Positions 1 to 64,000 of a stretch of 64,000 nucleotides of DNA are shown here, piece after piece. Position 1 is the first letter of the stretch, and each line of letters opens with the position of its first letter. Source of the stretch: an uncultured Gammaproteobacteria bacterium (GTDB taxonomy: Bacteria; Patescibacteriota; Microgenomatia; Levybacterales; GWA1-39-11); the NCBI GenBank assembly GCA_964409875.1, contig CAYPEN010000003.1, positions 557 through 64,556 on the forward strand. The letters are read 5' to 3'. The notes below the pieces were generated by a model. That model ran no database searches and was not told the origin of the DNA. It saw only the letters and a list, made by a program, of their open reading frames with translations. The position numbers and the translations under genes were made by a program.

Positions 1-714
1 GATATAATAATTCTAACGATTGAGGAAATCGACAAGATAATCAATACGAAGCTCGATTATGGTAGCCAGTATGGTAAGGATATGTCTTTTCTTGATTTTA
101 GATACAGAACTTTAGTTATGTTTTTGGCAGAAACTGGTTGTAGATATGGAGAAGCAGAAAACCTTTTAGTTAAAAGAATTGATATTAGTGCTGGAAGAGC
201 AACTTTTGTAAATACAAAAACTAACGAAAACAGAAGTGTGTATTTTACTGACCCTCTAAAATCAGACCTAGCGAAACTTATTGAAGGGAGAAAACCAAAT
301 GACCATGTATTTCGCAACTCTAAAGAAATACAGGTAAGAGCATCAGATTTCAGCCAGGATTTGAAAAGGCGAGCGAAAAAAGCTGGAGTGATGAAAAGAG
401 TACACCCACATATTTTCCGTCATTCTTATGCTACCCACATGCTAGAGACTGGAGTTCCAGAAACACAGGTCGCTTCTCTTGGAGGCTGGAAAGATATTAG
501 AACCCTTTATGAAGTATATGCGCATCTTGCAGATAGGACTTTAAGACAGGCGGCCATGAGACATCCATTGGTTAGAAAAAATATAGACCCCCGAGAAATA
601 TTAAGGATAGTAAAGGAAGGCATCGACAAGTATCATTTAGATGAAGATGGGAGATTCGATGTTAAATTGAGTGTGGGCAATAAAGGTTTATCAATAACTA
701 TTGATATCTTATGA
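1..714 (+). CDS. tyrosine recombinase / phage-type integrase, 5' end truncated by window edge (reading frame open from nt 1)
   Basis: Catalytic box II region HPHIFRHSYATHMLETG...LGGWKD...LYEVYAHL (R..HxxR..Y pattern of XerC/D-lambda Int family); earlier Arg in TGCRYGEA; frame 1 is open from position 1 to the ORF. Confidence 0.85.
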   Translation, partial: DIIILTIEEIDKIINTKLDYGSQYGKDMSFLDFRYRTLVMFLAETGCRYGEAENLLVKRIDISAGRATFVNTKTNENRSVYFTDPLKSDLAKLIEGRKPNDHVFRNSKEIQVRASDFSQDLKRRAKKAGVMKRVHPHIFRHSYATHMLETGVPETQVASLGGWKDIRTLYEVYAHLADRTLRQAAMRHPLVRKNIDPREILRIVKEGIDKYHLDEDGRFDVKLSVGNKGLSITIDIL

Positions 715-888
715 TTTTAGCCTGGAAGTCATTTTGAGAATAACTCCACAGCCTCTAACCACAAGGTGCTCAGTTCGTCATAATTCTTCGCGTGAATCCA
801 CGAATAAACAACACGTGATTTATAGCAAGGACTGGTATATGTATACTTTTCATTTTTTCTCCTCTTAAATCGCAAAATAGCGTAACTT

Positions 889-1170
889 CTAAGCACAAAT
901 TTGCTTTAAAATTTCACTGTCTAGACGAAGAGTTATAAATTCTCCGTCTTGTGTATTTTTTAACAATTTAAGTACATTTTTTTTAGCAACTTTTCTTCCA
1001 GACAACTTAGTTTGTTGAATTATGAAATGTAGGAGTGGATAGTCACCAATTACATCCCACTTTGGACTAATTCTTAAATCCTTATATATGGAAAAAAGCG
1101 TAGCTTTCCTTATAAGTGAAGTTCTAATAATAGATTTAGTAGATTGTAAATCCTGATATTTGTAATTCAT
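889..1170 (-). CDS. hypothetical protein (ORFan, island cargo)
   Basis: 93-aa ORF, co-oriented with two upstream minus-strand small genes; no recognisable motif. Confidence 0.35.
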   Translation of the reverse strand: MNYKYQDLQSTKSIIRTSLIRKATLFSIYKDLRISPKWDVIGDYPLLHFIIQQTKLSGRKVAKKNVLKLLKNTQDGEFITLRLDSEILKQICA

Positions 1171-1312
1171 AAATACTCTTACACGTGCATTAAATGCTTT
1201 TAATGCACTAAGTTAATTGTTTATTTAATGATTATATTTGTAGGAACTCAGTTTCCCTATGATAGTGAAATTTATTTCTCTATCTCCAGAAATTGATTTC
1301 TCCCCTTGCACA

Positions 1313-1630
1313 TTATTCATATACCCTTAATTGACCTAATTCATAAAGTAAACCTGTGAAGTAGTATGAATTATGTTGTGGGTGTTTACCTGCCTTTTTC
1401 CAACCAATAAGCCTGTTGTCTTTGAGCTCTTTTAGCAAATTACCGATTTGTCTCGTAGATACGCCAATATCCTTTGCAAGAGTGCTTCTACTAGGAAAAC
1501 ATCTCCCGTCAAGACCTGCATATAGCAATAGGTTCATAAGTAAAAGCCTTGCTGTGGGAGAGATATTATTATCCCTAAGCACTTCTCTTAATCCTTCAAA
1601 ACTAATTTTGTATGTTTGACCGTCTTCCAT
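1313..1630 (-). CDS. helix-turn-helix domain protein (phage/plasmid replication-regulator-like)
   Basis: SRSTLAKDIGVSTRQIGNLLKELKDNRLI is a classic HTH (wHTH) segment as in DnaD-like/HTH_36 phage proteins. Confidence 0.5.
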   Translation of the reverse strand: MEDGQTYKISFEGLREVLRDNNISPTARLLLMNLLLYAGLDGRCFPSRSTLAKDIGVSTRQIGNLLKELKDNRLIGWKKAGKHPQHNSYYFTGLLYELGQLRVYE

Positions 1631-1724
1631 AGTCTTTATACGAAAAAGGGTTCGTTTTAATGCTCATGTATTAACTTTAAGCACTAAAACGAACCAAACA
1701 ACACTTACCGAAACTACTATTTAG

Positions 1725-2033
1725 CTAGTCTTTTTTTTGTCGGTATTTTTTTCGCAAATCCTCAATAACTCTTTGTTTTTCTTTCACTGCCTCGTGCATC
1801 ACATTGTCTATTTGTGTCGCAAGTTCATTCTCTTTGGCTTTTTCTGCAAGCTCTTTCAGCCAAGAGGGAGGAACAGCAATAAACGAATTCTCAACGTTAT
1901 AAACGTGAGCATACAAAGGAAAAACGTTTCTGTTGAAATCATTTTTAATCGCGGAGGCACTGGTTTTTGTTTTTGAATTAGAAAGTGCAGAAGCACTTTT
2001 CAATTCAATCTTAATACCAGCAATAAATGACAT
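1725..2033 (-). CDS. hypothetical protein, coiled-coil C-terminus
   Basis: 102-aa ORF, first gene of a leftward operon leaving the divergent promoter region 2034-2241. Confidence 0.35.
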   Translation of the reverse strand: MSFIAGIKIELKSASALSNSKTKTSASAIKNDFNRNVFPLYAHVYNVENSFIAVPPSWLKELAEKAKENELATQIDNVMHEAVKEKQRVIEDLRKKYRQKKD

Positions 2034-2091
2034 GGAGTTAGTATACCATTACTGCGGTATGGTGTCAAGTGCCAAAATAAATCTGCCTTTT

Positions 2092-2100
2092 TGCTATAAT
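2092..2100 (+). promoter_or_regulatory. extended -10 promoter element TGcTATAAT
   Basis: TGCTATAAT at 2092-2100 in divergent intergenic region; would place TSS about 2107, upstream of the GC-rich element. Confidence 0.3.
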
Positions 2101-2139
2101 AACCTTAATTAAGTTGCCTAAACTTACAGAAATGTAGGC

Positions 2140-2243
2140 ATGGCAGAGAAACGTTCAACGCAAAGAACCCTCGTCAGGGCGCGTTGAACGTCATGTTTCC
2201 GAAAGGGGCATGGGGCCGAAAGGCCTACTGACGGGGGCTTTTT
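2140..2243 (+). promoter_or_regulatory. GC-rich structured RNA element (riboswitch-like leader or small RNA); strand not certain
   Basis: About 58% GC over 100 nt in an AT-rich genome. Stem A is 10 bp perfect: CGTTCAACGC (2152-2161) with GCGTTGAACG (2181-2190). Stem B is CCCTCGTCAG (2168-2177) with CTGACGGGGG (2228-2237), 10 bp with one G-U; it crosses stem A, giving a pseudoknot or alternative fold. Two CCGAAAGG GNRA hairpins (2199-2206, 2214-2225). A U-run follows at 2238-2243. Confidence 0.35.
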
Positions 2244-3075
2244 GATAGCCCGAGATTTAACAATGGAAATCCCAAACTGGATTAAAAGTTATTGGAAAAA
2301 AAGTAAGTTCTCCAAAGCTGTTGTTATGATACTTGCTATGATTTTATGGCCAATAACTGCAGTGATTATATGGACTTCAATAAAAGGAGTAAAAAAAGAA
2401 TGGAAGAGGAAAATTTTACAAAGTATCTTCATATTCTTATCAGTTCTTTTTTTAATAACCTGGCTAGTATTTGCACTGGGAATTGTAGTTTCAAATAAAA
2501 ATAAATCGAATGTAAGCAGTGTCAGTCCTACACCTATGCTTACTCAGCAAGGTGATTGTCTTGGGCCAGACGGGAAATGGATACAATTAAGTCCCGATGA
2601 ATGTCAGAAATTCAACGACGCATGGAAAAACCCTCCCCAACAAAACCAAGAACAAACGCAGGCACAACAACCTACATCTACACCAGTTATAAGCAAGGAA
2701 TATGACAAAAACAAAGGAAACAACTATGTAGCGGCACAGGCAGCAGAAGCTATGCAGAGCATAATAGATAAAGCCGCTGAAGGGGCAGTGTTAAATGTAT
2801 TCATTGAGCTTTCACCAGAAGACCCAAGTGGAAAAACAGAAGAAGAATATAAAGGCTCATTGACCAGTGCATTTGTACAGATTCAAGTATCTCAATCGTT
2901 CTGGAATAGCTTAACTGATGATTACAAGAAGGATTTGGTTGCAAGCTTTGTAACCAGTGTAGGAAATATTTTCCCAAGACCCTATCCTCATGTTTACGTA
3001 AACAATGGAGTACGCGAAGTAGCAACGGGAGAATACAACCTGCTTAAAAGTGAGGCTCAAGTTAAACTGAAATAG
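2242..3075 (+). CDS. membrane-anchored protein with Gln-rich linker and C-terminal extracytoplasmic domain (alternative start ATG 2263)
   Basis: Two to three N-terminal hydrophobic helices, then a QQNQEQTQAQQ linker and a 150-aa soluble domain; no known motif. Confidence 0.45.
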   Translation: MIARDLTMEIPNWIKSYWKKSKFSKAVVMILAMILWPITAVIIWTSIKGVKKEWKRKILQSIFIFLSVLFLITWLVFALGIVVSNKNKSNVSSVSPTPMLTQQGDCLGPDGKWIQLSPDECQKFNDAWKNPPQQNQEQTQAQQPTSTPVISKEYDKNKGNNYVAAQAAEAMQSIIDKAAEGAVLNVFIELSPEDPSGKTEEEYKGSLTSAFVQIQVSQSFWNSLTDDYKKDLVASFVTSVGNIFPRPYPHVYVNNGVREVATGEYNLLKSEAQVKLK

Positions 3076-3393
3076 GTTTTCGACAAGAATTTTTCCCTAT
3101 TTTTTCAAAGCGACTTTTAGGAAAACCTATAATGGCCGAGAATTGACTTCGTCTATAGTAGGTTAATCTAATAATAGAAAATCCGACCAGGCCCTATATA
3201 TACTTAGTAGAAGTTTTGAAATATAAATCAGAAACAGACATTAACTTAGTTGATTCTTATCAAATATTATAAACTCTTATGTCTTTTGATGAAAAACTAT
3301 ATAAACTTTGTATACAAAATATATACATTTATATTTTATTGATATATTTTTTCCTGAAATATCATACTCGATTTGTTAGAATAGTCGTTAAAT

Positions 3394-3957
3394 ATGGCAA
3401 AAATCTCGACAGACCACCTGTACTCGCTCAATTTTGAGTACTTAATGATGATGTTGTTTCCGAAGGGAGATAGTCCTGTTGCATCTTTTGCAGACGATGA
3501 GCAATATGTTAAAACATGGTTGAGAAAAGCAATTAAGAAGTTTATCAAAGAAGTTAACACACTCGATACAACTCAAAGACATAAAGATGTATTGATACTT
3601 CATCTTGAGAGCATAAACCGTCGATTAAACGGTGGAAACATTTGGGAGATAATTTTTGATTTATTCAACGTAATAGCTCGACTATTTGGCTACGATTATC
3701 ATAAGGGTCAAAAGCTTTTAACAGCTATATATTCAGAAACACCTTATCAACATTTTTGGAGTGGATTGCATGCGGGTGAAGACTGGAAAAAGCAAAACGG
3801 AATAAGAGAATCTTTTATCAGAAAAAGGATAGAGTTAATTAAGCAGTTGAAAAAAGATGGGTATTCGACTTTTGATATATCGCAGATATTCAATACAACT
3901 GACTACGAAATCAAGAAAATACTTAGAGAAACGAGCCGAAGTAAAAGGGAAAAGTGA
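3394..3957 (+). CDS. hypothetical protein, possible C-terminal HTH
   Basis: 187-aa ORF; the C-terminal DGYSTFDISQIFNTTDYEIKKILRE resembles a sigma region-4-like HTH (weak). Confidence 0.4.
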   Translation: MAKISTDHLYSLNFEYLMMMLFPKGDSPVASFADDEQYVKTWLRKAIKKFIKEVNTLDTTQRHKDVLILHLESINRRLNGGNIWEIIFDLFNVIARLFGYDYHKGQKLLTAIYSETPYQHFWSGLHAGEDWKKQNGIRESFIRKRIELIKQLKKDGYSTFDISQIFNTTDYEIKKILRETSRSKREK

Positions 3958-4074
3958 TGCATGGTTTCATAGCGTGAAAAGTGGAACTATAAGACACTCC
4001 ATTTTTTTATCTAGCTTCAAAACTGATTTTATGTCGCATAACTAGCTTCATTTTTATGTCTTAGAATATTTATT

Positions 4075-4581
4075 TTGCGTCATGAGATATGGTTTGATAT
4101 AGAGCTTCAAATTAAACACACATATTTAAAAAGAGCATTTGCTATAATTGAATTAATGATTGTCAATATATTAATTTCTGTAGTAGCTTATCTTGTTTTA
4201 ATGTATGTGAGCGTTAATTTACTGGGTCTTCTTGTAAGAGGCTTGTTTACAAATCCTGAACTCGATAAATTAAAAAGCGAAGGACACGAATTCATTAAAA
4301 AAGAAATTGAAAAATCCCAGCGAGCTGACAAATGGATTAATGTTTTTGCACTGATATTAATCATTGGGTATTTTTATGCGTTGTTTCATTTTTGGAATAT
4401 AGGAGTGGTTGCAGTGGCGATAATAATTATGGTGGGAAGACTACCTGATTTAGTATGGGAGATTAAACATGGGAAAAAAGTTGACCCTAATTTGATGAAG
4501 CATAATGCAATGTACTACATTACGTCTTTTTTACCATGGATTGGATTACCTCTTTTGTATTACTTTCTCTATGTAATCTAG
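4075..4581 (+). CDS. hypothetical integral membrane protein (about 4 TM)
   Basis: Hydrophobic helices IIELMIVNILISVVAYLVLMYVSV, INVFALILIIGYFYALF, GVVAVAIIIMVG, YYITSFLPWIGLPLLYYFLYVI. Confidence 0.4.
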   Translation: MRHEIWFDIELQIKHTYLKRAFAIIELMIVNILISVVAYLVLMYVSVNLLGLLVRGLFTNPELDKLKSEGHEFIKKEIEKSQRADKWINVFALILIIGYFYALFHFWNIGVVAVAIIIMVGRLPDLVWEIKHGKKVDPNLMKHNAMYYITSFLPWIGLPLLYYFLYVI

Positions 4582-4585
4582 GAGT

Positions 4586-5065
4586 ATGAGCATCGATTTA
4601 ACTAAAAGAGCAGAAAAACTTGACAATATGCGTTTGAAAGGTATGGCCGAAAAATTATCGCTAGAAGAGGCTGAAAATATTGTATCAGTTTGGGGAGTAC
4701 ATCTTGAGCATATGGGTGGTATTAGAATGCTTTTTGGGATTAGTATTCCCGAATCAATTCTGCCTTATCCAATTGTTATTCTACAGGGCGCTCTAAATAA
4801 AATGGAAGCATATTATCATGCACAAGGTATACATGATAGGGTTAAACTTCTTGAGAGTACTGAAATGGAGCTTATGCAATATACAACTGATGAAGAGGCG
4901 ATAAAGGAAGCATTAACAAATTTGGGTAATAATAAAATGAAGGATGTTTTAATTGAGGGTCTTAAAGATTATCAAAAAACCCAAATGGAAAATGGCTATT
5001 TAGTAGATAAGAGACTCTTTAAACTAAGTAAACCCCGTATAGAAGAACTTATAAAAGACATTTAG
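4586..5065 (+). CDS. hypothetical protein
   Basis: 159-aa ORF starting 5 nt after the preceding gene; no known motif. Confidence 0.4.
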   Translation: MSIDLTKRAEKLDNMRLKGMAEKLSLEEAENIVSVWGVHLEHMGGIRMLFGISIPESILPYPIVILQGALNKMEAYYHAQGIHDRVKLLESTEMELMQYTTDEEAIKEALTNLGNNKMKDVLIEGLKDYQKTQMENGYLVDKRLFKLSKPRIEELIKDI

Positions 5066-5189
5066 GAAAATTAGCTTACAGATGATGGGCGCATTTATTA
5101 GGAAAAACCGATAGATTTTGTCTCCAAGAAAAATACTCCTTAATTATTCTGAGCAGGGTGCAATTTTTGGCTTCAAAGCAGGCTATTGA

Positions 5190-5198
5190 TGTTATAAT
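5190..5198 (+). promoter_or_regulatory. extended -10 element TGtTATAAT abutting the start codon (possible leaderless transcript)
   Basis: TGTTATAAT at 5190-5198, only 6 nt before ATG 5205. Confidence 0.3.
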
Positions 5199-5204
5199 CC
5201 TGGT

Positions 5205-6278
5205 ATGCAGAAGAGGTCAATTAAGAAAGCAAAATTTAGAAGACGACAGGTAGAAAGAATATTTAAATACGAAGTCAGTAAAAGACTTTATCTAAAAAAG
5301 GCACGGTACGAAAGGCTTCCAAATAGAATTAAACAGGGCAGAGGAAGAAGATTTATAAATGATTCTAAACACGTTAAGCAGGAAATTTGTGAGGCCCCTG
5401 CTACATTTTCACTAATTGAAAATACTACAGAAGTGATATCTTATTTTGATAAAGCCAAGAAATCCCTTGCGACAGATATACCAGTCGATTTTGATTTAAG
5501 CAAGATTGTAAAAATGGGACCTGAAACCCTAACATATTTATGTGCCTTCATTAATGAAGATAAACTTACGCACAACACCGCCCTCAAGGGCAATACGCCA
5601 AAAGACCCAAAAGTAAAGGAAATGTTCCAGAAGTCAGGCTTCTATAATTTTGTGATGTTAGATTCAGTACCTGAATATTATAGCAGGGAAATTGCTGATG
5701 ATATGATTCATAGAATAACAAGGGAAAAAGTAGAGTCTGAATTGGCAGGTTTAGTTTGTAAGGCGGCTATGAAACATTCGTTTGATAGCGAGGATTTTAA
5801 AAAGCAAAACTTCTATCCAATCTTGATTGAGTGTATGGCTAACACACTGAACCATGCTAATTACATAAACAAAGAAGAAATTTATAATTGGTGGCTTCTT
5901 GCTTACAAAGAGCCTAACACAAAAATTACAAAATTTTGTTTTATTGATTTGGGAGTAGGTATATTTAGTTCGTTGGAAGATAAGTACAAAAAAAAGAAAC
6001 TGGCCGAACTATTAAAATGGTTTATTCCAAATAAACATAAGGAAACTTTAGAGAGAATATTTAAAGGTGAGAGAAGAACATCTACAAAGAACTTAAGAGG
6101 GAGAGGGCAAGGGCTTAATTACATTTATCAACTCGTTAAAAAAGATGGAACAATTAAGAATTTTACACTCATAAGTAATGATATTATTGCTAAAATCGGG
6201 TATAATACAGGGGACAAGATTGTGAAAATGAATAAAAATTTCATTGGGACAATGTATTATTGGGAAATAGCTCCGTAA
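5205..6278 (+). CDS. GHKL-superfamily ATPase (anti-sigma-factor serine-kinase-like) with basic 200-aa N-terminal extension
   Basis: Bergerat-fold motifs: N-box ECMANTLNHAN, G1 FIDLGVGI (DxGxG), G2 GRGQGLNYI (GxGxGL). The N-terminus is K/R-rich. Confidence 0.6.
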   Translation: MQKRSIKKAKFRRRQVERIFKYEVSKRLYLKKARYERLPNRIKQGRGRRFINDSKHVKQEICEAPATFSLIENTTEVISYFDKAKKSLATDIPVDFDLSKIVKMGPETLTYLCAFINEDKLTHNTALKGNTPKDPKVKEMFQKSGFYNFVMLDSVPEYYSREIADDMIHRITREKVESELAGLVCKAAMKHSFDSEDFKKQNFYPILIECMANTLNHANYINKEEIYNWWLLAYKEPNTKITKFCFIDLGVGIFSSLEDKYKKKKLAELLKWFIPNKHKETLERIFKGERRTSTKNLRGRGQGLNYIYQLVKKDGTIKNFTLISNDIIAKIGYNTGDKIVKMNKNFIGTMYYWEIAP

Positions 6279-6613
6279 TTATGAACTACACAGATATAAA
6301 AATTGCTGAAGATTTTAGTATTTACCCTGGTGCAAGATATAAGACTGATGGTAATTTCTCGGGAGAGCAGTTTTATGAAGATTTATTAAAGTCTAAACTA
6401 ACCGAAATTTGGGACGATGAGGATAAAGGAATAAGAATTGATTTTGATGGTACCTTTGGATACGCATCGTCTTTTATATCAGAAGTATTTATTAGAACCG
6501 TCAAGGATTTTAAAGACAAAAAAAAGATTAAAAAAAAGCTAGAATTTAAATCTGATGATGAGCCGTTATTAATAAAAGCGATTTTGCAAATAATAGACGA
6601 GGCAGAGGAATAG
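6260..6613 (+). CDS. STAS-like small protein (anti-sigma-antagonist-like, DUF4325-type)
   Basis: 117 aa; IRIDFDGTFGYASSFISEVF resembles the STAS phospho-serine loop (DxSGVxFxDSSGL). The start overlaps the upstream stop by 19 nt. Confidence 0.5.
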   Translation: MGNSSVIMNYTDIKIAEDFSIYPGARYKTDGNFSGEQFYEDLLKSKLTEIWDDEDKGIRIDFDGTFGYASSFISEVFIRTVKDFKDKKKIKKKLEFKSDDEPLLIKAILQIIDEAEE

Positions 6614-7200
6614 TGAGATTTAATAAAACGACATTATTAGTTATATTATGTATTTATCTCTTTGGTGTAATATCTGGGGCTTTTCTGAATGATATTCCAA
6701 ATATTACTTTTAAAAAAGAGATGTCTTTGGGTGAAACCGCAAATTTTATTTTAGCCGTATTTATTGCTATATATATACCTTTTTTCCTCGATAAGAAAAT
6801 TAATAACAAAAGAATTGAGAAGGATATCATTATACAAGCCAGTGGTAATTTAAATGGTGAATTATATGATTTAAAGAAAACAATAATTGACCCTCTTCAC
6901 GTTTCTCAAAGAATAGTTAAGCAAAGCGAGGTCAAAACTATACTAATCAGAACCAGGAGTATAAGCAATATGTTGGGCCTATTAATAAAAAATGTTAAAC
7001 CCTATGTATCAGATAAAGATATAAAGAAAATTACAGAGGAACTTGAGAATAACCAACTTACATTTTGGACAGACTTAACCTTCAATCTTAAAGACAAAAA
7101 TCCTAAAATTACACAAGAGGTCTATCTTCGAACAGAGAAAAATATAAATACTTATTCAGGGAATATATCCGCTTTGATAATGCGTATTAATGGTTTTTGA
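6613..7200 (+). CDS. membrane protein, two N-terminal TM helices plus soluble domain; GTG start overlapping the upstream stop by 1 nt
   Basis: TLLVILCIYLFGVISGAF and ANFILAVFIAIYIPFFL helices; 1-nt overlap (taGTG) indicates translational coupling. Confidence 0.5.
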   Translation: MRFNKTTLLVILCIYLFGVISGAFLNDIPNITFKKEMSLGETANFILAVFIAIYIPFFLDKKINNKRIEKDIIIQASGNLNGELYDLKKTIIDPLHVSQRIVKQSEVKTILIRTRSISNMLGLLIKNVKPYVSDKDIKKITEELENNQLTFWTDLTFNLKDKNPKITQEVYLRTEKNINTYSGNISALIMRINGF

Positions 7201-7456
7201 GTGATTTTATATTATATTGACTTCTGAATTCTAAACTGCTAAATTCATCTTGTACTTTGAAGACATAAAAACACTTTCTGTTTCAAGGAGTGTGTAATAA
7301 GTATTTGAAGCTAAAAACAAGTCCTGTCTTATAAATCCCTGCATTTCTAAGGCAAAAAAACTAGGCGGAATACTGCATGTCTGTCGCCATTTCAAGACAG
7401 AAGAATAAAATTTCTCAGATTCGATAGGATTTTGCGAAAGTGATATTATAGCTCGT

Positions 7457-8119
7457 ATGGGTATTGGAAACTTCAAGATTGTTCGCAAAAATAGAAAATC
7501 AATTGCAATTGTAATTTTGCCTACTGGACAGGTAGAAGTAAGAGCTCCAAAATTTATTCCGGAATTTGCTATCAAGGCATTTATAAAAAGCAAAAGTGAG
7601 TGGATAAAAGAAAGGCAAGAATACGTTCTTAAAAGCAAAACAGAGCCTAAAAAATTTGCCAACGGTGAAAAATTCTTATTTTTGGGAAAAGAATATTCTC
7701 TGCTGCTTGGTCCTTCACCACACATCGAAATAATCGATAGTACATTGCACTTTCCGCTAGCTCTAGCCAAGAATGGTCACAGTATGCTTGAAAAATGGTA
7801 CATAAAGCAGGCAAAACAAGTTATTAAAAATCTTGTGGAGGAATGCTCCAGGGAAATGGAATTGCCATATAATGGAATTTCATTCTCGGACACGCGATCT
7901 AAATGGGGTTCTTGTACCCCCGACAACAGATTGCAGTTCAATTGGCGACTCATTATGGCGCCCCTCCTTGTAATTCGGTACGTCGTAATACATGAATTGG
8001 TCCATACGGTTGAGAAGAATCACAAAACACTTTTTTGGAATAGAGTCCGTGCAAAAAATCCAAGTTACAAAAACCAAATTAAGTGGCTAAAAGCAAACGG
8101 CAATGCATTGAAAGTATAG
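7457..8119 (+). CDS. YgjP/DUF45-family (M48-like, SprT-like) zinc metallopeptidase
   Basis: HELVH zinc motif in VVIHELVHTVEKNH; length and layout typical of YgjP. Confidence 0.7.
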   Translation: MGIGNFKIVRKNRKSIAIVILPTGQVEVRAPKFIPEFAIKAFIKSKSEWIKERQEYVLKSKTEPKKFANGEKFLFLGKEYSLLLGPSPHIEIIDSTLHFPLALAKNGHSMLEKWYIKQAKQVIKNLVEECSREMELPYNGISFSDTRSKWGSCTPDNRLQFNWRLIMAPLLVIRYVVIHELVHTVEKNHKTLFWNRVRAKNPSYKNQIKWLKANGNALKV

Positions 8120-8184
8120 ATGTGAAATATCTCAAATCTTTAGAGAGTTAAAAAGCTTCGTTATTACCTAATTCGTAAAAAGAC

Positions 8185-8517
8185 TCAGTAATCTCTTTTC
8201 TTATAAAAAACAAAAAGCAACACAAAAGAGATAAGTGAGATTATTATTAAAACGGTAATAACTGCGTATATAGTGGTTGGCGGAATTATTTGTGTTGCAG
8301 CTTGTTGAAATGAAATTTCATCAGTATTCACAACGACCGATCCACTCGCTATAGTCGCAGCTCGTTGCCGTATTTCTAAAGGATGCGTTGAGACCAGATA
8401 AATTACAGGGATTGTAATGGTTGCAAAGAAAAGAATGAGATATGGAATAAAAAAAGGTGAGGACAATGATTCCTGAAGTTTTTTTATAAAGGATTTACGT
8501 TTAATTTCTTTTACCAT
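8185..8517 (-). CDS. hypothetical membrane protein
   Basis: Two hydrophobic helices; 110 aa; sits 7 nt downstream of the pseudouridine synthase gene. Confidence 0.35.
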   Translation of the reverse strand: MVKEIKRKSFIKKLQESLSSPFFIPYLILFFATITIPVIYLVSTHPLEIRQRAATIASGSVVVNTDEISFQQAATQIIPPTTIYAVITVLIIISLISFVLLFVFYKKRDY

Positions 8518-8524
8518 AACCTCA

Positions 8525-9241
8525 TTATTTCACTAATTGTTTTAACTTTTCAATCTCCCGTCCTTCAAGTTCCCTATATTCTCCCTCTTTCAATCCTTCA
8601 AGTGTTAGGTTGCCAAATTTTATTCTTTGAAGATCGAGAAGAGTTAGTTTTAAAGCTTCACACATTCTTCTTACTTGACGTTTTTTTCCCTCATAAATTG
8701 TCAATTCAATAATTGTTGCATCTTTCCTCCTTTGAATAATTACAACTTTTGCCGGCGCAGTCACCCCATCTTCTAATTGAATTCCGTTTTCCAGCTGTTT
8801 AAGCTGTTCTTGGTTCACATTTCCTTTTATTGCCAGCTGATACGTTTTGGGGAGGTGGTATTTTGGATGTATAAGCATATTTGTCAGTTCACCATCGTTA
8901 GTCAAAATAAGTAGGCCATGTGTATTTCGGTCAAGTCTGCCGACAGGAAATATTCGCGTGTCTGTTTTTATTAGCGACACAACATTTTTTCTTCCGAATT
9001 CATCTGATGAGGTAGAAATGATGCCTCTGGGTTTATTGAGTAAATAGTATTCTTTTTTTGCTTTTTTCAGGCTTTGACCGTTCACTTTTATGTCGGCACG
9101 AATTGGTATTCGTTGACCATGCTCAGTAATTTTTATGCCATCGGCGGTCACTTTATGGCTCTTAATAAATTCCTCAACCCCCCTGCGGGAAGCAAGGCCA
9201 AGTGACGAAAGAAGTTTATCTGCACGGATTGTTTGTTTCAT
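8525..9241 (-). CDS. RsuA/RluB-family rRNA pseudouridine synthase with N-terminal S4 domain
   Basis: GRLDRNTHGLLILTNDG catalytic-Asp motif; N-terminal S4-like RADKLLSSLGLASRR. Confidence 0.8.
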   Translation of the reverse strand: MKQTIRADKLLSSLGLASRRGVEEFIKSHKVTADGIKITEHGQRIPIRADIKVNGQSLKKAKKEYYLLNKPRGIISTSSDEFGRKNVVSLIKTDTRIFPVGRLDRNTHGLLILTNDGELTNMLIHPKYHLPKTYQLAIKGNVNQEQLKQLENGIQLEDGVTAPAKVVIIQRRKDATIIELTIYEGKKRQVRRMCEALKLTLLDLQRIKFGNLTLEGLKEGEYRELEGREIEKLKQLVK

Positions 9242-9243
9242 AA

Positions 9244-10308
9244 TTAGCCTGTTATTTTATCAGCATAAGGTATTTTATGAACATAATAAGCCAGTCCGAA
9301 GGAAATGCCTGCGATAATTACGAACAATAGTGGGTCGAACAGGAAGTTTTTCAAAAGAATGCTTTCGTATTTTCCAATGAGCCCGTCAATTATATTGTCC
9401 CACAATAACGATTGGATGAGGACGTGAATAAAGAAGACAAAAAAAGATAGTTTTGACAATTCTATAAATAGACGACGGCGAAATTGGGTTTTTTCGAGAA
9501 GATAGAATAAGAGAGAGAAAAAATTCAACGTATAGAGATAATTCAAGGGACTATATTGATTATATATATATCGGGATGTATGCGCCTTTAATGTAATTGA
9601 TTGCACATGAAAGAAGATAAAAAATGGGAAGAGAAATAATGCTCCGGTAAATATGTATAAATACTTTTTTACAAAACCAAGAAGCCAATCTTTGTAGTGG
9701 CTTGCTACCATCCCCGTTATGAACATGGAAAAACTTAAGATTGCTATTCTTATGTCATACGAAAAATCCCATTGTTTGACATAGTAATCCTGAAATAGAA
9801 GTGCAAACTCCAATACCCAGATAAGAGAGAATACAATAGGATTTTTCAATATTTTTATTGCGAAGTGGAGGAAAGGGAATGCGAGATAAAAAAGTATAAG
9901 GGTTGGTATAAAGTAGAGATGATATGATGCATTCCCTAAAATAATTGACAAAAAAAACTTTGGGGTTAAAAGACTTTGTAGGGCAAAACCACTATTTACT
10001 ATAAAGTAAAGACAGGTCCAGAACAAATAAGGGATGATTATGCGGGAGGCTCTTTTTTTGAAAAAAATCATATAAGATAGTCCGTCTTTGTTATTAAGTT
10101 CCAGAACAAAACCTGATATGAGAAAGAAAAGAGGGACTGCAAACCGTGCACTTTGGTTAATAAATAGCGAAAATGGCGCTAGGGTAATATCTAGGTGTAG
10201 TGTTGCAAGAGTCTTTGTTGTGACGTGGATGAGAATTACGGCTAGTATAGCAATAACCCTTAATGCGTCGATAGAGAAAAGATAAGTGCGTTTATTTGAA
10301 TGGTCCAT
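9244..10308 (-). CDS. acyltransferase family 3 (OatA/OafA-like membrane O-acyltransferase); start moved to the internal Met at 10308
   Basis: FSIDALRVIAILAVILIHV hallmark and about 10 TM helices. The ORF-track N-terminus (to 10365) is translated through the intergenic repeat, so ATG 10308 (MDHSNKRTY) is preferred. Confidence 0.7.
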   Translation of the reverse strand: MDHSNKRTYLFSIDALRVIAILAVILIHVTTKTLATLHLDITLAPFSLFINQSARFAVPLFFLISGFVLELNNKDGLSYMIFFKKRASRIIIPYLFWTCLYFIVNSGFALQSLLTPKFFLSIILGNASYHLYFIPTLILFYLAFPFLHFAIKILKNPIVFSLIWVLEFALLFQDYYVKQWDFSYDIRIAILSFSMFITGMVASHYKDWLLGFVKKYLYIFTGALFLFPFFIFFHVQSITLKAHTSRYIYNQYSPLNYLYTLNFFSLLFYLLEKTQFRRRLFIELSKLSFFVFFIHVLIQSLLWDNIIDGLIGKYESILLKNFLFDPLLFVIIAGISFGLAYYVHKIPYADKITG

Positions 10309-10321
10309 TACATCCCCGTCT

Positions 10322-10467
10322 GTTTTCGAAAAGTAAGCAAAGCTTGCTTTTCGAAATATTAACAATATGTTTACTTATTTTTGGAAAGTAAGCAAAGCTT
10401 GCTTTCCAATATCTACTATATGCCTACTTGTTTTCGAAAAGTGAGCCAAAGTTTGCCCCAAAATGAT
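10322..10467. repeat. three imperfect direct repeats (period 56 and 52 nt), each with hairpin AAGCAA-agc-TTGCTT
   Basis: Copies at 10322-10359, 10378-10415 and 10430-10467 (the third degenerate). Copies 1 and 2 share GTAAGCAAAGCTTGCTTT. Confidence 0.6.
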
Positions 10468-10853
10468 GCCTTTTCCATTTTTTTATCCAACTGCCGGAGT
10501 TTCTCAATTTTTTTGTTATATTTTTCTTTCTTCTTATAATCTCTTGTACCGGGGAATGGTGGGTCAATCCACGCAGATAGTACTACCCATTCACCCAAAT
10601 CATTTTTTTTCCCGACTGCCGTTATAACACGTTCATTATGGTGCTTTATAAATTCGGTAGTGTATTTTTCTTTTCCCGCAGACGTCCTATCGGGTTGTCT
10701 TACCGCTTGCCATACCAAATCACCCGGAATTCCCCTTTGTTTCATTCTCTCAATTGCATGGTTTGTAAAGACGACATCATTGATTTTCATAAATCTATTA
10801 TATCTGCCTTTGCAGTTAAGCTCAAGTAAGCCCATTTGCATTCCAGATTTCAA
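10416..10853 (-). CDS. DUF4258-like small protein (toxin-like fold) with Lys-rich tail
   Basis: VVFTNHAIERMKQRGI matches the DUF4258 signature (F-T-x-H-A-x-x-R-M-x-x-R-G-I); the true start may be the internal Met (MKINDVV). Confidence 0.45.
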   Translation of the reverse strand: MKSGMQMGLLELNCKGRYNRFMKINDVVFTNHAIERMKQRGIPGDLVWQAVRQPDRTSAGKEKYTTEFIKHHNERVITAVGKKNDLGEWVVLSAWIDPPFPGTRDYKKKEKYNKKIEKLRQLDKKMEKASFWGKLWLTFRKQVGI

Positions 10854-10896
10854 ATGGTATACAATGGGTGAACTTTTGAGGTAATACTTTTAAATT

Positions 10897-11760
10897 ATGG
10901 TGCAAGATAAGTATTCGGCAGTTTGGGTATCACACACTTCGATATGCGATTTTTTAAATTGTCCACGGGCCTATTATTTGAAACATGTTTATAAAGATCC
11001 CAAAACAAATCATAAAATAAAACTTATGTCGCCGCCTTTAGCACTAGGTCAGGCGGTTCATGAGGTTATAGAGAATCTTTCGATACTTCCTGTGGATGAA
11101 CGATTCAATGAGCCTCTCATTACAAAATTTGAGCAAACATGGAAAAAAGTTTCTGGTAAAAGAGGCGGATTTATAAGTAATGAGGTAGAGCAGCGGTATA
11201 GGGCGCGGGGTGAAGAAATGTTAAGACGTGTAACAGACAATCCGGGTCCCATTGCAAAACAAGCAGTAAAGATTAAGATGGACCTCCCAAATTATTGGTT
11301 GTCAGAGGAAGAAAATATTATTCTATGCGGGAAGATTGATTGGCTAGAATACCTGCCGATAACAGATGCAGTTCATATTATCGACTTTAAAACGGGGAAA
11401 AATGATGAAGACGGAGATTCCCTACAATTACCTATTTATCTTCTCTTAGTTAGCAACTGCCAAAGTAGAAAAGTCGAAAAGGCAAGTTATTGGTATCTTG
11501 ATCGTAATGATGAATTGACACCATGTGACTTACCCAATGAGGAGGAGGCAAACAAAAAAATTCTTGAAGTTGCCAGAAAGATTAAATTAGCACGTGCGCT
11601 TGAGAAATATTCGTGCAAGATGGGGAGTGGGTGTTCTCACTGCAAATCCTACGAAGCGATTCTTCGAGGAGAGGCAGAATTAGTCGGAACTGATGAATAT
11701 AATGCAGATGTTTATATATTGGGTGGAGAGTCCGCAGAGACCGGAAGCGTTATCCTCTGA
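10897..11760 (+). CDS. PD-(D/E)XK nuclease, Cas4/RecB-like with putative 4Fe-4S cysteines
   Basis: N-terminal SHTSICDFLNCPRAYYL (Cas4/DUF83 motif), IIDFKTGK (D-x-K motif II), C-terminal CKMGSGCSHC cysteine cluster. Confidence 0.65.
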   Translation: MVQDKYSAVWVSHTSICDFLNCPRAYYLKHVYKDPKTNHKIKLMSPPLALGQAVHEVIENLSILPVDERFNEPLITKFEQTWKKVSGKRGGFISNEVEQRYRARGEEMLRRVTDNPGPIAKQAVKIKMDLPNYWLSEEENIILCGKIDWLEYLPITDAVHIIDFKTGKNDEDGDSLQLPIYLLLVSNCQSRKVEKASYWYLDRNDELTPCDLPNEEEANKKILEVARKIKLARALEKYSCKMGSGCSHCKSYEAILRGEAELVGTDEYNADVYILGGESAETGSVIL

Positions 11761-11813
11761 ATTGTTTTTTTTGTATTTTCAATTAAAATATAACTTGAGC
11801 TCATTTTCTTATT

Positions 11814-12701
11814 ATGCCAAAAAGGAGAGGAAGACCTCGTAAAAATAAAAATTCAAAGCATAGCCTCGCAACGGTGTTTATTTTGCTTCTGGTATTAGGT
11901 TCTTTTTCCTTTGGGGTTTTTCTCGGTTTTAAAAAAAGGGTTGTAGCTAAAAATATCATGCATGAAAGTAAGCAGGCGGCTTCCAAGATGTTTAATGTAC
12001 AACCTGTTCTACCAACGGCAAGCATTAATGTGCCAATCCTTGTATATCACTATGTGGAGTTTGTAAAGGATTCAAAAGACACAATTAGAAAGTCGCTAGA
12101 TATCATTCCCCCAATATTTGAAGCACAAATCAAGACGCTCAAGGATTTCGGCTACAATTTTATAACAGCATCAGAATTAGGTCAGTACTTAGACGGAAAA
12201 AAACAACTTCCTCAACGGCCCGTAATTCTGACGTTTGATGACGGGTATGCTGATTTTTACACCGATGTATTCCCTATTCTCAAAAAGTACAACGTTGCAG
12301 CAACAGAGTATGTGGTTTCGGGATTTTTAGACACGCCAAATTATATGACAACAGAGCAGGTAAAAGAAATTGCCCAGAGCGGTCTGGTTGAGATAGGAGC
12401 ACATACTGTTCACCACTTAAATTTGAAATCATTGCCACTTGAACATGCAAAGAAAGAAATTGAACAAAGTAAAGAAGATTTAGAGCAGCTGCTTGGAATA
12501 AAAGTTGTTTCTTTCGCTTATCCATACGGTGGGTTCAACGAACACCTTGCCGAGTTAGTAAAGAATGCGGGGTTTACAACTGGAGTTACGACAAAGGGGG
12601 GGAGCATTGTTAATCAAGAAAACAAATTCACTTTGTTTCGGGTTCATCCTGGGGCTTCGGTAGGAGAAAGCCTTATTCATGAGCTTGGGGCAAAATATTG
12701 A
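11814..12701 (+). CDS. polysaccharide deacetylase (NodB homology domain) with N-terminal TM anchor
   Basis: LTFDDGY and GAHTVHH motifs; N-terminal basic-hydrophobic anchor. Confidence 0.8.
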   Translation: MPKRRGRPRKNKNSKHSLATVFILLLVLGSFSFGVFLGFKKRVVAKNIMHESKQAASKMFNVQPVLPTASINVPILVYHYVEFVKDSKDTIRKSLDIIPPIFEAQIKTLKDFGYNFITASELGQYLDGKKQLPQRPVILTFDDGYADFYTDVFPILKKYNVAATEYVVSGFLDTPNYMTTEQVKEIAQSGLVEIGAHTVHHLNLKSLPLEHAKKEIEQSKEDLEQLLGIKVVSFAYPYGGFNEHLAELVKNAGFTTGVTTKGGSIVNQENKFTLFRVHPGASVGESLIHELGAKY

Positions 12702-12732
12702 CAAGACAAGTAATTCATTCTAAAGTGTATGT

Positions 12733-12918
12733 ATGAAGAGAAAAAAGTCCACAAAATCGTCAAGAAGAAAGTCAGATCTTTCCACCTCAAAAATTATGTT
12801 CTTGAGTATTATTCTTCTTTTTATAGTTTTTGAGGCTTTGTATATTGTAAAGGGACAAAATCAGCTTGCGAACAGTAACTCCGTACGCCAGGTGGCAGGA
12901 GTGAACACCTCAAAGTAG
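12733..12918 (+). CDS. small membrane protein
   Basis: 61 aa, K/R/S-rich N-terminus then one TM helix. Confidence 0.3.
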   Translation: MKRKKSTKSSRRKSDLSTSKIMFLSIILLFIVFEALYIVKGQNQLANSNSVRQVAGVNTSK

Positions 12919-12985
12919 GTTTTCATCTAGCAAATTCCATTGATTAATTTGGGAAAATCCGTATAATTTATTAGACGTTTTTTGT

Positions 12986-13177
12986 ATGAATCGCTTAAAG
13001 AAAGAAATTAGCTTGCTGCTTTTAAGAGCCAGTATACTCAAGGATTTATTTGGGTTTCTTTTTACTCATAAGCTATGGTGGGCAACCCCGTTGATTCTTT
13101 TATCAGTTGTTTTCATCATAATTTTCCTTTTCGGGCAGACAACAGGAGTTGGACCATTTATTTACCCCTTCTTTTAA
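12986..13177 (+). CDS. small membrane protein, DUF5989/SxtK-like (carbamoyltransferase-associated)
   Basis: HKLWWATPLILLSVVFIIIF...GVGPFIYPFF* matches the remembered DUF5989 C-terminal signature (WW..P......PFIY..F). Confidence 0.4.
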   Translation: MNRLKKEISLLLLRASILKDLFGFLFTHKLWWATPLILLSVVFIIIFLFGQTTGVGPFIYPFF

Positions 13178-13408
13178 ATGAAAAATGCATGGCAGAGATG
13201 GATGAGAATATCTAAAAAGGTAGTAGGTGTGCAAGCGACTATTGTTTTTGGGATTATTTTCTTGGTAATTATAACCCCCCTTTCATTGTTCTTAAAGCTT
13301 GTGAATAAGAACGTGTTTTTAGGAAGCGGCTACTCAAAAAGAGAAAATTCATTCTGGAGCAAAATGCCGAGAAAGACATACGACTTAAATTCTGCCCACA
13401 AACAATAA
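13178..13408 (+). CDS. small membrane protein, possibly SxtJ-like
   Basis: 76 aa, one TM; starts immediately after the in-frame stop of the previous gene and ends 5 nt before the carbamoyltransferase. Confidence 0.3.
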   Translation: MKNAWQRWMRISKKVVGVQATIVFGIIFLVIITPLSLFLKLVNKNVFLGSGYSKRENSFWSKMPRKTYDLNSAHKQ

Positions 13409-13412
13409 TTGC

Positions 13413-15116
13413 ATGTATATATTAGGCATTTCGTGTTATTTCCACGACAGCGCTGCGGTTCTTATCCGTGATGGCGAGGTTATTGCAGCAGCTCAAGAGG
13501 AGCGTTTTACCCGGGAAAAGCATGATTTTTCCTTTCCGCAAAAATCAATTGAGTTTTGTCTTAAGAAAGAGGGAATCACAGAGCAAGACCTCTCGTATGT
13601 CGTTTTTTACGAAAAACCATTCTTGAAATTTGAACGGATTTTCCTCAACGCGCTTGAATATGCTCCGTTATCCCTTAAATTTTACACGGAGTCGATGAAA
13701 AAATGGTTCTTTGAACATACATGGATAAAAACCCACATCGTTTCGTCTCTTAAAATTAATCCCTCAAAAGTTCTTTTCTCCGAGCACCATCTCTCGCATG
13801 CTGCAAGCGCTTATTATGTTTCACCTTATGAGAAGGCTGCGGTTTTGACACTGGATGGTGTTGGGGAGTGGACTACTGCAGCATGGGGTGTCGGGAATGG
13901 TTCGGATATCACACTCAAAGAGGAAATCCGTTTTCCGCATTCATTGGGTTTACTCTATAGTGCGTTTACGTACTTTTGCGGGTATGAGGTAAATGATGGT
14001 GAGTATAAATTGATGGGTCTTGCTCCCTATGGAAAACCCATATATGAAGAAAAGATAAGAAAACTTTTAAAATTTAAGGATGATGGAAGTTTTCAGATAG
14101 ACACATCATATTTCTCTTACCCATATTCTCTAGCAGGAGTTTACACCAAAAAATTTGAGGAGCTTTTTGGAAAACCAAATAAAACCCCCGATGAAATTGT
14201 TCCATACTACGCAGATATCGCGGCAAGTATTCAGAAGGTTCTAGAGGATATTGTCATTGATATCGCAAAATATGTCAGGAAAAAAAGTGGGTGTTCGTAT
14301 TTGTGTTTTGCCGGAGGGGTTGCTTTTAATAGTGTTGCAAATTACAAAGTTCTTCTGAAAGCCGGTTTTAAAGACGTGTATATCCAGCCGGCAGCGGGTG
14401 ATGCAGGCGGAGCTTTGGGGGCAGCAATGTGGGCATACTATGCAGTTCTCAAAAATAAAAAAAGACATGTTATGAATAACGCCTATTTAGGGGATGAAGA
14501 AAGTGAAGAGGTAATTATACAGACATTAAAAAAATTGAATGCACGATATACAAAAGTAAGTGACGAAAAATTGGTTGAACAAATTTCCGATAAATTGGCA
14601 AATAAAAAAGTAATCGGTTGGGTGCAGGGTAGATTTGAATGGGGTCCTAGATCCTTAGGCAACAGAAGCATCCTTGCCGATCCGAGGAGTTATGAGATGA
14701 AAGGAATTGTTAATAGCAAGATTAAGTTTAGGGAAGCTTTTAGGCCTTTCGCACCTTCTCTGCCTATGGAAAAAGCAACAAAATATTTCGACACTAAAAA
14801 AGAGCAGAGTTATCCATTCCGCTTTATGCTATATGTGGCGCCTGTAAAAAATGATAAGCGAAAGGAGTTGGGAGCAGTTACTCATGAAGATGGTACAGCG
14901 CGGCCGCAATTTGTCGATAAAAAAATCAATCCATTGTATCACAACCTCATTTCCGGGTTCGGTAAAAAAACAGGCACATCGGTTATCCTCAACACATCGT
15001 TTAATCTGAGAGGGGAGCCCATTGTTAATACGACTGAAGAAGCATATGCAACTTTTATGAAAAGCGGAATCGATACGCTCGTTGTTAAAAATTATATTAT
15101 CGAAAAAAGAAAATAG
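13413..15116 (+). CDS. NodU/CmcH-family carbamoyltransferase
   Basis: N-terminal ILGISCYFHDSAAVL...AAAQEERFTREK and full 567-aa two-domain layout typical of Carbam_trans_N/C. Confidence 0.85.
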   Translation: MYILGISCYFHDSAAVLIRDGEVIAAAQEERFTREKHDFSFPQKSIEFCLKKEGITEQDLSYVVFYEKPFLKFERIFLNALEYAPLSLKFYTESMKKWFFEHTWIKTHIVSSLKINPSKVLFSEHHLSHAASAYYVSPYEKAAVLTLDGVGEWTTAAWGVGNGSDITLKEEIRFPHSLGLLYSAFTYFCGYEVNDGEYKLMGLAPYGKPIYEEKIRKLLKFKDDGSFQIDTSYFSYPYSLAGVYTKKFEELFGKPNKTPDEIVPYYADIAASIQKVLEDIVIDIAKYVRKKSGCSYLCFAGGVAFNSVANYKVLLKAGFKDVYIQPAAGDAGGALGAAMWAYYAVLKNKKRHVMNNAYLGDEESEEVIIQTLKKLNARYTKVSDEKLVEQISDKLANKKVIGWVQGRFEWGPRSLGNRSILADPRSYEMKGIVNSKIKFREAFRPFAPSLPMEKATKYFDTKKEQSYPFRFMLYVAPVKNDKRKELGAVTHEDGTARPQFVDKKINPLYHNLISGFGKKTGTSVILNTSFNLRGEPIVNTTEEAYATFMKSGIDTLVVKNYIIEKRK

Positions 15117-15121
15117 TTAAA

Positions 15122-15718
15122 TTAGTCTGCTTTTGAGTAGACAACTGTCCTTTCAGTGTACATTTTTTTATTTTTGTCCCATACACCACCGCACGTTATA
15201 AGATTCAGTCTTTTTTCTTGTATTGTTTTGTCAAAAATTATATTAAGAGGAATACTTTCGACAGGATATGTTTCTACTTTTTCAACAAAAAAAGTAAGTT
15301 TATTCCCGCTCTCCGTTTTTATTTCAATAATATCGCCTTTCGTAAGTTTTCCGATGTTTGCAAAAACTGCAGGCAAGCCTGTTGGTGTATCCACGTGTCC
15401 GTCAATTACCGCGCTTCCCATTTCTCCAGGTTTTGGGCCAAGGCTATACCAGGCAGTATTCATGTAGTCTTTTGGAACATCCATATTTCCCTTTTCATCT
15501 ACGGTCACTGCTTCAATTTGCGCATTTACTCCCCATTTTGGAATTCGTATTTGAATGGGGCGTGATACTTGTGGGATAGGACTAGCAATTTTCGACGAAT
15601 GAGGGGTAATTTTTTGTATGCGTGCCTCTTTTAAAGGATGTTGTAATCCAGGAAGTGTAATATATGCTAATATTATTCCTGAGATTATTGCTACAATTAC
15701 AATTACCCCTCTTTTCAT
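15122..15718 (-). CDS. sortase (class E/F-like transpeptidase)
   Basis: N-terminal TM anchor, catalytic His in VIDGHVDT, TLxTC-type Cys in LNLITCGG, Arg downstream. Confidence 0.8.
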   Translation of the reverse strand: MKRGVIVIVAIISGIILAYITLPGLQHPLKEARIQKITPHSSKIASPIPQVSRPIQIRIPKWGVNAQIEAVTVDEKGNMDVPKDYMNTAWYSLGPKPGEMGSAVIDGHVDTPTGLPAVFANIGKLTKGDIIEIKTESGNKLTFFVEKVETYPVESIPLNIIFDKTIQEKRLNLITCGGVWDKNKKMYTERTVVYSKAD

Positions 15719-15727
15719 GTATTAAAT

Positions 15728-15912
15728 TTAGTAACCAAAACCGGTATTTGGTGCACCCGGCGTTGTGTTTGTGTTGCCCGTATTATTCTGAGTAGCACTA
15801 GTCGTTGGGCTTGGGCTTGGAGTGGTTGTGCTCGTTTGAGCCATCACTATATTTGCTGTTACTGCAAAAGCCACAGCTAAAGCGACAAACGATATAAGAA
15901 AAGTTTTTATCA
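15728..15912 (-). CDS. small secreted Thr/Ser/Pro/Asn-rich peptide (signal peptide plus 36-aa low-complexity mature part ending GAPNTGFGY)
   Basis: Strong SD GGAGGTGAGACT before ATG at 15912 (the ORF track extends further upstream); signal peptide MIKTFLISFVALAVAFAVTANIVMA; directly upstream of the sortase in the same operon. Confidence 0.45.
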
Positions 15913-16062
15913 TAGTCTCACCTCCTTCCATGTTGATATAAGAGTAATGAATAAGTTTATATTTTGGGGTAGAGTGAAATAATAATTTTGTAAGCAATAA
16001 ATTCTGCTTTGTGTATTTTAATATCCTTGAACATTGAGGCTTGTTAAGCTACAATTGAAGCT

Positions 16063-18882
16063 ATGTTAAAACCGGTTAAACAACATATTTCGTTTTCGGA
16101 AATGGAAGACGAGGTGTCAAAATATTGGAAAGAGCATAATATTTTTGAAAAGTCCGTATCAAGCCGTTCTGATGACAAAAAATGGACTTTTTTGGATGGA
16201 CCTCCATTTGTAACTGGTAAGCCACATTATGGTTCCCTTCTTTCATCATTACCTAAAGATCTATTCGGAAGATATTGGACAATGAAAGGCTACCGCGTGC
16301 GGCGCGTATGGGGATGGGATGGACACGGACTGCCTATAGAGAACAAAGTTGAAGGCAAGCTTCGCATAAAAAGAAAAAGGGATATTGAGGAAAAGGTCGG
16401 GGTAGGGAAATTTATTGAGGAATGTAAGGCGTATGTAGACGAGGTGTCAAGCGAATGGGAATGGTACATTGACAAGATTGGAAGGTGGGTAGATTTTAAA
16501 AATGCGTATAAAACATGGGACATTTCGTACATGGAATCGGTAATGTGGGTATTTCACAATCTGTATAAAGGAGGGCATATCTATAAAGGTCTTCGGGTTT
16601 CATTATATTGTCCACACTGTTCAACTCCGATTTCAAATTTTGAAGTTGCAATGGACGCTGATAATTATAAAGAGATTAAAGACGCAGCTACTACCTATAA
16701 ATATCAATTGGAAGAAGAAAAAAACACGTATATTCTTGCATGGTCAACAACTCCCTGGAATAAAATAGTAACTCCTGCCTTAGCGGTCAATCCTACATTT
16801 ACGTATGTAAAGGTAAAACAGGGCAATGAATATTATATTCTTGCCAAAACAACCGTAAAAATGCTGAAAAGCGATCCTTCTTATGAGGTTGTCGAAGAAT
16901 TTGCCGGAAGCACCCTTCTTGGTAAAAAGTTTGTTCCACATTATGATTACTATGCGAATGACGTCAAGGAAGGGGAGCGGGCATTCGAGATTATCGGAGA
17001 CGACTTTGTTACGGCAGATGAAGGGACTGGAGTTGTTACCATTGCAGTATATGGAGAGGAAGACCTTCATGCAATGCAGGAAAACGATGTTCATATCGAG
17101 CAACACGTCGATGAAGAGGGGATGATAAAGTCTGATGTTCCTTTATTTGGCGGTATGTACTATCTGGATGCAAATGAAGCGGTAAATAATGATCTTTCGT
17201 CGAGGGGTCTTGTTTATGAGGACAAACCGCTGCCCCACAAAGTGCCTCACTGCTGGAGATGCGGAACGAGACTCTATTATTCGCCTCAAAACGCCTGGTA
17301 CGTCAACGTGCAGAGTATGAAAGAAAAATTGAAAAAAACCAACGAAACGGTTAACTGGTTCCCTAAGCACTTCAAGACCGGCCGGTTTCTTAAGAGCCTT
17401 GAAAGTGCACCTGACTGGAATATCTCGCGTTCACGGTATTGGGGTAGCCCTGTGCCAGTTTGGGAATGTAATTGTGGCGAAAGGTTTGTGCCTGAATCGA
17501 TCAAAGAATTAGAACAGATGTCAGGAAAAAAAATTACAGATTTACACAAGCCTTTCATAGACGAAGTGACAATAAAGTGTAAAAAATGTGAACAAAATGT
17601 AAATCGAGTACCAGAAGTACTCGATAGCTGGATTGAGGCTGGCAGTGCTTCATTTGCTGAGAGGCATTTTCCTTTTGAAGACACTGAGAAACTTCAGGAT
17701 TTCTTCCCACCTGACTTTATTGCCGAGTACACCGGGCAGATTCGAGCGTGGTTTTACGTACTACATGTGATAGGGACGGCATTATATGACTCACCTGCTT
17801 TTAAGAATGTGCTCGTGGAAGGTGTAATTTTAGGTACGGATGGGCGCAAAATGAGCAAGAACTACGGTAATTTTCCCGACCCCAAAAAGCTTATCGAGGC
17901 GTATGGAGGAGACGCTTTAAGAATGTATCTATTAGGTTCACCGGTCATGAATGGAGAAGATATACGAATTTCTGAAATAGATTACCGAGATCAGGTGAGA
18001 GGAACCCTTCTTATCCTTTGGAACGTATATAACTTCTTTGTGACATACGCGCTTTCAGACAATTGGGTTCCGGCAGATAATCCTCAAACCGAGAGAAAAA
18101 ATCCTCTCGATAGATGGATACTTTCACGTCTCAATGGACTAATTGGCGAAATGACCACCCAACTTGACAATTACAGTACGGTTAGTGCAATAAGCGGATA
18201 TAAAAGATTTGTGAACGAGCTCTCCACCTGGTACATAAGACGCTCGCGCGACAGGGTTGGACCGAGCGTGAATAATAAAAATGACAAGAAAGATTTTTAT
18301 GCAACATGCAATGAAGTTCTTATAGCACTGTCAAAGCTTGCTGCTCCGATTACTCCCTTTATCTCGGAAGAAATATTTAGAAATCTGACCGGAAAAGAAT
18401 CAGTCCATCTTGAGTATTGGCCTCAAATGAATATGTCACTGGTTGACCTTCCTCTTGAGGAGGAGATGGGGTATGCCCAAGAATTAGCCTCTTCAATTAA
18501 TTCTATAAGAAAACAGGAAGGGATAAAGGTTAAGATACCTTTCAAGAAGTTGGCATATGAAGGAGTTAAAGACCTCTCACCCGAAATATCTGAAATTGTG
18601 AAGGCTGAAGGAAATGTATATGAACTTGAATTTGCGGGCAAAAAAGATGAGTACGCAATACCTTCAATTGGAGGAGAAGAAAATTTAGACAAAAATGCTG
18701 GAGAGGCGAGGGATATTATCCGTTCCATACAGCAAAAGAGGAAAGAAATGGGCACTTCACTCACTCAGAAAGTAACCGTAAGCCTCCCTTTTTGGCCTGA
18801 AGAATTTGAGGAAGAGATAAAGAAAAAAGCGTTGGTAGAAAAGCTCGTAAAATCCGAGGAATTTAAGGTAGAAATCGAATAA
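16063..18882 (+). CDS. ileS: isoleucine--tRNA ligase (type 2-like)
   Basis: PPFVTGKPHYGS (HIGH-region variant), WGWDGHGLPIE, DWNISRSRYWGSPVP and the KMSKS motif (GRKMSKNYGN); 939 aa. Confidence 0.88.
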   Translation: MLKPVKQHISFSEMEDEVSKYWKEHNIFEKSVSSRSDDKKWTFLDGPPFVTGKPHYGSLLSSLPKDLFGRYWTMKGYRVRRVWGWDGHGLPIENKVEGKLRIKRKRDIEEKVGVGKFIEECKAYVDEVSSEWEWYIDKIGRWVDFKNAYKTWDISYMESVMWVFHNLYKGGHIYKGLRVSLYCPHCSTPISNFEVAMDADNYKEIKDAATTYKYQLEEEKNTYILAWSTTPWNKIVTPALAVNPTFTYVKVKQGNEYYILAKTTVKMLKSDPSYEVVEEFAGSTLLGKKFVPHYDYYANDVKEGERAFEIIGDDFVTADEGTGVVTIAVYGEEDLHAMQENDVHIEQHVDEEGMIKSDVPLFGGMYYLDANEAVNNDLSSRGLVYEDKPLPHKVPHCWRCGTRLYYSPQNAWYVNVQSMKEKLKKTNETVNWFPKHFKTGRFLKSLESAPDWNISRSRYWGSPVPVWECNCGERFVPESIKELEQMSGKKITDLHKPFIDEVTIKCKKCEQNVNRVPEVLDSWIEAGSASFAERHFPFEDTEKLQDFFPPDFIAEYTGQIRAWFYVLHVIGTALYDSPAFKNVLVEGVILGTDGRKMSKNYGNFPDPKKLIEAYGGDALRMYLLGSPVMNGEDIRISEIDYRDQVRGTLLILWNVYNFFVTYALSDNWVPADNPQTERKNPLDRWILSRLNGLIGEMTTQLDNYSTVSAISGYKRFVNELSTWYIRRSRDRVGPSVNNKNDKKDFYATCNEVLIALSKLAAPITPFISEEIFRNLTGKESVHLEYWPQMNMSLVDLPLEEEMGYAQELASSINSIRKQEGIKVKIPFKKLAYEGVKDLSPEISEIVKAEGNVYELEFAGKKDEYAIPSIGGEENLDKNAGEARDIIRSIQQKRKEMGTSLTQKVTVSLPFWPEEFEEEIKKKALVEKLVKSEEFKVEIE

Positions 18883-19965
18883 ATGAATCGTTTTTCAATA
18901 CAAAGAGTAGATTTTTCGTTACTCATCCCATCCGTACTTTTGGTAGCTTTCAGCCTTGCAACTCTTTTTTCCATTGACGTGATGCTGTTCAGGCAACAAC
19001 TAATATTTCTTGTTATTGGGCTTTTTTTCTATTTTCTCTTCCTCAATATTGATTACAAGTTCTTTACTCTTTATCCAAAAGCTGTATATGTATCGATTAT
19101 TGTAGGGTTTCTTGTTGTTTTATTTTTTGGAACTGTAGTAAATGGATCAAAAAGTTGGCTAGTTTTTTTTGGAATTCATTTACAAGTTGAGGAATTCCTC
19201 AAGCCTTTTTTCATAGTAATGGTGGCAAATTTTCTTTCCCACTCCAAGCTTCCCACTCTCCAAAAATATTTATCTTCATTTGCACTTGCGATTCCTATTT
19301 TTTTTCTTATCTTAAGACAACCGGACACGGGGACTGCCCTTATGTATATCGTAACCTTTGCTGGAATGCTATTTATGTATAGTTTCCCGATATATTACTA
19401 CTTATTGACTCTCGTTATGGTTCTTGCTCCTACTCCTATTATTTTGAATATTTTGAGGCCTTATCAGAAGGAGAGGCTTGTTACGTTATTCAACCTCACC
19501 GCAGACCCATTCGGCTCTTCATACAATGCAATTCAAGCACTTATTTCAATAGGAAGCGGTGGGATATTTGGAAAAGGATTGGGGGAAGGTACCCAGTCAG
19601 TATTACGATTTCTTCCTGAAAGACAGACAGATTTTATCTTTGCGTCAGTATCAGAGGGGTTAGGATTCTTAGGTGGATTAAGCATAATTTGCATTCTGTG
19701 TTTTTTGCTTTACCGCATCTATCGGCTTTCAACTCCTATTGATGATACTTACCCTTACCTCATTATTATGGGTGTATTTTTTCTAATTCTCGTGCAAACA
19801 TTGACAAATATTGGTATGAATATGGGAATGATGCCAATTATCGGCGTTACATTGCCTTTCGTGTCATATGGGGGAAGCTCGTTGGTGACGAACTTTATAT
19901 TGTTGGGTATTGTTTCGTCGGCTGGGTATGAATACAGAAGGAGACGAACACTCGAAATTATTTAA
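18883..19965 (+). CDS. FtsW/RodA/SpoVE-family peptidoglycan glycosyltransferase (SEDS)
   Basis: 10 TM; DFIFASVSEGLGFLGG conserved SEDS motif; start codon abuts the ileS stop. Confidence 0.8.
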   Translation: MNRFSIQRVDFSLLIPSVLLVAFSLATLFSIDVMLFRQQLIFLVIGLFFYFLFLNIDYKFFTLYPKAVYVSIIVGFLVVLFFGTVVNGSKSWLVFFGIHLQVEEFLKPFFIVMVANFLSHSKLPTLQKYLSSFALAIPIFFLILRQPDTGTALMYIVTFAGMLFMYSFPIYYYLLTLVMVLAPTPIILNILRPYQKERLVTLFNLTADPFGSSYNAIQALISIGSGGIFGKGLGEGTQSVLRFLPERQTDFIFASVSEGLGFLGGLSIICILCFLLYRIYRLSTPIDDTYPYLIIMGVFFLILVQTLTNIGMNMGMMPIIGVTLPFVSYGGSSLVTNFILLGIVSSAGYEYRRRRTLEII

Positions 19966-20021
19966 CGAGCAAGTGAAAATTATTGAACAACGATAACTTT
20001 TTTGGTACAATACCATTCATT

Positions 20022-20345
20022 ATGAATTTCGCAGTCATTAAAGCCGCTGGAAAGCAGTACAAAGTAACACCAGGTAGCATCTTAGAAGTAGATAAAATCG
20101 AGGGAGAAAAGGGAAAAAACATCTCTTTTGATGAGGTATTGTTACTTGGCGATGATAAAACTACGCTTATTGGTACTCCTTTGGTTAAGAACGCCTCTGT
20201 AACGGCAAAAATTGTTGATCAAATTAAGGGCGACAAAGTAAGAGTTGCAAAATTTAAGGCAAAAGCTCGATTTAGACGCGTTACTGGTTTTCGTTCTCAA
20301 CTTACAAAAATTGAAATTATCGGAATAAAAGGAGGCAAGGAATAA
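20022..20345 (+). CDS. rplU: 50S ribosomal protein L21
   Basis: MNFAVIKAAGKQYKV...; the ORF-track TTG start at 19983 adds 13 unlikely residues, so ATG 20022 is preferred. Confidence 0.85.
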   Translation: MNFAVIKAAGKQYKVTPGSILEVDKIEGEKGKNISFDEVLLLGDDKTTLIGTPLVKNASVTAKIVDQIKGDKVRVAKFKAKARFRRVTGFRSQLTKIEIIGIKGGKE

Positions 20346-20591
20346 ATGGCACATACAAAGTCAGCTGGATCAGTTAAAGGTAATAAGGATTCCATTGCAA
20401 AAAGACTTGGGGTAAAAGTTTTTGGTGGCCAAAAGGTTATCTCAGGTAACGTAATCGTACGACAAAAGGGAACTAAATTTCATCCTGGAATAGGAGTTTC
20501 AATGGGAAAAGATTACACCATTTTTGCTATTTCCGACGGGACTGTCCAGTTTAAAAATGCCCGTGGAAAAAAAGTCGTAGAAGTAGTATAG
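20346..20591 (+). CDS. rpmA: 50S ribosomal protein L27
   Basis: [25 protein letters not shown]...G.IIVRQ.GTKFHPG; SD AAGGAGG upstream. Confidence 0.9.
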
Positions 20592-20603
20592 TATTGAACA
20601 AAT

Positions 20604-21428
20604 ATGGACGATTATAAGACAATGTCAATTGTCGAACTGGACCTATCTCTTTTGCAACCTAATCCTCTCCAGCCCCGGGGACTCATTTCACCTGAATCAT
20701 TAACCGATCTTGTAAATTCTATCCGCGAACAAGGAATTCTTGAGCCAATAGTGGTGGCCGAAACTCCGGCAGGATACCAAATCATCGCAGGTGAAAGACG
20801 GTGGAGAGCTGCAAAAATCTTAGGACTTATAAAGGTGCCGGTTGTTGTGAAGCAAACTACTCCGCAGCAGATGCTTGAGATGTCAATTGTGGAGAACGTC
20901 CAACGTGAGGATCTTAATCCTATTGAGCGCGCACAAGCATACAAGAGGCTCATCGACGAATTCAATCTTTCCGTGACAGAAGTTGCAAAAAGGGTAGGAA
21001 AGTCATTACCGTATATTTCAAATACTATCCGATTGTTAACTCTGCCTGATGCAATTAAAGACGCACTTGCCGCAGGTGTCATAACCGAAGGGCACGTTCG
21101 GCCTCTCATTTCAATCGGTGATCCTAAGCTCATGCTTACAGCATTTAAGAAGATTCTTGTTGAAGGGATAAGTGTGCGGGGAGCAGAAGATGTTGCACGT
21201 CAGGTCAAGGCAGAAATTCAGAAAAAAGAGCCTCAAAAAAAGAGCGACAAGATATATATTCCCGAGCAGGATGAAATGGCGCGAACTTTAGGCGAAAAAT
21301 ATGGTTGGAATGTAAAATTCGACCAATCAAGGGCACTTGGTAAAATCATTATTACCATAAAAGGAACCGAGGATAAGACCGGAGAAGAACTGAAAAGAAT
21401 CTATCAGAGGCTTCTTGAAGCTCAATAA
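20604..21428 (+). CDS. parB: ParB/Spo0J-family partition/nucleoid protein (orphan, no adjacent parA)
   Basis: ParB box IIAGERRWRAAKILGL; HTH SVTEVAKRVGKSLPYISNTIRLL. Confidence 0.8.
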   Translation: MDDYKTMSIVELDLSLLQPNPLQPRGLISPESLTDLVNSIREQGILEPIVVAETPAGYQIIAGERRWRAAKILGLIKVPVVVKQTTPQQMLEMSIVENVQREDLNPIERAQAYKRLIDEFNLSVTEVAKRVGKSLPYISNTIRLLTLPDAIKDALAAGVITEGHVRPLISIGDPKLMLTAFKKILVEGISVRGAEDVARQVKAEIQKKEPQKKSDKIYIPEQDEMARTLGEKYGWNVKFDQSRALGKIIITIKGTEDKTGEELKRIYQRLLEAQ

Positions 21429-21492
21429 CCCCCGGAAAGAACATTGATAGCTTGTCTTAGACCCTCAAAACCACTTAAATTTTACGTTTTTT

Positions 21493-22053
21493 CTATAAAG
21501 AGGCATGTTTGACCACTCTGAGATGATTAAGTGGCCAATAAACGAGAAAAGATCGACCGATAACTGCGCTTTTTGTAACAAATCCCCATTCTCGTGAATC
21601 TGAGCTGAATTCTCTATTGTCCCCCATGACAAAATATTGACCTTCAGGCACAATTACTTCATCGCCCTCGCCTAAGAATGCTCCACCGTTCGTTCGAACG
21701 TCTGAAGAAAGAAACGAGCTTTGGTCAAGCTTGTTCCCGTTAAGATATACTGCGCCCCCAGCAACTTTAACTCTATCTCCAGGTAATCCTATAATTCTTT
21801 TTATATAATCCTTCTCCTTATCTGGTGGTGCTACAAAGACAACGATATCACCTCGCTTAAGTGGTGAAAAGCGTAGTGATATTAAATTTGTAAGAACATA
21901 TTCACCGTTCTGGAAAGTCGGATCCATAGAATGGCCGTTCACTTGATATGGTCTAAAAAGGAATGCATAGATAACGACAAATATTGCGCCAGCAATAACC
22001 AGGGTCTGAATTAAATCAAAAAGCAGATAATAAATTTTTTTAAGAATTTCCAT
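21493..22053 (-). CDS. lepB: signal peptidase I
   Basis: GHSMDPTF (catalytic Ser), RIIGLPGD, GDNREFSSDSR box. Confidence 0.8.
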   Translation of the reverse strand: MEILKKIYYLLFDLIQTLVIAGAIFVVIYAFLFRPYQVNGHSMDPTFQNGEYVLTNLISLRFSPLKRGDIVVFVAPPDKEKDYIKRIIGLPGDRVKVAGGAVYLNGNKLDQSSFLSSDVRTNGGAFLGEGDEVIVPEGQYFVMGDNREFSSDSREWGFVTKSAVIGRSFLVYWPLNHLRVVKHASL

Positions 22054-22351
22054 CCTAGTAATTATCGAACCAAATTCCTTTTATTTCAAGAACATTTTGT
22101 AAATCTAAGCAATCCCTTACAAAAAAATTATCCGGACTTCATCCGGCAGACATCCATTGTGAAGGGAAAACCCTTATTTGTCAATCTAAATGAATTTTTT
22201 CTGCTACAATACAGAAAAATGAGTGAGCTTAATAATGTTTTATCACTCTCTTCACCCGAGTGCTAATAAGGGAGCAAATTCATTTCGTCCCGTAAAATCA
22301 ATCTAAAATGAAAAATGACGACTATATAAAAATGATATTATCTATATCAAT

Positions 22352-23374
22352 ATGAATCAGAAGAAGAAAATTTTGTTCCTCACCAGATTATACCATCCGC
22401 ATATAGGTGGTGTCGAGAAGCATGTTGAAGAGCTCTCCTCTCGTCTTATTGAAAAGGGTTATGAAATAGTTATTATAACTGAAAAATTTAATAAAACTCT
22501 GCCGGAAACAGAAGTAATAAATGGTATCACTGTTTATCGTATGAGTATTCCGGCTGAAGGTTTTTTAAAAAAGTTTTTTATATGGAAATGGATGTTGTTG
22601 CATGCCAATATCATTGCAGACCAAGATATACTGCATATACATGACGTATTTTACTGGTATATTCCGTTTCGTTTTCTTTTTCTTTTTAAAAAAACGTATA
22701 TAACGTTCCATGGGTATGAAGGATTTCCCATAAAAAGGAGTTGGAAAATGCAACGCAAATTAGCTGAAAAGTTGACAAATGGTAATATTTGTGTGGGAGA
22801 TTTCATGAAAAAATGGTATAAAACGTGTCCTACCTCAGTCATCTATGGTGGGGTGAGGCTGGAGGCGGAAAAATATAAGGCAAAAACTCATTCAGGGGTA
22901 TTTTTTGGAAGACTGGACGACCAAACTGGAATTAAAGAGTATATACAATCCTATAATTTGATAAAACGAAAATACCCAGATTTTGAAATGACCGTTGTAG
23001 GGGAGGGGAAATTAAAAGAGCGCATACCAAAGGGGATAAAAATTGTAGAATTTAAGAAAGAAATTATTCCTTACATTCAAAAGAACAGAATAATTTTCGT
23101 TTCGAGGTATTTGTCCATGCTCGAAGCACTCGCCTCAAAAAGAGAAGTTGTAGCAGTCTACGATAATCCAGTGAAAAAAGATTACTTGAATCTCTCGCCC
23201 TTCAAGAAATACATACATATTGGAAGTAATTCTACGGAAATTGCCGATATCGTACTAAATCTTCTTGGAAGAAAAATGCCTACAAAAAAGCTTCATGAAG
23301 GCGCGAAATGGGCTCAGAAGCAAACATGGGATAAAGTCCTCTCCGTCTACCTTACTCTATGGGAAATAAAGTGA
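22352..23374 (+). CDS. glycosyltransferase family 4-like (GT-B)
   Basis: N-terminal KILFLTRLYHPHIGGVEKHVEELS typical of GT4. Confidence 0.65.
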   Translation: MNQKKKILFLTRLYHPHIGGVEKHVEELSSRLIEKGYEIVIITEKFNKTLPETEVINGITVYRMSIPAEGFLKKFFIWKWMLLHANIIADQDILHIHDVFYWYIPFRFLFLFKKTYITFHGYEGFPIKRSWKMQRKLAEKLTNGNICVGDFMKKWYKTCPTSVIYGGVRLEAEKYKAKTHSGVFFGRLDDQTGIKEYIQSYNLIKRKYPDFEMTVVGEGKLKERIPKGIKIVEFKKEIIPYIQKNRIIFVSRYLSMLEALASKREVVAVYDNPVKKDYLNLSPFKKYIHIGSNSTEIADIVLNLLGRKMPTKKLHEGAKWAQKQTWDKVLSVYLTLWEIK

Positions 23375-25107
23375 TACATCAGATAAAGAAGAATACCAAC
23401 AACCGCAAGAAGGCTTATCGTATTCCCCATTTTTCGTACAGGTGTATCTTCAAATCGAAGCGAGACTTTGTATACTCCCTGGGGTAGGCTAAATTTGATA
23501 AGTCCGGTTTTGCCTTCGTCCACGCTAAATTGATGCTGTTTTCCATTTACATATAAATTCCAACCGGGAAAATACAATGTGTTCTCCATGAATGAAGAGT
23601 TTCTGATTACCCGAACATCATAATCATGTACTATCGGAGTTCTTGTTGTTGATTTTATTAAGGCTTCGCCTTTTGAGAACATAAGGTGTGAATCCGGTGG
23701 GTTTTCAAACCAAAGATTGGAATTACCTCTCCATTTTGGGACAGCAGCCTGTAGGCCTTCCCCTTCTGCTGTTGCAATGGGTAAATGACGGATAAGGTAC
23801 GTGTCGGTAATATCTGTTATCATGCCCCGTGTTCCCCAATTAAGTATAGTGGTAGCTATTGCGAAAAAGACAATCGGTAACATGAATTTCCTATCCATAT
23901 ATTCCGAAGATATGCCGCCAATAAATGCTAAAAGAAAAGAAATGGGGAGCATAAGTCGATAAGCAAATTGGAAATTGGTCATCAGAGGAATCATTTTCCA
24001 AATAGGAAATGATATTGGGAAGAGCAAAAAAAGAAAAACAAAAAAAAATAAAAGAGAAATTCCGAAAATTTTTTTATGCGGATTTTTGATTTTCGATTTT
24101 AGAAAATAAAGAATAGAAATTGTCAACATGAATAGTTGGACAAAACCCATTGGAAAAGAAATTTGACCGGTAGGTCCTTGAAATAAAAATCCATATCTCC
24201 ACGGAGCAAAAAAATACAATAAAGGATTTTCAAAAGAAATGCTTTTTCCATATTGTGATTGAAGGGAGGAACTTGTTTCAAAAAGTGCGCCCATCCAGTA
24301 AAAAGCGGTGAGGAGAAGTCCTAGAGTTAACGATAAAAAGATTTTAGTTTTGTTTTCAGTTTTAACAAAGAAGGGAAACGCAAATATAAAAGGAGTTGAG
24401 ATAATGGAGATTGCAGGATGGGATAGAAGAAGGGCAGCATAACAAAAAATGCATAGAACAAAATACGATAAGGAGTCTTTTTTTGTGAGCTTTATCACAT
24501 AATAAAACACAAATGGGAGCAATGCATATGCGAATAATTCACCTATCGCTACGCGAAAATGCATGTCGACGAGATGGTATGGTGCAAATAAATACAAAAT
24601 GCTTGAAAATGCGGACGGAAGAGGTTTCAGAAAAGTTCGTGAAAATTTATACATTCCAATCCCCGATAGAATAAAAGTTATGGCGATAATCAATTTCTCT
24701 CCTAGGATAAATGAAAAACCGACAAGTTTTAGGAACGAAAGAAGATAGTAGGGAAGTGGGTAAATAAAGATAAAAAGTGGATATCCGTATGTATAGTTTA
24801 AAACAGAAGCCCAACGAACAGGAAAAATTCCATAATTTAATGAAATCCACATATCTATGGAGCGCTCAATGTGAAGTGCAAAGTCTCCGCTTTGATGAAC
24901 TCCACTACGAAGTAGGGAAGCTAAGGGAAGCAGCGAGGAGAATATTACTAAAAAAAACGGATAGTTTTTCGCTTTTTTTAGTAGATACGACAAAATAATA
25001 AATAGAAAAAAAGCAATAAGGCTTACTGTTACGAGTTTATATGAATCCATTAGTGGTATTATAACCCTTAGAAAAGGGGGTATAATAGCAAAAAATGAAG
25101 AAAGCAT
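23347..25107 (-). CDS. large polytopic membrane protein (YfhO/GT-C-like), related to 40218..43028
   Basis: More than 12 TM; the loop motif GIFPVRWASVLNYTYGYPLF parallels GIFPLWNNLNAGGVPLF in the 40218 gene. Confidence 0.4.
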   Translation of the reverse strand: MLSSFFAIIPPFLRVIIPLMDSYKLVTVSLIAFFLFIILSYLLKKAKNYPFFLVIFSSLLPLASLLRSGVHQSGDFALHIERSIDMWISLNYGIFPVRWASVLNYTYGYPLFIFIYPLPYYLLSFLKLVGFSFILGEKLIIAITFILSGIGMYKFSRTFLKPLPSAFSSILYLFAPYHLVDMHFRVAIGELFAYALLPFVFYYVIKLTKKDSLSYFVLCIFCYAALLLSHPAISIISTPFIFAFPFFVKTENKTKIFLSLTLGLLLTAFYWMGALFETSSSLQSQYGKSISFENPLLYFFAPWRYGFLFQGPTGQISFPMGFVQLFMLTISILYFLKSKIKNPHKKIFGISLLFFFVFLFLLFPISFPIWKMIPLMTNFQFAYRLMLPISFLLAFIGGISSEYMDRKFMLPIVFFAIATTILNWGTRGMITDITDTYLIRHLPIATAEGEGLQAAVPKWRGNSNLWFENPPDSHLMFSKGEALIKSTTRTPIVHDYDVRVIRNSSFMENTLYFPGWNLYVNGKQHQFSVDEGKTGLIKFSLPQGVYKVSLRFEDTPVRKMGNTISLLAVVGILLYLMYHFISHRVR

Positions 25108-26030
25108 TTATTACCACTGTTTTTAATGAAGAAAAAACAATTAAAAAACTTTTAGAGAGTTTGAAAAATCAAAATGAAATTCCTTCTGAAACTATTATTG
25201 TTGATGCATTTTCGGATGATAAAACGGTAAAAATTATCAAAGAGTATCAAGAAGAATATCCCTCATTACATATTGTTCTATTGCAAAAAAAGGGCAACCG
25301 GTCAGAAGGTAGGAATTTAGCGATCAAAAATACAAAGTCAGATATCATTGCGGTAAGCGACAGTGGTTGCGTTTTAAAAAAAGATTGGTTTTACGAAATT
25401 ACAAAACCATTTAATGAAAAAAGTGTCGACGTTGTGGCGGGGTTTTATAAACCGATAACACATTCGGTTTTCGAGAAAAGCCTTTCGACATATACATGTG
25501 TCATGGAGGAAAATGTTACCGATTCCTTTTTGCCTTCGTCCCGTTCTGTAGCATTTAAAAAAATTGTATGGCGGAAAGAAAAAGGCTATCCGGAAGATCT
25601 TGATACATGTGAAGATTTATTTTTTGCGCGAAAACTTAAAAGGAAAGGGTATAAATTTTTTGTAAACAAGAAAGCAGTTGTATATTGGCCGCAAAGAAAA
25701 AATTTATTCCAAGCATTCCATCAATTTTTTTCGTATGCAAAGGGGGATGGTATGGCACTATACGTGAGATGGCAAACTCCGCTTTTATACCTGAGAGTAA
25801 TTGCCAGTGTTATTTTATTTTTAATGTTTCTAAACACTCGAAGTATTGTGGTGCTCTTAATGATAGTCATGCTGTTTTTTTTGTATGTAGTGTGGTCGAT
25901 AATAAAAAATTACCGCTATGTAAAAAATAGGATGGCAATTTTTTACTTACCGTTGTTACAAATAACCTCCGATGTAGCGGTTTTTTTTGGTATGACGTTC
26001 GGTTTTTTTGGTCGGTTATTTCCGTTTTAA
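25095..26030 (+). CDS. GT2 glycosyltransferase with C-terminal TM helices
   Basis: AFITTVFNEEKTI...IIVDAFSDDKT GT-A DxD-type layout. Confidence 0.75.
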   Translation: MKKAFITTVFNEEKTIKKLLESLKNQNEIPSETIIVDAFSDDKTVKIIKEYQEEYPSLHIVLLQKKGNRSEGRNLAIKNTKSDIIAVSDSGCVLKKDWFYEITKPFNEKSVDVVAGFYKPITHSVFEKSLSTYTCVMEENVTDSFLPSSRSVAFKKIVWRKEKGYPEDLDTCEDLFFARKLKRKGYKFFVNKKAVVYWPQRKNLFQAFHQFFSYAKGDGMALYVRWQTPLLYLRVIASVILFLMFLNTRSIVVLLMIVMLFFLYVVWSIIKNYRYVKNRMAIFYLPLLQITSDVAVFFGMTFGFFGRLFPF

Positions 26031-27496
26031 CCCGTTTTGTGGCCTCTCATTAGGTCGAGGATTTGGCGGAGTGAATGAGGAAAAGCAATTACTATAAATA
26101 AAAGATACAGTAGGAATGAGATGAAAAGCTTGGCTAACAGATCTCCAAATGATTGTTGAAAAAAGGAATTTGTAATATTCATTACGATGAAAGTTGAAAG
26201 AAATAAGAAAGCACTTGAAATAAGGGTCCGGTTTATGTTGATACGTATGTCTGCTTTTCTACAGAGTAATACATAAGTAAAATAAGTAAGTGCAATAATG
26301 GCAAAAAATCCCATTGCAATACCGCTAAACCCAAAGTAAGTTAGAAGGTAAAATGATCCAAAGAATTCAAAAGCCGTAATTATTGAAACAGAAATTAATA
26401 TTTCTTTAGTTTTCCCAATAGCCATAAGAGCATGTCCTAGAAGGCCGGTGCCGTTCATAAAGAAAATACTTGCAACGTACCAATAGAGAGCGGGTAATGC
26501 ATCTATCCATTTGTCATTTAGGAAATAGTGTATTAAATCTCCCCCATATGCAAACACAGCGACTATAAAATACATTGTTACAATAGTAAGCATGTCAAAA
26601 GCCTTCTCTACAGAGGAAGATATAATACCTTTTTTTTCCTGAATTCTTGAAAATGATGAAAAAGACACTCTTCCCAAGTTATCTATAAAAACCCTTGGAA
26701 AAGAAGCTGTATTATAACTCCAGTCGAGAAATCCGACCTGAAAAAGAGGAATCCTGGGACCGGCAATTACCGGAATTATTGAATTATGAATTATTGTCAG
26801 AAGAAATCCTAATTGAAAATATTTCCCAATATTTACAAAATCCCGTACGTCTTTAAAATCAAAAACAAACAATGGAATGAGAGGTTTGAGGAGAAATGTA
26901 ATAATACTTTCAATAATTGTTTTGACTATTACTGCGATTATAAAGCTCCAAATGCCGAATCCCATTAAAGCTAACAATAGCGACACGGAATAGTAGGAAA
27001 AGATTCCGAAAATATCAATTAGTGCGATTTGTTTATAAGCAAGTTCTCTTTCGAGTAGTGCAGAAATAATATTGGGAAGAGGTTTTAGCAAAAGAGTAAG
27101 TGATAATATGCGCAGTATTACTATTTCTGTTAAAGAGAGCTGGTGATAGAAGGAAATAATTATAGGAGCAAAAATATTTAAAAGTATTACTGTAATGAAG
27201 GTAAGAGCAAATTTAATGTAAAATATTGTTGATAGTTGCCGAACAGTGGGCTCTTCTTTTTTTTGAATTATGGCAAGGTTAAGACCGACATCAGTAAATA
27301 TTTCTGCAGTGCTTAATACAAATGAGAGAATTGCAAACACACCAAAGACAGATGGGGCAAGAAGCCTAACCAGGAGTAATTGACCTGCAACAACAATTAC
27401 TTTAATAACCATCTCTCTTCCTATTAATTGAATTGCCCCGGTTATCGTTTTGCGTTTAATTTCAAAGAGAAGAGCTTTCGAATGAGCTTTTGACAT
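26027..27496 (-). CDS. polysaccharide biosynthesis protein / Wzx-like flippase (MOP superfamily)
   Basis: 489 aa, about 12-14 TM, typical size and topology. Confidence 0.5.
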   Translation of the reverse strand: MSKAHSKALLFEIKRKTITGAIQLIGREMVIKVIVVAGQLLLVRLLAPSVFGVFAILSFVLSTAEIFTDVGLNLAIIQKKEEPTVRQLSTIFYIKFALTFITVILLNIFAPIIISFYHQLSLTEIVILRILSLTLLLKPLPNIISALLERELAYKQIALIDIFGIFSYYSVSLLLALMGFGIWSFIIAVIVKTIIESIITFLLKPLIPLFVFDFKDVRDFVNIGKYFQLGFLLTIIHNSIIPVIAGPRIPLFQVGFLDWSYNTASFPRVFIDNLGRVSFSSFSRIQEKKGIISSSVEKAFDMLTIVTMYFIVAVFAYGGDLIHYFLNDKWIDALPALYWYVASIFFMNGTGLLGHALMAIGKTKEILISVSIITAFEFFGSFYLLTYFGFSGIAMGFFAIIALTYFTYVLLCRKADIRININRTLISSAFLFLSTFIVMNITNSFFQQSFGDLLAKLFISFLLYLLFIVIAFPHSLRQILDLMRGHKTG

Positions 27497-27510
27497 AGAG
27501 TAACGAATTT

Positions 27511-28218
27511 TTAAGCTTTGGAATAAGGTACGGCTTTGTTGGTTATCTTTTGGGTTTTGTGTTCCATGCGTTTTAAGTGGGCGATACAGGAGGCAATAAG
27601 ATGACCAACCATCATGTGGGTATCCTCAATCGGGCCATAATGAGATGTTTTTGAGATAATGCTAATATTTGCAATAGTTGCCAACTCCCCTCCTTTTTCA
27701 AAGCCTGTAAATGCGATGACAGTCGCGCCGATTTTTCTTGAGTATTTAACAGCTTTTATTACATTTTTACTGTTTCCGCTTCCTGAAATCGCAATCAGAA
27801 TATCATCCTTTTCTATAAGGTTTCGTAACTGCTGTAAAAAAATTGCATCATATCCAACATCATTGGCATAAGCAGTAATAAGCGCAGTATTGTCAGTCAA
27901 CGAAATAACCTTTATCCTTTTTTCTCTCTCATCGTATATTCTGTTTAGTGTTCCCTTCCCTAAGTCACAGGCCAAATGGGATGCAATACTTGCGCTTCCG
28001 CCGTTACCCAATACATAAATCTTTCTATCATTTTGATATGCTTCAATAATTTTTTCTATCGCTTTTAATATCTGTTTTCCGTTCAATTTTTTTATTGTTT
28101 TTTGCACCTCATCAAAATATGACGTAATTAATTGTGAAATTATTTGAGAAGTAGAAATGTCATTTGTTTTTTTCATATTAATTTTCAACAAAAATAATTT
28201 TACTACCTTGATTTTCAA
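27511..28218 (-). CDS. gmhA: SIS-domain sedoheptulose-7-phosphate isomerase-like
   Basis: IYVLGNGGSASIASHLACDL matches the GmhA GNGGSA motif. Confidence 0.7.
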   Translation of the reverse strand: MKIKVVKLFLLKINMKKTNDISTSQIISQLITSYFDEVQKTIKKLNGKQILKAIEKIIEAYQNDRKIYVLGNGGSASIASHLACDLGKGTLNRIYDEREKRIKVISLTDNTALITAYANDVGYDAIFLQQLRNLIEKDDILIAISGSGNSKNVIKAVKYSRKIGATVIAFTGFEKGGELATIANISIISKTSHYGPIEDTHMMVGHLIASCIAHLKRMEHKTQKITNKAVPYSKA

Positions 28219-29161
28219 ATTCGAATGGAATTGCTCTTAAGTTGGGGAGTGCATTTAATATCGCCCTCTGATATTTTGGCTTTGCGTATAAGAGTAAAAA
28301 ACCGCCGCCACCGGCTCCTAAAATTTTCCCCCCCTCAGCTCCGAGCCTTATTGCTTTTTTGTACCATCTGTCGATAGTATCTGAGCTAATTGACGGTGCA
28401 AGACTTTTTTTTAGATTCCAGTTTTCGTGGAGCAGCATTCCGAATTCGGATATTCTGTTGCGAGAAAGTTCATTGTGCATCTTCCGAGCAATAATTACCA
28501 TGCTTTCAATTGTTTGAAAGTTTATTTCCTTTTGTGCTAGATTTTTCTTTTGTTCCTCTAAAATCTTATTGGAAGAACGGGTAAGCCCGGTATATAAAAG
28601 TAATAAATTTTTTTGAAGAGATGTTTTTGTTGCAGCATTCATGACAATTTGAGTATTAAATACACTTTCGTCCGGTAAAAATCTGAAGTATTGGAATCCT
28701 CCATACGCCGCACAGTATTGATCCTGTTTTCCGATGGGGCTTTTCAACATTTTTATTTCAATTTCACATGCCTCTCTAGCAAGTTTTTCCGCCCCGACAA
28801 AAATATTGTTATACGAGTATAAAGCATTCAGAAGTCCGACAGTAAAACTACTCGAGGAGCCAAGCCCTGTCCCTTCTGAAGGAATATCGGAAATTGATGT
28901 GATTTCTATTCCACCCTTTATTCCAACCTTTTTTAGACATTCACGGATGATGGGGTGTTGTAATTCGGAAACTTTGTTTACGATTTCTGTTTTCGAATAG
29001 CTTGCACGAATACTATCATCAAACTTTTTGTTAACTGCGATGTAAATATATTTGTTAATTGCTGTTGTGACAACGCCACCTTCTTTTTTTAAATAATAAT
29101 TTGAAATATCGCTGCCTCCACCTACGAAACTAATTCGAAGAGGTGTTCTTGATATAATCAT
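28178..29161 (-). CDS. hddA: GHMP sugar kinase, D-glycero-D-manno-heptose 7-phosphate kinase-like
   Basis: PLRISFVGGGSD N-terminus; PSEGTGLGSSSSFTVGL GHMP ATP motif. Confidence 0.65.
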   Translation of the reverse strand: MIISRTPLRISFVGGGSDISNYYLKKEGGVVTTAINKYIYIAVNKKFDDSIRASYSKTEIVNKVSELQHPIIRECLKKVGIKGGIEITSISDIPSEGTGLGSSSSFTVGLLNALYSYNNIFVGAEKLAREACEIEIKMLKSPIGKQDQYCAAYGGFQYFRFLPDESVFNTQIVMNAATKTSLQKNLLLLYTGLTRSSNKILEEQKKNLAQKEINFQTIESMVIIARKMHNELSRNRISEFGMLLHENWNLKKSLAPSISSDTIDRWYKKAIRLGAEGGKILGAGGGGFLLLYAKPKYQRAILNALPNLRAIPFEFENQGSKIIFVEN

Positions 29162-29859
29162 TTTTTTAGCAATTCATGGACCTTTCTTAGTCTGTCGGGA
29201 GTGCCAATGTCCATCATGAATTCTGAAGTATTATAACAGAAAATCTTTCCCCGTCTTCCTAAAAGATGAGGGAGAAGATCGTGTGCAATGTCATATGGCT
29301 TTGTGAGATTGAGATAATTCTTAATGGCAGGATTTACGATGTATAATGCTGAGAGATTAAATGGACGTTGGGGAATAATTTTGTGCGGTTTTATTAATAT
29401 GGAACGTAGTTCATTATTATTGTCAAATTCGATCAGATCACTATCCTCAGGATGTGTAGACGGATGTACAGCAGCTGTAATAATACCATTATGCTTTAAA
29501 TGAAATCGAAGCATTTTTTTATAGTTAACAAAAGAAACAACATCTCCATAGATAATAAGAGTATTATCATCGAGAAATTCCATTAAGGGTTCTAATGCCC
29601 CGCCTGTTCCCAAAAGTTTTGCTTCATGAGAATACGTAATGTTTAATCCATATCTTCTTCCATCGCCAAAGTAATCCATGATTATTCTTGAGAGATGGTG
29701 AACAGTAATACATATATCCTTAACCCCAGCTTCTTTTAGTTGTTGAATATGGAGAAGAAGCAACGGTTTTCCGTTTATCTCAACCATTGGTTTTGGAATT
29801 TTGCTTGAAATATCCGGTAGTCTGGTTCCTTTACCGGCGCAGTGAATGATAGCCTTCAT
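29158..29859 (-). CDS. hddC: sugar-phosphate nucleotidyltransferase, heptose-1-phosphate guanylyltransferase-like
   Basis: AIIHCAGKGTRL (GxGTRL) N-terminal motif. Confidence 0.65.
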   Translation of the reverse strand: MKAIIHCAGKGTRLPDISSKIPKPMVEINGKPLLLLHIQQLKEAGVKDICITVHHLSRIIMDYFGDGRRYGLNITYSHEAKLLGTGGALEPLMEFLDDNTLIIYGDVVSFVNYKKMLRFHLKHNGIITAAVHPSTHPEDSDLIEFDNNNELRSILIKPHKIIPQRPFNLSALYIVNPAIKNYLNLTKPYDIAHDLLPHLLGRRGKIFCYNTSEFMMDIGTPDRLRKVHELLKK

Positions 29860-30443
29860 AAATTTAAGAGATTATCGACGCACTCAAGAAAATTGTCGGA
29901 GACAAAATCGGGAACAGCATTGCACGTTCCATCTCCCCCTTTGTATCCGGTTTTGACGAGAGATGTTGGGATATGTGCATTCTTGCCAAATTGAATGTCT
30001 CTCGTTGTGTCTCCGATAATTCCTATTACTTTTTTTATACCAAAATCTTTTTTTGCGTGTTTGAAGAGCAGGATATTCGGTTTTCTGCAATGGCATCGAA
30101 CCTTATACTTTTGATTTGGTGCCTCGGGATGATGAGGGCATGAATAGACTGCATCGATATATGCATCTTTTAAAGCAAGCATGCTAACAAAGTGAGAGTT
30201 CAATTCCGCTAGCGCTTTTAATGTTAATAAATTATGGCCGACTACCGGTTGATTTGTAACGACAATTACCGCAATGCCATTTTTGTTCAGTATTTTGATG
30301 CCGTCAATAACTTTCGGCAAGATTTTTAAATGTTTCTTTTCATTCAAATATCCGACTTCGTCACAAAGAGTGCCATCTCTATCAACGAAGATAATTCCCT
30401 TGTAATTATGAGAGTTTCTAAATATCTGTTTAAGATATGCCAT
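29856..30443 (-). CDS. gmhB: D,D-heptose 1,7-bisphosphate phosphatase (HAD-IIIA, zinc-binding)
   Basis: FVDRDGTL HAD motif I; CPHHPE...CHCRKP zinc motif characteristic of GmhB. Confidence 0.75.
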   Translation of the reverse strand: MAYLKQIFRNSHNYKGIIFVDRDGTLCDEVGYLNEKKHLKILPKVIDGIKILNKNGIAVIVVTNQPVVGHNLLTLKALAELNSHFVSMLALKDAYIDAVYSCPHHPEAPNQKYKVRCHCRKPNILLFKHAKKDFGIKKVIGIIGDTTRDIQFGKNAHIPTSLVKTGYKGGDGTCNAVPDFVSDNFLECVDNLLNL

Positions 30444-30445
30444 AT

Positions 30446-31816
30446 TTAGTTACCGATGATATTGTTATTTATAATATATTCAAAGAGAGTATCGGCGACT
30501 ATCTTATTACTTTTTGCCGGGTAAAAGTGAAAGTCATCAGAAAAGTATTCTTCGCTCTTGGGAATTTTTTCCTCAATATCGACGTACGGAACATTTTCGT
30601 TATGTGCAATTTCTTTAGTCGCTTCATTAAATTGGCGTATCCCTTTTATAAGTGAAGATATGTTTGGATATGTATTCTTTGTTCTGCAGACCCATTCCAG
30701 ATCCCACGAATGTGACTTATCAAGTTTAGCATTATAAAGATAGGGTTGGTTGCCAAGAATTAACTTTACACCGTCCTCTCTGGTGATTTTTATTAGGCTC
30801 ATTAAGTTCCTTTTATAAGAATCTATACTTTTAAAAGTCATATCTATTGGTTTTCCTGGAGGTTTGGAAAGTGATCTTGCATTTTTTCCATAATTCTTAA
30901 AATCCGAATATAATATATTGCTTATGATAAATTTTAGAAAATCAAGAGTTAATAAATTAATCGTTTTTTGTGGCGAGTAGAAATAATTAAAAACGGTGAT
31001 TAATGGACCAAACTTATGTGAATAGTCACTTTTATACTTGCCGAAAGTATCATTTCCGATATCAGCACATGAAGCTGCCATATCATTTGCCCCCTGCCAA
31101 ACAATGAGAAGGTTAGGATGAAAATCCTTAATCTTAAAAAGATATTGTATTATCGAATGCTCAGAATTGTAATATCTTACTTCGGCATTAAGTACTTCAA
31201 TTTTCTTATCGGGAAAGTAAAGTTGAAGACGCTTTTCCAGTAACCGCGAAGAATTTTCTTCATAAGGCGTAAATTCATTAAGAACAGTTGATCCACCTAA
31301 TATAAAAATTCTATACGTATTTGTTGGTTTTGTTATTTTTATTTCTTCTCCTCGAAAACCCTCGTCATCAATATGTAATTGAGGTCGTGTTTCATTGTCT
31401 TTTTTTGTGTTTTGTAATTGAAGGAAAGGATGGAAATCTTCCTTCGGCAATGTTTGTTGTGTTGAGAGACGGATATTGTGATTCCGAAGATATGATTCAG
31501 ATATGAAAAGTGATATTAACAATGCGATTATTAGAAGAGCAACTTTTTGATTTATTCCAAAATTTAAGCAATGTTTACCGATATGAATTTGGGAAATTCT
31601 GAAAAAGAAAGCAAGTATTAACTTGAATATCAAAAAAAATAAAGGGAAAGCAACAAGCAAGATAAAATATGAAAGCGAGTATTTGGCAAAAATAGTTCCG
31701 TTGTGTGAGGTGTGGAATATAAGACCTAAGTAAATAAATATGAATATATAAAAGAATAGAATGTTACTTCCATTAAACCTTCCGCTTTTTTTATTTTGCT
31801 TTTGCATAAATTTCAA
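30446..31816 (-). CDS. membrane-anchored SGNH/GDSL-family hydrolase (paralog of 36636..37985)
   Basis: N-terminal TM region, then ILGGSTVLN...VWQGANDMAAS (SGNH Ser block and GxND block). Confidence 0.6.
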   Translation of the reverse strand: MKFMQKQNKKSGRFNGSNILFFYIFIFIYLGLIFHTSHNGTIFAKYSLSYFILLVAFPLFFLIFKLILAFFFRISQIHIGKHCLNFGINQKVALLIIALLISLFISESYLRNHNIRLSTQQTLPKEDFHPFLQLQNTKKDNETRPQLHIDDEGFRGEEIKITKPTNTYRIFILGGSTVLNEFTPYEENSSRLLEKRLQLYFPDKKIEVLNAEVRYYNSEHSIIQYLFKIKDFHPNLLIVWQGANDMAASCADIGNDTFGKYKSDYSHKFGPLITVFNYFYSPQKTINLLTLDFLKFIISNILYSDFKNYGKNARSLSKPPGKPIDMTFKSIDSYKRNLMSLIKITREDGVKLILGNQPYLYNAKLDKSHSWDLEWVCRTKNTYPNISSLIKGIRQFNEATKEIAHNENVPYVDIEEKIPKSEEYFSDDFHFYPAKSNKIVADTLFEYIINNNIIGN

Positions 31817-32690
31817 TCATCGAACCTTTATTAAATAAATTAAGTACCGAATATCCATATTTACAAATGTAATTCTCAAAAATGAGTTTTTTGATACTTT
31901 GATTTTTTTGTGTGATCCTTTTCTTTTTGATGGGCTTAATCCTAGGAGAATTTGACTGTTGATTTTTCCCTTCCCTTAAAGCACGGTAAATTCCTCCAAG
32001 GTCCATAGGATATCCATATGTGGTAATTCTAATTATTTCAAATCCGTTTTTTTCTAGAATCTTTTTTAATGTTTCGGGTGAATAATATACAAGGTGCTCT
32101 GGAGGGATGAAATAGTTAAAGCGCTCCCCCAATACTTTATGAAGCCAACTGTTTATGTTTGGCGTTGATATGCATATTATGCCGTTGGGTTTTAGGAGAG
32201 TCCTTATTTTTTTTAATAAACTGTGAGGAGCTGATAGATGTTCAATTACCTGTTGAAGAGACACGACATCAAATTGTCGCTTTGTTTGGTACTTATTAAA
32301 ATCTTTTTGAATCACATTTAATTTTAGTTTTTGCCTGGCATATTCAATCGGTTTTTTCGCAGTATCAATTCCCGTTGTGCTCCATCCTTTATTTCTTGCT
32401 TCATCCATGAAAAACCCAGCTCCACAACCGATATCTAAAAGTTCACCGTTTTGAAATCCCAATGTATCTAAATTTCTTAAACTTCGCTTTGCATCCATTC
32501 TTAAATTGCCCTCAAACGAAAAACCGTCAGCAAATGAGAAATTTTTGTAGTAGACGTCAAGATTCTTTTGTGAAGGGATAGGGTGCGTTGAGATCAGACC
32601 GCAGCGGTTGCATTTATTGATTGAGTAACCCTTAATGGCGTAAAGTCTATGATATTTTTTTCTTCCGCAAAGTATACATTTATTATCCAT
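31791..32690 (-). CDS. class I SAM-dependent methyltransferase with N-terminal zinc ribbon (paralog of 48407..49321)
   Basis: CILCGRKK...CNRCGL ribbon; LLDIGCGAGFF motif I. Confidence 0.75.
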   Translation of the reverse strand: MDNKCILCGRKKYHRLYAIKGYSINKCNRCGLISTHPIPSQKNLDVYYKNFSFADGFSFEGNLRMDAKRSLRNLDTLGFQNGELLDIGCGAGFFMDEARNKGWSTTGIDTAKKPIEYARQKLKLNVIQKDFNKYQTKRQFDVVSLQQVIEHLSAPHSLLKKIRTLLKPNGIICISTPNINSWLHKVLGERFNYFIPPEHLVYYSPETLKKILEKNGFEIIRITTYGYPMDLGGIYRALREGKNQQSNSPRIKPIKKKRITQKNQSIKKLIFENYICKYGYSVLNLFNKGSMIEIYAKAK

Positions 32691-33555
32691 GGGTTTGTAA
32701 GAATGTACGGATTTTCCGATACAGAATTCTCAAGTTATGTTTTATCTCAAGGAAAAATGCATATTTTTTCATGAATTTCATTCTTTGGGATTCGCTAATA
32801 ATCATACTTCTGTATTTTGTACGATTCTCCTGGATATATTGGGGGAGAAAATTGACTGGAATGATATTAAATTTATCGCCGTGATTCAGAAAATCTTTTT
32901 TTTCAAGCATCGCTCTTAGTATCTTTTCTTTTGTATTATATTTGTCGTTATTAAATTCCTGGTGTGAACCGGTTGCCATTTTTTCACGAATTTTTTTTAT
33001 TCCGCCCATATATGAAAAATGCCAACCGCCGTCACGTACTATGACATTATTAGGACTATGCCTTATTACATAAGCATCTTGGTATTTAACAAAGTCGCGA
33101 TACTTTAACATTTTGGGTCCTAACCATTTTCTATTAGTAGAGCGGAAATTTAAATAATAGTAGAAAAATTGCTGTTCAAAAACTTTTAGTTTGCCCGGTT
33201 TTTTAATAAATTCAGTAATTTTTAGGGGATTTGGAATTTCGTCTAAATTGGAAATAATAATAGTATCATTATCTTCTGCAGTTGTTAATCCTCGCGCAGC
33301 GGCCGCCATCAAAAAATGCTCAATTATCCATGGATGGGACACATTGGGACTGTCACGAACTACAACATGAATAATTTTATCATGAAATTTACTGTATCTT
33401 TTTTTATTTTCTTGATAATAAAGGGGTTTTTTAATATTTGTATACGTTCTGTTGCTTTCGATAAGAACAAATTTATCAACATGCCTGTCAAGAATGTTTA
33501 GTCGTATTTCTAAAAGATCAAGTTCATTATAAAAAGTAAAACAATCAAACACCAT
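32683..33555 (-). CDS. GT17-like glycosyltransferase (Glyco_transf_17 family)
   Basis: MVFDCFTFYNELDLLEIRLNILDRHVDKFVLIESNRT matches the family N-terminal signature. Confidence 0.5.
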   Translation of the reverse strand: MVFDCFTFYNELDLLEIRLNILDRHVDKFVLIESNRTYTNIKKPLYYQENKKRYSKFHDKIIHVVVRDSPNVSHPWIIEHFLMAAAARGLTTAEDNDTIIISNLDEIPNPLKITEFIKKPGKLKVFEQQFFYYYLNFRSTNRKWLGPKMLKYRDFVKYQDAYVIRHSPNNVIVRDGGWHFSYMGGIKKIREKMATGSHQEFNNDKYNTKEKILRAMLEKKDFLNHGDKFNIIPVNFLPQYIQENRTKYRSMIISESQRMKFMKKYAFFLEIKHNLRILYRKIRTFLQTHG

Positions 33556-33556
33556 A

Positions 33557-34528
33557 TTACGTGCCTCTCAATTCCTTCAAAATTTCTATTACAGTTTTTT
33601 TCACTGCTTCTGTTGACGAATATTTTGCTTTCCAACCGGTCTTTACAATTTTTGTATTATCCATTCTTATTACAGGAACATCACCCGGCCATCCACCTTT
33701 TCCTTTGGTGTGCGATATTTTTACATTTTTGAGATTCATAGTTCTTATCACAATGTCTGCAATAGTGTTAACGGTAATAAAATCGTCGGAAGAAACATTA
33801 TAAATATTAACCATATCGTGTCCTTTCTCAATTCCAAAAAAAACAGCCTCCAAAAGATCGTCAACATATACATATGACTTGCTCTGTTTCCCGTCCCCTA
33901 GTATCTCAAGCTCTTTTGGGTTTTTGATTAATTTGTTCACGAAGTCAAAGGTAACTCCATGTGTTGCCCTATTTCCTATGATGTTCGCAGGGCGAAATAT
34001 GTAAGCTTTTATCCCGTAGAGATGTGAGTATGCACTTATTAGTCCTTCCGCAGATAATTTCGTTGCTCCGTACATAGAAATTGGAAGTAACGGACCATAA
34101 CTTTCTTTTGTAAATGTTTTTCCGACGTCGCCGTAGATTCCACTTCCAGAAAAATAAACCAAGTTTTTAATATTTTTTTTCCTCATTGTTTCTAAGAGGT
34201 TAAATGTTGCAATGATTGTTTGATTAAAATCAAGCGTTGGATCTAAAAAACCTTTTGAAACATCAGCGTTTGCTGACAAATGAAATACCATGTCGGTGTC
34301 TTTTGGAAGAGATTTAAAAAACGTTTCCTTTTCCAACATGTCCGCTTGCATTAATGTGAAAAATTCGTTGTTAATTGATGTATTTAGGAATTCTTTTTTT
34401 CCTGAAGAAAAGTTATCATACACCGTAGTCTTTCTTCTGTATGCAACTAGTAAGTCTGTCAGATGACTTCCTATAAAACCAGCTCCACCGGTAATAAATA
34501 TTTTTTGAATTTTATTGTCAAGTAACAT
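33557..34528 (-). CDS. NAD-dependent NDP-sugar epimerase/dehydratase (extended SDR)
   Basis: IFITGGAGFIGSHL Rossmann motif; catalytic YxxxK region present (YGATK). Confidence 0.8.
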   Translation of the reverse strand: MLLDNKIQKIFITGGAGFIGSHLTDLLVAYRRKTTVYDNFSSGKKEFLNTSINNEFFTLMQADMLEKETFFKSLPKDTDMVFHLSANADVSKGFLDPTLDFNQTIIATFNLLETMRKKNIKNLVYFSGSGIYGDVGKTFTKESYGPLLPISMYGATKLSAEGLISAYSHLYGIKAYIFRPANIIGNRATHGVTFDFVNKLIKNPKELEILGDGKQSKSYVYVDDLLEAVFFGIEKGHDMVNIYNVSSDDFITVNTIADIVIRTMNLKNVKISHTKGKGGWPGDVPVIRMDNTKIVKTGWKAKYSSTEAVKKTVIEILKELRGT

Positions 34529-34600
34529 TTCTTTTGAATTTTCTTTGTATTATAGCATTATCATAATTGTTGTTGTGTGTTACAATCTGGTTTGTAATTT

Positions 34601-35500
34601 ATGGGAAAAAAAGTATTCTGTATTGTTCTTAATTGGAACGGAAAGCAATATCTTAAGAAATGTTTAGATTCCATTTTTGAGAGTTCATATAAAAATTTAA
34701 CGGTAGTTGTAGTCGACAATTTTTCTAATGATGGTTCATGTGATTTTATAAAGAAAAATTACAAGAAAGTGATATTGATTCAAAATCATTCAAATCTTGG
34801 GTGGACCGGAGGTAACAATAGAGGCATAAAATATGCCCTAAAACAAAAGGCTGATATCATTTTTATTCTTAACAACGACACTCAAATCGACAAAAAATGT
34901 ATTGAAGAGTTGGTAAAGGAAATTACCAGGCATGACGAGACAGGAATAGTTGGTCCAAAAATCCTTTTGAGTACAAATGGGAGAAAAACTAATCGCATAT
35001 CATTTGCAGGAGGAAAATTTACCTCGAATAGGTATTTCGGTGTACATATTGGCAACAACAAAGTTGATGATAAGACATATAGAAAGGTAAAACAGACGCA
35101 GTTTATAACTGGTGCCGCAATAATGATAAAAAGAGAGGTTTTTAAGAGAGCAGGTCTTTTTGATGATAATTATTTTATCTATTATGATGAGGCAGACTTT
35201 TGCATACGTGCAAAAAAACTAGGGTTTAAAATTTATTTTGTTCCAACTGCGTACGCGTATCATGAATTTTCAGGAACAGTTGAATTAAATTCTCCTTTCC
35301 AGAATTACTACACGACTAGGAATCACTATCTTTTTGTAGAAAAAAATGCCCCTCTGAAAGTGAAATTGCGAGAGTTTGTAAGAACGCCAAAAACAGCCTA
35401 TGAATTTTTCAGAAATAAAGATAAAAATAAAAGAATGTATTCACTTTTAGGAATCAGGGATTACTATCTACGAAGGTTTGGAAAGCGCGTTTATTGGTAG
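34601..35500 (+). CDS. GT2 glycosyltransferase
   Basis: FCIVLNWNG...VVVDNFSNDGS GT-A signature. Confidence 0.8.
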   Translation: MGKKVFCIVLNWNGKQYLKKCLDSIFESSYKNLTVVVVDNFSNDGSCDFIKKNYKKVILIQNHSNLGWTGGNNRGIKYALKQKADIIFILNNDTQIDKKCIEELVKEITRHDETGIVGPKILLSTNGRKTNRISFAGGKFTSNRYFGVHIGNNKVDDKTYRKVKQTQFITGAAIMIKREVFKRAGLFDDNYFIYYDEADFCIRAKKLGFKIYFVPTAYAYHEFSGTVELNSPFQNYYTTRNHYLFVEKNAPLKVKLREFVRTPKTAYEFFRNKDKNKRMYSLLGIRDYYLRRFGKRVYW

Positions 35501-35503
35501 ATT

Positions 35504-36613
35504 ATGAAAATTGCTGTGTTTCATGAACTGCCCTATGGTGGTGCTCGAAGAGTTGTAAATGATTTTTCGAAAGAACTTAAGAAGAAACACCAAGTTGATT
35601 TATATATAATAGACAACAAAAAAAATACCGATGAAAGAAAATATTATTCAAAGGTATATTTTTATAAATTTAACGAACAGGAATGGAATGGCCGCAATTG
35701 GAAGGCAAAACTGTATAAAGACACATTCGAGATTTACCGCATTTACAAAAAGCACCGAAAAATTTCAAACGACATTGATAAAAGAAAGTATGATATTGTT
35801 ATTGTACACCCTTCCAAATTTACTCAAGCCCCATTTGTTTTGCGATTTTTGAAAACAAAAAAGGTATATTATGCACACGAAGCATATAGAATAATGTACG
35901 AGAAATACTTTCGCATTAAAGAGTCGGGCAATTTCTTAAAAGACATCTATGAAATTCTAACGCGAAGAATAAAAAAAGCGATTGATAAAAGAAATTCGGC
36001 AAGTGCTCCCACAATTTTTGTTAATTCCGAGAACACAAAAAAAAATATACTTAGATTTTATTCAAGAAAGAGCACTGTCTGCTATCCAGGTATTGATACG
36101 GCATTATTTAAAGTAAAAAAAATAAAAAAAACAATTGATGTTTTATTTATCGGTTCAACGGCTGATAACACCGATGGTTTTTTCGATTTAAAAAATGCAT
36201 TAGATATTATCAAGAAAAAAATTAAGCTTGAGGTGGTTGGGAGAGGAGAGGGATGGATTGATGATAGGAAATTACAGCTTTTGTATGCACGGTCGAAAGT
36301 TGTATTTTGCGGAGCACATAATGAACCGTTTGGTCTAATACCATTGGAAGCAATATTTAGTGGCAGCAGTGTATTGGCTGTGAATGAGGGAGGATACAAA
36401 GAAACATACATGAAAGGAAAGACTGTTCTTGTAGAAAGAAAAGTGGAAGTTATTGCAAATGCGTTAGAAAAAATGTTAAGAAGAAGAAAAATTAATATAG
36501 ACACGGAAAAGATAGCTGCAAAATGGAGCCTGAGTGTGCGCACAAAAAAACTTGAGAAGGAAATTAAAACTATCGTACAAACACAAAAAAAATTTAGGAA
36601 AAACGGTAAGTAG
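35504..36613 (+). CDS. GT4 glycosyltransferase
   Basis: C-terminal EPFGLIPLEAIFSGSSVLAVNEGG (EX7E motif region). Confidence 0.7.
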   Translation: MKIAVFHELPYGGARRVVNDFSKELKKKHQVDLYIIDNKKNTDERKYYSKVYFYKFNEQEWNGRNWKAKLYKDTFEIYRIYKKHRKISNDIDKRKYDIVIVHPSKFTQAPFVLRFLKTKKVYYAHEAYRIMYEKYFRIKESGNFLKDIYEILTRRIKKAIDKRNSASAPTIFVNSENTKKNILRFYSRKSTVCYPGIDTALFKVKKIKKTIDVLFIGSTADNTDGFFDLKNALDIIKKKIKLEVVGRGEGWIDDRKLQLLYARSKVVFCGAHNEPFGLIPLEAIFSGSSVLAVNEGGYKETYMKGKTVLVERKVEVIANALEKMLRRRKINIDTEKIAAKWSLSVRTKKLEKEIKTIVQTQKKFRKNGK

Positions 36614-36635
36614 TCTGTGCTATAATTCGGAATAA

Positions 36636-37985
36636 ATGAGGCAGAAAGCAAAATTTATCGTTTTCAACATTTGGCTATTTTTTCTTCTAGGGTTAATCTT
36701 TCACACTTCAAGAAATCCCCAAATTCTTACAAAATATTCTATAAAGTACTTTTTTGCATTGCTGATTTTCGCATTCCTCCTTTTCCCGCTTTTGAAAGTA
36801 ATTAGTTATATTTTTTCCGAATCGACTTTTAGATACAAAAAAAAGAAATTTTTACTTTCCCCGAATAGAAAAATTATCCTAATAACACTTATCATAACTG
36901 AAATATTTCTTCCTATTGAATTTTTTTTGAGGTACAAATATCGTAATTTTGAATCGAACTCTTATCAGTATACTATCGAATATTTTCACCCATATCTTCA
37001 AGCACAACTTGTTTCGGATAGAGAACTTCATGTTAATTCTCTGGGATTTAGGGGGGATGAAATTGCCATAAAGAAACCGGAAAACACATATAGAATTGTT
37101 ATTGTCGGTGGCTCTACTGTGCTTAATCGCGAAGTTTCCTATGAGAAAAACGCTGCCAGATTGTTGGAAAAAAAATTACGCGTTGAGTACCCTGATAAAA
37201 GAATTGAGGTTATTAATGCGGGGAAAGACGGGTATAATTCAGAACATTCCATTATACAGTACCTATTCAATATAAAAGACCTTTCTCCCGATCTAATCAT
37301 TATGTGGCAAGGTATAAATGATTTTTATCTTTCATGTACACCTTCAGACAATGAATACGGAACTTTCAAGAGGGATTATTCCCATGCTTTCGGTGCACTG
37401 ATGCGGATGGCAATAGATTACTTTAAACCCCAGCCGTTGGTTTCTTTCAAATCAGTTGCGTGGGATATTGTAGTAAAAAATCTTAGAGACAATTTATATT
37501 CGGATTTCGTAATCCCCTATAAAGAAAAAGCTTTTACAATGCTTGCGGAGAAATATAGGCAGGGAGGTAAGGAATATACTGATGTAAGCGAGTTTCCAAG
37601 CCTTTCGACATATTCTCGGAATTTAAATTCTTTCATTCACTCGGTAAAAGCTGACGGAGTACACCTAATACTTGGTAACCAAGCCAATTTATACAAGAAC
37701 AATGTATCCGTTGATGAGGCAAAGAAATTAATTTTCCCAAATCTGGTATGTAGAAAGAATGGAAAATATTACAGCATGCGATCAATCAAAAACGGTGTTG
37801 AGCAATTCAATAATGTAACACAAAAAACCGCTGAGGAAAACAAAGTTCCCTTTATCGATTTTGATGCAATACTACCAAAAAATCTAGGATATTTTATGGA
37901 TAGTGTTCATTACACAGAAAAAGGGAATGCGCTTATTGCCTCTACAATTTTCGATTATATAAAAGAGAGCCATTTGATCGACTGA
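36636..37985 (+). CDS. membrane-anchored SGNH/GDSL-family hydrolase (paralog of 30446..31816)
   Basis: IVIVGGSTVLN...MWQGINDFYLS; alignable with 30446..31816 over the N-terminal TM and catalytic blocks. Confidence 0.6.
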   Translation: MRQKAKFIVFNIWLFFLLGLIFHTSRNPQILTKYSIKYFFALLIFAFLLFPLLKVISYIFSESTFRYKKKKFLLSPNRKIILITLIITEIFLPIEFFLRYKYRNFESNSYQYTIEYFHPYLQAQLVSDRELHVNSLGFRGDEIAIKKPENTYRIVIVGGSTVLNREVSYEKNAARLLEKKLRVEYPDKRIEVINAGKDGYNSEHSIIQYLFNIKDLSPDLIIMWQGINDFYLSCTPSDNEYGTFKRDYSHAFGALMRMAIDYFKPQPLVSFKSVAWDIVVKNLRDNLYSDFVIPYKEKAFTMLAEKYRQGGKEYTDVSEFPSLSTYSRNLNSFIHSVKADGVHLILGNQANLYKNNVSVDEAKKLIFPNLVCRKNGKYYSMRSIKNGVEQFNNVTQKTAEENKVPFIDFDAILPKNLGYFMDSVHYTEKGNALIASTIFDYIKESHLID

Positions 37986-37987
37986 CT

Positions 37988-40225
37988 ATGGATAAAAAGA
38001 TAAAAGTTTCAGTTATTTATGTTTATTATAATACGCCACAGGATTTAACTCGGTCGGTTACATCCCTTTTGGATAATTCTCAAGGTGTCGCATTAGAAAT
38101 AATTATCGTAGATAATAATTCCCCCAAAAAAATTCCCAGTTCATTGGAGAGAAGAAAGGGTGTAAGGATTATCAAGGCAAAGAAAAATGCGGGATTTGGA
38201 GCAGGTTGTAATATTGGGGCAAAGGCCGCTCGGGGAGTCTATCTGTTATTCCTCAACCCCGACACTCTTGTTTATCAAGATGCAATTCATGAGATGCTAA
38301 AAACATTAAAAAACACGAAGGTTGGGATAGTAGGCCCCAAGATGGTAAGTGAGAAGGGGAGTACTCTTCCAACAATAAGTACCTTTCTAACATTCCCAAA
38401 ACTCTTAGTAGTGTATTCATTTCTTAATACCATTTTTAAATACAACCCTGTTTCAAAACGCTTTTGGCTTCTTAGTGCAGATAGAGATAAAGAGCAAAGA
38501 GTCGATGTTTTAAGCGGAGCATGCTTAATGTTAAAAAAAACGGTATTTGAAAAAATTGACGGATTTGATGAGCGGTTTTTTATGTATTTTGAAGAGCATG
38601 ATTTATGTATTAAGGTAAAAAAGGCGGGGCTTAAAGCAATATATAATCCAAAAGCAAAAATCACACATTTAATCGGAAGAAGCTTAAATGACAAAAGGAA
38701 AATAAAAAAATATTTTCAAGAGAGTAGATTTTTATACTCAAAAAAACATTTTGGGTTTAAAAAGGCAATTATTTCTGAATTTTTTTTGCGTTATATTACA
38801 ACTTCAAATATTTTTGCCGCTTTAACATTCATATTCTCTCTATTCTTGAATACCTATAAGCAAGACCGATTGATGCTTTTAATTGGGGATGCAGCACGGG
38901 ACTTTCTTGCTGCAAGGGATATGTTGTTAACGCAGACAATCCCTCTTGTTGGTATTCCCTCTTCCGTACCGTGGCTGCATCAAGGACCGATATCTGTGTA
39001 CGGTATAGGGCTCGCATTTTTATTGTCAAAATTTAATCCGATCGCACCAGGAATTTTGTTTGGAATTGTAGGTGCGATTACAACCGTATTTGTATATTCC
39101 TTAACCAAAAAGTATCTTAATGATGCAACAGCTGTTATTGCAGCTCTTCTTTATGCAACGTCTCCAATGGTTGTTGTAAACGCACGAATGCCATATCACA
39201 CTTCGTTAATTCCTTTTTTTAGTATTGTTTTCTTTTTTGTTTTTGCGGCTTCCCTTAAAAAGCCGAAAATTCTACCATATGCTTTTTTTGCTTTCGGACT
39301 TCTCATGCAAGTAGAACTTTCCAATATAGTGGTTTTTGCTATCATGGCAGTCTTGCTTTACATCAATAAAACGAAAATCAGCAGGAGAACGATTTATGCA
39401 TCCGTTCTTTCGTTTATGATAGGGATAGTACCGTTTATCTTGTATGAACTATTTTATGGGCCGTCCTATATTAAATTCCCATTATGGATTGTAAATAGAA
39501 TAAGACTATTTTTCGGCCTTACGTTGCATCATTCATCAACCACCTCATCATTGCCAAACGCACTTTCCACAATATACCAGCAGATCAGTGGAACTATATT
39601 TCCTCAAACTCACATTGTTGGACTTTTTATATTTTTAGTATCACTTTTTTTTCTTATTGCTAAGTCAAGAAGTAAGTATGAAAAAGGATTTTACCCCATA
39701 ATTTTATTGTGGATAACTATTCCACTCATCGCTTTTTCATTGCATGCTTCCCCCGGCACAGCATACTTTGGTCTTTTGTATCCTGCGATTATTATGCTTA
39801 TTGCAATATTTTTTGATGAGTTAATACGGATTAATAAAATGTTTTTCTTGTTTATTGTATTTATTGTATGTTTCAATTCGCTTCTTCTCATTAAAAATGA
39901 TTTTTTTGTTTCGAGTGAGAAGGGTGCGCATCCAATGCCGCCAACTTACTATAATTTTGGAATCTCATGGAAATTAAGTGATGATGTTTCAAAAGCAATA
40001 GTTTTAGATGCGGGAGAAAAAAGCTTTCGCCTTCTAGGAAAAGGTGGCCTTACGCTCTATAAAACAAGCATTGATCCCTATGTATATTTAGTGTGGTTTC
40101 ATGGAGGTAAAATATCCGATACTGCGACTTTGGTTTACGAAATTTATCCACCTAGAACACAAAATTTAACTGCTAAAAAAATTATATTTCGAGGAGAGGG
40201 CGGTATAGTTGTAAAAAATGAATAA
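37988..40225 (+). CDS. fusion of N-terminal GT2 (Dpm1-like) domain and C-terminal polytopic GT-C-like membrane domain
   Basis: VSVIYVYYNTPQDL...IIVDNNS GT-A part (about 250 aa) followed by more than 10 TM helices. Confidence 0.6.
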   Translation: MDKKIKVSVIYVYYNTPQDLTRSVTSLLDNSQGVALEIIIVDNNSPKKIPSSLERRKGVRIIKAKKNAGFGAGCNIGAKAARGVYLLFLNPDTLVYQDAIHEMLKTLKNTKVGIVGPKMVSEKGSTLPTISTFLTFPKLLVVYSFLNTIFKYNPVSKRFWLLSADRDKEQRVDVLSGACLMLKKTVFEKIDGFDERFFMYFEEHDLCIKVKKAGLKAIYNPKAKITHLIGRSLNDKRKIKKYFQESRFLYSKKHFGFKKAIISEFFLRYITTSNIFAALTFIFSLFLNTYKQDRLMLLIGDAARDFLAARDMLLTQTIPLVGIPSSVPWLHQGPISVYGIGLAFLLSKFNPIAPGILFGIVGAITTVFVYSLTKKYLNDATAVIAALLYATSPMVVVNARMPYHTSLIPFFSIVFFFVFAASLKKPKILPYAFFAFGLLMQVELSNIVVFAIMAVLLYINKTKISRRTIYASVLSFMIGIVPFILYELFYGPSYIKFPLWIVNRIRLFFGLTLHHSSTTSSLPNALSTIYQQISGTIFPQTHIVGLFIFLVSLFFLIAKSRSKYEKGFYPIILLWITIPLIAFSLHASPGTAYFGLLYPAIIMLIAIFFDELIRINKMFFLFIVFIVCFNSLLLIKNDFFVSSEKGAHPMPPTYYNFGISWKLSDDVSKAIVLDAGEKSFRLLGKGGLTLYKTSIDPYVYLVWFHGGKISDTATLVYEIYPPRTQNLTAKKIIFRGEGGIVVKNE

Positions 40226-43028
40226 ACTACTGCTTGCGTTGATTTTATTGACCATATGCTTAACAAGCGTTGCATACTACTTAAAAGTAATATACTTTCC
40301 TTTTGACATTCTCAATTTGTTGCCTTCATACCACACGAAGGCTTCGTTTATCCCACACAATACGCTAGTGTCAGATCCCGTATTCCAGTTTGAACCATGG
40401 AGACATTTTGTTGCAATTAACATTTACAAAGGTATATTTCCTCTTTGGAATAATTTAAATGCTGGGGGAGTTCCGTTATTTGCAAATGCTCAGTCTTCCG
40501 TGCTTTTTCCTCTAAACTTTATCTACTATGTCCTGCCACCTTCGGTATCTCTAAATCTTATTCCGCTGGTGAAATTAGATTTACTTTTTCTTTTTTCGTT
40601 CTTATATTTAAGAAGCCTAAAAATTTCAAGTGCTGTTTCGTGCGTGGGGGCATTGGCGGTTTGTTTCGCTGGTTTTTCCATGGTTTGGCTGCTTTGGCCA
40701 CATACCAATGTTTATATTTTTCTTCCGTTATTTCTTTTTATAACTGAAAAAATAAGAGACGACAGTAAAAGAAAGATGTGGGGTGTAGCATTGTCATTCA
40801 GCTATTGTATTGCGATTTTTGGAGGGCACTATGAGACGCTGTTACACATAATGCTACTGCATATCCCCTATGCATTTTTGAGATTGCAGTTTGATGTTAG
40901 AAAATTTCTTTCATTCCTATTGTTTGTAATCTTAGGGATTCTTCTTTCTTCGGTGCAACTTGTTCCTTTTTTAGAGTATTTTCTTAATAGTTCGGCATTT
41001 GCATACAGGATGCATTCTTCATATTTATATCTTCCACTTCAGAGTTCCGTTTTAAATATTCTACCATTCCTTTCGGGGGCTCCTCATTTGTCTCATTATC
41101 GTCCAATTGTCACTGTTACCAATTTTCAGGAATCAATAGGTGGTTATACGGGAACCATTATCATATTAACTGCGTTTGTGGGAGCGGTAACATTAGGCAA
41201 GAAGATATCGCTCATTAAAATCTGGTCCACAAATGCTGTAATATTTTGGCTTCTTGCGTTTAAAATTTGGCCATTTGGCCTTTTATTAGAGTTGCCTTTA
41301 ATGTCACAAGTACAGAATAGCAGACTTTCGTCAATAGCAGCTTTTGCAACAGTTATAGTCTTTACAATGACAATTGAAAAAAAATCTATTCTCTTAAAAA
41401 AAGGAAAAAAAATTCTTCCACTGACATTTGGACTGGTTACTTTCGGGCTTTTTTGTTCCGTATTGTTCATTGAAATCCTTACAATTGCTACCAAGTTTAA
41501 TATTTTCCGACACCCGTATATTACTCAATTAAATACACATATTATATTCATCGCATTTACGACATTACTATTTATTCCTGCTCTCTATATAAAAAAAATT
41601 AGGTTTAATATCATTTTCATTATAGTACTTATCACTCTTCAAACATTTTACTTGTTTGCCGGGTATGTTCCTTTTCTAAATGCTTCGGATTACTATCCAA
41701 ACTCTTCGGTGATAGAAAAACTTAAGACACTTCCAAGGGGTACTATTTTGGAAGTAGGAAATCCTTCGATACCTCCTGACATTAATTTAATGTATGATCT
41801 TCCATTAGCACAGAATTATGATGGTATAGAAGTAAAAAAATACCAGGAGGAATTCAATAAGGCATTTCCCAGCAAAAACCATTGGGGGAAAGTGGAATCA
41901 GTCGATATAAAAAGTCTTAAGAAATTTGGAATCTCATACGTTTTATCCGATTACAATATTAACAATCAACGACAGGAAATCCAGTCAGATATCTCTTCAA
42001 TAATTGGTCCAATAAAAAATGGTTTCCAAACTTCGGTAACTTTTCGGCCTTTGCAACAAAAAATATCGCAAGTTAGATTTCTTACAGCTAATTATAATAA
42101 AAAAAACTCATGTACTCTTACTGTTGCTATTTCCAATAATTTAGATGGTATTAATGTATTAAGCAGGAAGATTAATTGTAGTGAGCTGTTGGATAAGATG
42201 TTTTATACACTTACTGTTCCGAATACTACTCTTAATATTAATAGCACTTATAGGCTGACATTTACATCAAATGGGACCGATAATAACACCGTAGGATTAT
42301 GGGGTAGCGAGGGAAAACCATTTGTTGAAATACTGTATTCTAACGAAAGGCCTTACGAGTTAATTGGAGTCTACAATACTATTTGGCTTTTTAGGGTACC
42401 CAACTCTTCATTAGTTAATTTGGATGGGGATTATAAGATTTTACAAAATGAAAGCAATAAGTTAACAATACTTTATACGTCCTCTACTAACAGGGATATA
42501 GAAATAAAGAAAACGTATTATCCAGGGTGGAGTGCGAGCTTGGATTCCGAAAAAATTCCGGTTTTACAGTCAAACCCATTTATAAAAATTGGTGGAAAAA
42601 GAGGAACTCACGTTTTGTCCCTTTATTATCAACCTTTCTCTTTCAAAGTAGGAAGCCTTGTTTCAGTGTTTGTGTTTATTTTATTATCTATTTTTTTGAT
42701 AAGAGCTGAGAAAGAACAGACCTGGTATAAAAAGCTCAGTAAACAATACTCAAAATCCCCGTTTTCTATATTGAAAAAAGAGAACAGAGGGAAGGTTGTA
42801 ATGACGTTTTCTACTTCTCTTATTTTGTGTTTAATTATTTTTTTCATTGTTATTAATTTTTTACCTACGAAAGATATTCTTCTGTCATCTACTTCAATTA
42901 ATTGGCTTACCCTCCATAAACATTCGCTTGAGTTCGATTATCTTTTTATATTCATTCTGATCTTATTAATAGTTGCGGGTGTACTTGTTTCGTGGGTAAT
43001 TATTTTATGGAGAGAAGGCACAAAATAA
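40218..43028 (+). CDS. very large polytopic membrane protein (YfhO-like / GT-C-like) with C-terminal extracytoplasmic domain
   Basis: 936 aa, more than 14 TM, N/T-rich beta-like middle region; related to 23347..25107. Confidence 0.4.
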   Translation: MNKLLLALILLTICLTSVAYYLKVIYFPFDILNLLPSYHTKASFIPHNTLVSDPVFQFEPWRHFVAINIYKGIFPLWNNLNAGGVPLFANAQSSVLFPLNFIYYVLPPSVSLNLIPLVKLDLLFLFSFLYLRSLKISSAVSCVGALAVCFAGFSMVWLLWPHTNVYIFLPLFLFITEKIRDDSKRKMWGVALSFSYCIAIFGGHYETLLHIMLLHIPYAFLRLQFDVRKFLSFLLFVILGILLSSVQLVPFLEYFLNSSAFAYRMHSSYLYLPLQSSVLNILPFLSGAPHLSHYRPIVTVTNFQESIGGYTGTIIILTAFVGAVTLGKKISLIKIWSTNAVIFWLLAFKIWPFGLLLELPLMSQVQNSRLSSIAAFATVIVFTMTIEKKSILLKKGKKILPLTFGLVTFGLFCSVLFIEILTIATKFNIFRHPYITQLNTHIIFIAFTTLLFIPALYIKKIRFNIIFIIVLITLQTFYLFAGYVPFLNASDYYPNSSVIEKLKTLPRGTILEVGNPSIPPDINLMYDLPLAQNYDGIEVKKYQEEFNKAFPSKNHWGKVESVDIKSLKKFGISYVLSDYNINNQRQEIQSDISSIIGPIKNGFQTSVTFRPLQQKISQVRFLTANYNKKNSCTLTVAISNNLDGINVLSRKINCSELLDKMFYTLTVPNTTLNINSTYRLTFTSNGTDNNTVGLWGSEGKPFVEILYSNERPYELIGVYNTIWLFRVPNSSLVNLDGDYKILQNESNKLTILYTSSTNRDIEIKKTYYPGWSASLDSEKIPVLQSNPFIKIGGKRGTHVLSLYYQPFSFKVGSLVSVFVFILLSIFLIRAEKEQTWYKKLSKQYSKSPFSILKKENRGKVVMTFSTSLILCLIIFFIVINFLPTKDILLSSTSINWLTLHKHSLEFDYLFIFILILLIVAGVLVSWVIILWREGTK

Positions 43029-44539
43029 TTTTGCTAATAGTAGCTTTCATTTGGTTTATGGTATTTGGAAATAATGGCCAAAGTGCTTTTTTTGGTGATA
43101 TCAATTTTATCGATGAGGGACAATTTGCCGCATGGGTGGGGCATATGTTGCAAGGACAAATTATTTACAAAGATTTTTATGTTCAGTATGGACCCTTAAT
43201 GATCTATCCAATTTATTTTCTGATGAAGTTGTTCGGTGTTTCGTTTTTTTATATTCGATTTTGGTCTCTATTTGGTGCGTTTCTTGGATATATTATCGGA
43301 ATTTATACACTAAATAGATTAGGTATAAAAAATACCTGGTTTTGGATAAGTGCCGTATCACTTCTTATAATTCCTGGTATTCATATAAGACAATGGATAG
43401 GAATTTTAGTGCTGCTTTTATTAATGATTTATGTAGAAAAGAAAAATTTCATATTGGGTCTATTCACTGGACTTGTAGTTGCATTGGCCCTTTTTCAGAG
43501 TGTTGAAATAGGAATATTCACATTAATTGTCGTTTGCTTATATTCCTATTTCAAACTTGTAAATAGTAAAAAAATAATTGATAGCATTAAGTTGTTGTAT
43601 CCAATATATTTATGCCTAATTATCTCTATTATGTTATTTTTTCTTTTATTCCATAGTCAGGGATGGTTAAAAGAATATATATCAACTACAGTAGGATTTG
43701 CATCTTCAATTTCGGGAATGGATTTGCCGAATGGACAGGGATTGCCTTTTGTATTCCAAAATACCGCTAGCCATTTTTCAGTGCTATCTCTTGCAAAGGA
43801 TATTATTTCAAAAAATATGCTTTTCTTTTGGTCATTCGGAATTTTATCCGTTATGCTTTCTGTGCTTTTTATTAGAATAACTTTAAAGCAAAAAAGGAAT
43901 GAGGATATTTTTGCTCTCCTTATCACGATATTTTCTTTATTAATTTATATTAGTATCATTGGTCGTTCTGGGCACTATATTACAGTATTCCCATTCGTAG
44001 TGGTACTGGGAGCATATATGTGCAAAGCACTCTTAGCAAGCAAAAAATTGTATACACTTTCTCTACTACTTTTTGCGCTTTTTATCGTGCGACATGTTGC
44101 GATATATCGGTTTTCTATTATCCCAAATTTCAACGAAAAGGGAAAAGTTACACTTGCAAGGACGTATCCATTAAAAATGGACAGCGGCGACGCAAAAGAT
44201 ATCAGTTCATTAAAAGAGTATCTAGATACTAACTCAAAAAAAATCGAATCAATTTATGTATTAAATAATGTCCCAGCGTTGTATTTTCTTTTAGAAAGAG
44301 CTAATGCTACAAAATTTGATTTACCTTTGCTTGCAGGAACAGTCGACAAAAGAATGCAAGTCGTAAACGAGCTGATAAATAATAAGCCGAGCTATATTAT
44401 TGAAGATGAAAAAGCTTGGTCTGTTGATGGAATAGGTGATTCTAAGCGAATGCCCGAGGTTTTTGGGTACGTTCATTCTAACTATCAATTATCCGTTAAA
44501 TTCGGAAGATTTTTACTCTATAAAATAAACTCTAAATGA
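42992..44539 (+). CDS. polytopic membrane protein, GT-C-like (PMT_2/ArnT-like DE motif)
   Basis: First loop FIDEGQFAAWVGHMLQGQIIYKDFYVQYGPLMIY resembles the GT-C DE...Y...G...P loop. Confidence 0.45.
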   Translation: MGNYFMERRHKIILLIVAFIWFMVFGNNGQSAFFGDINFIDEGQFAAWVGHMLQGQIIYKDFYVQYGPLMIYPIYFLMKLFGVSFFYIRFWSLFGAFLGYIIGIYTLNRLGIKNTWFWISAVSLLIIPGIHIRQWIGILVLLLLMIYVEKKNFILGLFTGLVVALALFQSVEIGIFTLIVVCLYSYFKLVNSKKIIDSIKLLYPIYLCLIISIMLFFLLFHSQGWLKEYISTTVGFASSISGMDLPNGQGLPFVFQNTASHFSVLSLAKDIISKNMLFFWSFGILSVMLSVLFIRITLKQKRNEDIFALLITIFSLLIYISIIGRSGHYITVFPFVVVLGAYMCKALLASKKLYTLSLLLFALFIVRHVAIYRFSIIPNFNEKGKVTLARTYPLKMDSGDAKDISSLKEYLDTNSKKIESIYVLNNVPALYFLLERANATKFDLPLLAGTVDKRMQVVNELINNKPSYIIEDEKAWSVDGIGDSKRMPEVFGYVHSNYQLSVKFGRFLLYKINSK

Positions 44540-45275
44540 GTTGTTTAAGAAGTGCTGAGACATTGAATATCCTGTTTTTAGATATAGCTAGTAGAAACCA
44601 GGGGCTGTATGCGACAATTGAACGTCCTAACTTAAAATTCGTTTTCCCATGCTGTCTGTCTCTCCATACTGTAGGTATTTCAGCAATTCTTCCACCAAGA
44701 AGATGTGCTTTTGAGACTATCTCAAGCGTAACACTAAAACTTATTTTGCTTTTTAGATGCATTTTTTTTAAGATTTTTTTTGAGTACATTTTGTAGCTGT
44801 TGGTTGGGTCATTAGTTTTAATCCCTGTAAATAATTTCAGAAGATTTCCTGCTGTTCTCGGAAGCCAAACCTTGAAATGCGCATTCAGTTCCTGCCTCCC
44901 TCCTTTGGTATAGCGTGAGGGACACACTATGTCAAATTTCTCAGGAACCATTTTACACATGGTGTCCACTTGCGTGATGTCATCACACAAATCTGCCATC
45001 ATGATAAGGATACGAGGGGAGTTTGCTGAATTTATCCCTGTTCTTATGGCTCCGGATGGCCCTACTGCTACATTGTTTTTTATAGCAACAAAGTTTGAGT
45101 ATTTCTTTTTTATTTTTTTAAGTACAGGAAGCGTTGAATCTGTGTCGTTATCATATACAATTATAATTTCACATGAAGTTTTGATATTCTTTTTAATGCT
45201 TTCTAGAGTGTAAAGAATATTTTCTGCCTCGTTATATACAGGAATTACGATTGAAAGATCTTTTGGCTTTTTCAT
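44532..45275 (-). CDS. GT2 polyprenyl-phosphate sugar synthase-like (Dpm1/GtrB-like)
   Basis: LSIVIPVYNEAENI; 247 aa soluble GT-A. Confidence 0.75.
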   Translation of the reverse strand: MKKPKDLSIVIPVYNEAENILYTLESIKKNIKTSCEIIIVYDNDTDSTLPVLKKIKKKYSNFVAIKNNVAVGPSGAIRTGINSANSPRILIMMADLCDDITQVDTMCKMVPEKFDIVCPSRYTKGGRQELNAHFKVWLPRTAGNLLKLFTGIKTNDPTNSYKMYSKKILKKMHLKSKISFSVTLEIVSKAHLLGGRIAEIPTVWRDRQHGKTNFKLGRSIVAYSPWFLLAISKNRIFNVSALLKQLI

Positions 45276-46540
45276 CTCACAATATGAGGTGTTGGAAGCG
45301 GAACAATGAATTTCCCATTATATCCTTTTTCTTTAAGTTTTGGGATTAAATCCTTTGCGATATGCCATGAGAGGAGTAAGGCATAATCCGGCTGATCTTT
45401 AATAAGTTTCTCTTCATCAAAAACAGGAATCAGTGTTCCCGGCATATATTTTCCAATTTTTTTTGAACCTTTGGTTTCTAAGACGCAAGGCATGATATCA
45501 TTCCCAAGCCCCACATACTTAATAAGAGTGCATCCTCTCGCAGGAGCACCGATGCCATATATATTCTGGCCTTTCTTTTGGACAGTATATAGTAAATTGT
45601 ATAACTTTAATTTAGAAGAGAGTACATTATTTTTAAATTCTTCAAAATTTTTAATGTTCGTTACCTTATTTTTTTCAAGGCTTAAAAGGTCTTTGACATT
45701 TTTGTTAATGTTGTATTTACCCTTTCTTGCTGCATAAACGCGAATAGAACCCCCATGTGGTGGAATTTCTCTCGCATAAAAAATTTCAAGCCCGTGCATT
45801 TCCAGTAAGTATTTAAGAGAGTGGAGCGAGTAATATCTTAGATGTTCATGATATATTGTATCGTACTGAACTGTTTTTATTAGCGAGAGGAGATAGTGTG
45901 ACTCGGAGATAAAGACCCCATCATTTGCTAAAATTTTTTTTATGTTTTTTATGACATTGTTTATATCCTCAATATGGGCAAAAACATTTGTTGCAGTGAT
46001 AATTTTTGCTTTCCCATACTTTTTTATTACTGTATCTGCTACTTCACCGGAAAAATAATCGAGAATTGTAGGTATTCCGTTTTGAATCGCGATTTTTCCT
46101 ATCTCCTCAGGAGTAATCCCAAGAACTTTATTTGTGTTTTTAAAATTATTCAGAAGATTGCCGTCGTTAGATCCAATATCAATTACTAAGTCACTTTTTT
46201 GGAGAGGGATGAGTGTGGCGCACTCTTCGGATAGTTGCTTGAAATTATCTCTTAAAACTTTAGTCGTGCTACTGGTGTATGGATATTCTTTTGGGAAAAG
46301 TTTTGTTGGGTCAACAATAAGACCGAGTTGTACAAGCTTACATCTTTCGCAAAAAAGTAGTTGAGCAGGATAACTCAATTGCTCTGCAGGAATTGTTCCT
46401 TCGGGAATATATTCATTAACAGGTGGCAAGTAGCCGATAAAAAGAATTGGTTGTAATTTTTGGTATCCACATGTTTGACATCTATCAACAACTATGCTTG
46501 TACCGCTTTTGATTGTTAATTTAACTTTTTTGCTTGTCAT
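45272..46540 (-). CDS. NDP-hexose C-methyltransferase-like (zinc-binding N-domain plus class I SAM MTase plus C-terminal domain)
   Basis: CQTCGYQKL...CERCKLVQL zinc domain (Methyltransf_13-like); VIDIGSNDGNLL SAM motif; 422 aa as for TylCIII-type enzymes. Confidence 0.65.
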   Translation of the reverse strand: MTSKKVKLTIKSGTSIVVDRCQTCGYQKLQPILFIGYLPPVNEYIPEGTIPAEQLSYPAQLLFCERCKLVQLGLIVDPTKLFPKEYPYTSSTTKVLRDNFKQLSEECATLIPLQKSDLVIDIGSNDGNLLNNFKNTNKVLGITPEEIGKIAIQNGIPTILDYFSGEVADTVIKKYGKAKIITATNVFAHIEDINNVIKNIKKILANDGVFISESHYLLSLIKTVQYDTIYHEHLRYYSLHSLKYLLEMHGLEIFYAREIPPHGGSIRVYAARKGKYNINKNVKDLLSLEKNKVTNIKNFEEFKNNVLSSKLKLYNLLYTVQKKGQNIYGIGAPARGCTLIKYVGLGNDIMPCVLETKGSKKIGKYMPGTLIPVFDEEKLIKDQPDYALLLSWHIAKDLIPKLKEKGYNGKFIVPLPTPHIVR

Positions 46541-47489
46541 TCAAGTCATTATTGTACCACATGAAAGTTTTTTTCAAACCATTATTTAAGGATATTTTCG
46601 GAGAAAAACCAAGACGGGTAATTTTGGAAACATCGGGGCATCTTCTCTGAACGCTTCCTTCAGGGATATATGAATGATTGGTAGTTATATCTGCTTTGGC
46701 TATGTCGGCTAACCTTCTGACGAGGGAGTTTATGGTAACTTCTTCTGACGTTCCAATATTATATATTTCCCCATTTATACCTTTTCTCGTAAGTAGCATG
46801 AATGCATTTGCAAAATCTTCAATGTAAATAAATGCTCGAGTGCTACTTCCATCTCCTTGAATTGGAATAGTTATATTTTTGTTTGTTTCTTTTTCGGCCA
46901 AAATTTTTAATATTAATTCCGGTACAACATGCTCCTTCCCCATATTCGGGCCATAGACGTTATGAGGTCGGAATATAACTACTCTATCAAAAATTTTTGC
47001 CCCATTATGGAGTGTTAATAACTCACTTATAATCTTACCGCCTGCATAAGAGAATCTTGGATTATGTGGGTCAGGAATTATGAGAGGTACATTTTCAGGT
47101 GTGGGGATCTTTGGGGGCGTTTGATATACCTCCGAACTTGAAGCTAAAAATAATTCCTTGACTTCATTTTTTTTAGCTCCGTCCAAAATATTTATCATTC
47201 CCTTAACTCCTACCTCAAGGACTAATTCAGGTTTTTCATAAAAAAATTTTGTTCCGTTTATAAAGGCAAGATGTACTATTGAGTCAATATTACGGCACGC
47301 TTTTTCCACCTTTTGCGCATCTCGTATATCGGCCTTTACGTATTCAACATTTGGAAGATGGGTAAGTTTTTGGGAAATACCTCGAAATTCATTATCAAGA
47401 ACCTTTACGTAATTCTTTTCTTCAATGAGGTTTTTTACTATCGAACTACCAATAAATCCGGTTCCACCCGTTACTAAATACCTTTTCAT
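46521..47489 (-). CDS. NAD-dependent NDP-sugar dehydratase/epimerase (extended SDR)
   Basis: YLVTGGTGFIGSSIV; YAGGK catalytic region. Confidence 0.8.
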   Translation of the reverse strand: MKRYLVTGGTGFIGSSIVKNLIEEKNYVKVLDNEFRGISQKLTHLPNVEYVKADIRDAQKVEKACRNIDSIVHLAFINGTKFFYEKPELVLEVGVKGMINILDGAKKNEVKELFLASSSEVYQTPPKIPTPENVPLIIPDPHNPRFSYAGGKIISELLTLHNGAKIFDRVVIFRPHNVYGPNMGKEHVVPELILKILAEKETNKNITIPIQGDGSSTRAFIYIEDFANAFMLLTRKGINGEIYNIGTSEEVTINSLVRRLADIAKADITTNHSYIPEGSVQRRCPDVSKITRLGFSPKISLNNGLKKTFMWYNNDLNDKQKS

Positions 47490-47532
47490 TAGTTAGAGAG
47501 ATTATATATAATTAGGCGCATATTGTAAATTT

Positions 47533-48402
47533 ATGAAGAAGAAAAAAATCTTGATATTTGGAGGTTCTGGATTGGTAGGCAAAAGTCTTTATATGCAATT
47601 TAAAGATAAATATGAAATACTTGCACCGACCCGTCAAGATTGCGATTTGCTAAGAAATACTTCAATTAATAAGTTTCTAAGTGGAAAGGAATTTGACGTA
47701 ATTATTTACGCCGCCGGAATCACAAATCAGGATATTTGTGAGAAACAGAAAAAATTGGCAATAAGAATTAATGCTTTAGCAACAGCTACAATAGCATCAA
47801 TTGCAGAAGCAAGGCAAATACCACTCGTTTATTTTTCAACAGACGCTGTTTTTTCTGGTAGCAGGGAGGAAATCAGAAAAGAACAAAGTAAGGTAAATCC
47901 TGTTAATTATTATGGATACACAAAGGCTGAAGGTGAGAAAGCTGTTCTGGCTTATCACAAGAATACGGTTATACGATTGATCTCTGTATACTCTAATAAC
48001 TTTGAGATTAAACTAGATTTTGCACGACGAATAGTAAAAGATTTGGATGAAAAAGGAATAACATTCGGAATTATAGACCAATATTTCAATCCAACCTACG
48101 TGACCAATATTTGTAACGGTTTGGCAAGGGTTGTAAACGATGGCATTTCCGGCGTTCTACATATAGCGTCTTCTGACTGCATATCAAACTATGAATTTAC
48201 TATGCTTGTTGCAAAAAGATATGGGTATGCTTCGGATTCGGTAAAGCCAATTAGGTTTTTGGATTTTACTACATCAAAAATTAGCAAAAGGGGCCAGTAC
48301 TGTTGTTTGGATGTTGAATATTCAAGGAAAATTCTAGGTAATGGTGTTTTTTCTTCCAACAAAGAAAATATTGATAGCTTTTACAATAATATTGCAAGAT
48401 AA
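47533..48402 (+). CDS. RmlD-like NDP-4-keto-6-deoxysugar reductase (SDR)
   Basis: KILIFGGSGLVGKSL, YGYTK catalytic dyad; about 290 aa as for dTDP-4-dehydrorhamnose reductase. Confidence 0.55.
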   Translation: MKKKKILIFGGSGLVGKSLYMQFKDKYEILAPTRQDCDLLRNTSINKFLSGKEFDVIIYAAGITNQDICEKQKKLAIRINALATATIASIAEARQIPLVYFSTDAVFSGSREEIRKEQSKVNPVNYYGYTKAEGEKAVLAYHKNTVIRLISVYSNNFEIKLDFARRIVKDLDEKGITFGIIDQYFNPTYVTNICNGLARVVNDGISGVLHIASSDCISNYEFTMLVAKRYGYASDSVKPIRFLDFTTSKISKRGQYCCLDVEYSRKILGNGVFSSNKENIDSFYNNIAR

Positions 48403-48406
48403 GAAG

Positions 48407-49321
48407 TTATATTTTTTGAGCAATAATTGTAAATTCGTCATGCAAGTTTAGGGTTAAGGGATATTCGTGGAAAAAATTGTGTTTTGTAATTCTTCTTAAA
48501 TATTTGATAAATGCCATTTTGGTTTCAACCCTGCTTAAAAAATAATCGATTGAATAAGTCCTTCCATATTTATAAATTTCCAGTACCTTAAAACCATTTT
48601 CTTCTAGAAGTTTTGAGAGGGTTTTTGGTGAAAAAAGTACTAAGTGCATTCTGATAAAATATGGATGACTTCCTCTAAGAATTTTAAACATCAGACTTTC
48701 AACGTCAGGGGTACCTATAGCAATAATTCCATTTGTCTTTAAAGATTTGCGTAAAGTAGAAATGGTTTCTTTCGGCCGGGATAAATGCTCAATTACATCC
48801 CACATGGTTATTGTATCGAACTTCTCGCTCGGCAATTTTGTTTTTTCTATAGCGCTACCGAGAATTTTGATGCCTTTCTTCTTAGCATAAAGCCTTGCCC
48901 AATTAGATGGCTCAATGCCATACACTTTCCAATGCCTCTTTTTTGCCAATTCCAGAAAGAATCCCGCAAAACAACCAACATCAAGAATTTCACCTTTCTT
49001 CATATATTTTTCTATGTGATTTAGATGGCTACTGGATAAAATTTTTCTGAATTTTTCTGTCTGTAAATATTCCTTGTCAACGACATCTTCATAAGCTTTC
49101 ATATACGTATTCAGTTTTTCAGCAGGATTAATGTAAATGAGTGAGCATTTTGAGCATTTCACGATTTGCCCATGTTTTGTATAGTCGCTAAGACTATTTT
49201 TACAATCGTTCGTTAATACCTCTTGAGAAAAATCACTTTTTTTAAGTGTTGATTTATAAAGCACCTTGTATTTTCTGTTTTTGCAGAGCGGACATGATAT
49301 TTTTACAAAAAAAGATTTCAT
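48407..49321 (-). CDS. class I SAM-dependent methyltransferase with N-terminal zinc ribbon (paralog of 31791..32690)
   Basis: CPLCKNRKYKV...CSKCSLIY ribbon; ILDVGCFAGFF motif I. Confidence 0.75.
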   Translation of the reverse strand: MKSFFVKISCPLCKNRKYKVLYKSTLKKSDFSQEVLTNDCKNSLSDYTKHGQIVKCSKCSLIYINPAEKLNTYMKAYEDVVDKEYLQTEKFRKILSSSHLNHIEKYMKKGEILDVGCFAGFFLELAKKRHWKVYGIEPSNWARLYAKKKGIKILGSAIEKTKLPSEKFDTITMWDVIEHLSRPKETISTLRKSLKTNGIIAIGTPDVESLMFKILRGSHPYFIRMHLVLFSPKTLSKLLEENGFKVLEIYKYGRTYSIDYFLSRVETKMAFIKYLRRITKHNFFHEYPLTLNLHDEFTIIAQKI

Positions 49322-49394
49322 AATTCGAATATTCTACCATAGAAATATTAAATGGTTGCTGAAAAAGCTATCCGATTTTGTTAAGATTACCGGT

Positions 49395-50906
49395 GTGAAG
49401 AATTTCCGTTTAACAGTTAGAGATTATCAAATTAGTATCCTCTTTTTTCTAATTGGTGTCCTTACTCGATTGCCGCTAATCGAGAAAATGCAATCGCATT
49501 GGGATGCCTCTCTTTTTAGCATTGCTGTTTTACGGTATTCAATAGAAAAAAATACTCCTCCGATTCCTGGACATCCTCTCTATATTGCATTTGGACGCCT
49601 TTTCTATTATTTTATAGCTGATCCACACGTTGCAATACTTCTAGTAAGTGTTCTTTTTTCAGGACTTAGTGCAGGTGCAATTTATGTTGCTGGAAAAACT
49701 ATTTTTAACAGGACAACAGGAGTGATTGCCGCACTTATATTTTTATCGGGTTCAACTTTTTACTATTTCGGCATAACACCATATTCATTTATTTTGCTTC
49801 CTTTTTCTTGGTCAATGATTATAGCCTCTATTTATTTGTTGGCTTTTAAGAAAAGAAAGACCACTATTTTGATTGCTTTTTTCTATGCTTTTGGTATTGG
49901 TGTTCGACCGCAAGATGCACTGTTTTTGACTCCGATTGTTTTATACTCATTTTTTATTATGTCAAAAATGGAGAAGTTAAAATTTATTGCATCATTTGTT
50001 GTTACATTCCTTGCTTGGTTCGTCCCCTTATCTATTATTGAAGGCGGCGGGCTACATTATGTTCGGCTGATACTTTCTCATCCACCACGATACCCAATTG
50101 GTTTTCATCAGCAAGATTTAGAATTAATGATTAAGGATTACTTTTTGAGTTTTGGTATAGCGGGAATATTTCTTATTTATTACTTTAGATTTTTCAGAAG
50201 AAAGCTCACTAAAAAACAAAAGAAGATTTTATTGTTTTATTCCATTTGGATTTTGCCCAACTTTATTTTTAACCTGATAGTAATAAGTGTCCATGCGGGT
50301 TATCAAATGGATTACCTCATTGCCTTTTTGTTTCTATTATCTTTTGCTATTTTTAAATTAATTGGTGAAAAAAAAGTCTTACTTTGGTCAGTAGTCTCCC
50401 TCATAGTTATAACAAACCTTTTTTTATTTTTTTGGGACAGAGATCCAAAGTTCCAAAAAGTATATCGACCCTCCTCATTCCACTATTCAGATATTAGAAA
50501 AAATGACATCAAATTAGGAGGAAAGGTAGAATATATTAAAAAAAATTACAATCCTTCCGATACGTTAATTATTACAACTTCGACGTTATGGAGTCCCTAT
50601 ATGTACCATTTAAAAGAATACCATCAATATTCAATAGAGGCTTTGTTTGTTACTAACCCTAAATTTATCAATCAACGAAGAGATTCATATAGGTGGAATG
50701 TTAATGAATACAACCGTAAAGAGAAATACTTTATAGTACCAAGCGGAATACGTCATTTGATTTTAGTCGATGATGAATTTGTAATTGACTTACACAATCT
50801 TCTTGGTCAAAAACGGTACTTGCTGGGAAATAGCTACATTATAGATATTCCTGTTGCTGGCGGTGAAAAAATTAATTACGGGTACCATTTATTGGAAAGA
50901 GAGTAA
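49395..50906 (+). CDS. GT-C glycosyltransferase, PMT_2/ArnT-like (start uncertain; the ORF-track start 49266 overlaps the divergent gene, so GTG 49395 is proposed)
   Basis: WDASLFSIAVLRYSIEKNTPPIPGHPLYIAFG first-loop motif; more than 10 TM. Confidence 0.45.
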   Translation: MKNFRLTVRDYQISILFFLIGVLTRLPLIEKMQSHWDASLFSIAVLRYSIEKNTPPIPGHPLYIAFGRLFYYFIADPHVAILLVSVLFSGLSAGAIYVAGKTIFNRTTGVIAALIFLSGSTFYYFGITPYSFILLPFSWSMIIASIYLLAFKKRKTTILIAFFYAFGIGVRPQDALFLTPIVLYSFFIMSKMEKLKFIASFVVTFLAWFVPLSIIEGGGLHYVRLILSHPPRYPIGFHQQDLELMIKDYFLSFGIAGIFLIYYFRFFRRKLTKKQKKILLFYSIWILPNFIFNLIVISVHAGYQMDYLIAFLFLLSFAIFKLIGEKKVLLWSVVSLIVITNLFLFFWDRDPKFQKVYRPSSFHYSDIRKNDIKLGGKVEYIKKNYNPSDTLIITTSTLWSPYMYHLKEYHQYSIEALFVTNPKFINQRRDSYRWNVNEYNRKEKYFIVPSGIRHLILVDDEFVIDLHNLLGQKRYLLGNSYIIDIPVAGGEKINYGYHLLERE

Positions 50907-50963
50907 TTAATATTAATTTGCATTTCCTGTAAAGACTAGTTTATAATTTCGACACTTCACAAT

Positions 50964-52238
50964 ATGCCCCAAAAAAGGACAAAACCAACAGCGACTGCAG
51001 TTATTGGAATTGGAAGAGTTGGTCTTCCTTTGGCGTTAGTTTTGGCCGATGAAAATCATGTCGTTTATGGGATTGGTAGAGATAAAGAAAAAATTGATAA
51101 AATCAATAAAGGGCAAATGCCTTTTTTAGAAAAGAATGCAAGGCCGCTTCTTAAAAAATATATTGGGAAAAAATTCTTTGCGACCACAGATTACTCTTTC
51201 ATAAAAAAAAGCGACTATATCCTTTTAACATTGGGTACACCTGTAGATGAGAACATGAACCCTGTGTACTCACAAATAAACGAATCATTAACTCTTGCCT
51301 TTCCTTTTTTTAAGGTTGGCCAAACATTAATATTGAGGAGTACTGTTTCTCCCCGGACAACAAAATATGTTAAATCCCTTATTGAAGAAAAAACAAAATT
51401 TAGAGTAGGAAAAGATTTTTTTCTTGCTTTTTGTCCTGAAAGGATATCAGAAGGAAATTCAATCGACGAAATGAAGTCTATTCCTCAAATTATCGGAGCA
51501 GGAGATAATAAGAGTTTAAAAAAAGCTACCGAATTTTTTAAAAAAATAGGCGTCGCAACAATTCCAACAGATACAGTGTCTGCTGAGTTGGCAAAATTAT
51601 TCACTAATATGTATCGTTATATAAATTTTGCTATTGCCAACGAATTCATGGTTCTTGCCCACAACTACCATAGGGACATATATGAAATTGTCAATTTGGT
51701 GAACTACAAATATAAAAGAGGCGGACTCAGTGTCCCTGGGCTTACTGCGGGTCCATGTCTATTCAAAGACGGTTTTTTTCTTATTTCAGATTTACCATAT
51801 GCAGATTTAATTTCAACGAGCTGGAAAATAAACGAGTCAATGCCAATGTTCCTTATTCGTTTAGTGCGGGAAAGAATGAAACTCGAAAATAAAAAAGCAG
51901 TTATTTTAGGACTTTCCTTTAAAGCTGAAATTGATGATATTCGTGAGTCATTAAGCTTTAAGGCAAGGAATGCTCTCTTGCGTGAAAGAGCAGAAGTGGT
52001 GTTGCACGATCCATATGTAAAAAAATACCATAATCAGGAAATAGAAAAGGATGTATATAAGGCTGTTGAAGGAGCAGATCTTATTTTCATTGCTACAAAC
52101 CACAATGCTTATAAGAAAGTCAATATTAAGAAAATAAAAAGTTTGGTAAAGAAAAATTGCATAGTATGCGATGTGTGGAACGTATGGGGTACTGACAAAA
52201 TTATTTACAGAATAAATAATGTAAACGAAGAGATTTAA
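50964..52238 (+). CDS. nucleotide-sugar (UDP-glucose/UDP-ManNAc-type) 6-dehydrogenase
   Basis: AVIGIGRVGLPLALVLA Rossmann motif; catalytic Cys in GLTAGPCLFKD. Confidence 0.8.
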   Translation: MPQKRTKPTATAVIGIGRVGLPLALVLADENHVVYGIGRDKEKIDKINKGQMPFLEKNARPLLKKYIGKKFFATTDYSFIKKSDYILLTLGTPVDENMNPVYSQINESLTLAFPFFKVGQTLILRSTVSPRTTKYVKSLIEEKTKFRVGKDFFLAFCPERISEGNSIDEMKSIPQIIGAGDNKSLKKATEFFKKIGVATIPTDTVSAELAKLFTNMYRYINFAIANEFMVLAHNYHRDIYEIVNLVNYKYKRGGLSVPGLTAGPCLFKDGFFLISDLPYADLISTSWKINESMPMFLIRLVRERMKLENKKAVILGLSFKAEIDDIRESLSFKARNALLRERAEVVLHDPYVKKYHNQEIEKDVYKAVEGADLIFIATNHNAYKKVNIKKIKSLVKKNCIVCDVWNVWGTDKIIYRINNVNEEI

Positions 52239-52239
52239 T

Positions 52240-52959
52240 CTAAAGCCTCTGCATATTTAATCCAACTTTTATAATTGTCCACAGAAATTTAAAACCGTCA
52301 TTAATCGGCATTAGCTTTGAGCTGCCATGTGCCCGCTTTCTATAAATTATTGGGACATTTATAATTTTATAATTTTTTTGCGCAGCTTTTATTATTACCT
52401 CAGCTTCGTACCCATAATGATCCTCCTTCATATTGATATCTTTTAATACCTTGGTCTTAAAAGCCTTAAACCCTGCAAGCATATCGGTGACTCTTTGTCC
52501 TGCAGCAATTGAAGTGGCAAGGGATAAGAAATGAATTCCAAATTCTCGAAGGGGGGTTACAGAATCTTTATACACTTTTGCCCCTTTCTCGTAGCGGGTA
52601 GCTAAAGCAACGTCATAACCGTTTTGAAGTGCATCTATAAATTTTGGGATATCAGATGGCATAAATTGGTAGTCCGCATCAATTTGTACCGTATAATCTC
52701 CCTTTATATGTTTAATTGCTTTTCTTAAAGCTGCTCCTTTGCCTTTCCATTTTCCTGTCTGTATAACTGTTGCCCCTGCTTTTTCTGCAATTTCCGCTGT
52801 TTTGTCGGTAGTTTTATCATCAAGAACAACTAAAACTTGTAAATTATATTGTTTTAATTTAAAGCATTCGCTTAAAGTTCTGCCAATATTTTTCTCCTCG
52901 TTCAGCGCCGCCATTGTTATAGTTACTTTAGGTTTAGTTGTTTTTTGAGTTCCTTTCAT
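52240..52959 (-). CDS. GT2 glycosyltransferase (Dpm1-like)
   Basis: VTITMAALNEEKNIGRTL...VLVVLDDKTTDKT. Confidence 0.75.
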   Translation of the reverse strand: MKGTQKTTKPKVTITMAALNEEKNIGRTLSECFKLKQYNLQVLVVLDDKTTDKTAEIAEKAGATVIQTGKWKGKGAALRKAIKHIKGDYTVQIDADYQFMPSDIPKFIDALQNGYDVALATRYEKGAKVYKDSVTPLREFGIHFLSLATSIAAGQRVTDMLAGFKAFKTKVLKDINMKEDHYGYEAEVIIKAAQKNYKIINVPIIYRKRAHGSSKLMPINDGFKFLWTIIKVGLNMQRL

Positions 52960-53071
52960 GTACTTATCTAAATTCTATATAGAATAATGCGTTGATTATA
53001 TCAGAATATTTTTGTATCTCAAACATTAGAAATGTCTGATAAAATAATACATCGAACCTAAGTAAAAAAAG

Positions 53072-53521
53072 GTGAAAATTCTTTCTTCAAAAAAAAATAT
53101 ATATATTTTTGCTATTGTTCTTCTATCATGTGAGCTTTTTTTATCAATAATCCGGCTGACCTATTATATTTACAAAGGAATAACAATTGACGAAAAGTGG
53201 AATAATTTGACATTGGAACAAAAAAGAATGAAATACTATGGTGATGAGTATATTTTTTTTGAAAAGACTCGAGACATCAATACCAACACGTTTTATCTTC
53301 TATCAAAAGATGGGAAAGCATATTTTCTAGGAAGATATCTTCTTTATCCCAAAAAAATATTTCTTATTACTGATGCAGATGTAGTTAAAAGCAATCAATA
53401 CCTTTTAAATTTTAAAAATGCACAAAATGTCGAATTGTTACTCGGCAAAAAATTCATTTTGCAAGACATAATAGAAAATGACGCAGGCTTAACAATTGGA
53501 GAAGTCTTAATAAAAAAATGA
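53072..53521 (+). CDS. hypothetical protein with N-terminal TM anchor
   Basis: 149 aa; its stop overlaps the next gene's start. Confidence 0.35.
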   Translation: MKILSSKKNIYIFAIVLLSCELFLSIIRLTYYIYKGITIDEKWNNLTLEQKRMKYYGDEYIFFEKTRDINTNTFYLLSKDGKAYFLGRYLLYPKKIFLITDADVVKSNQYLLNFKNAQNVELLLGKKFILQDIIENDAGLTIGEVLIKK

Positions 53522-54804
53522 GTTATCTACATGTAATTTTTGCCATTTCAATAATTATTCTTTTCGGGTTTGGAATCGGTGAGATATTTTCTCTATATGG
53601 AAAAAAATCTTCGTTTGAGAAAGTTGCCTTATCATTAGGAGTGGGTGGAGGATTTGTTACGCTTGAAATGTTTCTTTATTCGCTTCTTGGTATACCCTGG
53701 AGTTTAATTCATTTAATTCTTCCAATAATATTGGTAGGAATTGGACTGATTTTCAAAGTTCGCAAAAAAGGATTTAATCTAAAATTCAGGAAATATAATA
53801 ATGTTCAAAAAATACTAATACTATTGCTTGTAATAACATGTTGCTACGTACTATGGGAAGCGTCTCTTCGTCCACTTCCTTCATGGGATGGGTGGTCGGC
53901 TTTCTATTTACAAGGAAAAGCATTTTATGTCGATGGTTTTCTAAACCCTCAAGTTGCACGATATAGCGGGGTTACCAATCCGCCTTTTGTAGCACTTCTT
54001 ATCGCGTTTATGTATAAATTTTTAGGGGTAGCGGATGATAAATCTACACTAATTTTTTTCAGCTCTTTCTATGTAGCTTTAGGAGTAATTTATTACAAGA
54101 ATATACATAGATACTTAAGTACAACATTATCGCTTCTTTTTACATTTTTATTGATGTCTACCCCGAATCTTATGAGGCATGCGGGGAATGTAGATATAGG
54201 CCATGCGGATTTAATCGTTGGATATTTTTTCCTGGCTTCAACAATAAGTATTGTTGAATTTTCAAGAAGTACAAAATTCAAGACTCTTATTCTATGTCAA
54301 TTGTTACTCGCTTTTGGCGCGTTTGTAAAGGATGAAGGTTTTGTTTTTTTCTTGATTGGACAAGGGATTTTGCTGTTCCTGACACTAAGAGCGCGTAAAT
54401 TTAGTGAGATTAAAGGTTTAATATCTGGTTTTTTTATCATAGGAATATGGATAGGGTACAAATATGTCTTTAAGATTCCGCAAAACCCTTTTTATAATCA
54501 TACTCCCAATTTATTTAGGTTTTTAGATATAATAAAAACTACAGCTTTTGAATACGTAAATTTTACAAGATGGAGTTTATTATGGCCAATGACATTTGTT
54601 TTATATTTTGTTCATAAAATGAATAACGAGGTCAAAACGGTTCTTATTATATTTGGCCTTCAACTTGGTGTGTATATAGGTATATATTTTACTACTCCTC
54701 AAAATCCAGTAGAACATATATATAGTTCGTTTGATAGATTATTATTGCATTTATTACCACTTTTTCTATATGGAGCAGCTATAAACATGCAAAAAACAAA
54801 ATGA
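53518..54804 (+). CDS. polytopic membrane protein (possible GT-C-like)
   Basis: 428 aa, about 11 TM, loop SWDGWSAFYLQGKAFYVDGF. Confidence 0.4.
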   Translation: MSYLHVIFAISIIILFGFGIGEIFSLYGKKSSFEKVALSLGVGGGFVTLEMFLYSLLGIPWSLIHLILPIILVGIGLIFKVRKKGFNLKFRKYNNVQKILILLLVITCCYVLWEASLRPLPSWDGWSAFYLQGKAFYVDGFLNPQVARYSGVTNPPFVALLIAFMYKFLGVADDKSTLIFFSSFYVALGVIYYKNIHRYLSTTLSLLFTFLLMSTPNLMRHAGNVDIGHADLIVGYFFLASTISIVEFSRSTKFKTLILCQLLLAFGAFVKDEGFVFFLIGQGILLFLTLRARKFSEIKGLISGFFIIGIWIGYKYVFKIPQNPFYNHTPNLFRFLDIIKTTAFEYVNFTRWSLLWPMTFVLYFVHKMNNEVKTVLIIFGLQLGVYIGIYFTTPQNPVEHIYSSFDRLLLHLLPLFLYGAAINMQKTK

Positions 54805-54811
54805 ATTATTT

Positions 54812-55522
54812 ATGAAATATAAGGGAGTAAAAACATTAGAAGTGCTTGAAGGAGCTGATAATTACAATAACTGGATAGCGAGCTCACTCAAAAAATACAT
54901 TAAGTCCCCCGCCTTAGAAATAGGCGCGGGAACCGGCAATATTTCCTCGTGCTTTATAAATTTGAAAGAACTGGTCTTAACCGATGTTGATCCTGATTTG
55001 GTCGATTTTTTATCCCGAAAATTTAAGCAAAATGAAAATATTCATACTGAAGTGCTTGATATCTCAAAGCAATTGGGAGTTATAAAAAACAAGTTCAAAA
55101 CTATTTATTCTGTTAACGTATTAGAACACATTAAAGACGATAGAAAGGCTCTTCGTAATATACATAGTTTATTGCAAGAAGATGGAAGAGTAATTCTGTT
55201 AGTGCCTGCTAAAAAAAGGGCATATACAAAGCTTGATGCGAATTTAGGACATGTAAAACGGTATGAGAAAAATGAGTTGAGAAGGTTACTTGAAGAGTGT
55301 AATTTCAAGGTAGAACACCTTGAATATTTTAATTCTTTAGGTCTTCTAAGCTGGATAGTTAGAAGCAAGCTTACAAGGAATAACTCTCATTTAAAAAAAT
55401 CACATGTGAAAATGTTTGACATTCTTGTGCCTATCTTAAGAAGAATTGAACCGAGCAGAGGGCTACCAGTAGGAATATCATTAATAGCCGTTGGAAAAAG
55501 GCAACGTAACCAATTTTCATAA
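54812..55522 (+). CDS. class I SAM-dependent methyltransferase
   Basis: ALEIGAGTGNIS motif I. Confidence 0.75.
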   Translation: MKYKGVKTLEVLEGADNYNNWIASSLKKYIKSPALEIGAGTGNISSCFINLKELVLTDVDPDLVDFLSRKFKQNENIHTEVLDISKQLGVIKNKFKTIYSVNVLEHIKDDRKALRNIHSLLQEDGRVILLVPAKKRAYTKLDANLGHVKRYEKNELRRLLEECNFKVEHLEYFNSLGLLSWIVRSKLTRNNSHLKKSHVKMFDILVPILRRIEPSRGLPVGISLIAVGKRQRNQFS

Positions 55523-55536
55523 GTGGAAAATTAAAT

Positions 55537-56283
55537 ATGAAAAGTACTCTAAGTATTGTTGTTCTTACTCATAACGATGAGAGTAGAATAGTGGATTGTC
55601 TTGAGTGCTTAAGATTTGCAGATGAATTAATAATCGTTGATGATAAGTCACAGGATAGAACAGTTGAGCTTGCAAAGCAATTTACCAGTAAGGTTTTTGT
55701 GAGAGAACTCAACAAGAATTTTTCAAATCAGAGAAATTTTGCGCTTAACAATGTGCACTCTCAGTGGGTATTGTTCATAGACTCCGATGAGTTAGTCTCA
55801 AATGCTTTAAGAGATGAGATTCTTACAGCTATTGGGAAAAAAGATGTTTCCGGATTCAATATAAAGCGGTTTGACTATGTATGGGGTAAAAAAATGACTC
55901 ATGGTGAGTTAAGCCAAGTAAAACTTTTACGATTAGCCAGAAAGGATGACGGAAAATGGCATGGGAAAGTGCATGAAACATGGAGGATAATAGGAAAAGT
56001 GGAGGAGCTTTCGCAGCCGTTACTTCATGTTCCACATCAAAATATCAGACAATTTGTAAGTGATATTGATGAATATTCAACCCTTAGAGCCGAGGAATTA
56101 AGAGAAAAAAAATCTTCAGTGTCATTTTTAGATATCCTATGCTATCCAATGGCAAAATTTATTCAGAATTACGTGATAAGGCAAGGCTATAAAGATGGAA
56201 TTCCAGGAATACTATATGCCTTGATGATGAGCTTCCATTCATTTTTGGTGCGGGCAAAATTATATCAATTACATAATGAGTAG
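55537..56283 (+). CDS. GT2 glycosyltransferase
   Basis: LSIVVLTHNDESRI...IIVDDKSQDRT. Confidence 0.75.
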   Translation: MKSTLSIVVLTHNDESRIVDCLECLRFADELIIVDDKSQDRTVELAKQFTSKVFVRELNKNFSNQRNFALNNVHSQWVLFIDSDELVSNALRDEILTAIGKKDVSGFNIKRFDYVWGKKMTHGELSQVKLLRLARKDDGKWHGKVHETWRIIGKVEELSQPLLHVPHQNIRQFVSDIDEYSTLRAEELREKKSSVSFLDILCYPMAKFIQNYVIRQGYKDGIPGILYALMMSFHSFLVRAKLYQLHNE

Positions 56284-57844
56284 ATATCCTTCGAAGCGTG
56301 TTACCAATAATCCTTTGATAGCATCTTTTGAAAACAAATGGCGAATTGCTTTACTAATTTTTCTATTTGCCTTCTCCATCCGATTGGCAACAATTGATAA
56401 AATTGGAAAGACTTGGGATGAGGGTGCATATGTTGAAATAGGAAATAGATATGTTGAGCTAGCATTAAAACATGATTTTTCTAACGCATATTGGTACTTG
56501 CAGTCAGATCATCCACCTCTAGCAAGATATATATATGGATTGGCAAGCACGTTAGATAGTAAAATTATTGAAGGAAAAGTTATATTTAATAATTCATATA
56601 CCGCTTCACGGATAGTAGCATCGTTCATGGGCTCATTGACCGTGCTGTTTATTGTTTTTATCGGATATAAATACTTTTCTTCATTTGTTGCAATTTCCTC
56701 AGGTTTAATATTTGCTCTTATTCCTTTTTTTATCGGATTGTCGCAATTAGGCACACTGGAAAGTCCGATTATGCTCTTTTTCACTGCGACTGTATTCTTC
56801 TTCTTGGAATTCCAATCAAAACCTACTAATAAAAATCTCATTTTTACGGGTTTACTACTTGGATGTTCGCTATTGGTAAAGCAGTCGAATGTAATTATCA
56901 TTCCTCTGCTTGTTTTAATAGGCATCATTCGAAATACTACGGATAAAAAAATAAAGCTTAATAACTTCCTTTCAGATGCAAAAAGTATCTTGATTATTTC
57001 ACTGATAGCATTTCTTACCTGTTTTGTATTATGGCCAATGCCCTTTTTCCATTTGAGTGAGCTTTTCTATGTACAAAATAAAATGTGGGTACATGCGGTG
57101 AAACTACCACCACCGGAGGTTTATTTTGGAGTCTTACGATTAGTGCCAAAACAATATTACCTGGTTATGTTTTTTATCACCACGCCTTTTTTACTGTTGT
57201 TTCTGGGAGTTCTTGGAGGAATAAAAGTATTACTAAATAGAAAATTTGTAATGATTGTTATTTTGATATGGTTTTTGTTCCCATTTTTGCAAATGTTTTA
57301 TTCGTTCAAACAGCATGGTGTGAGATACATAATTGAAATTTATGCACCTTTCGCACTTCTATGTGGCATTGGACTTGAATTTATTAGCGAGAAACTATCA
57401 GGTGTCAAATATATAAAAGCTATTACTCTTAGTTTTGTTGTGTTTTATCTCTTTTTAATTTTAGGAAAAATAACGCCCTATTATCTCGATTACTTCAATG
57501 AGTTTGTGGGGGGGAACAATTATGTATATCAACATAAATTATTTCAGATGGGGTGGTGGGGACAAGGGATAGAGGAAGCTGCAAAGTATATTTCCAGAAA
57601 CGAAAAGAAAATAGTTACTGTTGCTGTGGATGGGCCGCAACCGGCATCGGTAATGCCCCGACTTTGGAATATAAAGACGGTTTATTATAATAGGAACTCT
57701 ACCTTTGATTATGTTATTGTCCCATACTTTAATGTTGTAAGGCTTGGTTTTCCTGAAAAGGAATTGACTGCACATTATAGAAAAATTCATTCCGTAATGA
57801 TTGATAGAGCAGAGTTAGTTAAAATCTATAAACACATTCAATAG
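56276..57844 (+). CDS. GT-C glycosyltransferase of ArnT/PMT family (GT39/GT83-like)
   Basis: KTWDEGAYVEIGNRY...SDHPPLARYIYG matches the ArnT first periplasmic-loop signature (DE...Y.E.......PPL.Y). Confidence 0.6.
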   Translation: MSRYPSKRVTNNPLIASFENKWRIALLIFLFAFSIRLATIDKIGKTWDEGAYVEIGNRYVELALKHDFSNAYWYLQSDHPPLARYIYGLASTLDSKIIEGKVIFNNSYTASRIVASFMGSLTVLFIVFIGYKYFSSFVAISSGLIFALIPFFIGLSQLGTLESPIMLFFTATVFFFLEFQSKPTNKNLIFTGLLLGCSLLVKQSNVIIIPLLVLIGIIRNTTDKKIKLNNFLSDAKSILIISLIAFLTCFVLWPMPFFHLSELFYVQNKMWVHAVKLPPPEVYFGVLRLVPKQYYLVMFFITTPFLLLFLGVLGGIKVLLNRKFVMIVILIWFLFPFLQMFYSFKQHGVRYIIEIYAPFALLCGIGLEFISEKLSGVKYIKAITLSFVVFYLFLILGKITPYYLDYFNEFVGGNNYVYQHKLFQMGWWGQGIEEAAKYISRNEKKIVTVAVDGPQPASVMPRLWNIKTVYYNRNSTFDYVIVPYFNVVRLGFPEKELTAHYRKIHSVMIDRAELVKIYKHIQ

Positions 57845-57906
57845 ATTTTAGATTATGAATGGAGCTATGTTATGCGTTTAACTAAAAATGATATCGTTTT
57901 TTTAAT

Positions 57907-59523
57907 TTGGGCTTTACTAATACTTGGAATATACTTCTATCATCTTATTTGCAAAACCGGAAGATGTTAAAAATCGCTTTTTTAATAGGTATCTATTCGT
58001 ACTTTATTTTATTCCTTGGACTCATAGGTTGGCTAAATAATACGTTTTTATTTCCTATAACAGTTTTTTTTGCGTTAGCTTTTCTATTTATTAACAAAAA
58101 AGAGTTAAAAAATTTACTCCAATCAAAAGTAAGAATTGAGAATAAAAGGGATTATTATTTGTATTTAATTCTCGGTATTTTGTTCTTAGTAAATCTTGTA
58201 GGGGCGCTTGGACCGGAGTTAGCGTTTGATGCTTTATGGTATCACTTAACAATTCCAAAAATGTATCTTTTGAACAACAAAATATATTTTATTCATGGAA
58301 ATCTTTTATACTACAACCTTTTGCCACGCATTACCGAAATGTTATATACCGCAGCATTGTCATTGAGTAATGAAATAATTGCCAAAGTAATTCACTATTC
58401 TTTTGGTATTTTATCCAGTTTTGCGCTATACAGGCTTTCGCGAATATATCTTACGAAAAAATGGGCAATTATTACGGTTATTATTTTTTATTCAAATCTC
58501 GTCATATCTTGGCTTTCTATAACCGCTTATTCCGATTTGCCGCGCGCTTTTTTTGAAATACTTTCCTTCTATTATTTTTTACTGTACAGAAAAGAAAAAA
58601 AGAATTCTCACTTTGTTATTAGCGCATTGTTAATGGGTTTTGCAATATCTACAAAAATTTTGGCTATCGGTACTGTTATTATTTTTACCATTCTTATTTG
58701 GTCACAAAACACCAGCATATTTTTTAAATTGAAAAAAACTCTACTTTTTATGACACTTTCAGTGTCTGTACCTCTTCCTTGGTTTATTATTTCCTTTTTA
58801 TATACGGGCAATCCTTTTTTCCCGTTATTTTCTCATTTGGGATTAAGAAATTTTTCACTAGAACTTTTATCACCTTTCACATTTATAAATACATTTATTA
58901 ATATTTTCCTTTTTTCGCCTGATCCTATCAGCCCAATATACATAGTATTCCTTCCTTTTGTTTTTCTGTTATTAATTTCAAAATTCAAGAAATACAAGAT
59001 GCTTTTTCTTTATTCAGTGCTCTCCTACATAATATGGTACACAACCTCTCAATCAGGTGGTGCCAGATTTCTCGCAGCATATTTGCCCGCTTATTCTGTA
59101 CTTATTGCGTTAGCGTTAAGCCAGTTGAAGAGAAAAACTATTCTTTCGATTTCTTTTGGTCTCATATTTCTTATTGCAACAACTACGATAGTATATCGGG
59201 CTATTGCAAACATGAAGTACGTCCCTGTGATAATTGGCAGTCAAACAAAGGAGGATTTTTTAATGAAAAACCTCAATTTTTCTTTCGGAGATTTTTTTGA
59301 TGAAAATTCAATTATCAAAAAAATTGTTGGGACTAAGACGGTTGAGTTGATAAATATGCACAACCTTTATTACGTTGATTTCCCTTTTACTCTTAAGGAG
59401 TTTTCCGACAATTCGAAAGCCGCGTATGTCCTAGTCCAAGGAGGAGACCTTCCGACAACCTACAATAATCCACAACTCATATATAAAAACGACAAGACCC
59501 ATGTTAAACTCTATAAATTATGA
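57907..59523 (+). CDS. polytopic membrane protein, GT-C-like
   Basis: 538 aa, more than 12 TM, loop GPELAFDALWYHLTIPKMY. Confidence 0.4.
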   Translation: MGFTNTWNILLSSYLQNRKMLKIAFLIGIYSYFILFLGLIGWLNNTFLFPITVFFALAFLFINKKELKNLLQSKVRIENKRDYYLYLILGILFLVNLVGALGPELAFDALWYHLTIPKMYLLNNKIYFIHGNLLYYNLLPRITEMLYTAALSLSNEIIAKVIHYSFGILSSFALYRLSRIYLTKKWAIITVIIFYSNLVISWLSITAYSDLPRAFFEILSFYYFLLYRKEKKNSHFVISALLMGFAISTKILAIGTVIIFTILIWSQNTSIFFKLKKTLLFMTLSVSVPLPWFIISFLYTGNPFFPLFSHLGLRNFSLELLSPFTFINTFINIFLFSPDPISPIYIVFLPFVFLLLISKFKKYKMLFLYSVLSYIIWYTTSQSGGARFLAAYLPAYSVLIALALSQLKRKTILSISFGLIFLIATTTIVYRAIANMKYVPVIIGSQTKEDFLMKNLNFSFGDFFDENSIIKKIVGTKTVELINMHNLYYVDFPFTLKEFSDNSKAAYVLVQGGDLPTTYNNPQLIYKNDKTHVKLYKL

Positions 59524-60716
59524 GCGATAAGGTTGCAAAAATTCTCTTGTATGGGCTTTTGGTAACTTTTCCTCTAGGCATGTTAGTGCGATTTAAGGTT
59601 GCCAATAATATATACATTACCCCTCAAGACATAATTGTTTTTTTCCTTTTTATTCTTTCCATTGTGAGCTTCATTAGAATGAGGAGGAATTTTATGACAG
59701 ACAAATTTATGCTGTTTCAGGGTTTGTTTTTGTTTACCGGTCTCATAAGTCTTATTGTTAATGCTTTTCTTTATAAAGACATCAACTTCTTGGTGTCCAT
59801 ATTATATCTTTTGAGGTATGTTATTTATTTATCTCTTTTTAATATTTCAAATTTGTTTGAAAAAAAAGGTTTTGAAAGAAAAATTTTAGTATTCAGCGGA
59901 AGTACTTTTCTTATGTTGGGATTTTTGCAATTCTTTCTGTACTACGATTTAAAGTATTTGTATTATTTGGGATGGGACAACCATCTTTACAGACTTTTTT
60001 CGACTTTTCTTGATCCTAACTATGCAGGAGTTTTTTATTCACTTTACTTTATTTTTACATTTTCCGATGTACTGTATAAAAAAATAAAGCAAAGTTATAA
60101 AGAGCTTGTTTTGTCATTCTTTATAGTAATTGCTGTATACCTTACTTATTCAAGAACAGCCCTGATATCCTTTTTGGTTGGTATTGCAACCATTGCAATT
60201 TTAAAAAGGAAGTTAAAGATTTTCCTTTTCAGTATTCTTGCATTCGTAGTGCTTCTTTCAACATTGTCAGATGTATCAATTGAGGGTCTTAATCCCTTCA
60301 GGACTGCCTCAAGCGTAGAACGAATAATTTCTGTTAAAGAGGCTTTGACTATTTTCTCGGACAACCCAGCAATAGGTGTTGGATTTAACGCATATCGGTA
60401 TTCATTGATAAGAAATGGTTTTCGCACCGGTGTAGGTGTTGCCATGAGTAACGCAGATGCTGGGACGGACAATAGTTTTCTCTTTGTTCTGGCTACTACG
60501 GGAGTTATCGGTTTCACATTTTTTGCTTTGAGTTACCTTTTTCTCTTGAAAAAATTATATGCAGAAAGGTTAATAGTGGGAATTATTCCTTTTTGCCTGA
60601 CTATTTCTTTTCTTGCATCTAGCCTTTTTCTAAATGTGTTGTTTTACATGCCGATATTAATATTTGTTTTTATAGTTATTTCTTTACGGAGGCAGGTGTT
60701 TGGGAAATTAGAATAA
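59520..60716 (+). CDS. O-antigen ligase/polymerase-like (Wzy_C family) membrane protein
   Basis: About 10 TM, central YLTYSRTALISFLVGIAT block resembling the Wzy_C motif and a large extracytoplasmic loop. Confidence 0.45.
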   Translation: MSDKVAKILLYGLLVTFPLGMLVRFKVANNIYITPQDIIVFFLFILSIVSFIRMRRNFMTDKFMLFQGLFLFTGLISLIVNAFLYKDINFLVSILYLLRYVIYLSLFNISNLFEKKGFERKILVFSGSTFLMLGFLQFFLYYDLKYLYYLGWDNHLYRLFSTFLDPNYAGVFYSLYFIFTFSDVLYKKIKQSYKELVLSFFIVIAVYLTYSRTALISFLVGIATIAILKRKLKIFLFSILAFVVLLSTLSDVSIEGLNPFRTASSVERIISVKEALTIFSDNPAIGVGFNAYRYSLIRNGFRTGVGVAMSNADAGTDNSFLFVLATTGVIGFTFFALSYLFLLKKLYAERLIVGIIPFCLTISFLASSLFLNVLFYMPILIFVFIVISLRRQVFGKLE

Positions 60717-60734
60717 AATGGCCAGCGAAAGAAT

Positions 60735-61469
60735 CTAGGGGTTGTAGGTCACTTTTAATTGTTTTTGTGTGGTAAGTCCTGCCGGGTTTTGAGCCTGAAT
60801 TAGGATTTGGTTATCTCCATCATTAAGGGTTAATTGATAAGAAAATTTGCCGTCATTATCAACAATTGCAATGAACGAATTTATGCTAACAGTGTTCTCT
60901 GGGTCAGTTTGACCTGTTACCGTAATTGTCTTGTCAGCCCTCGTTAGTGTAGCATTATCAATAGGAAAAGTAACTTCAAGTTTGGGTTTATCATTAATGT
61001 AATTAACCTGGAAATCTGGGGTAAATGCGCTTGATTTATTCCCTTTGCTAAATCGGGCCTTTATTGTATTGGCTCCCTTTGCAAGCGATATATTCTGTAC
61101 AGAAAAATCTAATTTGTCATGAATTTCAACTTCTTTAGCCAATTCATCGTCTACATACACTTCAACTGTTCCACCCTTGTCCGGTGCATAGCCGTTAAAG
61201 TTAATTTTTGCGCTTTGCGTAGCATCAGGTATTCCGCTAAGAGTAGGGGGCTGGAGAAGTTCGTGTCCCACTAATTGGCTCCCATCACTTTTGTCTCCTC
61301 CTCTCAATGTGTAAATCGCGTTACCAAATATATTGATAAGTCCCGGTCCAAACTGAATAAGTATTCCAATCAGTAGTATTATGCCAAGTGTAAAAAAAAG
61401 CGCTTGTCTTTTGTTCTGTTTTTCGCTGGTTCTTGCGAGGCGTGATGTTCGCATGCGGCGTTGTATCAT
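60735..61469 (-). CDS. membrane-anchored beta-rich (Ig-like?) protein of unknown function downstream of atpC
   Basis: N-terminal TM FFTLGIILLIGILIQF then a T/N/V-rich domain. Confidence 0.4.
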   Translation of the reverse strand: MIQRRMRTSRLARTSEKQNKRQALFFTLGIILLIGILIQFGPGLINIFGNAIYTLRGGDKSDGSQLVGHELLQPPTLSGIPDATQSAKINFNGYAPDKGGTVEVYVDDELAKEVEIHDKLDFSVQNISLAKGANTIKARFSKGNKSSAFTPDFQVNYINDKPKLEVTFPIDNATLTRADKTITVTGQTDPENTVSINSFIAIVDNDGKFSYQLTLNDGDNQILIQAQNPAGLTTQKQLKVTYNP

Positions 61470-61474
61470 AGCTC

Positions 61475-61879
61475 TTAATGACGTTTAATTTTGTCTGCCA
61501 CCTTAAGCTCCAGTAAGGACTTTTGTAAATTTTTCTCTGCCATTATCAACTCCGCGGTGGTCTGTTTGTTTTTCAGTATTTCTTCGGCTAATTTTTTGGC
61601 CTCAAGAGAACGAGCAGTCTGAATTGAGTCTGCCTTAACGGCGTAATCGGACAAAACCATCACCGAGTCTTTTCTTACTTCGAGAAATCCTCCCAATATA
61701 GCAATTATAGTTTCCTTTCCTCCCTTTTTTATTGTAATAGTTCCTTCGGATAACTTAGCAAACAATGGTACATGGTGGGTTAGTACTGAAATTTCACCTT
61801 TGAATGTCGGAAGTTGTACTTCATCAATAGTATCCGAAAAAACCTGCCCTTCCGGAGAGAGAATTTTTAATTCGAACAT
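61475..61879 (-). CDS. atpC: F0F1 ATP synthase subunit epsilon
   Basis: ILSPEGQVF...V.LPT.GEISVL.HH.PLFAKL; directly after atpD. Confidence 0.85.
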   Translation of the reverse strand: MFELKILSPEGQVFSDTIDEVQLPTFKGEISVLTHHVPLFAKLSEGTITIKKGGKETIIAILGGFLEVRKDSVMVLSDYAVKADSIQTARSLEAKKLAEEILKNKQTTAELIMAEKNLQKSLLELKVADKIKRH

Positions 61880-61882
61880 AGT

Positions 61883-63337
<1,455 letters not shown>

Positions 63338-63339
63338 GC

Positions 63340-64000
63340 TCATATTTGTATACTATTTGAAAGATCAAGAATTTCGTTAGTTATTCTCTCTTGGCGTGAC
63401 TTATTATAAACAAGGTTGAGGTATTCAGCAATATCGGAGGCATTATTCTTTGCATTCTGCATCGCCACCATTTGGGCTGCTTGTTGGGAAGTATACGAAA
63501 CGAGGAGTGCGTTATAGAGTTGTACCTCAAGGTAGTACGGGAGAAGCTCCTCTAAAATAGTTTCTCTTCCGGGTTCGAGTAAAGAGGTGGCATCGTCAGG
63601 TTGCGCGACCGTTTCTTCAATCTGTAGAGGGAGGAGTTGTTTAACAACAGGAGTTTGTGTGAATAGCGAAACGAAATCGGCATAAAGAACCGAAACAGTT
63701 GCAACATTCCCTGATTTGATTTCCTCGTCTATAATGTTCTTAAGCTCATAGACAAGCGTATAATCCGGTAAGGAATTTCCCATTGGATAGGTAAGTAATA
63801 GCTCAAAACTTAACTTCGATGCAAAAAGCGAAGCCTTTTTTCCCACCGTAACCACTTTGGTGTTTCTGTCATCAACTTCAATAAGTTTTTTGTAAATATT
63901 GGTATTAAGTGAGCCACAAAGTCCCCTGTCAGGACTTATTACAATAAGAAGTTGATGGGCGGCAAGTTTCTTATCAAGGTACGGGTGGGAAAATTTACTT
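63340..64000 (-). CDS. atpG: F0F1 ATP synthase subunit gamma, N-terminus beyond window end
   Basis: C-terminal AMQNAKNNASDIAEYLNLVYNKSRQERITNEILD signature; the frame stays open to nt 64000 (SPDRGLCGSLNTNI seen). Confidence 0.8.
   Translation of the reverse strand, partial: SKFSHPYLDKKLAAHQLLIVISPDRGLCGSLNTNIYKKLIEVDDRNTKVVTVGKKASLFASKLSFELLLTYPMGNSLPDYTLVYELKNIIDEEIKSGNVATVSVLYADFVSLFTQTPVVKQLLPLQIEETVAQPDDATSLLEPGRETILEELLPYYLEVQLYNALLVSYTSQQAAQMVAMQNAKNNASDIAEYLNLVYNKSRQERITNEILDLSNSIQI

Follow-up and report, generated by a model that had tools for sequence, protein, structure and literature searches.

An integrase-borne genomic island very probably inserted in the ftsZ 3' end of a Candidatus Levybacteria genome

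In E. coli, the lambdoid phage 21 and the e14 element use the 3' end of icd as their integration site, and streptococcal ICEs and IMEs likewise target conserved genes, among them rpsI, rplL and guaA, at their 3' ends. Immunity in the satellite P4, which is small, is conferred by an RNA of its leader. Our search of the literature returned no description of ftsZ as an attachment site. Here we analyzed a segment of a Candidatus Levybacteria genome (Microgenomates, CPR) that is, very probably, a 7,840-bp integrase-borne genomic island inserted site-specifically in the 3' end of ftsZ.

The window, meaning the whole 64,000-nucleotide stretch analyzed here, opens inside this segment; its missing left end was retrieved from public contigs that are 100% identical to the window and reach beyond it. 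A preliminary description made from the letters of the window had proposed a mobile element and was partly confirmed: the layout stood, whereas the gene count, the supposedly ORFan cargo and the boundary did not. The features of the segment are as follows.

1..714, + strand: tyrosine integrase, C-terminal 237 of 340 aa (PF00589, E 9.4e-30)
889..1170, - strand: 93-aa protein, last gene of the leftward set (ORF and gene call)
1313..1630, - strand: winged-helix DNA-binding protein HTH_36, 105 aa (PF13730, E 3.7e-14)
1725..2033, - strand: 102-aa protein, first gene of the leftward set, element backbone (homologue in L152)
2040..2068, - strand: promoter-like site for the leftward genes, TTGACA-17-TATACT with extended -10 TG (consensus match only)
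2105..2247, + strand: LOOT RNA with conserved 3' extension and terminal U-run (Rfam match 2115-2226)
2242..3075, + strand: membrane-anchored protein, 277 aa from TTG 2242 or 270 aa from ATG 2263
3394..3957, + strand: 187-aa protein, possible C-terminal helix-turn-helix (start at 3445 and 170 aa in the public gene call)
4075..4581, + strand: 168-aa hydrophobic protein, probably several membrane helices (ORF and translation)
4586..5065, + strand: 159-aa protein (ORF)
5205..6278, + strand: GHKL-type ATPase, 357 aa, cassette gene 1 (motifs, fold, phrog_3364 E 2e-28)
6260..6613, + strand: STAS-like DUF4325 protein, 117 aa, cassette gene 2 (PF14213, E 4.5e-9)
6613..7200, + strand: 195-aa protein with two N-terminal membrane helices, cassette gene 3 (homologues in L088, L090, L092)
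7324..7355, + strand: right attachment site in direct repeat D3, with the 17-nt core at 7335-7351 matching the ftsZ copy exactly
7335..7364, + strand: displaced ftsZ pseudo-tail, reading IPAFLRQKN* in other codons (AGG CAA AAA AAC TAG)
7378..7411, + strand: decayed third copy of the site, ..CTGTCGCCATTTC-AAGACAGAAGAATAAAAT (repeat D13)

The truncated tyrosine integrase that had been noticed at the window edge becomes full length (340 aa) on leftward extension: the complete gene (2236-3258 of public contig L003) starts 309 nt left of the window, 167 nt past the ftsZ stop codon. Its catalytic set is complete (R151, K176, H240, R243, W266, Y276), the full-length protein matches phrog_1 at E 3e-49, and a consensus match to a promoter (TTGACA-17-TATACT) lies upstream of it, outside the window, at L003 2146-2174. 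Were this protein a housekeeping Xer-type recombinase and its neighbors ancestral to the division-gene neighborhood, the segment would not be mobile at all. NCBIfam does return sub-threshold similarity to XerA, XerC and XerD, but every score is far under the curated cut-offs. G+C is likewise host-like (0.336 in the segment and 0.354 in the remainder of the window, 7.8-kb stretches of which span 0.325-0.396) and does not distinguish the segment from the host. Against an immobile origin, which we consider extremely improbable, stand the complete absence of the segment from the closest relatives, the copies of the ftsZ tail at either end and a cargo that is different in every genome.

The duplicated tail is the imperfect 38-nt direct repeat D3, with a 17-nt identical core, ATCCCTGCATTTCTAAG. 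One copy lies in the last codons of ftsZ, where the core of the left attachment site falls outside the window at -505 to -489; the other, 7,840 bp away, is at 7326-7363. A repeat partner had been expected near 7200-7456 and was found there, while the expected tRNA or tmRNA target was not: a search of the locus found neither gene, the target being the ftsZ 3' end. Both copies encode IPAFLRQKN*, the conserved C-terminal peptide of FtsZ, so the element supplies a replacement tail; having brought its own copy of the last codons, it leaves the FtsZ protein unaltered. The island lies between ftsZ, an essential cell-division gene hit in its last codons, and the YgjP-like gene, rightly placed at 7457 by the preliminary description (7457-8119, E 3.2e-54).

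The right boundary, first drawn as 7200-7456, contains a narrower functional boundary at the pseudo-tail (7335-7364), immediately upstream of which there is a stop codon. In the right attachment site we read CTGTCTTATAAAT (7324-7336) as the arm on the element side and ATTTCTAAGGCAA (7343-7355) as the arm on the right, and CCCTGC (7337-7342) would be the 6-bp overlap. The reconstructed attP has 12/13 dyad symmetry flanking a 6-bp spacer; this symmetry is 9-11/13 in seven of the eight sibling elements still carrying an integrase and 7/13 in L020. Judging by the symmetry, recombination would occur at a 13-6-13 core site, which reads CTGTCTTATAAAT-CCCTGC-ATTTCTAAGACAG in this attP, with strand exchange within the spacer. 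The third copy at 7378-7411 is similar to the ftsZ end native to L146, a relative with an empty site (..GCATTTCTAAGACAGAAGAACTAAATTTT), and we read it as the relic of an earlier insertion together with the original host tail, outside the present element. It would be explained if the ftsZ site had already been hit at least once before the present island arrived. The short inverted repeat CTGTC(N10)GACAG that had been assigned to the boundary is present at 7381-7400, but inside this decayed copy and so, on our reading, outside the element.

In the closest relatives (FtsZ 90-94% identical) ftsZ directly adjoins the YgjP gene and the 7.8-kb segment is absent, as the proposed comparison with related genomes was meant to reveal. 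The YgjP gene starts 77 nt past ftsZ in the relative with 94%-identical FtsZ, where synteny on both sides is that of the window, and the gap is 37 nt in the relative with 90%-identical FtsZ. In sample SRR11845619, the element contig and both flanks end exactly one base either side of one core nucleotide. A co-occurring element-free strain, with ftsZ joined to 7341-7370, would break contigs in this way in a k=31 assembly graph, and we infer that such an allele co-occurs in the sample. A free attP was not found in IMG/VR, nor the empty-junction pattern in JGI metagenomes. The full-length integrase, the direct repeat and the empty sites in close relatives together support the mobile-element interpretation.

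The same site is used by many related elements and prophages. Another congener carries a second element, with unrelated cargo and a 39%-identical integrase, in exactly the same gap between ftsZ and the YgjP gene. Integrase homologues directly follow ftsZ in five GTDB genomes, 11 of the 80 GTDB reference loci that were retrieved around ftsZ have the FtsZ tail in two or three copies, and among 46 informative metagenome loci the integrase clade stands beside an FtsZ C-terminal tail in 40. Small integrase-bearing elements alike in size and layout (4.5-9.4 kb) recur in at least 10 independent genomes, with cargo almost entirely different from one to the next, and true tailed prophages with related integrases (42% identical) occupy the same site. 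These elements of 5-9 kb could be phage satellites that depend on same-site CPR prophages as helpers, are silenced by the regulatory genes or the LOOT RNA, and are packaged by the helper. Their recurrence, the integrase and divergent regulatory region without structural genes, the related prophage integrases, the LOOT RNA also present in viral contigs and one IMG/VR contig with a small element and a prophage in tandem all fit. However, tandem occupancy of a hot spot does not prove dependence, Pfam and PHROGs recognized no capsid-remodeling, small-terminase, primase or replicase gene, almost all cargo differs between elements, and no helper was identified in the window. We therefore regard a satellite as unlikely.

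The preliminary description had left the choice between a prophage remnant and an integrative island, of which the island stands. A remnant would be a complete ftsZ-site prophage that lost its structural genes and kept an integrase and a few accessory genes. Prophages do insert at this site, other genomes hold obvious remnants (0.4-3.7 kb between tail copies, no integrase), and the cassette family described below has been found in a prophage too. The label was not supported here because PHROGs and Pfam gave no structural, lysis or packaging matches, in PHROGs not even as gene fragments. Moreover, the integrase is intact, the 17-nt cores are identical with a 12/13 symmetric attP, siblings of similar size with intact integrases recur, and the contig ends in SRR11845619 suggest presence/absence polymorphism within one sample. 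A decayed prophage is thus very unlikely, and the evidence favors an integrative island.

Within the island, the three leftward genes stand as first described, including the HTH protein, and are probably regulatory. The 93-aa protein has no match in Pfam, PHROG, NCBIfam or PADLOC. In congener L152, a homologue of the 102-aa protein (43% identical, E 2.5e-18) occupies the corresponding position in a different element that also sits at the ftsZ-YgjP site. The HTH_36 protein matches PHROG replication-initiator families (E 1.7e-10) solely within residues 10-90; its likeness to phage and plasmid initiators is confined to their N-terminal DNA-binding domain, and it is therefore probably the element's regulator. 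If it were instead an initiator, the segment could be an integrated plasmid or mobilizable element, a small circle that replicates or transfers and is spread by mobilization or by natural DNA uptake, which CPR bacteria are thought to use. The match to initiator DNA-binding domains, the plasmid-like size and the presence of the cassette family on a Leptospira plasmid agree with this, but the protein, of just 105 aa, has neither the catalytic nor the helicase-loading portion of an initiator, Pfam, PHROG and NCBIfam gave no match to any relaxase, oriT-type, partition or replicase family, and the cassette alone matches the plasmid collection. A plasmid origin is accordingly unlikely, and we retain the genomic island, in which Pfam, PHROGs and NCBIfam searches recognized no excisionase, relaxase, replicase or capsid gene.

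The divergent promoter region proposed at 2034-2241 is intergenic and has a leftward promoter-like site, but it also houses the LOOT RNA gene. The leftward sigma-70-like site (2068-2040, 11/12 match) is the best in the whole region and shares its hexamers with the site upstream of the integrase gene; the total of promoter-like matches over the region is not above chance. TGCTATAAT at 2092-2100 could be the LOOT RNA promoter. The RNA matches the full RF03000 model (72.3 bits, gathering score 46.4), has a fold z-score of -3.8 and lies in the leader of the rightward operon. It also occurs in the sibling elements L008, L020, L049 and L106, and the remainder of the fetched loci, about 2.1 Mb in all, contains no further copy; in the alignment of the five sequences 97% of cells are paired and 15 pairs show compensatory change. 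Its position suggests that it most likely controls read-through into the rightward operon.

Of the eight rightward genes originally counted, only seven are convincing. Behind the LOOT leader there are four little-known genes, two of them for membrane proteins. The first, 2242..3075, encodes a protein with helices at the N terminus, then a Pro/Gln-rich linker and, at the C terminus, a conserved alpha/beta domain; it has 95 cluster representatives at E<=1e-3, mostly over residues 130-277, and homologues in three other ftsZ-site elements. In fold, its AF2 model (pLDDT 82) weakly matches domains of CamS sex-pheromone lipoproteins (E 1e-2, prob 0.98). The only match of the 3394..3957 protein is a weak one in PHROG (E 7e-4), in which residues 126-179 match an HTH DNA-binding protein. 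The 4075..4581 protein has no significant family match in Pfam, PHROG or NCBIfam, and the 4586..5065 protein no family match and no tblastn hit in phage and plasmid collections.

The last three genes of the element (5205-7200) form a widespread cassette, in which a GHKL ATPase gene is followed by genes for a STAS-like DUF4325 protein and for a 2-TM protein. These families and the 95 cluster-level relatives of the 2242..3075 protein contradict the view that the cargo was entirely ORFan and devoid of recognizable function. The ATPase is invariant at E209..N213, D248xGxG252 and R300GxG303 in 31 homologues; its AF2 model has pLDDT 88 and, among the PDB matches listed, the best are nearly all GHKL (TopoVI-B, CheA P4, SpoIIAB prob 0.99), with weak E-values. 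The DUF4325 gene overlaps the ATPase gene by 19 nt, always follows it in the other genomes examined, and has conserved residues D63-G..G-Y-x-S70-S71-F. The 2-TM protein has no PADLOC match; in L088, L090 and L092 the gene after DUF4325 encodes a homologue of 192-197 aa with 22-37% identity. Elsewhere the cassette is found in other phyla, beside restriction and toxin genes, as well as on the plasmid and in the prophage mentioned above, and from these neighbors it may be an accessory defense or exclusion module.

The cassette resembles SpoIIAB-SpoIIAA and RsbW-RsbV in that a GHKL-fold ATPase gene, with SpoIIAB among its best fold matches, is followed by a small STAS-like gene. The DUF4325 D..G..SS motif presumably sits where the phosphorylated serine region lies in SpoIIAA/RsbV. 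Unlike in those systems, the ATPase, a putative kinase, is extended by 190 aa at its N terminus, a 2-TM protein takes the place of a sigma factor as third partner, no PP2C phosphatase is present, and the cassette resides on mobile elements, beside restriction and toxin genes.

The LOOT motif was published without a function and outside the main-text discussion (Weinberg et al., 2017, PMC5737381). The RNA described here is a full-length match well over the RF03000 gathering score. Here it gains a biological setting, inside ftsZ-integrating elements and always in the leader of the operon diverging from the regulatory genes, and it has an extra conserved 3' strand, able to pair with the apex of the long hairpin and ending in a U-run.

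Its position is possibly analogous to that of the leader RNA of P4, the CI RNA. Like P4 and tRNA/tmRNA islands, the element has its integrase at one end and regenerates the target gene through a short identical core, and in both cases islands accumulate in tandem at one hot spot; however, no tRNA or tmRNA gene is involved, and no primase or helper-exploitation genes were recognized. Streptococcal ICEs and IMEs, too, carry variable cargo behind a conserved integrase module and use, from one species to another, a highly conserved coding 3' end as their portable attachment site, although Pfam, PHROG and NCBIfam gave no relaxase, coupling-protein or conjugation genes here and host phylum and target are different. 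Phage 21 and e14 likewise combine a tyrosine integrase aimed at the 3' end of a protein-coding gene, a near-copy of the last codons that keeps the protein intact, and the displaced original tail at the far end as a pseudo-3' end. In contrast to those elements, the one described here is without phage structural genes, and its target is the coding sequence of the FtsZ C-terminal peptide in a CPR bacterium, a site hit serially and common to several integrase lineages.

The tyrosine integrase that the preliminary description had noticed truncated at the window edge is complete in a public contig (L001/L003, run SRR11845634) that reaches 7.5 kb further left than the window (window position = L003 position - 2544); DNA 100% identical to the window is present in two public assemblies. 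The window holds the C-terminal 237 residues (positions 1-714; PF00589, E 9.4e-30, 104.1 bits against a cut-off of 27.1). The full protein has 340 residues (phrog_1, E 3e-49), with the catalytic residues R151, K176, H240, R243, W266 and Y276 all in place and, except for position 266, invariant across six relatives. Its gene starts 167 nt after the stop codon of ftsZ, which is preceded in turn by ftsA, murG, ftsW and mraY. We rejected a housekeeping recombinase of the Xer type, acting in chromosome dimer resolution: the NCBIfam equivalog scores fall below cut-off (XerA 118 bits against 220, XerD 103 against 330, XerC 89 against 335). The gene is also missing from the same locus in close relatives, which counts against a conserved single-copy Xer housekeeping locus. 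A second integrase was not found elsewhere in the window.

The integrase gene has its own promoter-like site (TTGACA-17-TATACT, L003 2146-2174, + strand), overlapped by an inverted repeat, ATTAGCAG..CTGCTAAT, that is a possible operator. This site and the promoter-like site of the genes that run leftward from window 2033 (window 2040-2068, - strand) agree in both hexamers and in their distance (TTGACA-17-TATACT with TG).

The left attachment site had been supposed to lie outside the window, and the leftward extension bears this out. When the extended locus was searched for repeats, it yielded a 38-nt direct repeat with 82% identity between copies, the first formed by the last 13 codons of ftsZ and the second at window 7326-7363. 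Within it a 17-nt core, ATCCCTGCATTTCTAAG, is identical at window -505 to -489 and 7335-7351, a spacing of 7,840 bp. The ftsZ copy translates as ..VFDIPAFLRQKN* and the distal copy as VL*IPAFLRQKN*, with a stop codon just upstream of the tail and with codons past the core (AGG CAA AAA AAC TAG) that differ from those of ftsZ. Elements that insert within the 3' end of a gene and supply it with a new tail leave this signature: FtsZ keeps its sequence, and the old tail is displaced to the far end. A tRNA or tmRNA gene, the kind of target first envisaged, is present neither in the window nor in the extended contig, and the repeat places the target at the ftsZ 3' end. A second FtsZ tail was not found elsewhere in the window. 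With a target repeat at both ends, an integrase beside one of them and an uninterrupted site in relatives, we regard integration into the ftsZ 3' end by a tyrosine recombinase as very probable.

Junctions of the element and predicted sites
attL junction, ftsZ to left end of the element: ..GTCTTTGACATCCCTGCATTTCTAAGACAGAAGAATTAAATAATTAG..
attR junction, right end of the element: ..CTGTCTTATAAATCCCTGCATTTCTAAGGCAAAAAAACTAGGCGGAA..
Predicted circular attP: ..CCTGTCTTATAAATCCCTGCATTTCTAAGACAGAAGAATTAAATAATTAG..
Predicted empty site: ..GTCTTTGACATCCC[N]GCATTTCTAAGGCAAAAAAACTAGGCGGAA.., where N is a variable base

The attP reconstructed from the distal copy (element-side arm) and the ftsZ side (right arm) is CTGTCTTATAAAT-CCCTGC-ATTTCTAAGACAG, in which two 13-nt arms are inverted repeats at 12 of 13 positions around a 6-bp spacer. 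Eight sibling elements retain an integrase; in seven of them the arms are symmetric at 9-11 of 13 positions and in the eighth, L020, at 7 of 13, where about 3-4 are expected by chance. We infer a core site of 13-6-13, with strand exchange probably occurring in CCCTGC. Arm-type repeats common to both element ends amount to just one 9-mer in inverted orientation, which is not convincing. A decayed third copy of the site at 7378-7411 (CTGTCGCCATTTC-AAGACAGAAGAATAAAAT) resembles the native ftsZ end of a relative with an empty site. It may be read as the original host ftsZ tail, and the tail at 7352-7364 as one supplied by an earlier element, since lost. The CTGTC...GACAG repeat described earlier at the right boundary is present, but we read it as part of the relic at 7378-7411 and not as the end of the present element.

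Close relatives were gathered by a search with FtsZ, and some of them lack the 0-7.4 kb segment, as expected of the mobile element first proposed. One with a 94% identical FtsZ has the order mraY-ftsW-murG-ftsA-ftsZ with YgjP 77 nt downstream and no island; past YgjP it carries the pseudouridine synthase, acyltransferase, DUF4258 and PD-(D/E)XK genes that flank the element in the window. In a relative with a 90% identical FtsZ, 37 nt separate ftsZ from the YgjP start. The YgjP-like gene at window 7457 (E 3.2e-54) is indeed the first core gene after the element. Further along the window, between the acyltransferase and DUF4258-like genes, lies a tandem repeat (10321-10456; 53-nt unit, 2.5 copies, 79% match). 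Another relative, its FtsZ about 90% identical, has a different 7.5-kb element in the same gap between ftsZ and YgjP, with its own tail duplication, an integrase 39% identical to that of the window and a gene homologous to the 102-aa one seen here. In a relative with a 91% identical FtsZ (L153, 1462-1900), two ftsZ tails 403 bp apart enclose one 91-aa ORF, which may be the last remains of an element or an insertion of very small size.

The site also appears to vary within one sample. In SRR11845619 the element forms a separate 7,901-nt contig, which starts with a 30-mer ending ..GACATCCC and ends with the 30-mer GCATTTCTAAGGCAAAAAAACTAGGCGGAA; the YgjP-side contig opens with this second 30-mer too. 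The two breaks lie on either side of one core T (window 7340). Such breaks are expected of a k=31 graph in which another path leads from ftsZ to 7341-7370 by way of a different base at this position, and the contig ends thus suggest that an element-free strain co-occurs in this sample, with an allele that differs at window 7340. The empty-site relative L146 has C at this position, giving CCC instead of CCT for proline. This synonymous difference falls in the proposed 6-bp spacer and could affect which strain is colonisable. Searches with degenerate patterns gave no match to the empty junction in JGI metagenomes, and the sole match to the free attP in IMG/VR was an already known integrated contig.

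No structural, packaging, conjugation or replication genes were found in the element with Pfam, PHROGs and NCBIfam. Its 11 proteins include no terminase, portal, capsid, tail or lysis protein (PHROGs, Pfam), and the same search finds such genes in two loci with prophages at ftsZ, L141 and L085. Relaxase, coupling protein and type IV secretion genes were likewise not found (Pfam, NCBIfam, PHROGs), and no primase, replicase or packaging gene was recognised (Pfam, PHROGs). That the element is a prophage in decay is unlikely, because its integrase is intact, its core copies are identical and similar small elements recur. Of the parts that make up a satellite of the PICI or P4 kind, an integrase and a divergent regulatory region are seen; four genes of the element are without family assignment. 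The element might still live as a satellite or in a plasmid-like way. Base composition gave no anomaly (G+C 0.336 against 0.354 in the rest of the window, within the host range).

Features of the element between the integrase gene and the YgjP-like gene (window coordinates)
889-1170, leftward, gene
1313-1630, leftward, HTH_36 winged-helix protein (E 3.7e-14)
1725-2033, leftward, gene
2115-2226 (+), LOOT RNA
2242-3075, rightward, 277-aa protein with two predicted N-terminal helices
3394-3957, rightward, gene
4075-4581, rightward, gene
4586-5065, rightward, gene
5205-6278, rightward, putative GHKL ATPase of 357 aa
6260-6613, rightward, DUF4325 STAS-like protein
6613-7200, rightward, protein with two transmembrane helices

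The leftward set of three genes, including the HTH protein, stands as first described. Eight rightward genes had been counted, of which we find seven convincing, up to 7200, and the cargo is not entirely ORFan as had been claimed: the first rightward gene has 95 cluster-level relatives and the last three form a conserved cassette. In the 277-aa product of 2242-3075, the two helices are followed by a Pro/Gln-rich linker and a C-terminal domain that recurs in three other ftsZ-site elements and in the 95 cluster representatives. A fold search with a model of this protein returned just weak matches, to CamS-type lipoprotein domains, a likeness that we take as a lead and not as an assignment. The genes at 3394-3957, 4075-4581 and 4586-5065 received no family assignment from Pfam, PHROGs or NCBIfam and had no match in phage and plasmid collections; when the concatenated cargo was searched against these collections, the cassette alone was matched.

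The 357-aa protein has no Pfam match. All of 31 homologues share the GHKL N box, G1 (DxGxG) and G2 (GxG) motifs without variation, and the PDB matches listed as best for the model are nearly all GHKL proteins, at E values of only 2e-3 to 1e-1. Motifs and predicted fold together argue for membership of the GHKL ATPase superfamily. In three other genomes a homologue is followed by a DUF4325 STAS-like protein and then by a protein of 192-197 aa with two N-terminal hydrophobic stretches; the neighbours there are restriction-modification systems, an RHS toxin, a HicB antitoxin or an ABC ATPase. A Leptospira plasmid and a Helicobacter prophage carry the ATPase-DUF4325 pair with a shorter hypothetical protein (134-166 aa) in third position. 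Across phyla the protein in third position is roughly 135-195 aa long and in most cases of the two-helix membrane type.

Occurrences of the cassette (L-numbers are loci fetched for comparison)
Window, 5205-7200
L088, 6001-7964
L090, 6001-7939
L092, 6001-7977
L150, 3992-5820
L151, 4049-5623

PADLOC-DB 2.0 gave no credible match to any cargo protein or to the cassette homologues of other genomes, which makes the cassette a candidate module, as yet undescribed, for defence or switching. Set against a partner-switching module of anti-sigma kinase and STAS antagonist, the cassette has a pair of GHKL ATPase and STAS-like protein, the latter with conserved serines 70 and 71; it contains no sigma factor or PP2C phosphatase, and its third gene encodes the two-helix membrane protein. 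From genomic context, our best guess is a defence or exclusion module. The literature searched mentions DUF4325 only in passing, and the family is essentially unstudied.

The divergent promoter region proposed at 2034-2241 is a 208-nt gap after the leftward genes, as described, which holds an RNA besides its promoter-like site: LOOT (RF03000) scores 72.3 bits against a gathering threshold of 46.4, over model positions 1-121 of 121. LOOT occurs in four sibling ftsZ-site elements; a covariance model built in this work detected no further copy in the roughly 2.1 Mb of loci fetched for comparison.

LOOT RNA including the 3' extension
Window, 2105-2247 (+)
L008, 13451-13592
L049, 15942-16095
L020, 14743-14883 (-)
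L106, 13966-14117

In every case the RNA lies 1.4-3 kb past the integrase gene; it shares its strand with the operon running divergently from the leftward genes and ends 13-35 nt ahead of a first ORF that differs among elements. In the five sequences, whose alignment was fitted to the model, 97% of the cells at paired positions are paired and 15 pairs have changed on both sides, a value that 0 of 500 shuffles reached. The RNA has a conserved extension at its 3' end, CUGRCGGRGRGCUUUUUG, that is able to base-pair with the 5' strand of the long hairpin's apex. This alternative helix has 14 pairs, all paired in the five sequences and four with compensatory changes, again for n of only 5 and an alignment fitted to the model; its formation excludes the local apical hairpin, and the extension ends in a U-run (window about 2238-2245). 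The alternative pairing and the U-run suggest that LOOT most likely acts in cis, as a leader controlling read-through. Two IMG/VR contigs also contain LOOT (L155 7852-7981, - strand; L156 4386-4511, + strand). One copy has a 594-aa DNA methyltransferase-like gene downstream of it; the second is borderline (47.1 bits against 46.4), on a contig that also encodes a large terminase, a ParB-methyltransferase and a serine integrase. The literature searched held nothing relevant to LOOT, and the main text of the family's source paper does not discuss it.

The use of ftsZ as a target extends well beyond this genome. We surveyed 80 ftsZ loci of GTDB species representatives. In five genomes the gene immediately after ftsZ encodes an integrase 54-63% identical to that of the window (38% over the fragment for one cut at a contig end), and in 11 of the 80 loci one or two further ..IPAFLR..* tails follow 0.9-7.8 kb downstream. 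When metagenomes were scanned with six aligned integrases, 52 loci were recovered, 46 of them with enough flank, and in 40 of these an FtsZ tail lies beside the integrase gene (33 upstream on the same strand, seven in other orientations). Complete small elements at the tail measure 4.5-9.4 kb and carry almost wholly different cargo. The position right after ftsZ is also taken by tailed prophages (L141 9995-20954, L143 271-11228; tail ..FDIPTFLRKK*) that encode terminase, portal, protease and major capsid proteins, in Microgenomates-like hosts and with integrases 41-42% identical to that of the window. In L085 (1-15585, IMG/VR UViG_3300027835_000014), one ftsZ-tail site holds a tandem array of a 5.9-kb element of this integrase clade and a prophage with a second integrase (25% identical) and siphovirus-type tail genes. 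Inside another element of the clade (L121 1718-1862, + strand) we observed a match to the DUF3800-V RNA that barely exceeds the gathering threshold (38.1 bits against 37.4).

A Pfam census of 94 proteins encoded between tail copies turned up defence-type families (AAA_15, SocA/Panacea, Ltp, NucS_C, HATPase_c_3) and metabolic ones (SOR/SNZ with SNO, peptide deformylase, dihydroorotate dehydrogenase, aminotransferase, radical SAM and others). Families were not assigned to individual loci, and the metabolic ones probably come from stretches between duplicated tails that have no integrase (L012, L019, L022, L023, L024, L028, L032 and L040). The hot spot may therefore fix useful genes, a route by which reduced CPR genomes could gain functions such as pyridoxal phosphate synthase or peptide deformylase.

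A more encompassing model can be assembled, which as a joint claim we hold to be rather improbable. A whole integrase clade across the Microgenomates would have its dedicated attachment site in the codons for the C-terminal peptide of FtsZ, a site that would serve tailed prophages and 5-9 kb elements alike; the small elements would be satellite- or plasmid-like parasites, with a cargo operon switched on and off by the alternative pairing of LOOT as a cis leader, and would carry an undescribed defence system of GHKL ATPase, STAS-like protein and two-helix membrane effector; and C or T (CCC or CCT) in the 6-bp overlap would decide which strains can be colonised.

To our knowledge, the mobile DNA of CPR/Patescibacteria is very poorly known, and genetic work on this group is difficult. 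Islands, prophages and remnants in Microgenomates can be found by a simple rule, a further ..IPAFLR..* tail past the end of ftsZ, which also ties viral contigs to Microgenomates hosts. The integrase with its proposed 13-6-13 site is a candidate integration tool. For LOOT, an orphan Rfam family, the elements provide a biological context: it belongs to their backbone and sits in the leader of their main operon, which makes its function testable. The cassette emerges as an uncharacterised three-gene ATPase/STAS-like/membrane unit, carried in several phyla by islands, plasmids and prophages.

The literature searched contained nothing relevant on ftsZ as an attachment site or on CPR prophages and integrases; large island catalogues may hold ftsZ-site cases without describing them. 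As far as these searches show, what is new is the coding sequence of the FtsZ C-terminal peptide as a target, a whole CPR integrase clade that uses it and has left arrays of past insertions, the tie between LOOT and ftsZ-site elements, and the cassette. The mechanism itself is a classic one: phage 21 and e14 integrate at icd, and islands at tRNA genes, in the same way, and the element described here would resemble them in this respect.

Follow-up and report, generated by a model that had tools for sequence, protein, structure and literature searches.

The left end of the window, as the whole 64-kb stretch of DNA analysed here is called, is occupied by part of an integrated mobile element (Table 1). 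The 17-nt sequence ATCCCTGCATTTCTAAG, which sits within an imperfect repeat of about 40 nt, is found at the 3' end of ftsZ on an identical Logan contig (L001:8480-8600, - strand, equivalent to a window coordinate of about -505) and again at the right end of the element. These repeats indicate that the element is 7.85 kb long and is inserted in the 3' end of ftsZ. The element supplies a new C-terminal coding end for ftsZ, and the displaced old end is found at 7320-7365. Proteins identical to those of the window were seen on Logan contigs of SRR11845634 and SRR11845619. A blastn comparison of the element with GenBank phages and PLSDB plasmids gave no match. The genes form a leftward block and a set of rightward cargo ORFs, and the RNA described below, LOOT, is internal to the element, in the divergent promoter region. 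The product of the first cargo ORF has no Pfam or PHROG match.

Farther to the right in the window, at 10323-10465, a 35-nt palindromic unit, TTTTCGAAAAGTAAGCAAAGCTTGCTTTTCGAAAT, occurs three times with spacings of 55 and 53 nt. The copies span the gap between two minus-strand ORFs and overlap both ORF ends. This segment has a GC content of 33%, folds with -41.8 kcal/mol (z = -6.3) and has no Rfam match; the units could be a REP-like or miniature repeat element.

Table 1. LOOT, its parts and the genes around it. Positions are those of the window.
Feature	Position	Strand	Basis and remarks
Integrated mobile element with LOOT	1-7351	.	17-nt repeats and protein families; cut by window start
Tyrosine integrase	82-714		cut by window start; full 340 aa adjoining ftsZ on identical Logan contig L001
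93-aa ORF	in leftward block of element	-	ORF list
HTH_36/replication-initiator-like ORF	1313-1630	-	protein family search
Divergent 102-aa ORF	1725-2033	-	ORF list
Sigma-70-like promoter of 102-aa ORF, TTGACA-17-TATACT	2068-2040	-	back to back with LOOT promoter
Extended -10 element, TGCTATAAT	2092-2100	+	read from sequence; implied transcription start ~2107-2110
LOOT per Rfam RF03000	2115-2226	+	cmscan
P1 domain	2115-2145	+	cmscan alignment; P1 = 2115-2118 with 2142-2145; internal loop UAAA / CAU
P1a hairpin capping P1	2123-2128 with 2133-2138	+	loop GAAA; covaries in homologs
P2, 10-bp helix	2152-2161 CGTTCAACGC with 2181-2190 GCGTTGAACG	+	exact reverse complement; loop carries strand A
Strand A of pseudoknot, CCCTCGTCAG / CCCUCGUCAG	2168-2177	+	sequence, alignments, energy versus shuffles
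P2a, alternative local hairpin	CCCU (first 4 nt of A) with AGGG 2176-2179	+	4 bp
P3 hairpin	2192-2212	+	invariant GAAA loop 2201-2204
P4 hairpin	2213-2226	+	loop GAAA here; GNRA or other sequences in homologs
Strand B of pseudoknot, CTGACGGGGG / CUGACGGGGG	2228-2237	+	starts 2 nt past Rfam model end
Single C nucleotide, then U-tract (TTTTT)	U-tract 2239-2243	+	directly after B; can pair with AAAGA 2162-2166
Weak C element, AGCCC	2246-2250	+	complementary to GGGCU 2235-2239; z = -0.8, not significant
First downstream cargo ORF	2263-3075	+	270 aa, N-terminal membrane segments; gene call on identical Logan contigs
Seven cargo ORFs	right of LOOT, rightward	+	ORF list
attR, ATCCCTGCATTTCTAAG	7335-7351	.	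17-nt exact direct repeat

The RNA was noticed as a GC-rich block at 2140-2243. Its GC content is 55.8%, slightly less than the 58% or so given in a sequence-only reading of the same DNA, against 35.2% for the whole window. A cmscan search of the whole window gave a single Rfam match above the gathering score, to the family LOOT (RF03000). The match scores 72.3 bits, compared to a gathering score of 46.4 (E = 1e-11), and covers the model over its full length, from position 1 to 121. The cmscan alignment contains all six helices of the model, P1, P1a, P2, P2a, P3 and P4. The GC-rich block is a full-length copy of this known family, and it is the only copy in the window. The suggestion of a small structured RNA, made from the sequence alone, agrees with the type that Rfam gives to LOOT, 'Gene; sRNA'.

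The LOOT motif was defined in a survey of 224 candidate structured RNAs (Weinberg et al. 2017, PMC5737381) and was later presented as a metagenome-based family in the Rfam 14 paper (PMC7779021). Two covarying pairs were added to it in Rfam 15, and CaCoFold gives it about 43 base pairs in six helices. In the papers searched, no function assigned to LOOT was found. The family itself is known, but its 3' pseudoknot strand and its genomic context, described below, may be new.

The 5' boundary of the RNA in the window is at about 2108-2115, 25-30 nt upstream of the start given in the sequence-only reading. That reading missed P1 and P1a (2115-2145), but rightly extended the element past the end of the Rfam model to include strand B and the U-tract. 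The extended -10 element that it proposed is present, and has no good -35 partner, so that it is absent from the output of a consensus promoter scan. Most of 152 homologous loci have a -10-like hexamer (at least 5 of 6 matches) that lies 13-21 nt before the first nucleotide of LOOT. A right-anchored profile of the 60 nt upstream of LOOT contained little positional information because of indels. By eye, a loosely conserved ACAATTnAAT-like stretch can be seen about 10-25 nt upstream of LOOT in many loci; in the window it is AACCTTAATTAAGT at 2101-2114. This stretch, between the -10 element and P1, may be the transcript start or an operator.

The perfect 10-bp stem of the sequence-only reading is P2, and its two GNRA hairpins (CCGAAAGG at 2199-2206 and 2216-2223) are P3 and P4; P1a carries a third GAAA loop. 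The P1 domain of the window reads UGCCUAAAC-CUUACA-GAAA-UGUAGG-CAUGGCA and contains the conserved CCUAAaC ... GCAUGG internal loop. In the window P2a has just 4 bp, and cmscan flags non-canonical positions within it. The ATG start codon placed at 2242 and its proposed Shine-Dalgarno sequence are not supported; position 2242 is a TTG inside the U-tract, and gene callers start the ORF at the ATG at 2263.

Homologs were collected with pattern scans for the P1 motif, which produced at least 120 metagenome loci and 92 genome loci. About three quarters of the metagenome matches listed, and 85 of the 92 genome loci, are true LOOTs. The pattern fixes P1, so that the homolog sets sample part of the LOOT family only and the invariance of P1 within them is by construction; the P1 motif is nevertheless in upper case in the Rfam consensus. 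The homologs come overwhelmingly from metagenome-assembled genomes (MAGs) of Patescibacteria (CPR). This distribution suggests that the DNA of the window, too, belongs to this lineage. Among the matches listed with titles there are 72 true genome loci, 50 of which are named for Patescibacteria/CPR lineages (Levy-, Uhr-, Gottesman-, Yanofsky-, Doudna-, Woese-, Roizman-, Nomura-, Saccharibacteria and others). The rest comprise nine records named 'bacterium', 12 from a TPA MAG series with the unverified label 'uncultured Gammaproteobacteria' and one named for Lentisphaerae. Matches in records named for other phyla were attributed to chance. The metagenome sources include 0.1-um-filtered groundwater and a fermentation metagenome.

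In the viral collection IMG/VR, the P1 pattern gave two matches, both below the Rfam threshold, one of which (L004) is only a P1-like fragment, and the A...B motif gave one true viral contig with LOOT (L218). LOOT is rare in this collection, since the two scans found one true contig between them. On L218, LOOT is positioned between leftward genes for a ParB-methylase, terS, terL and a serine integrase, and rightward restriction-modification-like genes.

Several Patescibacteria MAGs contain two LOOT copies on different elements (L135/L167, L141/L187, L165/L179 and L185/L197). L135 and L167, the one pair compared in detail, share contig CAZAOT010000002.1; their pseudoknot strands are nearly identical and their P2 sequences differ. 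LOOT-like P1/P1a domains (CCUAAAC...GCAUGGCA...AAAAC) without P2-P4 and B were found at L066:2679-2821, L080:8384-8523 (the same as L201) and L004:1884-1969, and score 25-43 bits with model R1, which is described below. The P1a of L066 is common to the full LOOT of L020, and the two diverge right after AAAACCGA. These copies could be degenerate, could mark recombination breakpoints or could belong to a second family with the same receptor domain. A repeat, CATTCCTAAACTTCATCTGGTAGACACACTGCTGCATGGCAGTCAAACCTTGT..., that occurs in many contigs of a few metagenomes (L010, L011, L027, L032, L045, L046, L049, L073, L083, L095, L101 and L113) matched the pattern by chance and was discarded as not LOOT.

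The LOOT region is the most stable 140-nt stretch of the window on either strand. The claim of the sequence-only reading that nothing else in the window has comparable structure density is correct as to rank, but the margin is small (-51.3 kcal/mol compared to -47.5 kcal/mol for the next unrelated stretch). The fold has a z-score of -3.8 to -4.0, and none of 200 shuffles was equally stable. The long-range helix between strands A and B, which the reading had described as a second 10-bp helix forming an H-type pseudoknot or a mutually exclusive fold, consists in the window of 10 bp, with one G-U and eight G-C pairs, and is followed by C and UUUUU. Its energy is -21.6 kcal/mol. None of 2000 shuffled tails (-8.5 +/- 2.75 kcal/mol) reached this value, and of 9,140 20-mers sampled from the window just 2 did so. 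The nested minimum free energy fold of 2108-2244 picks this helix.

The A:B helix is conserved and covaries in two homolog sets that were collected independently. Set A1, a MAFFT alignment of 78 metagenome sequences, has 12 A:B pairs with 93.5% of cells paired, and 11 of the 12 show double-sided changes; one of these pairs is GC in 37 sequences, CG in 21, UG in 11 and UA in 5. The support for A:B in A1 equals that of any helix annotated in Rfam. Set A4, from genomes, contains 82 true matches and 6 weak ones, and was aligned with R1, a covariance model that treats the columns of A and B as unpaired and so does not bias the alignment towards the pseudoknot. Here the nine core A:B pairs are 93.5% paired and eight of them show double-sided changes. 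Two U-G wobbles are conserved in both sets. A/U pairs lengthen the helix.

The remaining helices are likewise conserved and covarying in the 78 metagenome and 82 genome homologs. For the whole structure, the covariation score is 0.47-0.54, compared to 0.17-0.19 in shuffles (0/500), and 86-90% of cells are paired, compared to 67-69% (0/500). Double-sided changes occur in 38-40 of the 45-47 pairs. These whole-structure measures collapse in both sets once the 3' partners are slid by 1-3 columns. All pairs of P2 show double-sided changes (helices 3 and 4 in the covariance model alignment of homologs). P3 is 96-98% paired and covaries, and its loop is GAAA in 81 of 82 genome and 76 of 78 metagenome homologs (157/160). 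P2a is 82% paired with some covariation. Strand A therefore appears to have two alternative partners, strand B in the pseudoknot or the local P2a, which leaves room for both of the folds that the sequence-only reading had offered.

The canonical 11-nt receptor for GAAA tetraloops is CCUAAG/UAUGG, and the tetraloop/receptor module is known from group I and group II introns and from RNase P. The P1 internal loop, CCUAAAC...GCAUGG, is one that we take to resemble this receptor. The LOOT version, CCUAAA-C / G-CAUGG, differs mainly in that an A-C replaces the canonical G-U. By this analogy, the GAAA loop of P3 probably docks into the receptor-like loop of P1. If so, the tertiary contact would account for the near-invariance of both the P1 motif and the P3 loop.

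Directly after strand B, at least five of the next eight nucleotides are U in 82 of 82 homologs, with the consensus GCUUUnUGUUU. The window shows the same succession of a GC-rich helix and a U-tract that characterizes intrinsic terminators. Judged by pairing and covariation, A:B is a conserved H-type pseudoknot that resembles an intrinsic terminator. It is absent from a hairpin-terminator scan because the helix is long-range and pseudoknotted.

In many loci, sequences downstream of the U-tract mimic parts of LOOT. Element C is a Watson-Crick complement of B found within 45 nt after it, with z < -2 in 60% of 77 loci. In effect it repeats A, minus the wobbles; it is positioned directly after the U-tract and changes in step with B. 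Element D is a 16-nt copy of 'AAAC + P2 5' strand', located 20-45 nt after the U-tract. Allowing up to three mismatches in the 16 nt, it is present in 20 of 164 loci, compared to 1 of 164 for a shuffled query. For the pairing of D with the 3' strand of P2, z is below -3 in 10% and below -2 in 18% of the loci, and the paired region stops 1-6 nt short of the downstream start codon. D represents a three-way covariation, because P2 varies between loci and D tracks P2. This argues for a link, by RNA-RNA pairing, between the fold of LOOT and translation initiation. Loci bearing D include L081, L134, L096, L120, L127, L140, L143, L195, L198 and relatives of L008 and L055.

In the window itself, element C is weak (Table 1) and D is at chance level (UUUAAC at 2255-2260). 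No extra target-like sites for B or for the P2 3' strand beyond those expected by chance were found in the 64 kb. The pairings B:C and P2-3':D were examined as targeted duplexes, as an unbiased RNAduplex run of whole LOOT against the downstream 100 nt gave sprawling, uninformative interior-loop duplexes.

The gene neighbourhood was studied in 151 non-redundant LOOT loci. The downstream neighbour is co-oriented with LOOT in 124 of 137 loci, with a median gap of about 50 nt, and the upstream neighbour is divergent in 89 of 135. A recombinase gene lies within 6 kb of LOOT in 78 of the 151 loci. Where the sequence extends for at least 3 kb to either side of LOOT, the figure is 19 of 25 loci (17 serine and 3 tyrosine recombinases). 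Twelve loci have a large serine recombinase gene whose end is 36-40 nt upstream of LOOT. Genes for terminase, ParB-methylase and SpoVG recur nearby. The downstream genes of 92 loci belong to 44 unrelated Pfam families, the largest of which, DUF4352, has six members; DUF805, DUF5067, restriction-modification methylases, Ltp and nucleases are also among the cargo. When proteins of the island in the window were sought beside other LOOTs, only the integrase and HTH_36 recurred. The lack of a conserved protein partner suggests that LOOT interacts with the host machinery or with a host signal.

On balance, these observations are best read as those of a leader that is at once a small RNA and, by means of a pseudoknot terminator, a gate on the expression of the cargo, a reading that we favour with some reserve. 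The plus strand at 2108-2244 encodes the LOOT RNA, which heads the rightward transcription unit for the cargo of the 7.85-kb element. Strand A, in the loop of P2, pairs with the G-rich strand B directly after P4 to give the H-type pseudoknot. Since B is directly followed by the U-tract, the pseudoknot should act as an intrinsic terminator, releasing an RNA of about 130 nt and keeping RNA polymerase out of the cargo genes. Read-through into the cargo would occur if A were withheld from B, either by the local P2a or by some factor bound to the exposed loop of P2. The 4-bp P2a is far weaker than A:B, so that a switch relying on the RNA alone would terminate nearly every time. In the read-through RNAs of many homologs, element C may capture B. 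In a subset, D, which overlaps the start codon of the first gene, may be sequestered by the 3' strand of P2, so that the fold would be coupled to translation.

Several points speak against this gating mechanism. It would be unusual for a terminator helix to cross P2 and to have about 50 nt between its strands, and the conserved U-tract could have a role other than termination. There is neither a conserved partner protein nor a clue to a ligand, the downstream genes are unrelated, and the C and D elements of the window are not significant. As to the sequence-only proposal of 'a riboswitch or attenuator', its second half is favoured, indirectly, by the -10 element, by the U-tract in every one of the 82 homologs and by the co-oriented downstream ORFs, and its first half is disfavoured by the unrelated downstream genes. 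The best current description of LOOT is 'attenuator and/or small RNA'.

A broader proposal, which we put forward only tentatively, is that LOOT is the common RNA 'gate' of a large and diverse population of integrative elements and prophages of Patescibacteria. It would be a pseudoknot-terminator switch that either senses a host signal or serves as an RNA immunity factor like P4 CI, P1 c4 and IsrK, with the hypervariable P2 and D possibly providing element-specific self-recognition.

The terminated 130-nt LOOT could also be, first and foremost, a trans-acting 'immunity' RNA that pairs, through B-C and P2 3'-D, with read-through or incoming copies of the same transcript and in this way sets termination or translation, the hypervariable P2 and D being the element-specific determinant of specificity. 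The RNA has its own promoter-like site and a terminator-like 3' end, it is typed as an sRNA in Rfam, and its two triplets (A, B and C; P2 5' strand, P2 3' strand and D) mirror the logic of seqA, seqB and seqC in P4 (PMC4825925). The position of D over the start codon, its variation in step with P2 and the two copies in one genome, L135 and L167, which share A and B but differ in P2, all fit such a role. We nevertheless consider it unlikely as the main function. B and the P2 3' strand are already engaged in helices of 10-12 bp, so that pairing in trans would require strand exchange. Moreover, no more than 10-18% of loci have D and 60% have C, and the window has neither in significant form, nor any other target-like site in its 64 kb.

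That LOOT is a metabolite or ion riboswitch, in which a ligand stabilizes (OFF) or prevents (ON) the pseudoknot terminator and the element in this way reads a host signal, seems improbable. The downstream genes, from DUF4352 and DUF805 proteins to restriction-modification methylases, Ltp and nucleases, share no pathway, whereas those of a riboswitch would be tied to one ligand; they fall into the 44 unrelated families mentioned above. The most conserved nucleotides are plausibly a tetraloop and its receptor and not a pocket, and no riboswitch family of Rfam 15 matched. The leader position, the aptamer-like multi-helix fold with its pseudoknot and adjoining terminator-like signal, and the conserved purine-rich joining regions are what could be expected of a riboswitch.

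It is very improbable that LOOT is a processive antitermination element acting on RNA polymerase, like the put RNA of phage HK022, that makes the polymerase ignore terminators in the downstream cargo. In its favour are the position of LOOT directly after a promoter-like site, heading long variable operons on phage-like elements, and its independence of any conserved element-encoded protein. However, the 3' strand of LOOT itself builds a terminator-like helix, the opposite of what is expected, and there is no sequence or structural similarity to put.

Lastly, a function at the level of DNA, as a recombinase att site or a single-stranded DNA origin, is scarcely credible: despite the strong association with integrases (78/151 and 19/25 loci), the serine recombinase genes that end just upstream in 12 loci and the DNA inverted repeat formed by B and C, LOOT occurs with both serine and tyrosine integrases, the conserved U-G wobbles of A:B would be A-C mismatches on the opposite strand, and the GNRA loops, six covarying helices, promoter and U-tract point to a plus-strand RNA. 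The att repeats of the window element are 2.6 and 5.1 kb away, at the ftsZ 3' end and at attR; they map to the element ends and LOOT is internal, which rules it out as the att site of this element.

LOOT has so far been an orphan Rfam family built on fragments of metagenomes, and the literature searched assigns it neither an organism nor a context or function. The window and about 160 homologs add a host lineage, the Patescibacteria, and a home on integrase-bearing elements at the head of a cargo operon. They also add to its anatomy a covarying pseudoknot with a terminator-like signal and downstream mimic sequences, and with these come mechanisms that can be tested. CPR bacteria are poorly tractable and, to our knowledge, almost nothing is known of their gene regulation. 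LOOT marks, and possibly controls, mobile elements of CPR bacteria. It offers a practical way into this subject and could be used to find such elements in MAGs. If the broader proposal of a common RNA gate is correct, no regulatory mechanism of CPR mobile elements would have been described before it, and the combination of a tetraloop-receptor core with a pseudoknotted terminator would be a new architecture among leader-derived regulatory RNAs.

Compared with the Rfam description of the family, the window copy agrees over its full length, including the conserved CCUAAAC/GCAUGG motif and the GNRA loops. The Rfam model ends at P4, whereas the window and its homologs add the 3' strand B and the U-tract. 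Rfam types the family as an sRNA, whereas here LOOT is the leader of cargo genes on integrase-bearing Patescibacteria elements.

The fluoride, preQ1 and SAM-II riboswitches are pseudoknot riboswitches with terminator or Shine-Dalgarno expression platforms. Like them, LOOT has an H-type pseudoknot in a leader, with the 3' strand abutting an expression signal; unlike them, it has heterogeneous downstream genes and no suggested ligand, and its fold is different. The RNAs P4 CI, P1/P7 c4 and Gifsy-1 IsrK are derived from the leader of the operon that they control and have upstream and downstream complementary copies (PMC4825925). Like LOOT they are leader RNAs borne on prophages or similar elements, and their complementary copies have counterparts in the C and D of some LOOT loci. 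They act by termination or through the ribosome-binding site (PMC4825925), as LOOT is predicted to do. LOOT is not homologous to them in sequence or structure, and the Rfam family C4 (RF01695) was not matched. It is a larger RNA that has a pseudoknot and a tetraloop-receptor-like core, and C and D are absent from many of its members, including that of the window. By analogy, P4 CI, c4 and IsrK appear to be the closest functional counterparts of LOOT and the pseudoknot riboswitches the second closest, neither likeness being one of homology.

What the first reader, a model, noticed from the sequence alone, without database searches (positions are those of the whole stretch)
5190..7200. Coupled three-gene module in an integrase-linked island: GHKL kinase-like ATPase, STAS-like protein and membrane protein
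Three ORFs are packed with 19-nt and 1-nt overlaps (5205..6278, 6260..6613, 6613..7200). Gene 1 carries a complete Bergerat ATP-binding fold (ECMANTLNHAN N-box, FIDLGVGI G1, GRGQGLNYI G2) of the RsbW/SpoIIAB anti-sigma serine-kinase type behind a novel, highly basic 200-aa N-terminus. Gene 2 (117 aa) has a STAS / anti-sigma-antagonist-like loop IRIDFDGTFGYASSFISEVF with candidate phospho-acceptor serines. Gene 3 is a two-helix membrane protein. Kinase-plus-STAS partner-switching pairs normally control a sigma factor; here no sigma factor is present. The module instead sits among ORFans next to a tyrosine integrase, with a third membrane component and an extended -10 box abutting the start codon. 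This architecture matches no named defence or regulatory system I recognise. It is a good candidate for an undescribed phage-defence/abortive-infection switch or a mobile-element lysis/lysogeny regulator.
Basis: partly seen in the sequence, partly recalled or inferred. Interest (0 to 1): 0.8.

Follow-up and report, generated by a model that had tools for sequence, protein, structure and literature searches.

The report
Mobile kinase–STAS–membrane protein switch cassette
This is a real, widely spread three-gene cassette (a serine-kinase-like ATPase, its small STAS-type partner and a two-helix membrane protein) carried on a small integrated mobile element; it is most likely a phosphorylation-controlled toxin or phage-defence switch related to the recently described VapKSC system, but with an uncharacterised membrane protein in place of the nuclease.

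Summary
Three tightly packed genes lie at 5205-6278, 6260/6281-6613 and 6613-7200.

- **Gene 2:** a Pfam DUF4325 STAS-like protein with an invariant Ser71 and Ser/Thr70.
- **Gene 3:** a 2-TM protein with a cytoplasmic tail.

The same ordered triad recurs in nearly all of about 80 species genomes across several phyla, and on a plasmid, phages and viral contigs. The kinase family has 3,231 clusters at 50% identity. Neighbours vary. No sigma factor recurs, and integrases, resolvases, RM and Abi genes are the commonest neighbours. In the window the triad is the last cargo of a ~7.9-kb element integrated at the 3' end of ftsZ.

The closest known system is VapKSC/CapKS (EMBO J 2026). VapK and gene 1 hit the same PHROG, VapS is DUF4325, and its phospho-Ser48 aligns with Ser70. 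The third gene differs: PIN toxin there, membrane protein here.

Best reading: a phospho-switch that releases a membrane effector. This is inferred, not shown. Novelty: new variant of a known kind.

The parts
5190..5198 (+). Extended -10-like box TGTTATAAT, 6 nt upstream of the gene 1 ATG. It could be the cassette's own promoter, giving a leaderless or very short-leader mRNA.
   Evidence: Read directly from the sequence. There is no -35 match. The box is not conserved in homologous loci, and the scan shows no enrichment of promoter-like sites over shuffles.
5205..5369 (+). Gene 1, residues 1-55: polybasic N-terminal helix (23 K/R in the first 59 residues).
   Evidence: The AF2 model has a helix at 6-52 with pLDDT above 90. 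All 76 homologues examined carry a K/R-rich N-terminus of about 50-60 aa or longer.
5379..5720 (+). Gene 1, residues ~59-172: internal STAS-like domain.
5736..6275 (+). Gene 1, residues ~178-357: GHKL (Bergerat) ATP-binding domain of the SpoIIAB/RsbW serine-kinase type. N-box E209/N213/H217 lies at 5829-5855, G1 D248-G250-G252 at 5946-5960 and G2 R300-G301-G303 at 6102-6113.
6281..6613 (+). Gene 2: DUF4325 STAS-like protein, 110 aa from ATG 6281 or 117 aa from the alternative TTG at 6260. Candidate phospho-acceptors are Ser70 (6467-6469) and Ser71 (6470-6472), numbered on the 117-aa form.
6613..7200 (+). Gene 3: membrane protein of 195 aa. TM1 is residues 7-25 (6631-6687), TM2 is residues 41-59 (6733-6789), followed by a cytoplasmic tail of about 135 aa. 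Thr156 (7078-7080) is the only nearly invariant residue.
   Evidence: Hydropathy gives 2 TM segments in 60 of 73 homologues, with basic residues flanking the hairpin on the N- and C-terminal sides. The gene always directly follows gene 2. It has no Pfam, PADLOC or NCBIfam match.
7326..7411 (.). Right border (attR-like) of the integrative element: a degenerate copy of the ftsZ 3' end at 7326-7363, plus an 18-nt repeat at 7394-7411.
   Evidence: It forms a 38-nt direct repeat (82% identity) and an 18-nt repeat (94%) with the true ftsZ 3' end, which lies just upstream of the integrase in the longer contig L089.
82..714 (+). C-terminal part of the element's tyrosine integrase. The gene is 340 aa in the source contig and the window starts inside it.
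   Evidence: Pfam Phage_integrase E 2.1e-29. The full gene is seen in L089 and L090.

Best explanation
The three genes form a self-contained, horizontally mobile phospho-switch cassette of the same kind as VapKSC.

- **Gene 1** is a STAS-GHKL serine/threonine kinase with an added polybasic N-terminal helix.
- **Gene 2** is its single-domain STAS (DUF4325) substrate.
- **Gene 3** is a 2-TM protein whose cytoplasmic tail is the regulated partner.

Proposed mechanism (inferred by analogy):
1. In resting cells, unphosphorylated gene 2 protein binds and holds the membrane protein inactive.
2. An infection or stress signal activates the kinase. The signal may be a nucleic acid sensed by the basic tail or the STAS-GHKL groove.
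3. The kinase phosphorylates Ser70 or Ser71 at the N-terminus of helix alpha2 of gene 2.
4. The complex dissociates, and the freed membrane protein oligomerises and damages the membrane. The result is growth arrest or abortive infection, or equivalently post-segregational killing that stabilises the element.

Shown here: folds, motifs, homology to VapK and VapS, co-inheritance of the three genes, carriage on mobile elements, and absence of a recurrent sigma factor.

Inferred: kinase activity, the substrate, the binding of gene 2 to gene 3, toxicity, and the trigger.
For: **Fold and motifs**
- N-box, G1 and G2 residues are invariant or nearly so (70-76 of 76 homologues).

**Gene 2 and its link to VapS**
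- Gene 2 is DUF4325. VapS, taken from the paper's supplement, is also DUF4325 at 2.7e-17.
- The proven VapS phospho-site Ser48 aligns with Ser70 in two independent alignments. The Ser/Thr70-Ser71-Phe72 motif is essentially invariant.

**Gene 1 and its link to VapK**
- VapK (3.6e-38) and gene 1 (2.1e-28) match the same phrog_3364 over nearly its full length.
- A global hhalign is collinear over STAS plus GHKL, with all motifs in register.

**Recurrence as a unit**
- The triad recurs in the same order and tightly packed in nearly all of 80 genome loci with enough sequence. Where the gene 3 profile misses the third ORF, it is still a 2-TM protein of about 185-205 aa.
- Pairwise identity matrices of the three genes correlate (r 0.72-0.84). 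For the two pairs put through the permutation test, none of 500 permutations reached the observed value.

**Mobility and neighbourhood**
- Flanks are heterogeneous. The most recurrent neighbours are resolvases, integrases, RM, Abi, TA and relaxase genes.
- The triad is on Leptospira plasmid p4 next to an MNT/HepT toxin-antitoxin pair, in Marinobacter phage AS1 next to Cro/CI, in a Helicobacter prophage, and in IMG/VR viral contigs.
- In the window it is cargo of a ~7.9-kb integrase element bounded by att-like repeats.

**Precedent**
- VapKSC works by exactly this logic and protects against a phage (PMC13373217).
Against: - No experiment or complex model links gene 2 to gene 3 or shows toxicity.
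- Sequence similarity to VapK and VapS is remote. hhalign probabilities are only 7-23%, and the gene 2 profile hits VapS at E 0.17 in a PDB-wide search.
- The aromatic residue that senses ssDNA in CapK (W68) and VapK (F54) aligns with a variable position, Lys in the window. The trigger is therefore unknown.
- Gene 3 is very poorly conserved (mean pairwise identity 19%) and resembles no known pore or toxin.
- The defence-gene association was counted only among the two nearest neighbours on each side, without a background control.
- PADLOC has no model for any of the three proteins.
Confidence: 0.55

Rival explanations
1. The module is a signal-input module rather than a toxin module. The membrane protein is the sensor, detecting for example envelope perturbation or phage DNA injection. 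It controls the kinase/STAS partner switch, and the output is something else: the polybasic helix of the kinase binding nucleic acid, or a host protein sequestered by the kinase as in SpoIIAB/RsbW.
For: - The kinase is structurally closest to the anti-sigma factors that act by sequestering a partner.
- Every homologue keeps a long K/R-rich N-terminal segment that could be an output or nucleic-acid-binding element.
- Gene 3 evolves fastest (19% mean identity), as expected for a protein that contacts variable external cues.
- Some phage K-S pairs lack a recognisable membrane partner.
Against: - No recurrent candidate output gene, sigma factor or DNA-binding domain accompanies the triad.
- The external loop between the two TM helices is only about 15 residues, so there is little to sense with.
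- In the one characterised relative, the third gene is the effector.
Confidence: 0.2
2. The biochemical switch is the same, but the biological role is selfish. The cassette acts as an addiction or stabilisation module, or as a prophage superinfection-exclusion or lysis-timing module, for the mobile element that carries it. It would not be a host anti-phage system.
For: - It sits at the end of a small integrase element in the window.
- It is next to integrases or resolvases in many loci.
- It is on a plasmid beside another toxin-antitoxin pair.
- It lies in the immunity or integrase regions of temperate phages.
- A small membrane protein under post-translational control resembles a holin/antiholin arrangement (inference).
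Against: - Many copies lie in chromosomal contexts with no nearby mobility gene among the nearest neighbours.
- RM and Abi neighbours suggest defence islands.
- The two roles are not mutually exclusive.
Confidence: 0.15
3. It is an ordinary housekeeping partner-switching pair (anti-sigma factor and anti-anti-sigma factor) that controls a sigma factor encoded elsewhere.
For: The kinase and STAS folds are those of SpoIIAB/RsbW and SpoIIAA/RsbV.
Against: - No sigma factor or PP2C phosphatase is in the island or among recurrent neighbours of about 70 loci.
- Distribution is patchy across phyla, with phage and plasmid copies.
- The kinase carries an extra STAS domain and a basic tail that anti-sigma factors lack.
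Confidence: 0.03

Closest known systems
VapKSC (VapK STAS-GHKL kinase, VapS STAS antitoxin, VapC PIN toxin; Chambers et al., EMBO J 2026, PMC13373217)
   Same: - It is a three-gene operon in the order kinase, small STAS protein, effector.
- The kinase has fused STAS and GHKL domains, and both kinases match phrog_3364.
- The substrate is a DUF4325 protein of about 110-116 aa, with the conserved Ser/Thr at the same aligned position.
- Both are often near other defence genes or on mobile DNA.
   Different: - The third gene is a 2-TM membrane protein, not a PIN nuclease.
- The kinase has an extra polybasic N-terminal helix of about 55 aa.
- The ssDNA-contacting aromatic residue (VapK F54) is not conserved.
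- Sequence identity is very low (about 16% in the global hhalign).
- Host range is mainly Bacteroidota, Patescibacteria and Acidobacteriota rather than the enterobacterial example.
CapK/CapS transcriptional regulators of immune operons (same paper)
   Same: A STAS-GHKL kinase phosphorylates a STAS-domain partner on the helix alpha2 serine, and both are associated with defence loci.
   Different: - CapK has an N-terminal HTH and CapS has a C-terminal winged HTH and represses a downstream operon.
- Gene 1 has a basic helix instead of an HTH.
- Gene 2 has no DNA-binding domain.
- Nothing but the membrane gene follows it.
SpoIIAB/SpoIIAA and RsbW/RsbV partner-switching modules
   Different: - There is no cognate sigma factor and no PP2C phosphatase.
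- The kinase carries an additional STAS domain and a basic tail.
- A membrane protein is the invariable third partner.
- The genes are mobile rather than core.
SiaB/SiaC (Pseudomonas aeruginosa SiaABCD)
   Different: - The Sia output is a diguanylate cyclase, and the system includes a membrane PP2C phosphatase.
- No such genes accompany this triad.

Membership tests
VapKSC | Kinase with fused STAS and GHKL domains, homologous to VapK | tested here: met
VapKSC | Small single-domain STAS (DUF4325) substrate with a conserved Ser/Thr at the start of helix alpha2 | tested here: met
   Gene 2 is PF14213 at 4.5e-9 and VapS is PF14213 at 2.7e-17. VapS Ser48 aligns with Ser70. Position 70 is Ser/Thr in 78/79 and Ser71 is present in 79/79 homologues.
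VapKSC | Third gene encodes a VapC-like PIN nuclease toxin | tested here: not met
   Gene 3 has no PIN or other Pfam match and is a 2-TM protein. The same holds in nearly all 80 related loci.
VapKSC | Conserved aromatic residue (VapK F54, CapK W68) for ssDNA activation | tested here: not met
   In the hhalign alignment the position falls on a variable column, Lys in the window protein. The alignment is remote, so this is weak evidence.
VapKSC | Kinase phosphorylates the STAS protein, phosphorylation releases the toxin, and the system protects against phage | not testable with these tools
   This needs biochemistry and phage assays. No complex prediction tool was available.
CapK/CapS | N-terminal HTH on the kinase and C-terminal winged HTH on the STAS protein | tested here: not met
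   Gene 1 residues 1-55 form a single polybasic helix. Gene 2 is 110-117 aa and consists only of the STAS-like fold. Pfam finds no HTH in either.
CapK/CapS | Placed upstream of an immune operon that it regulates | tested here: not met
   Only the membrane gene follows. Downstream neighbours differ from locus to locus.
Anti-sigma / anti-anti-sigma partner switch (SpoIIAB-SpoIIAA, RsbW-RsbV) | GHKL serine kinase of the SpoIIAB/RsbW type plus a STAS antagonist | tested here: met
Anti-sigma / anti-anti-sigma partner switch (SpoIIAB-SpoIIAA, RsbW-RsbV) | Cognate sigma factor (and usually a PP2C phosphatase) in the same locus | tested here: not met
   None of the island's ORFs is a sigma factor. No sigma or PP2C family appears among the recurrent families of 246 nearest-neighbour proteins. 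Single occurrences below the listing cut-off cannot be excluded.
Named anti-phage systems in PADLOC-DB v2 | Match of any component to a PADLOC model | tested here: not met
   None of the three proteins matches any family at E up to 1.

The most novel reading that the evidence does not exclude
The triad is a true partner switch in which a membrane pore-former takes the place of the sigma factor. The kinase would hold or directly phosphorylate the membrane protein; its only near-invariant residue is Thr156 in the cytoplasmic tail. The STAS protein would act as the antagonist that decides which partner the kinase engages, and the polybasic tail would sense invading nucleic acid. If so, this is a widespread, unrecognised abortive-infection system (over 3,000 clusters) of Bacteroidota and of the tiny-genome Patescibacteria, with a new effector class.
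Probability: 0.15. Interest if true: 0.75.

Novelty: new variant of a known kind. Interest (0 to 1): 0.6.

Why it matters
If the inferred mechanism holds, the kinase-STAS phospho-switch just discovered in VapKSC/CapKS would not be an enterobacterial curiosity. It would be a modular control unit used across many phyla, plasmids and phages.

This branch is large: 3,231 clusters at 50% identity. It would couple the switch to a membrane effector that has no annotation anywhere.

It would add a defence or addiction system to Bacteroidota and Patescibacteria. It would also give names to three families that are today labelled 'ATP-binding protein', 'STAS-like domain-containing protein' and 'hypothetical protein'.

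Finally, it offers a tractable test case: cultured Flavobacterium, Hymenobacter, Pedobacter and Porphyromonas strains carry the triad. These could be used to ask what signal activates such kinases when the ssDNA-sensing residue is absent.

Tried and rejected
- **Family and PDB sequence searches on gene 1:** Pfam, NCBIfam, PADLOC and PDB sequence searches gave nothing. The fold had to be shown by structure prediction.
- **Gene 2 against the PDB by sequence:** the profiles returned mostly thioredoxin noise. VapS appeared only at E 0.17 with the 6-sequence profile and not at all with the 32-sequence profile.
- **Word-index homologue search:** it badly under-counted the families, finding 41, 32 and 5 proteins. 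The exhaustive HMM search and the genome scan corrected this.
- **tblastn of gene 1 against phage genomes:** nothing found. Phage copies were reached through gene 2, VapK and PHROGs.
- **Other island ORFs:** those at 889-5065 do not travel with the triad elsewhere, so they are not part of the system.
- **Extended -10 as a family feature:** rejected.
- **Terminator and tRNA:** no intrinsic terminator was found after gene 3 and no tRNA lies in the first 20 kb. The element uses the ftsZ 3' end instead.
- **Literature:** searches for DUF4325, STAS-like plus defence, and VapKSC found no description of this triad.
- **Sigma-factor partner switch:** considered and rejected because a sigma factor is absent.
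Full report
**1. What is in the sequence**

The stop of gene 2 shares one base with the GTG of gene 3. For gene 2, the public annotation of the identical protein (P0047, 110 aa) and the N-termini of homologues favour the ATG at 6281. That start lies 2 nt after the gene 1 stop, rather than overlapping it by 19 nt as the TTG would.

TGTTATAAT lies at 5190-5198, 6 nt before the gene 1 ATG. This is compatible with a leaderless transcript. However, it is not a conserved feature of the family, and the consensus scan gives no enrichment of promoter-like sites over shuffles.

**2. Gene 1**

No Pfam, NCBIfam, PADLOC or PDB sequence match was found. An AlphaFold2 model built from 32 homologues is confident (pLDDT 88.7, pTM 0.86) and shows three parts:
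- a single long helix at residues 6-52;
- a beta-alpha repeat domain at about 60-172;
- an alpha/beta sandwich at about 178-357.

They are invariant among 32 close homologues and conserved in 70-76 of 76 broader ones. The low-confidence loop at 291-296 lies just before G2, where an ATP lid would be (inference).

The first 59 residues contain 23 K/R. Every one of the 76 homologues examined has such a K/R-rich N-terminus. So the '200-aa basic N-terminus' is a polybasic helix plus a second STAS domain.

**3. Gene 2**

Gene 2 is Pfam DUF4325, 'STAS-like domain', at E 4.5e-9 and above the gathering score. Its model is very confident (pLDDT 96.2).

In 79 homologues, Ser71 and Phe72 are invariant and position 70 is Ser (60), Thr (18) or Ala (1). 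The motif sits at the start of the helix that follows the central strand IRIDFD. That is where SpoIIAA, RsbV, CapS and VapS are phosphorylated (and established knowledge).

**4. Gene 3**

Gene 3 has no family match. Its features are:
- two hydrophobic segments, 7-25 and 41-59;
- a short loop between them;
- basic residues before TM1 and after TM2;
- a hydrophilic tail of about 135 aa, predicted to be cytoplasmic by the positive-inside rule (inference).

A simple threshold finds two TM segments in 60 of 73 homologues. Gly18/Gly22 in TM1 and Thr156 in the tail (70/73) are the only well-conserved positions.

**5. Recurrence**

The word-index search found only 41, 32 and 5 relatives of genes 1, 2 and 3. 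The exhaustive profile search finds 3,231 representatives of 50%-identity clusters at E up to 1e-3 (1,018 at E up to 1e-30). Of the 150 best listed, most are full-length proteins of 330-365 aa.

A scan of one genome per species found 100 relatives. The 80 loci kept come from Patescibacteria, Bacteroidota (Flavobacterium, Hymenobacter, Pedobacter, Algoriphagus, Chitinophaga, Porphyromonas canoris and others), Acidobacteriota, delta- and gamma-proteobacterial MAGs, Verrucomicrobia and one archaeal MAG.

Local hmmsearch with profiles of the three window genes finds gene 1, gene 2 and gene 3 in that order, abutting or overlapping, in essentially every locus with enough sequence. In the seven loci where the gene 3 profile fails, the next ORF is still a 183-205-aa protein with N-terminal TM segments.

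The pairwise identity matrices of the three proteins are correlated: r 0.84, 0.79 and 0.72. For the gene 1-gene 3 and gene 2-gene 3 pairs put through the permutation test, none of 500 permutations reached the observed value. The genes therefore move and diverge as a unit. Gene 3 diverges fastest (mean identity 19%, against 32% for gene 1 and 42% for gene 2).

**6. Neighbourhood**

I scanned 246 proteins, the two nearest ORFs of at least 100 aa on each side in about 70 loci.
- No family recurs in more than 4 of 135 or 3 of 111 proteins.
- The most frequent families are resolvases (7), tyrosine integrases (5) and ResIII/DEAD helicases.
- Restriction-modification components include HpaII, AccI, Eco57I, N6_Mtase, type I S subunits, GmrSD and type IV enzymes.
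- AAA_21/AbiEii-like ATPases, AbiD, ParE and relaxases also appear.
- No sigma factor or PP2C phosphatase appears among the families listed.

Individual loci show a type ISP RM enzyme, and an NgoPII RM pair plus an RHS toxin. Tyrosine integrases lie directly upstream of the triad in L021 and L028. tRNA genes lie directly upstream in L006 and L008.

These counts have no background control. The association with defence and mobile DNA is therefore suggestive, not demonstrated.

**7. Mobile carriers**

- *Plasmid:* Leptospira interrogans plasmid p4 carries the triad next to an MNT/HepT toxin-antitoxin pair. The three genes are annotated 'ATP-binding protein', 'STAS-like domain-containing protein' and 'hypothetical protein'.
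- *Marinobacter phage AS1:* it has a 371 + 112 + 159-aa version beside Cro/CI. A Helicobacter prophage has a 276 + 107 + 134-aa version. In both, the first two genes score strongly with my profiles, and the third is a small protein with an N-terminal TM segment.
- *Francisella prophage KIRK:* the published gene table lists HP (293 aa), DUF4325 (112 aa) and a TM protein (125 aa), between the repressor and the integrase (PMC7924643).
- *IMG/VR:* two viral contigs carry full triads.
- *PHROGs:* gene 1 falls in phrog_3364 and gene 2 in phrog_5816, both of unknown function.

**8. The window's own context**

The longer contig carrying the identical genes shows this order: ftsW-murG-ftsA-ftsZ, then a 340-aa tyrosine integrase (the window starts inside it), an HTH_36 protein, ORFans, the triad, and then a YgjP-like gene.

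The last 38 nt of ftsZ (…DIPAFLRQKN*) are repeated at 82% identity at window 7326-7363. An 18-nt piece is repeated at 7394-7411. This marks a ~7.9-kb element integrated at the 3' end of ftsZ, whose last operon is the triad.

The other ORFs of the element do not accompany the triad elsewhere.

**9. Comparison with what is known**

A full-text search led to Chambers et al. (EMBO J 2026, PMC13373217).
- CapK (HTH-STAS-GHKL) is activated by ssDNA and phosphorylates CapS (STAS-wHTH).
- VapKSC is a three-gene toxin-antitoxin/anti-phage operon. VapK (STAS-GHKL) phosphorylates VapS Ser48, which releases the PIN toxin VapC.

I took the VapK and VapS sequences from the paper's supplementary AF3 model.
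- VapS is DUF4325 at 2.7e-17, the same Pfam family as gene 2.
- In the hmmsearch and hhalign alignments, VapS F-A-S48-P-F aligns with gene 2 Y-A-S70-S71-F.
- VapK matches phrog_3364 at 3.6e-38 over positions 18-289 of 304. Gene 1 matches the same profile at 2.1e-28 over positions 3-288.
- A global hhalign is collinear across both domains, with N-box, G1, G2 and the C-terminal F-x-G-T in register.

Direct pairwise scores are weak: hhalign probability 7-23%, and E 0.17 for VapS in a PDB-wide search. The relationship is therefore remote homology bridged by profiles.

The differences are clear:
- the third gene is a 2-TM protein rather than a PIN nuclease;
- gene 1 has the polybasic helix;
- the ssDNA-stacking aromatic residue (VapK F54) aligns with a variable position.

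The paper mentions neither membrane partners nor DUF4325. No other paper found describes the triad. PADLOC has no model for it.

**10. Mechanism**

Shown:
- the folds, catalytic motifs and conserved acceptor motif;
- homology to an experimentally characterised kinase-substrate pair;
- obligatory co-occurrence with a membrane protein;
- mobility;
- no recurrent sigma factor.

Inferred by analogy with VapKSC:
- gene 2 binds and silences the membrane protein;
- a signal activates the kinase;
- phosphorylation of Ser70/71 releases the membrane protein;
- the freed protein compromises the membrane, causing abortive infection or post-segregational killing.

I put this at about 0.55. The main rivals are:
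- the membrane protein is the sensor and the output lies elsewhere (0.2);
- the same switch serves the mobile element rather than the host (0.15);
- it is a classical sigma-factor partner switch (0.03).

**11. Verdict**

The claim that nothing like it is known is superseded by VapKSC/CapKS.

What remains new is a very large, unnamed branch with a membrane third component and a polybasic kinase tail. It is spread across Bacteroidota, Patescibacteria, plasmids and phages.

I rate it a new variant of a known kind, with interest 0.6.

Noticed in passing
window 2115-2226 (+); also L024 8822-8945 (+): There is a full-length match to the Rfam LOOT RNA (RF03000): 72.3 bits against a gathering score of 46.4. 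It lies inside the integrative element, in the gap between two divergent ORFs. A second LOOT RNA (74.5 bits) lies about 0.9 kb upstream of the triad in a Saccharibacteria MAG. LOOT has no known function, and it may be a component of small mobile elements in Patescibacteria.
   Followed up: partly
window 7326-7363 and 7394-7411; L089 4282-4322: The last 38 nt of ftsZ, which encode the conserved C-terminal peptide DIPAFLRQKN, are duplicated in degenerate form downstream of the triad. A ~7.9-kb integrase element has therefore inserted into the 3' end of ftsZ, an unusual integration target compared with tRNA genes.
   Followed up: yes
window 1313-1630 (-): A 105-aa HTH_36 protein matches phage replication-initiator and DnaD-like PHROGs (best 1.7e-10). 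This suggests the small element may replicate autonomously after excision.
   Followed up: no
phrog_5816 (match of window 6281-6613): The gene 2 domain matches only positions 340-439 of a 441-position phage family profile. Some phages may therefore encode the DUF4325 domain fused to the C-terminus of a larger protein, possibly a kinase-STAS fusion.
   Followed up: no
L093 2501-3708 (Burkholderia phage vB_E188); L094 2411-3764 (Marinitoga phage MPV1): VapK-like kinase plus small STAS gene pairs sit right next to the integrase or recombinase of temperate phages. They have no recognisable PIN or TM third gene, so two-gene versions of the module appear to exist.
   Followed up: partly
window 7078-7080 (gene 3 Thr156): Thr156, in a Y/F-x4-T context, is the only nearly invariant residue (70 of 73) of the otherwise very variable membrane protein. 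It is a conceivable second kinase target.
   Followed up: no
L006 5913-5986; L008 9517-9590: tRNA genes lie immediately upstream of the triad in two other genomes. This fits insertion of the cassette at island hot spots.
   Followed up: no
window 61000-64000: G+C rises to 0.43 at the end of the window, against about 0.33-0.35 elsewhere. No Rfam family reached threshold there.
   Followed up: no
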